A DNA stretch of 20,000 nucleotides. Source: Chiloscyllium plagiosum. Its lineage: Eukaryota. Below the pieces are notes generated by a model that had not been told where the DNA came from, searched no databases, and worked only from the letters and a program-made list of their open reading frames with translations. Where the stretch lies: the NCBI RefSeq assembly GCF_004010195.1, contig NC_057718.1:78802927-78822926 (forward strand). Reading direction: 5' to 3'. Of the stretch, positions 1-20,000 are shown in pieces. The translations under genes were made by a program, and so were the position numbers. Numbering within the stretch: position 1 is the first letter of the stretch; each line of letters starts with the position of its first letter.

Positions 1-76
1 GGTAACAATGGGGTTATGTTTAAGCTATTGATAAAGTTGGGATGGTCAGGTCGAAGAAAAGTGAGGATCAAGGATA

Positions 77-306
77 TAGGTGGTTCTGCTATAACACGTG
101 TTTCATCAGTGCAAATTGGCTATAATTCGACTGACGAGTTGTAGACATTGCTTGGAATATTGTGAAGTTTTTATTGAACAGGCATAGTGATTTCCTATCA
201 GTGATCTTCTACAGCACGATTTTCGATAGCAGTTTTCCATAGCGAGATTTTCTATGAATTGAGATTGCACAGGAACACAACTGCCACATTATAGCAGAAT
301 GACCTG
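77..306. mobile_element. MITE, non-autonomous Tc1/mariner-pogo (Tigger-like) DNA transposon
   Basis: TIRs TAGGTGGTTCTGCTATAA (77-94) versus reverse complement CAGGTCATTCTGCTATAA (289-306), 15/18 identical. TA on both flanks (75-76, 307-308). Internal degenerate TTCTATAGC-like subrepeats. Confidence 0.75.
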
Positions 307-611
307 TAGTTAGGGGAGATTAAATACTGAGAACATAATGGCAAAGAGCATGTTAATGTAATACAAAAGAAATAAAAACACATGCCTACCTTAGGTGTTA
401 ATAGCACAATAAAGGTCAGCCCTTTGTGCAAACAAAAACATGAAAACTAGAAACAGACTAAGGCTTGGAGAAAAGAGTCTCAAAATGGTAAATAGATTTC
501 TGGTAATAATTACACAGAGAAATGAGCAAAGCAGAAAACAGTTTAGTGAAGGGTTAATATGAGGTCCAATAATATGAAGCTGATCGGTCTATGGAACCAT
601 GAAGATTTCAC

Positions 612-733
612 CTGGAGGTAGATGGCCACACTTTTGTACTTGGCAATATTCCCATCTTGTATTTGGATTGGTGGTGTAACACCAGGGTTCCTTTTCATTT
701 TCTGGGTTCCTGCAGTAATTACCTTCTAGTCCT
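612..733 (-). CDS. PLG: Plasminogen internal exon, C-terminal half of kringle 3 (equivalent to human exon 9)
   Basis: ttttttaag|A GGA CTA...CCT CCA G|gtgaaa; 122 nt, phase 2 in and phase 1 out. Translation (K)[40 protein letters not shown]. The C-x4-C end is as in plasminogen K3, whereas HGF/MST1 K3 have C-x5-C. The donor position is less certain than the others. Confidence 0.9.
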
Positions 734-992
734 CTTAAAAAAAAACACAGCAATTTTGTTAATCATCAGAAAGAAATATTATACTGTTTTCAGTATGCAA
801 CTGGTTTCATCTCATGATTAGCATATACAAAGGAATGGAGAGTCTAAGTCTTTTTGAAATTGCCATGGCCCCATAACTTGGAAAAAATCAACAATCTTAC
901 TGCATGGCCCATGCAAGTAGTTTGAGTCTATCCCTGTCAAATGGGATAATGGTGAAAAGTACATTAAACAAGGGCTACTAACATTTACTTAC

Positions 993-1155
993 TTGCAGGG
1001 GTAGTTCTCTGGCGTTCTTGAATGCATGTGTGGAAACTGAGCATCCCATCTTTGACAAATTTTACCAGACATAGTGGTCGATATGGCTCCACGATACTTT
1101 TGACCTGTGCCTGTGTAGCACTCTGTCTCCACTTCAATATCAGGAGGCTCTGCAC
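993..1155 (-). CDS. PLG: Plasminogen internal exon, K2-K3 linker and N-terminal half of kringle 3 (equivalent to human exon 8)
   Basis: ttgaag|GT GCA GAG...CCC TGC AA|gtaagt; 163 nt, phase 1 in and phase 2 out. Translation (S)AEPPDIEVETECYTGTGQKYRGAISTTMSGKICQRWDAQFPHMHSRTPENYPC(K). The ending RTPENYPCK matches plasminogen K3 (human RTPENFPCK). Not present in the ORF track. Confidence 0.93.
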
Positions 1156-1603
1156 CTTCAACAGATACAGGACAATTATAGTATTTATCCTAAAGGGTTT
1201 CTGCAGTTGTGTTAGTGTTTGTGCAACATGGTGGTACCATGGATTAACTTGTTTCCAGTTTTCTGAAGTAAAGCACAGTGGGAACAGAACAGAACTGAGT
1301 CATACTGGGCTACAACCTTTAAAACTTTGTTCAAGCATTCATTTAAACATGCACTGATCTTATATTTTTTACTGGAGCACCAAAACTTAATTTAGATTAT
1401 TATAAATGAAAAGTGTTGGATTTAAGGATAGTGCAATGTTACAGAACATTGCAGAATACTGCAGTGCTGTCATGGGTATGGCTGTTATCATCCCACTCTC
1501 AGATATAGCATCAGGAAAGTTCTGGTGCTGTTCTACATCATCTACTGTTGATAATCATTATCTAAGGAAGAGATGTATATGGACAGTTAACTGAATTGAT
1601 GAA

Positions 1604-1946
1604 GGGTGGCACGGTAGTTCAGTGGTTAATACTACAGCCTCAGAGTGCTTGGGACCTGGGTTCAATTCCAGCCTTGGGTGACTTTCTATGTGGAGTTTGC
1701 ATGTTATCCCTGTATCTGTGTGGGTTCCTTGTGGGTGTTCCAGTTTCCTCCCACAGTCCAAAGATGTGCAAGTTAGGTGGATTGGCCTTGCTAAATTGTT
1801 CTGTAGTGTGCAGATTAGGTGGGTTAGCCATGGTAAATCCAGGCTCATGGAGATGCATTGGGGGAAGCCAGGCCAGAATGAAATTCTTTGCAGACTCGCT
1901 GGACTGAATGGCCCCTCTTTCCATACTGTTGGAATTCTATGATTCA
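1604..1946 (+). mobile_element. V-SINE (HE1-like tRNA-derived SINE), near full length
   Basis: tRNA-like head GGTGGCACGGTAGTTCAGTGG with B box GGTTCAATTCC; V-domain GTGGAGTTTGCATG...TTTCCTCCCACAGTCCAAAGATGTGC; CR1-like ATTCTATG tail. Confidence 0.88.
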
Positions 1947-2159
1947 TATACCCTTGGCCACACCCATTTGCATCCTATCAAGACTTATATAATAGCCAGA
2001 GATCCTCCATAAAGTTTTAAGATCCCTCAGCTGCCATAATATCATTGGTTAGAACAGGGTCTTAAGTGAAAGGGATCAGAGACAGCAGAGCACAAAAAAC
2101 AGTCTTCCGGACAAGTCTGCAAAAGATCTACCCAAATGGTCTCACTAGCTTACTCTTTA

Positions 2160-2700
2160 CTTGTTACGGCTGTACAGGACATTGTTGAGGCCACTCGTGA
2201 AATATTACGTACAATTCTACAGGAAGGATGTTGTTAAATTTGAAAGGGTGCAGTAAAATTTACAAGGATGTTGCCAGGACTGAAGGGTTTCAACTATAGG
2301 GAGAGGCTGAATAGGCTGGGGCTTTTCTCCTTGGTGTGTCGGAGGCTGAAGGGTGACCTTATAGAGGTTTATAAAATCATGAGGGGCATTGAAGGATGAA
2401 TAGCCAAGGTCTTTTCCTGAGCATGGGGAGTCCAAAACTAGAGGGCGTAAGTTTAAGGTGAGAGAAGAAAGATTTAAAAACGATCTGAATAGTAACTTTC
2501 TCATGCAGTGGATGGTATGTGTGTGAAATGAGCTGCCATCGGAACTGATGGAGGCTGGTATAGTGAAAACATTTAAAAGTCATCTTGATGGGTATATGAA
2601 TAGCAAAAGTTTAGAGGGATATAGATCCAATGCTGGCAAATGGGCCCAGATAGGCAGATCTGGTCATTGTGGACGAGTTAGACTTAAGGGTCCCTGTTAT
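2160..2700 (+). mobile_element. CR1-clade LINE 3' fragment (end of ORF2 plus 3' UTR), degenerate
   Basis: Remnant coding for RRLKGDLIEVYKIMRG; homologous to the copies at 2830-3570, 10290-10925 and 14175-15715. Confidence 0.85.
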
Positions 2701-2706
2701 ATATGT

Positions 2707-2802
2707 TTGACAAAGGGTCAGTTTGACTTGAAATGTCAGCTCTTTTCTCTCCTTACAGATGCTGCCAGACCTGCTGAGATTTTCCAGCATTTTCTCTTTT
2801 GG
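2707..2802 (+). mobile_element. Penelope-like element terminal-repeat fragment with degenerate hammerhead motif
   Basis: TTGACAA-AGGGTCA-GTT-TGACTT-GAAATGTC followed by CAGATGCTGCCAGACCTGCTGAGATTTTCCAGCA, similar to the other PLE tails in the window. Confidence 0.6.
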
Positions 2803-2829
2803 CTGTTATATAACTCTCTGACTCAATAG

Positions 2830-3570
2830 AGTTATAGAGTCAGAGAGATATGCAACACAGAAACAGATCATTTGGTCCAACTTGTTCAAGCCAAGCAGAA
2901 ATCCTAAGTTAATCAAGTCCCATTTGCCAACATTTAGCCCATGTCCTTCTAAACCCTTCCCATTCATGTACCTATCCAGATGCCGTTTAAATGCTATAAT
3001 TGTACCAGCCTCCACCATTTCCTCTCGCAGCTCATTTCTTACACGCACCACCCTCTGTGTGAAAACGTTGCCCCTTAATGTCCCTTTTAAATCTTTCCTC
3101 TCTCACCCTAAATCTGTGCCCTCTAGTTTTAGACTCCACCACCCCAGGGAAAAGACCTTGTCTATTTAACCTACTTATGCCCTTCATGATTTTATAAACC
3201 TCTATAAGGTCACTCCTCAGCCTCTGACTCTCCAGGAAAAATGGTCCTGGACTATTTAGCCTCTCCCTATAGCTCAAATCCTGTCAATATCCTTGTAAGA
3301 TTTTTTCTGAATCCTTTCAAGTTTCACAAAATTCTTCCTGTCACAAGGAGACCAGAATTGCGTGTAATATTCCAATAGTGGCCTAACCAATGTACAGCTG
3401 TAAAATGACCTCTCAACTCCTATACTCAATGCAGAGACCAATAAAGTCAAGTATACCAAATACCTTTTTCCCTATCCTATCCACCTGTGACTCCACTTTC
3501 AAGGAACTATGAACCTGCGCACCAAGATCGCTTTGTTCAGCAACACTCCCCAGGACCTTACCATTAAGAT
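2830..3570 (-). mobile_element. CR1-clade LINE 3' fragment
   Basis: ORF-track peptides RLRSDLIEVYKIMKG, LVRPLLEYYTQFWSP and LGAQVHSSLKVESQVDR are CR1 ORF2 C-terminus; TCTATGAC-type tail. Confidence 0.9.
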
Positions 3571-4029
3571 AAGCCCTGTAAGTATCCCTGTAAATACTTT
3601 CCTTCAAATGTTTATCCAATGACGTTTCAATATTCATTAAATATGTTTCTGCCACTTTGTTAGGCAAATCACAACAATTTAACCACGTGTCTTCCATGGA
3701 AACAATTTCTCCTTATTTACTGCTTCAAAATCTTGCATTATTCTGAAATTTTCAAAATTCCCAGCATCTCTTTTCTCTCTGCATAACTGGTGCTCTTCGT
3801 CCCTGCTACTAGTTTAATGAATCTCAGCCCTAGACAACTGATGCTAAAGTGTGGTCCAGGATTGGTCATAATACACCAGCTGATGCTTAATCGGTGAACT
3901 GGTAAACTTCTGCACTTTAATTTTTGCCTCTGTTTCTAAAAAGAACGTTGCATTAAGTTTTGCATTTTATTATTGGTAATTTCATACAGTAGTATAACTA
4001 ATAGAAGAATGCCGCAGCACTTCAATTCT

Positions 4030-4560
4030 ATCATATGCACACTGTGTGTTATGTGGAATGCCGGTCCACCTCATGTACAGACATTGTCATCAAATGGAGA
4101 AGTGTGAGCTCCCAGTTTCAGAGCTGGAACTACAACTGGCCTCACTAGAATGTGACCACAAAGCTGAGAGCTTGGTAGATTGCAGGTTTCTGGAGGTGGT
4201 CACCCTGTGGATTAGGAGTGTAGAAGCAGAGAAGGTATAGGTGACCAAGTCAACAAGGAAGAGCAGGCCAATAGCATACGTTCCCCCTCAGTGCTTCTCT
4301 TTATCTAATTGGTGTTCAGTTCTGACTACTGGTGTGAATGATAGCTCCTTAAGGTGATACAACCAGAAATAAGTCCACAATAACGTAGGTGGATTGCCTA
4401 CGTGGTTGAAGATCAGGAATCAAACAATAATAGAGGATTCTGTAGCAAGGTGAGTCAATGCCAGGGGAAGGATGGTCATTCTGTGGCTGCAGACATAATT
4501 CTTAGATGGTTTGTTGCCACCCTTGCATAAAGTCCAGGATGTCACTGAGTGGCTGAGGAA
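4030..4560 (+). mobile_element. Degenerate CR1 ORF1 remnant (coiled coil plus SGNH-esterase-like)
   Basis: ELPVSELELQLASLE coiled-coil-like stretch. DNA remnants resembling IGDSIVR (ATAGAGGATTCTGTAGCAAGG) and CxPGARVQDVTE (GTCCAGGATGTCACTGAG). Recognised from memory of CR1 ORF1. Confidence 0.5.
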
Positions 4561-4577
4561 GATAATGGTGTAGTAGT

Positions 4578-5027
4578 CTGATGAAGGGCTTTTGCCCAAA
4601 ACGTCGATTTTCTGGCTCTTCAGATGCTGCCTGACCTGCTGTGCTTTTCCAGCACCACTCTAATCTAGACTCTGATTTCCAGCATCTGCAGTCCTCACTT
4701 TTGCCTCGTTGACTTTAACCTTACTGCGAATCATCTTGCAAGGATGCCTACCTTGAAGAAGTTCTCCTCCTCTCTTTACAAGAATCTCTCTCTCACTGCA
4801 ACCCCCAGGTCATCTCCTCTGCCCTGAAGCTACCTTCTCCCCAGCCCCACCCCTCTCCCGTTTATCTCTCCACCCCAGAGGCTCCCTGCCTTCATTCTGA
4901 TGAAGGGCTTTTGTCCGAAATGTCGATTTTCCTGCTCCTCAGATGCTGCTTGATCTGCTGAGCTTTTCCAGCACCACTCTTATCTAGACTCTGATTTCCA
5001 GCATCTGCAGTCCTCACTTTTGCCTTT
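4578..5027 (+). mobile_element. Non-autonomous mini-PLE with two direct 129-bp terminal repeats, each starting with a hammerhead motif
   Basis: Direct repeats 4578-4706 and 4897-5025 (period 319). Flanking near-duplication GTGTAGTAGT (4568-4577) / GTGTAGTGGT (5028-5037). Confidence 0.85.
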
Positions 5028-5272
5028 GTGTAGTGGTCATGGACTAGTAAACTAGAAGCCAGGACTAATGCTTTGTGGATATTGGTGCAAATTCTACCTT
5101 TGCACTACATAAACTCAATTTGTAAAATTTGGACTCAGTAATGTTGACCATGATATTAGCACAAATTTCTCATAAAACTCTATTTAGTTCTTGAAGATCC
5201 TTCAGCAAAGAAAATCTTTACCTAGGTCTGGCCAAAATGTGACTCTAGACCAAGAGCAATATAGTTGACTGT
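5028..5272 (+). mobile_element. Old tRNA-derived SINE, body; head starts near 4566 and tail continues at about 6375-6460
   Basis: GTGTAGTGG head, degenerate B box near 5083-5097, body CCTAGGTCTGGCC...TGTGACTCTAGACC...GTTGACT. An L2-like tail resumes after the Rex1 insertion. Confidence 0.5.
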
Positions 5273-5284
5273 TTTGTTTTGATT

Positions 5285-6335
5285 TGATTTGCGTTATTAT
5301 TGTTGCATGTATCGACATACAGTGGAAAGTATTGTATTGCGTGTTCAACAGACAAATCTTATCGTACATAAATATATTAGAGTAATAGAACAGAATACAG
5401 CATATAGTGTTACAGTTACAGAGAAGATGCAGAGAAATACTAACTCTAATGTATGTATCATAAGTCTGATTACGGAGGGGCAGAAGCTGTTCTAAAATCT
5501 ATTGGTACGTGTTTTCAAACTTTGTATCTTCTGCCTGATGGAAGAGGGTGGAAGAGAGTATAATCAGGGTGGGAGGGGTCTTTGATGATGTTAGCTGCTT
5601 TCGTGAGGCAATGGGATGTTTAGACAGTGTCAATGGAAGGAAGGCTGGTTGTTGTGATGGACTGGGCTGCATTCACAACTTACCATAATTTCTGGCTGCC
5701 TTGGGCAAAGCAGTTGCTGTACCAAGTGGTGATGCATCAGTATAGAATGCTTTCTATGGCGCATCTATAAAAATTGGTAAAAGTAATTGCAGACATGCCA
5801 ACTTTCCTTAGCATTCTGAGGAAGTAAAGGCATTGATATGATTTCTTGACTGTAACGTGGATGGACCAGGATAGATTGTTGGTGATATTTACTCCTAGCA
5901 ACTTGAAGCTTTCGATCACCACCACCTCAGCACCATTGATACAGACAAAGGTATGTCCTCCACTCTGCTTCGTAAAGTCGATGACCAGCTCTTTTGTATT
6001 TTTACTAACATTGAGAGAGAGTGATTGTTGTCTTAACCATGCTACTGAGCTGTCTATTTCTTTTTTGTACTCTATCTTGTCACTGTTTGAGATCTGACCC
6101 GTTACAATGGAGTCATCAGCAAATTTGCAAATGGAGTTAGAGCTGAATTTGGCCACATAGACATGAGTGTACAAGTACCAGTGCTGAGGATTATTGTGAA
6201 GGAAGTTGTCATCTATCCTTACTGACTGCAGTCTGCAGGTCAGGAAATCGAGGATTCATTTACAGAGGGGAAACTAGAGTCCTAGGTCTCGGAGTCTGGA
6301 GATACGTTTTGTTGGAGTTATGGTGTTGAAAGCAG
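5285..6335 (-). mobile_element. Rex1/Babar-type non-LTR retrotransposon 3' fragment
   Basis: ORF 5737-6174 KFADDSIVTGQISNSD...SLNVSKNTKELVIDF...LYFLRMLRKVGM...TNFYRCAIESIL is an RT C-terminus of Rex1/Babar type. Confidence 0.8.
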
Positions 6336-7597
6336 ATTTAGTTTCTTATTTAGTTAGTTAGTCTCTTATTTAGTTTCTGAAGTGGTCTAGTAATTCACTC
6401 AGATAAATGGTAGTTAGAGCTAGGCAAATAACACCCACATTACATCAAAGAATGCAAAAAGATGCATCACATTCTGGTGGGAGATTCTGAAAGCCAGAGA
6501 TCATGGTCTATCTCAATATTAATGACCCAGATAGAAAGAAAGAAAATAGAGTCACTCAAAGATAGTTTTGCAGTGCAAAATTGTAAATTCATACAGTAGA
6601 GTATATAGTTTAGTGAATTGTAGATAATCATGTGATAATGGAGAGATGACTAATAATACAGGGAAAGATTGGATTATAAATACTCCTGGATACAAAATGT
6701 TCAGGTAAAAAAGGGGTTGTAGTGTGAAAAAAAGTCAGGAACACTGAATGAAGAGAACTTCTCAGTGTTGGGGAATGAAGAGGAACAATACTGTTGAGCA
6801 TGTTGCACAATTGGTAAAATAGCCAGTTGGCAGCTCACTGAGTTTAAACGTTTATCAGTTGGAGTGGCCCTTATTAAGTTGGCAGTGGAACCTTGCAACA
6901 ATTAAGAACTGGAATTCTGGTCCTCAGGAGCTGCCTGTCAATCTGACTGACTGACCATTGAGTAGTTCCAATGGCACCAAAACACAATGGTGGCCACTGT
7001 TGGAACTACAAGGAGTTCTGAGAAGGCAGAATTTAGACGCGGGCAGGGGGGGCTGGTCAAAGACGAATCAGATGCACTAGTAATAAGAGTGATAAAGGAC
7101 AAAAGGACAAAGGGGGTGGAGGGGATGAGTTACCATCTTGGGCAGTTGCCCTCAGTGATACTGGGACACACCAAAGGAGGTACCCTCTTCAATCTCAGCT
7201 TTTGTCTTATATGTGAAGCCTGTTAGGCTGACTTCTATCATTTTATCATACCCTGCTGCACACAATATTGTTGTGGTGGCAGATGAGTCCCTTAACTGGC
7301 CATTGATTGGCCAATGAAAGGCCTCAATAAGCTAAAGGGTAAATGGGCTATCTAATGCCTTATCCGCATAGCTTATTTTGATGAATAGCTCAACGGCTGG
7401 CAGGAAAGAATTGAATTGGACATAGAACATCGAACATTACAGTGCAGCACCTGCCCTTTGACTCTTGATGTTGCGCCACCCTGTGGAACCAATTTGAAGC
7501 ACATCTAACCTACACCATTCCATTCTCATCCATATTCTGGATTAGTGGTGCTGGAAGAGCACAGCAATTCAGGCAGCATCCGAGGACAGGCAAAATC

Positions 7598-7625
7598 GAC
7601 GTTTCGGGCAAAAGCCCCTCATCAG
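7598..7625 (-). ncRNA. Minimal type I hammerhead ribozyme motif (PLE-type), intact core
   Basis: Minus strand CUGAUGA-G-GGGC-UUUU-GCCC-GAAAC-GUC, with palindromic ACGU stem III. Confidence 0.8.
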
Positions 7626-8058
7626 GAATAAAGGCAGAGAGCCTGAAGCATGGAGAGATAAGCTAGAGGAGGGTGGGGGTGGGGAGAGAGTAGCATAGAG
7701 TACAATAGGTAGGTGGGGAAGGAGATGAAGGTGATAGGTGAGGTTTCACGGGATGTTCCCTGAAGTGAGAGGTCTCAGCAAAAAGTTAACTTTTGTTTGG
7801 GGTCTGTGGAGCAGAAGAGGCTAAGGGGGCAATTGATGCAGACATAATGGTGAGTGATATAGACTGGGCCGATTGTGATAAATACTTCCGCGATGTAGGC
7901 ATGTCTTAGACCAATTGAATTAAGGTTAAAGTGAAAAATGAAGCATTTCGCGAGGATCTGATGGAAAAGCAAATTACCCAGGGGATGGGTCAAATATGGA
8001 ACATGTTGCCTGAGAGGGTAGCTTATCTCTCCATGCTTCAGGCTCTCTGCCTTTATTC

Positions 8059-8086
8059 CTGATGAAGGGCTTTTGCCCGAAACGTC
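8059..8086 (+). ncRNA. Minimal type I hammerhead ribozyme motif (PLE-type), intact core
   Basis: CUGAUGA-A-GGGC-UUUU-GCCC-GAAAC-GUC. Confidence 0.8.
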
Positions 8087-9934
8087 GATTTTGCCTGTCC
8101 TCGGATGCTGCCTGAATTGCTGTGCTCTTCCAGCACCACTAATCCAGAATCTGGTTTCCAGCATCTGCAGTCATTGTTTTTACCTCATTCTCATCCATAT
8201 GCCTATCCAATGATCATTTAAATGCTCTTAAAGTTGGCGAGTCTACAACTGTTGCAGGCAGCGCATTCCATATTTCTACTATTCTCTGAGTAAAGGAACT
8301 ACCTCTGACATCTGTCCTATGTCTGTCACCGCTCTGTTTAAAGCTATGTCCCCTCAAAGACAGCACCATCAGAGGAAAAAGGTTCTTATTGTCCACCCAA
8401 TCCAACCCTCTGATTATCTGATATGTCTCAATTAAGTCACCTCTCAATCTTCTTCTCTCTAATGAAAACAGCCTCAAGTCTCTCAACCTTCCCTCATAAG
8501 ATCTTCCCTTTACATCCTAGTAAATCTCCTCTCAATCCTCTACAAAGCTTCCATATCCTTCCTATAATGCAGTGACCAGAACTGCACGCAATACTCCAAG
8601 TGTGGCTGCACCAGAATTTTATACAGGTGCAGTATGACCTCATGGATCCAAAACTCAATCCCTCTGCTAATAAAAGCTAACACACCATATGCCTTCTTAA
8701 CAGCCCTATCAACCTGGGTGGCAACTTTGAGGGATCTATGTACATGGACACCAAGATCTCTCTGTACATCTACATTATAAAGAATCGTACAAGTACTCTG
8801 CATTCCTGTTACTCCTTCCAAAGTGAATCACCTCACACTTTTCTGCATTAAACTCCATTCGCCAACTCTCAGCCCAGCTCTGTAACATGCAACATCCTTC
8901 AGCACTATCCACAACCCCACCAACCTTGATGTCATTCACAAATTTACTAACCCATCCTTCCACGCCCTCATCAAGGTCGTTTATAAAAATGACAAACAGC
9001 AGTGGACCCAAAACAGGTCCTTTCGGTGTACCACTAGTAACTAAACACCAGGATGAACATTTCCCATCAACCACCACCCTCTGTCTTCTTTCAGCTAACC
9101 AATCTCTGATCCAAGCCACTAAATCACCCTCAATCCCATGCCTCCGTATTTTGTGCAACAACCTACCATGGGGAACCTTATCAAACACTTTACTGAAATC
9201 CATATACACCACGTCAACCGCTTTACCCTCATCCACCTGTTGGGTCACCTTCTCAAAGAACTGAATAAGGTTTGTGAGGTACGACCTATCCTTCACAAAA
9301 CTGTGTTGACAATCTCTAATCAACTTATTCCTATCAAGATGATTATAAATCCCATCTCTTGTTTATTTCACATTCTCCTCTCCACCTCCAAATATTCGGA
9401 TGGCATCTGTAAAAGGCACCCTTGTTTCTGTCAATGATGAATGAGGTACTGAAGGATTAGGCTCTGGGAAATGAAATGGATCAAGCAGAGTTAGGGGAAA
9501 AGGTAAGAACACTGATATTGTACTATAATGTTTAGGTCATCTGCAGGAAAGAACAAGGGGCCATGTTGACCAAAATCGGTTAACTGCAGGATGGCCAGTT
9601 TCAGCAGAGAGGAATAAGAATATTGCAGAGTTAAATTGGAATTACAAATTACTTAGTTGCACTTTTGCCTGTCAATGAACAACTTTTAAAGATAGTGTAG
9701 ATTATAAAGTGGTTGTAAAATTATTTTGTTAAGAGCGTGCTCAGGTTAAGAATCTGGTAAATGTGGGAATTCTCTGCAGAGTGGTAAAAGTAAATTTTAA
9801 ATGTTTTTTCCTAGAGCTAATGTATAGTTTTCATTTATCTATAAGCTAGGAAACTAGCCTGTTATTGCTTTACTTAAATTACTAAATTAATAACTTAAAC
9901 TAGATAAATTAATCAATTAATAAAACTAAAATAA

Positions 9935-10042
9935 AGGGTCTGGGTAGTGCTGTGGTAGTTTCCCTACTTCTGGACCCAGAGTCCGAGTTCAAGTCCCACA
10001 GGCTCCAGAGGTCTGTAATAACATTGCTGGTTTGAAAACATT
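9935..10042 (+). mobile_element. Short tRNA-derived SINE with 14-bp TSD
   Basis: TSD TAAAACTAAAATAA at 9921-9934 and 10043-10056. A-box-like TAGTGCTGTGG and B box GAGTTCAAGTCCC. Confidence 0.7.
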
Positions 10043-10289
10043 TAAAACTAAAATAATCAATTCAACTAAAATTAATTAACTAATTAAATAAATGAGTACA
10101 TTTTGATTGAAATGGTAAGGCAGATAGGGCGATGTAATCTGAAAGATTGTGGGAAGCATTGTGATACCTTACAACCATATCTGTGCTACGTCTGTAGCTA
10201 AGACCCGTGGTTCAGATGATTGGTGAGGGGTAGAGGGAAAATGAATAGGTTAGGGTTGCAGTAGGTAGTCATTTTGACGCTTTTAGAAG

Positions 10290-10925
10290 GCTTTAGGTAT
10301 GCTTGCCTTTATTGGTTAGTGCATTGAGTTGGGAGGTCATGTTTGGCTGTACAGGACATTGGTTAAGTCACTTTTGGAATACTGCATACAGTTCTGGTCT
10401 CCCAGGTTTAGGAAGGATGTAGTGAAACTTGAAAAGGTTCAGAAAAGTTTTACAAGGATGTTGGCAGGGTTAGGGCATTTGAGCTATTTGGAGACGCTGA
10501 ATCAGCTGGGGCTATTTTCCCTGGAACATTGGAGGCTGAGGAGTGACTTTATAGAGGTTTATAAAATCATGAGGGGCATGGATAGGCTGAATAGCTAAAG
10601 TCTATTCCCTGGAGTGGGAGAGTCCAAAACTAGAGGGCATAGGTTTAAGGTGAGAGGGGTAAGATGTAAAAGGGACCTAAGGGGCAACTTTTTCACACAG
10701 AAGATGGTGCGTGTATGAAATGAGCTGCCAGAGGAAGTGGTTGAGGTTGGTAAAATTACAACATTTAAAAGTAATCTGGATGGGTATATGAATAGGAAGG
10801 GTTTATAAAGATATGGGCCAAATGCTGGAAAATGGAACTACATTAATTTAAGAGATCTGGTCAGCATGGACATGTTGGACCAAATGTCTCTGTGATGTAA
10901 AGCTCTACGACTCTCTGACTCTTTG
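10290..10925 (+). mobile_element. CR1-clade LINE 3' fragment
   Basis: ORF 10329-10598 LYRTLVKSLLEYCIQFWSP...RLRSDFIEVYKIMRG; tail CTACGACTCTCTGACTC. Confidence 0.9.
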
Positions 10926-11062
10926 TTCCAGGATGGAGTCATGGGGTTAAACAAAGCTTAATGTTCAGTCAGCAGTCAAAAACAGGAAGGTGTGAGTCAG
11001 AGTCAGGCAATTAAAGGTTCCTACATGTGATTATATTGTGTCCAGGCTGATACAAAGTGCAG

Positions 11063-11251
11063 GGAGAAAGTGAGGACTGCAGATACTGGAGATCAGAGTC
11101 AAAAGGTGTGGTGCTGAAAAAGTACAGCAGTCAGATCGCATCCAAGGAGCAGGAGAGTCAATGATTCGAGCATAAGGTCCACATCAGGAATTCTCCTGCT
11201 TCTCGGATGCTGCCTGACTGGCTTGTTTTTCCAGCACCACATTTTTTGACT
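11063..11251. mobile_element. Short fold-back PLE terminal-repeat insertion with 16-bp TSD
   Basis: TSD CTGATACAAAGTGCAG at 11047-11062 and 11252-11267. Imperfect inverted arms at about 11096-11156 and 11192-11252. Degenerate minus-strand hammerhead at about 11160-11187. Confidence 0.8.
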
Positions 11252-11616
11252 CTGATACAAAGTGCAGTAGTGACAAAGTTTTGCACTGTGAGATGTGCTA
11301 TTTATTTTAGAAGTAATGATAAATTTCACTGCTCTGTTAATTTTCAATCACCACCAGCAAGACAGACTAACTGAACATACACCTCACTACGGCCTTTTAC
11401 CATCTTGCTGCATGCAAAATATCTGATAACTAAGAGTGCAGTTCGGGGCCATTGCAATGCTTTGGGAAATTGTAGGACAAGAAAGGCAAGATAGAATGGC
11501 TCTTTCCTTCATTCTTTACCTTAATTTCTAACTTTCTCATATGTAATTTTCCCTAACTGTGTAACAAATAATAGGGTGCCGGAGCAAAAACAGTGTGTAA
11601 CACAACTTGGACAAAC

Positions 11617-12225
11617 TGTGACGATGCTGTTCCTTTAACAAGCTTGTGTTTGTCTTTGGTTTTTATTCAGAAGTGTTGTACGAGGCAGAGTTGATCTGGC
11701 TTGATCTACTTGAAGAAGCTTTTAAGTTTAAAAAGACATTTGTACAATGGAAGTTCTCTCAGCTCAGCTTTTCTCTGGTTTGGTTTGGTTGGGTTTTAGC
11801 AGTCTGGCCGTTCAGAGCAAGCAGTCAGTCAGTCAGTTTTGAGGCAGTTGGTCAAAGAAAGAGCTACATAGGAGAAGGTGTTCTCTGCTGAATCTTTCTG
11901 CCATCTCTTGCTCTCATGTTTGGTTTTTCCTTTTCTACCAAGGGATGTTTATGGGATTGTTGCAAGTATTTGGAACAACATCACTCAGTTGCGATAGATT
12001 TGATGGAGTTTTTAACTAGTTAAGCTATTCTATATTCTGTTCGCTTTTGTATGTGTTTCATTTGGTAATCTTGCAAATAAAATCTGTTTTGTTTAAAGCT
12101 AAGTGGTTGGGCCAGCTGCATCACTCCTGGAATATCCACCATACACCTGCTTAAAACAACTAGAAACATTAGGGTCTGGGCTACTTTCTTAAATGTTTTG
12201 AGGGGGTCTAGCCTGGACCATAACT
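11617..12225 (+). mobile_element. Probable solo LTR (degenerate)
   Basis: Begins TGTGACG and ends CCATAAC(T), an imperfect TG..CA inverted terminus. AATAAA near 12076 followed by GT-rich sequence. No TSD seen. Confidence 0.45.
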
Positions 12226-12684
12226 GGGAAATTCCATGGAAAATTCCTTTTATGTATTAATTTCCCACATTTTATCCTCAGTAGTGAAAAGATAATACCC
12301 ATTGTTGACTTCAAAGTTTTACTAATCATTTCATTTCTCCTAATGTTAATCTGAACCAACTTTATGTTAAGGAAATCTTGAGGCACTGAGCTACAGTGAT
12401 AGCATCAAATAGGATAAGCAGAAATTTTCACAACAGAATTCAGAAATTTTCATTGGCTTGATTTGATTGCTCATGCATCACACCAAAAAAAGTGTATCAG
12501 ACATTTAATTATCATTTCTTTTGGGACATTAAATCAGTAGTAACAAAAAATAATTTAATGGAATTGAACAACAGGTGGTTTCTGAAGAAACAGTAGAGGA
12601 ATCATTGGTTTTGACATTTATTAGAGCATGGTTTCAGAATGGAGGTGAGGAGGGCAGCGTACCCATTTTGAACTATTGTGAACT

Positions 12685-12795
12685 AAAGTACTACCATAGA
12701 ATCTTTAATGTTCACCTGAGGGGGCCCAAAGTTCAATATCTCATTTGACAACAACATCTTCAACAATCTAGCACTTTGTTCAGTATTTCAGTAAA
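12685..12795 (-). mobile_element. Ancient DeuSINE-like (AmnSINE/SacSINE-type) remnant
   Basis: GAATCTTTAATGTTCACCTGAG...AATATCTCATTTGA...AGCACTTTGTTCAGTA resembles the reverse complement of the Deu-domain consensus as I recall it; highly diverged. Confidence 0.4.
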
Positions 12796-12943
12796 TATGG
12801 AACAGTACAAGTCAATAGAAGGAAACTTGCACCTATTAAACTGGTTCAGATCAAATTACCATGTCCTAAAAGTAAAATAACAGTATGCTAATTCACCTTG
12901 AAGCCAAATCCTCAAGAACCCACGAAGAAAATGAAAAACTTAC

Positions 12944-13062
12944 TACAACGTGGAACATTGCAGAATGCCCATCGCTTTTGGGTATCAGTTGTAAAACACC
13001 ATGGCCTGGGTTCTCCATCAGGATTACGACAGTAGTTCTCCTCGAAATATTTATCTGGAAAA
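12944..13062 (-). CDS. PLG: Plasminogen internal exon, C-terminal half of kringle 2 (equivalent to human exon 7)
   Basis: Minus strand ttcag|T TTT CCA...CGT TGT A|gtaagt; 119 nt, phase 2 in and phase 1 out. Translation [39 protein letters not shown] carries the kringle NYCRNPD..PWC..RW..C..C signature and resembles plasminogen K2. Confidence 0.93.
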
Positions 13063-13974
13063 CTGAAGGTCCTTACTTTTATTTCCAGTGAGAAAACCTT
13101 GCTAGTGAATAGCAATGTGTCTATGAGGCTTGCACTATGCGTTCAGGAAAATGCTGTTTACAGAAATGTATTAATTTTAAATATTGCTCACAATAACTAC
13201 AGCTTGGACTTTATACAGGCCTTTTACACAAAATATCCCAAAGTGTCCGTCAGACGATTATCAGAAAATAATTGATGCCGAGTCACAAGGATAGGCAGTA
13301 TTAGGACATGTGAGCAAATGCCTGGTCAAACTGTTAGCTTACAGAGTGTCTTAAGGGAGGTCAGACAGGAAAAAGCTAAAAATCTGAATAACTAAAGGTG
13401 TGATTGTTCAGGAAATATTAGTCTCGTTTGTGCAGGAGCCAGAAATGGTTGAGAGTTGTAAGGCTGGAAGAGATAATGTAGAAACAGAAATGGAGATATT
13501 TAAATACATGAATAAGAATTTTAAAGTAGTAGGCATGCAACCATATTGACAATGGTAGTGTAACATAATGTCCTGCATCATTTTATATACACATGACAGG
13601 CTAGTTAGCAATTGCAGCTATATTTTGAACAAAGTTCTCACACAATAATATTTCTAACCATTAAGAATTAATTAAACAAGTATTCCTGATTTCTAAGAAT
13701 GCAAATTGTGATGAGCTTTAACTCAGAAACAGTGCAGAGAGAAAAAAATAACAATTTCTTTAAAATCTCCAGGGAATCTCAAATTGTTTGTCATAACATT
13801 TTTAAAAAGACCTCTAGGAATTTGGATCAATTCTAAAGGGTTGCATTATATTTTTCTTATTATAATAAAAAAGTCTGCTCCAGCCATGACCAAGAAGCAA
13901 TATCCACAGAAGGAAGATAAGAGCAGATTTCCTGTGGCTGGCAAGCACAAGGTAGAGGTGTAAGCAGGAGGGGA

Positions 13975-14172
13975 TCATCACACAGGAATGAGCTGCGAGA
14001 GCAAGTGGTAGATGTGGATACAAATGTTACAGTTAAATAGGTACATTTGGATAGGTACATGGATAAGAAAGGTTTGGAGGGATCTGGGCCAAACACAGGT
14101 ATACAGGATTAGTTCAGTATAGGAAACCTGGTCAGCATGGATGTGTTGGGCTGAACGGCCAGTTTCCATACT
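13975..14172 (+). mobile_element. CR1 3' tail fragment
   Basis: GGAATGAGCTGC...CATTTGGATAGGTACATGGAT...GGTCAGCATGGA; homologous to other CR1 tails in the window. Confidence 0.8.
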
Positions 14173-14174
14173 TT

Positions 14175-15715
14175 AAGACTCACAAACTTGATTGAGTTTT
14201 TTGAAGAAGTAGCAAAGAGGATTAATGAGGGCAGAGCAATGGACATGATCTACATGGAGGAGAAAGTGAGGTCTGCAGATGCTGGAGATCAAAGTTGAAA
14301 CTTTATTGCTGGAACAGCACTGAACAGCCAGTTTCCATACTTTAAGACTCACAAACTTGATTGAGGTTTTTGAAGAAGTAGCAAAGAGGATTAATGAGGG
14401 CAGAGCAATGGACATGATCTACATGGACTTCAGTATAGCACTCAACAAGATTCCTCATGGTAGACTGGTTAGCAAAGTTGGATCACACAGAATACATGGA
14501 ATATATCCTTGGTGCTGGGGTCTGTTTGGAGGTGGCGGAAGTGATCTACATGGACTTCAGTATAGCACTCAACAAGATTCCTCATGGTAGACTGGTTAGC
14601 AAAGTTGGATCACACAGAATACATGGAGATCTAGCTATTTGGATACAGAAGTTAGGCTTTAGGGCGGTGGTGGAGGGTTGCTTTTTAGACTGGAGGCCTG
14701 TGACCAGCAGTATGCCACAAGGATCGGTGCTGGGTCCACTGCGTTTCATCATTTATATAAATGATTTGGATGTGAGCATAGGAGATATGGTTAGTAAGTT
14801 TGCAGATGACACCAAAATTGGAGGCCTATAAGACAGCAAAGAAGGTTACCTCAGAGTACAGTGGGATCTTGATCAGATGGACCAATGGGCCTAGAAGCGG
14901 CAGATGGCGTTTAATTTAGATAAATATGAGGTGCTGCATTTTGGAAAAGCAGCTTAGGGCAGGGCTTATACACTTAATGGTAAGGTCCTGGGGAGTGTTG
15001 CTGAACAAAAAGATCTTGGAGTGCAGGTTCACAGTTCTTTGAAAGTGGAGTCACAGGTAGATAGGATAGTGAAGAAGGCATTTGGTATGCTTGCCTTTAT
15101 TGGTCAGTGCATTGAGTTCAGGAATTGGGAAGTAATGTTGCAACCGTACTGGTTAGGCCACTTCTGGAATATTGTGTTCAATTCTGGTCTCCCTGATATA
15201 GGAAGGATGTTGTGAAAATTGAAAGGGTTCAGATAAAACTTACAAGTAGGTTGTCAGGGTTGGATGGTTTGACCTACAGGGAGAGGCAGAATAGGTTGGG
15301 GCTGTTTTCCCCAGAGACTGAGGGGTGACCTTATAGAGATTTATAAAATCATGACGGGCATGGATAGGATAAATAGACAAGGTCTTTTTCCTGGGGTTGG
15401 GGAGTCCAGAACTAGATAGCATAGGTTTAGGGTGAGAGGAGAAAGATTTAAAAGGCTCCTAAGGGGCAACTTTTTCACACAGATGGTTGTGCGTACATGG
15501 AATGAGCTGCCAGAGGAAGTGGTGGAGGTGGTACAGTTACAACATTTAAAAGGCATCTGGATGGGTATATGAATAGAAAGGGTTTAATGGGATATGGGCC
15601 AAATACTGGCAAATAGGTTTAGATTTATTTAGGATATCTGGTCGGCATGAACGAGTTGGACCAAAGGGTCTGTTTCTGTGCTGTATATCTCTGTGACTCT
15701 CAGACTCTATGACTA
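14175..15715 (+). mobile_element. CR1-clade LINE 3' portion (RT to tail) with internal duplications
   Basis: IYMDFSIALNKIPHGRL...PQGSVLGPLRFIIYINDLD...SKFADDTKIGG; tail TGACTCTCAGACTCTATGACT. Confidence 0.92.
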
Positions 15716-15944
15716 CACAGATGCAGATACAAAAAGGTGTTGTAGCAGGACAGAGTAAGCAACTGAATCCTAATAGGTGTGAATTCCTTAGACATGCCAA
15801 AGAACTGAGTGTTCGAATCAGAGGATCAGATTGCATATTGAGAATGGTTATTTGTTTTTTTGAAAATCAATTCTGAAAGCTATACTATCAGGTCCGATGT
15901 GACCTTAGTGAAAGTAGGTTCATAGATGTGAGCCTTGCTGGTGA

Positions 15945-16230
15945 TATCTGGAGGCATGGCAGTCAACCTGGAACTCCATTAACAAACATGTGGAGTTAGA
16001 CCCCATATACCAACCACGAAGAAACAAAACTGGAAATAATACTACCTACCTCAGCAAACCAGGACACATAAATAGCAAACGGGATAGAACACCAATGCTT
16101 CACCAGAGGTGCACTGACGATATTACCTAGTATGGTGACAAAATGACTGCAAACAAATTTATCAGCTCAGCAACCAAGTCAACAATCTCATCCACAACCT
16201 GAGCTACAAATCTTCTCAAGAACTTTGACT
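15945..16230 (+). mobile_element. Degenerate Penelope 3' fragment, same family as 17121-18410
   Basis: Aligns to the reverse complement of about 17121-17400 (GACCCCATATAC, GCACTGACGA...ACCTAG, GAGCTACAAATCTTCTCA..AACTTTGA). Degenerate hammerhead at 16111-16150. Confidence 0.75.
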
Positions 16231-17197
16231 ATTAAAAGATAAATTTACATTTCCATCTGAATTATCATTTACATGGTATTGCAAATGTAATTAAAGTAAA
16301 TCTGCAAAAGTGAAATATTGTTTGAAGGTCATTGAGTAAATTTAGTTGTTTTGGTTTACGGTTCCTGCATTGGGATTGCAACAAAATATTATCATTAATT
16401 CACTTCTTTATCTAATTTACAATCTTAAAATGGAAATATGATGAGGACTGTTTAAAAGTAGACTAAAGTAAATTAGATTAATGTAATTGTTGGGAATGGA
16501 GTTGGTTTGAGTTGAGTCAGTGAACAGTCAAGGATAGCACTCCCACCATCCCCTCAATAAGCTCACCCTCAAAATTTCCTGTGGTCCCATTTTGAGTTGT
16601 AATTGATACAAGCAATCTAGGATCAATCTGCATCTCTCATTCCTGCTGTTGTCCCATATCCGTCCCATTGCTGCAAAAGTCCTTCCATTACATTTCTTCC
16701 TGATCCCTCTGCTGCAGTAGTCCAGCTCCACCACAGATGCTGTCAAAATCGTCTCTCAAACATTCCTCATCTTCACTCTTTGCTTGCGTCCAGCACAACT
16801 CTGGCAAATCCCTTGCTAAGAAACATTTTTTTTTTACAAAACAGAATGTGGACTTCACTTAAAGTCAATATTTGTTGTCCATTCCTCATTATTCCCTTGA
16901 ACTGCTAGGCCACTTTGGAAGCCAGTTAAAAGTTATTTTGTGTATAAGATCATGCTTACAGATGAGGTAAAAAAAAGCAACCTTCTGTCTCTAAAGGGGA
17001 ATTTGTGAACTAGCTGCCTATTTTAAAATGGGTCACTGACAGTTTCATAGTCCCCTTGCTGAGCTTAGATTTATTAATTGAATTTAAATCTCATCAACTA
17101 GTATGGTAAGATTTGAACCTGTTCAAAGTTTGTGAGAAGATTTGTAGCTCGGGTGCTCGTTGCTGTGGTTCTGTTCGCCGAGCTGGAAGTTTTTGTT

Positions 17198-17237
17198 GCA
17201 AACGTTTCGTCCCCTGCCTAGGTGACATCCTCAGTGC
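17198..17237 (-). ncRNA. Minimal type I hammerhead ribozyme motif in the Penelope terminal repeat, intact core
   Basis: GCA-CUGAGGA-U-GUC-A-CCU-AGGC-AGG-G-GAC-GAAAC-GUU-UGC. Stem I GCA/UGC, stem II GUC/GAC plus CCU/AGG, palindromic AACGUU stem III. Confidence 0.82.
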
Positions 17238-17547
17238 TTGGGAACCTCCTGTGAAGCACTTCTGTCGTGTTTCCTCCGGCATTTATAGTGGTCTGTCCCT
17301 GCCGCTTCCGGTTGTCAGTTTCAGCTGTCCGCTGTAGTGGCCGGTATATTGGGTCCAGGTCGATGTGTTTGTTGATGGAGTTTGTGGATGAGTGCCATGC
17401 TTCTAGGAATTCCCTGGCTGTTCTTTGTTTGGCTTGCCCTATAATGGTAGTGTTGTCCCAGTCAAATTCATGTTGCTTCTCGTCTGTGTGTGTGGCTACT
17501 AAGGATAGCTGGTCGTGGCGTTTAGTGGCTAGTTGATGTTCATGGAT

Positions 17548-17897
17548 NNNNNNNNNNNNNNNNNNNNNNNNNNNNNNNNNNNNNNNNNNNNNNNNNNNNN
17601 NNNNNNNNNNNNNNNNNNNNNNNNNNNNNNNNNNNNNNNNNNNNNNNNNNNNNNNNNNNNNNNNNNNNNNNNNNNNNNNNNNNNNNNNNNNNNNNNNNNN
17701 NNNNNNNNNNNNNNNNNNNNNNNNNNNNNNNNNNNNNNNNNNNNNNNNNNNNNNNNNNNNNNNNNNNNNNNNNNNNNNNNNNNNNNNNNNNNNNNNNNNN
17801 NNNNNNNNNNNNNNNNNNNNNNNNNNNNNNNNNNNNNNNNNNNNNNNNNNNNNNNNNNNNNNNNNNNNNNNNNNNNNNNNNNNNNNNNNNNNNNNNN
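17548..17897. other. Assembly gap (350 N)
   Basis: Run of N inside the Penelope element. Confidence 1.
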
Positions 17898-18491
17898 TGT
17901 GGCGTTGATGATCTGGTGTGTTTTTTCTATTTCCGTGTTTTTAATGATTACAAACGTGTCATCGACATATCTGCCCCAGAGTTTGGGTTGAATTTGTGGT
18001 AAGAGTGTTTGTTCTAACCTTTGCATTACTGCTTCTGCTATGAGTCCCGAGATTGGTGATCCCATGGGTGTTCCGTTGATTTGTTCGTATATCTGGTTGT
18101 TGAATGTGAAGTGTGTTGTGAGGCACAAGTCCAGTAGTTTAAGTATGCCGTCTTTGTTGATGGGTTCAACGTCCTGTTGTCTGTTATGTCTGTTCAGCAG
18201 GTTGGCTATTGTTTCTCTGGCTAGGGCTTTGTCAATAGATGTGAACAGTGCCGTTACGTCGAATGAGACCATGGTTTCTTCCTTGTCTATGTGTATATTT
18301 CTGATGGTTCAAGAATTCTTGTGTTGATTGTATAGAGTGTCTGGATCCGCTGATCAGGTGTTTCAGTTTCTGCTGTAGTTCTTTAGCCAGTTTGTGTGAT
18401 GGTGTCCCTGTTTTTTGAATTGACTAAGGGCACAGTGAGCAGGCAGTACTTATTATTTTTGAAAAAGCAATTAAAAGACTTAGTTTTGGGT

Positions 18492-19345
18492 TGTTATGAC
18501 AGCTTCATATTTGAAATTGTTATGAGGACCTGAGTTTTGAAGGATTGTGGGAAATCTGTTTTATTTCAGGTTCTATGAATACCTGAAGTTTTTAAGATCA
18601 CCTTAGACATTAGAGCCTTTTTTAACAAGGCAGATCTTAGCAACAACATGGTTTCAGCTAATTTCTGGACTTGTTTGCTTGAAGTCCCTTCGTGGGTTTT
18701 ATGACTATGACAAAGTTAGATCATGTTCAAACAAAGCTTTTGATGCTGTGCGAATTGACATCTAGCCTGCTGAAGGACAGAAGCTTCCAAGCTCAACATC
18801 TCTTACTTCTGAGAGAAGCTCTAATTGTGCATCCAATGTGATACCTGGAACATTGATCAAGGAGCTTTCAGGAAAAAAAAACATTGCAGGGAGTTTGTTC
18901 CAATATTTTGTGAACAACTACATATTCATAGATCCCAGGGACAACTTTACACATCTTGTACCCTGTCCACATGTGCAGAATGCCAGACTGAGAGCTACCT
19001 GAACATTCTACTCCTTCACCTTTTGCCGTGAGAACTATCAATTATTGGCCAACTATTAAATGAATCTCAGCAGAGAAATTTTCTTATGTGGATTTAGTTA
19101 TTTATACTTCTTTTATTTCAAATTTTCAAATGATACTTCTTTGCCAAATAAGTCGTGGTTACACAGTCAATCAATAATCTTGTTGTTTCTGAAAGATACC
19201 CTGGTTGATGGATTGTTGTAAAATTCTAACCATAATATTGATAAAATGTATAATTAGCACTATCAATATCTGGGTAAACATTTGTTGTGAATAATGAAGA
19301 CGTGGGACTAGAGGAAGGCAATGGACTCCTGCCATCTTATTTCAA
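18492..19345 (+). mobile_element. Possible degenerate solo LTR
   Basis: TGTTATGA starts at 18492 and 18518, a polyA-signal-like region near 19173, and non-coding composition. Boundaries and TSD are not resolved. Confidence 0.3.
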
Positions 19346-19380
19346 AGCCTATTTATAAACTTGCAGGTCATAGAGTCATA

Positions 19381-19641
19381 TTAGATTACTTACAGATTAG
19401 ATTAGATTACTTACAGTGTGGAAACAGGCCCTTCAGCTCAACAAGTCCACACCGACCCTCCGAAGAGCAACCCACCCAGACCCCTACATTTACCCCTTCA
19501 CCAACACTACGGGCAATTTAGCATGGCCAATTCACCTAACCTGCACATCTTTGGATTGTGGGAGGAAACTGGAGCACCTGGAGGAAATCCACGCAGACAC
19601 GGGGAGAACGTGCAAACTCCACACAGACAGTTGCCTGAGGC
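19381..19641 (-). mobile_element. V-SINE, 5'-truncated, inserted in a CR1 tail (19367-19380 and 19650-19773)
   Basis: Reverse complement of the V-domain (GGAGAACGTGCAAACTCCACACAGAC, TGTGGGAGGAAACTGGAGCAC). (TAATC)n tail with duplicated ATTAGATTACTTACAG. Confidence 0.88.
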
Positions 19642-19773
19642 GATATTGTTATACAACACAGAAACAGATCCTTTGGTCCAACTTGTCCATGCTGACCAGA
19701 TATCCTAAATTGGTAGCCTCATTTGTCAGCATTTGGCCCATATCCTTCTAAATCCTTCCTAGTCATGTACCCA

Positions 19774-20000
19774 GGAGAAAGTGAGGACTGCAGAGGCTGG
19801 AGATCAGAGCTGAAAATGTGTTGCTGGAAAAGCGCAGCAGGTCAGGCAGCATCCAAGGAACAGGAGAATCGACGTTTCGGGCATAAGCCCTTCTTCAGGA
19901 ATGAGGAAAGTGTGTCCAGCAGGCTAAAATAAAAGGTAGGGAGGAGGGACTTGGGGGAGGGGCATTGGAAATGCGATAGGTGGAAGGAGGTCAAGGTGAG
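19774..20000 (-). mobile_element. PLE terminal repeat running off the window end
   Basis: GGAGAAAGTGAGGACTGCAGA...; homologous to 4897-5025, 8019-8185 and 11063-11190. Confidence 0.85.
19871..19898 (-). ncRNA. Minimal type I hammerhead ribozyme motif (PLE-type), intact core
   Basis: Minus strand CUGAAGA-A-GGGC-UUAU-GCCC-GAAAC-GUC. Confidence 0.8.

Follow-up and report, generated by a model that had tools for sequence, protein, structure and literature searches.

Minimal type I hammerhead ribozymes (min-HHRs) were described in the pLTRs of metazoan Penelope-like elements (PLEs) by Cervera and De la Pena in 2014 (PMC4209133). In that work the monomer is inactive and dimers are weakly active, a U3-A8 variant is reported from Schistosoma Cercyon (about 1,300 hits), and the highest counts are about 9,000 in Xenopus and about 4,000 in coelacanth. 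The Anolis Poseidon element PAc shows protein-assisted cleavage of the motif, with uncut RNA as the main template, two reverse transcription start sites and ribozyme mutants having no effect on insertion in vitro (Frangieh et al. 2024, PMC11167929), and Naiads thrive without a hammerhead (PMC8557442). Non-LTR retrozymes of axolotl and other animals also carry type I hammerheads, up to 120,000 in axolotl (PMC7229834); a preprint including one chondrichthyan derives retrozymes from PLEs (10.64898/2026.07.22.740005), and Lunse et al. 2017 is summarised in a review (PMC6765202). The text and searchable supplement of PMC4209133, as far as available to us, have no shark entry, and the literature searched gave no description of shark PLE hammerheads, although Lunse et al. 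2017 or file 1 of PMC4209133 may list some.

The window analysed here is a 20,000-nt stretch of the genome of the shark Chiloscyllium plagiosum. It contains all nine hammerhead motifs reported by a first-pass annotation, on the strands and at the positions given there, and a profile search with the family profiles matches each of them. Four of the nine have an intact core, with site 4897 as a fifth showing wobbles. The pattern CTGANGA-N8..38-GAAAC is found at 7601-7625 (-), 8059-8083 (+), 17204-17234 (-) and 19874-19898 (-), whereas shuffled windows yield a mean of 0.47 and a maximum of 3 matches, none of 200 shuffles reaching four. A descriptor including stem II adds 4897, giving five matches, where 300 Markov shuffles average 0.15. 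Among the five sites previously called degenerate, 4578 carries the core change G12A; in 4897 the core is preserved, stem II has a G-U pair and AUGU replaces ACGU; several core positions are altered in each of 11160 and 16111; at 2707, however, U3/A8 is the consensus of its family and not decay.

The hammerheads are located in PLE end repeats, namely relics of three families, two probably Neptune-type (A and D) and one Poseidon-type (B), where two or three had been proposed. A family D stub, the end of a probable Neptune-type PLE matching a longer family D copy at 94%, occupies 2691..2802 (+); its hammerhead (2707-2737, +) has the U3-A8 core, shows CpG-type changes, has lost stem I and is antisense to the host gene. 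The family A partial tandem at 4578..5031 (+) carries hammerheads at 4578-4605 (G12A) and 4897-4924 (wobbles), 319 nt apart, and consists of an end repeat, about 140 nt of downstream element sequence, the 3′ end and a second end repeat. Two family A copies, 7530..7743 (-) with an intact-core hammerhead at 7598-7625 sense to the host gene, and 8019..8189 (+), which has a tail and an intact-core hammerhead at 8059-8086, are inverted twins with 136-nt arms differing at 2 positions; the 28-mer of the latter hammerhead occurs 18,175 times genome-wide. An old family A fold-back (11068..11258, -) has a dead hammerhead in its minus arm (11160-11187), and its plus arm (11189-11258) starts just past the cut site. 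An old family B stub (16109..16228, +) includes the dead hammerhead 16111-16150. The 5′-truncated Poseidon-type PLE of family B at 17121..18410 (-), at 90-92% to a tandem element, comprises a reverse transcriptase (RT) region (RVT_1, E=1.4e-9), a 350-N gap, the endonuclease end and the end repeat with an intact-core hammerhead (17198-17237) sense to the host gene. The last feature, 19779..20000 (-), is a tailed copy of a second family A subfamily, also with an intact-core hammerhead sense to the host gene (19871-19898).

The PLE origin that had been suggested is borne out by the element context. In the window an RT and GIY-YIG frame carries the family B motif at its 3′ end; of 28 RT loci, counting the one in the window, 23 have a family B motif downstream on the same strand, and in locus L270 two motifs 2,442 nt apart in tandem end repeats flank the RT frame. 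An RT (RVT_1) followed by GIY-YIG without a Cys linker, together with the tandem repeats of L270, agrees with Penelope/Poseidon, the endonuclease being recognised by motif alone; the Pfam search of the element frames returned no GIY-YIG match. Families A and D are located after Neptune-type endonuclease ends, with a Cys-rich linker and endonuclease motifs upstream of A, the endonuclease end alone upstream of D and no RT recovered for them.

Genome-wide, at least five families (A-E) carry the motif, and all five consensuses keep the catalytic core CUGANGA ... GAAA ... UH, with U3-A8 in D. Stem II, with G10.1-C11.1 and an extra base at 9.1, is paired in 95.9% of cells, and three of its five pairs vary on both sides; its divergence between families with pairing and core retained, as claimed before, holds. 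The two inner pairs of stem I covary (C-G, A-U, U-A), loop 2 and position 7 vary freely, and the palindromic helix III noted earlier is ACGU in A, B, D and E and AGCU in C. In the covariation check on stems I and II, run on 16 hand-picked related sequences with family C omitted owing to misalignment, 91.4% of cells are paired and the score is 0.519 against 0.191 in shuffles (0/500) and at most 0.165 with a slid alignment; for the number of pairs with both partners altered there is no excess over shuffles (68/500). Family D has at least 1,545 copies with the U3-A8 core, U3/A8 being present in 95 of the first 100 listed, and this replacement of C3-G8 is, judged from the sequences, a compensatory variant that forms the family consensus. 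Stem I measures 3-6 bp in families B, D and E and in one subfamily of A, but the main A subfamilies have just 2 contiguous bp, and the minimum-energy fold of the commonest A subfamilies is not the hammerhead; they may therefore be poor ribozymes even in the parent elements. The dimer fold, which nested folding cannot depict, did not emerge when two monomers were cofolded.

A genome-wide scan with a generic core pattern gave 163,942 matches against 152 in the reversed control, or about 46 intact cores per Mb. With decayed relics counted, there are 242 motifs in 960,989 nt, one per 3,971 nt as the genome mean, while the window has nine in 19,650 nt, one per 2.2 kb (P=0.065 under the genome mean). 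The very large genome-wide load predicted by the first-pass annotation is thus real, but its figure of about one motif per 2 kb overstates the mean roughly twofold and counts dead copies.

Like the published min-HHRs (PMC4209133), the shark motifs are of type I without a stable helix III, have a palindrome at 15.2-16.2, the extra base 9.1, G10.1-C11.1 and a U3-A8 variant, and occur mainly as solo dispersed copies and opposite-strand pairs. They differ in number (about 164,000 against about 9,000 in Xenopus, obtained by different search methods), in the U3-A8 core belonging to a vertebrate, probably Neptune-type, family rather than Schistosoma Cercyon, and in family A stems I (2 bp) and II (4 bp) being shorter than in Schistosoma motifs. 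Family B shares the Poseidon clade with PAc (PMC11167929), and the shark copies resemble it in two fixed 3′ ends (tail), uncut RNA as the probable main template and no reads ending at the cut, although PAc has been characterised biochemically and the shark motifs are known here from sequence alone. Type I architecture and very high copy number are shared with retrozymes, whereas those of axolotl have canonical motifs, head-to-tail arrays and circular RNA in a far larger genome (PMC7229834), only 16 of 107 close pairs being tandem in the shark. Head-to-tail repeats of 150-450 nt with working hammerheads, typical of non-LTR retrozymes, are absent from the window, its sole tandem pair (4578/4897) carrying G12A; the 4578-5031 unit was also rejected as a recurrent retrozyme, its junction not being repeated among the loci compared. 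The motif class, the U3-A8 swap and inverted structures are already published: the class had rightly been called known, and the shark contributes another host and a high copy count rather than a new system.

The transcribed host gene is a tandem paralogue of plasminogen in which the activation Arg and the catalytic His and Ser are missing (the activation site reads Ser-Ile, Gln replaces His and Thr replaces Ser), with the first PAN exon out of frame and the second not found, while the neighbour gene has the Arg activation site, the triad and a PAN domain. It has retained five kringles and clusters with proteins called 'plasminogen-like' from two further orders of sharks; on the residues above it is predicted to be an enzymatically dead plasminogen duplicate. 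The motifs are thus intronic in a plasminogen family gene, as had been claimed, although in a non-catalytic paralogue and not plasminogen itself. It resembles PLG-2 of coelacanth and birds, a non-catalytic extra plasminogen that lost catalytic residues and, in coelacanth, the PAN domain (PMC6337849); the available part of that paper names no shark copy, and the shark gene differs in retaining five kringles. Host exons in the window encode the second half of kringle 2 (12944..13062, -; Kringle E=5.1e-14) and the first (992..1155, -; E=1.3e-11) and second (611..733, -; E=1.4e-14) halves of kringle 3, the first two having splice joints. The 11.8-kb GT-AG intron between them (1156-12943), with six motifs, is skipped in contigs of all four runs. 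Such spliced contigs are compatible with partial cutting of the intron.

Among inserted copies, non-CpG changes affect the core (64/1201, 5.3%) and the flanks (385/6104, 6.3%) alike (p=0.21), as do changes at CpG sites including G12 (21% and 22%). The core is therefore better conserved than its flanks from family to family, but this is not so for inserted copies, which evolve neutrally and are fossils of the element. Of 37 intact copies, none lies within 1 kb of another intact copy on its strand and two lie within 5 kb of one; 73 of 107 close same-family pairs are back-to-back inverted. In the host gene 16 copies are sense and 21 antisense (p=0.51; n=37, low power), the intact ones being four and four. 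Domesticated intronic hammerheads of amniotes are single-copy and conserved above their flanks; the motifs here are repeat-derived and decay neutrally. The RECK type of such hammerheads is named in PMC6155905.

Of 210 family A copies, 93 start at -10..0 of C3, the hammerhead 5′ edge, and three at the cut. There are 124 family A copies beginning precisely at the cut, compared with 136 at +3 and 107 at -2, or 1.3-1.6 fold after hand correction for prefix frequency, and the first 30 comprise 11 with unique flank, 13 fold-backs and 6 indel copies; a cleavage footprint in family A start points is thus unsupported, with no clear excess at the cut. Family B has no 5′ pile-up (0/32), and 2-3 of about 45 family C copies start near the cut. 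One single-cell run gave no pile-up of read ends at the cut, its reads deriving from other copies, and a second run gave 0 reads there. Family A shows no more than a TATA-like word, and Penelope of Drosophila has been reported to lack a TATA box (PMC2377424).

The nine motifs are true copies of the known PLE minimal hammerhead class, mostly broken fragments. From the PLE context, the between-family covariation, the neutral decay of copies and the splicing of the intron, it is highly probable that they are passive minimal type I motifs in truncated relics of three PLE families, likely selected in the parents and likely not cutting host pre-mRNA. The parent RNA would start about 5 nt before the hammerhead, and reverse transcription would begin at fixed sites 55-100 nt downstream on mostly uncut RNA, which would account for the 100-130-nt stubs and back-to-back inverted pairs. 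Cleavage would require two motifs paired via the 4-nt palindrome, probably plus an element protein, as on a tandem transcript.

That the motif has lost catalysis and persists at the element RNA's 5′ end as a signal, either structural or bound by protein, is improbable. The 2-bp stem I of the most successful subfamilies, copies beginning at the motif edge and not at the cut, the ineffective ribozyme mutants of PAc in vitro and the success of Naiads favour it, but the five families conserve every catalytic position despite diverging loops and flanks, family D has both partners of the 3-8 pair altered, and the Anolis motif cleaves with protein. Slightly less probable still is that intact sense copies cut nascent host pre-mRNA through trans-dimers or PLE protein, with consequences for how many genes are spliced or turned over. 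The roughly 164,000 intact cores, the ACGU palindrome common to four of five families and the three intact window copies sense to a transcribed gene would suit such cutting; against it stand neutral decay without strand bias, the intron spliced in every run, a 4-bp intermolecular helix with a 2-3 bp stem I, and the inactivity of monomers in PMC4209133. Chance matches or a mere hammerhead-like repeat can be dismissed, since despite no hammerhead model among 12 Rfam matches in the window at E<=10, the shuffles, the covariation and the genome counts rule them out and the position agrees with published PLE end repeats.

Passive relics being the preferred reading, the shark stubs may, quite tentatively, also map the element transcript, with the hammerhead at the extreme 5′ end of a TATA-driven RNA and the ribozyme switching that RNA between translation or circularisation and use as insertion template. 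If so, a cut would deprive a leader of about 33 nt of its cap, and cutting of the downstream copy would remove the reverse transcription start sites. Five families with C3-G8/U3-A8 and ACGU/AGCU variants at about 46 cores per Mb would then be the richest natural test series for PLE hammerhead function, and these variants, the start-point statistics and the abundance of cores ease testing of the role of hammerheads in PLEs. Intact sense-strand motifs within a transcribed intron are, moreover, tolerated in a vertebrate.

All nine hammerhead sites proposed in the first-pass annotation, named here by their starts in the window (2707, 4578, 4897, 7598, 8059, 11160, 16111, 17198 and 19871), were found in a site-by-site check and match their description. 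The core pattern has four matches in the window against 0.47 expected, a number reached in none of 200 shuffles, and the family profiles recovered all nine sites plus a partial arm at 11189, with no matching Rfam model found for the window. The motifs are real and of a known kind. The site at 2707, previously considered degenerate, is a compensatory variant, since U at position 3 and A at position 8 are typical of its family D (95 of the first 100 copies listed); the same swap is reported from Schistosoma in passages of PMC4209133.

Five Penelope-like element (PLE) families, A to E, were distinguished, with clade names following passages of PMC8557442 and endonucleases called by motif reading, Pfam having matched the reverse transcriptase (RT) alone. 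Family A (sites 4578, 4897, 7598, 8059, 11160 and 19871) is of the Neptune type, with the motif lying downstream of a Cys-linker and GIY-YIG frame, and stem I in its main subfamilies is 2 bp long. Family B (sites 16111 and 17198, with a truncated element copy at 17121-18410) is of the Poseidon type and terminates an RT and GIY-YIG frame without a Cys-linker; its motif was found downstream on the same strand at 23 of the 28 RT loci examined, namely the 12 best matches, including the window, and 16 chosen for long frames. In one long copy of family D (site 2707) the motif is preceded by a Neptune-like endonuclease end. Families C and E are present outside the window only. Family C (retrieved loci L161-L170) carries an AGCU palindrome instead of ACGU, a CUA triplet and a 5-bp stem II, and its upstream endonuclease end differs at locus L167. 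Family E (L191-L196) is an older relative of D with a C3-G8 core and stem I AGUU/AACU versus AGCU/AGCU in D. In both D and E, 15-20 nt past the cut site (window 2738-2762), there is a pyrimidine tract with a CAG end resembling a splice acceptor; introns of PLEs near the hammerhead motif are already described in passages of PMC4209133.

Exact family patterns matched the genome 94,213 (A), 10,065 (B), 18,415 (C, intact copies) and 921 (E, intact copies) times, with zero matches for each reversed control, and family D gave 1,545 matches with CpG changes permitted, 10 of the 20 retrieved being fully intact. A generic pattern with the core and G10.1-C11.1 fixed and the remainder of stem II free had 163,942 matches versus 152 for the reversed control. 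A sample of 100 stretches, each of 10 kb and together comprising 960,989 called bases, was drawn from the 40 largest contigs. It contained 48 strict motifs (none in five shuffles) and 242 relics covering the motif, corresponding to about 178,000 (131,000-235,000) and 0.9 million genome-wide when scaled to the full assembly length, gaps included. The very large load anticipated earlier is borne out. The window's density of about one motif per 2 kb overstates the genome mean about twofold, the sample giving one relic per 4.0 kb. Passages of PMC4209133 put minimal motifs at 9,000 for Xenopus and 4,000 for coelacanth, and PMC7229834 gives as many as 120,000 canonical retrozymes for the 28-Gb axolotl genome; compared with axolotl, the absolute count in the shark is similar and the density higher, although counting methods differ.

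Selection likely acted in the parent elements and does not act on the inserted copies. In 16 hand-picked copies of families A, B, D and E (family C was excluded for misalignment), 91.4% of cells are paired and the covariation score is 0.519, versus 0.191 for shuffled and at most 0.165 for slid alignments, although double-sided changes, seen in 7 of 12 pairs, are no more frequent than in shuffles. The stems covary between families, but the core is not kept above the flanks among inserted family-A copies: in 121 full-length copies out of 184, scored against their subfamily consensus, non-CpG divergence is 5.3% in the core and 6.3% in the flanks (p=0.21), the flank value containing some subfamily variation, and CpG divergence is 21% versus 22%. 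Intact motifs remain in 32 of the 121.

The back-to-back inverted arrangement prevails among close same-family pairs (73 of 107), the remainder being face-to-face (18) or tandem (16), in agreement with the PLE insertion pattern in passages of PMC8557442; the window holds one of each main arrangement (7530-8189, 11068-11258, 4578-5031). Copies of family A terminate around +55-65 or +100 past the cut, resembling the tail attributed to two RT start sites in a passage of PMC11167929. Starts within 10 nt before C3 were found in 93 of 210 copies of family A, 14 of 46 of family C and none of 32 of family B; 16 of 20 family-D loci start at stem I, which was a search requirement. We infer that such stubs would be copies of uncut RNA whose start falls just 5' of the motif. 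The word TATAAA occurs at -35 in D, -36/-40 in C and -47/-53 in B, family A having no more than TTTATC at -35/-37. Family B is inconsistent with this transcript-start reading, and the TATA-less Penelope of Drosophila (PMC2377424) also counts against it. As for a cut-site footprint, family-A starts at that position are at most 1.6-fold above neighbouring positions and are confounded by fold-backs, so it is not supported for this family.

Near-identical direct duplications at 14151-14427 (108 nt, around the PLE tail fragment 14258-14318) and 14410-14627 (91 nt) lie inside a LINE remnant and may be linked to insertion or reflect an assembly artefact. LINE remnants, which we take to be of the CR1/L2 type, are located at 8778-9362 (-) and 14439-14828 (+), both with an RVT_1 match, and at 2236-3568 and 10285-10884. 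A SINE-like repeat, presumably akin to the shark HE1 SINE, is present in opposite orientations at 1671-1798 and 19514-19641.

The minus-strand host gene (about G000:C9:78,756,000-78,875,200, the window covering 78,802,927-78,822,926 of this contig; exons in the window at 611-733, 992-1155 and 12944-13062) is not plasminogen, as it was first called. It codes for five kringles and a Ser-Ile activation site, with the catalytic His replaced by Gln, Ser by Thr and the first PAN exon broken, and is a transcribed tandem paralogue of plasminogen predicted to be non-catalytic. The complete plasminogen, with PAN, five kringles, an Arg-Ile site and the full triad, lies about 60 kb downstream (G000:C9:78,613,200-78,694,600, minus strand; loci L201-L210) and is 70% identical. 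Among named proteins, one from a bamboo shark (96% identity) is nearest to a host exon. In a tree of 10 sequences the window gene clusters with a bamboo-shark protein and with proteins called "plasminogen-like" from two other shark orders (support 97/95), which likewise lack the catalytic Ser. We assume a resemblance to primate apolipoprotein(a) as well. Among non-catalytic copies known from coelacanths and birds, the gene resembles PLG-2 as described in passages of PMC6337849.

Intron 1156-12943 holds six motifs and the next intron upstream three, with 7598, 11160, 17198 and 19871 in sense to the gene. Across the whole gene there are 16 sense and 21 antisense relics, four intact in each orientation. 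Intron 1156-12943 is skipped at its GT-AG ends in contigs from four of four runs (three studies, type guessed as RNA, one labelled as Chiloscyllium plagiosum), and for none of 37 intact copies does a second intact motif lie within 1 kb on the same strand in the 10-kb stretches. Together with the 2-bp stem I of the main A subfamilies, the inactive monomers and weak dimers in passages of PMC4209133 and the dependence of cleavage on the element's protein in PMC11167929, this makes the intronic copies most likely inert.

The analysis contributes controlled counts, neutral decay of the copies and a vertebrate U3-A8 family, along with a cut-site footprint test of negative outcome and an identification of the host gene.
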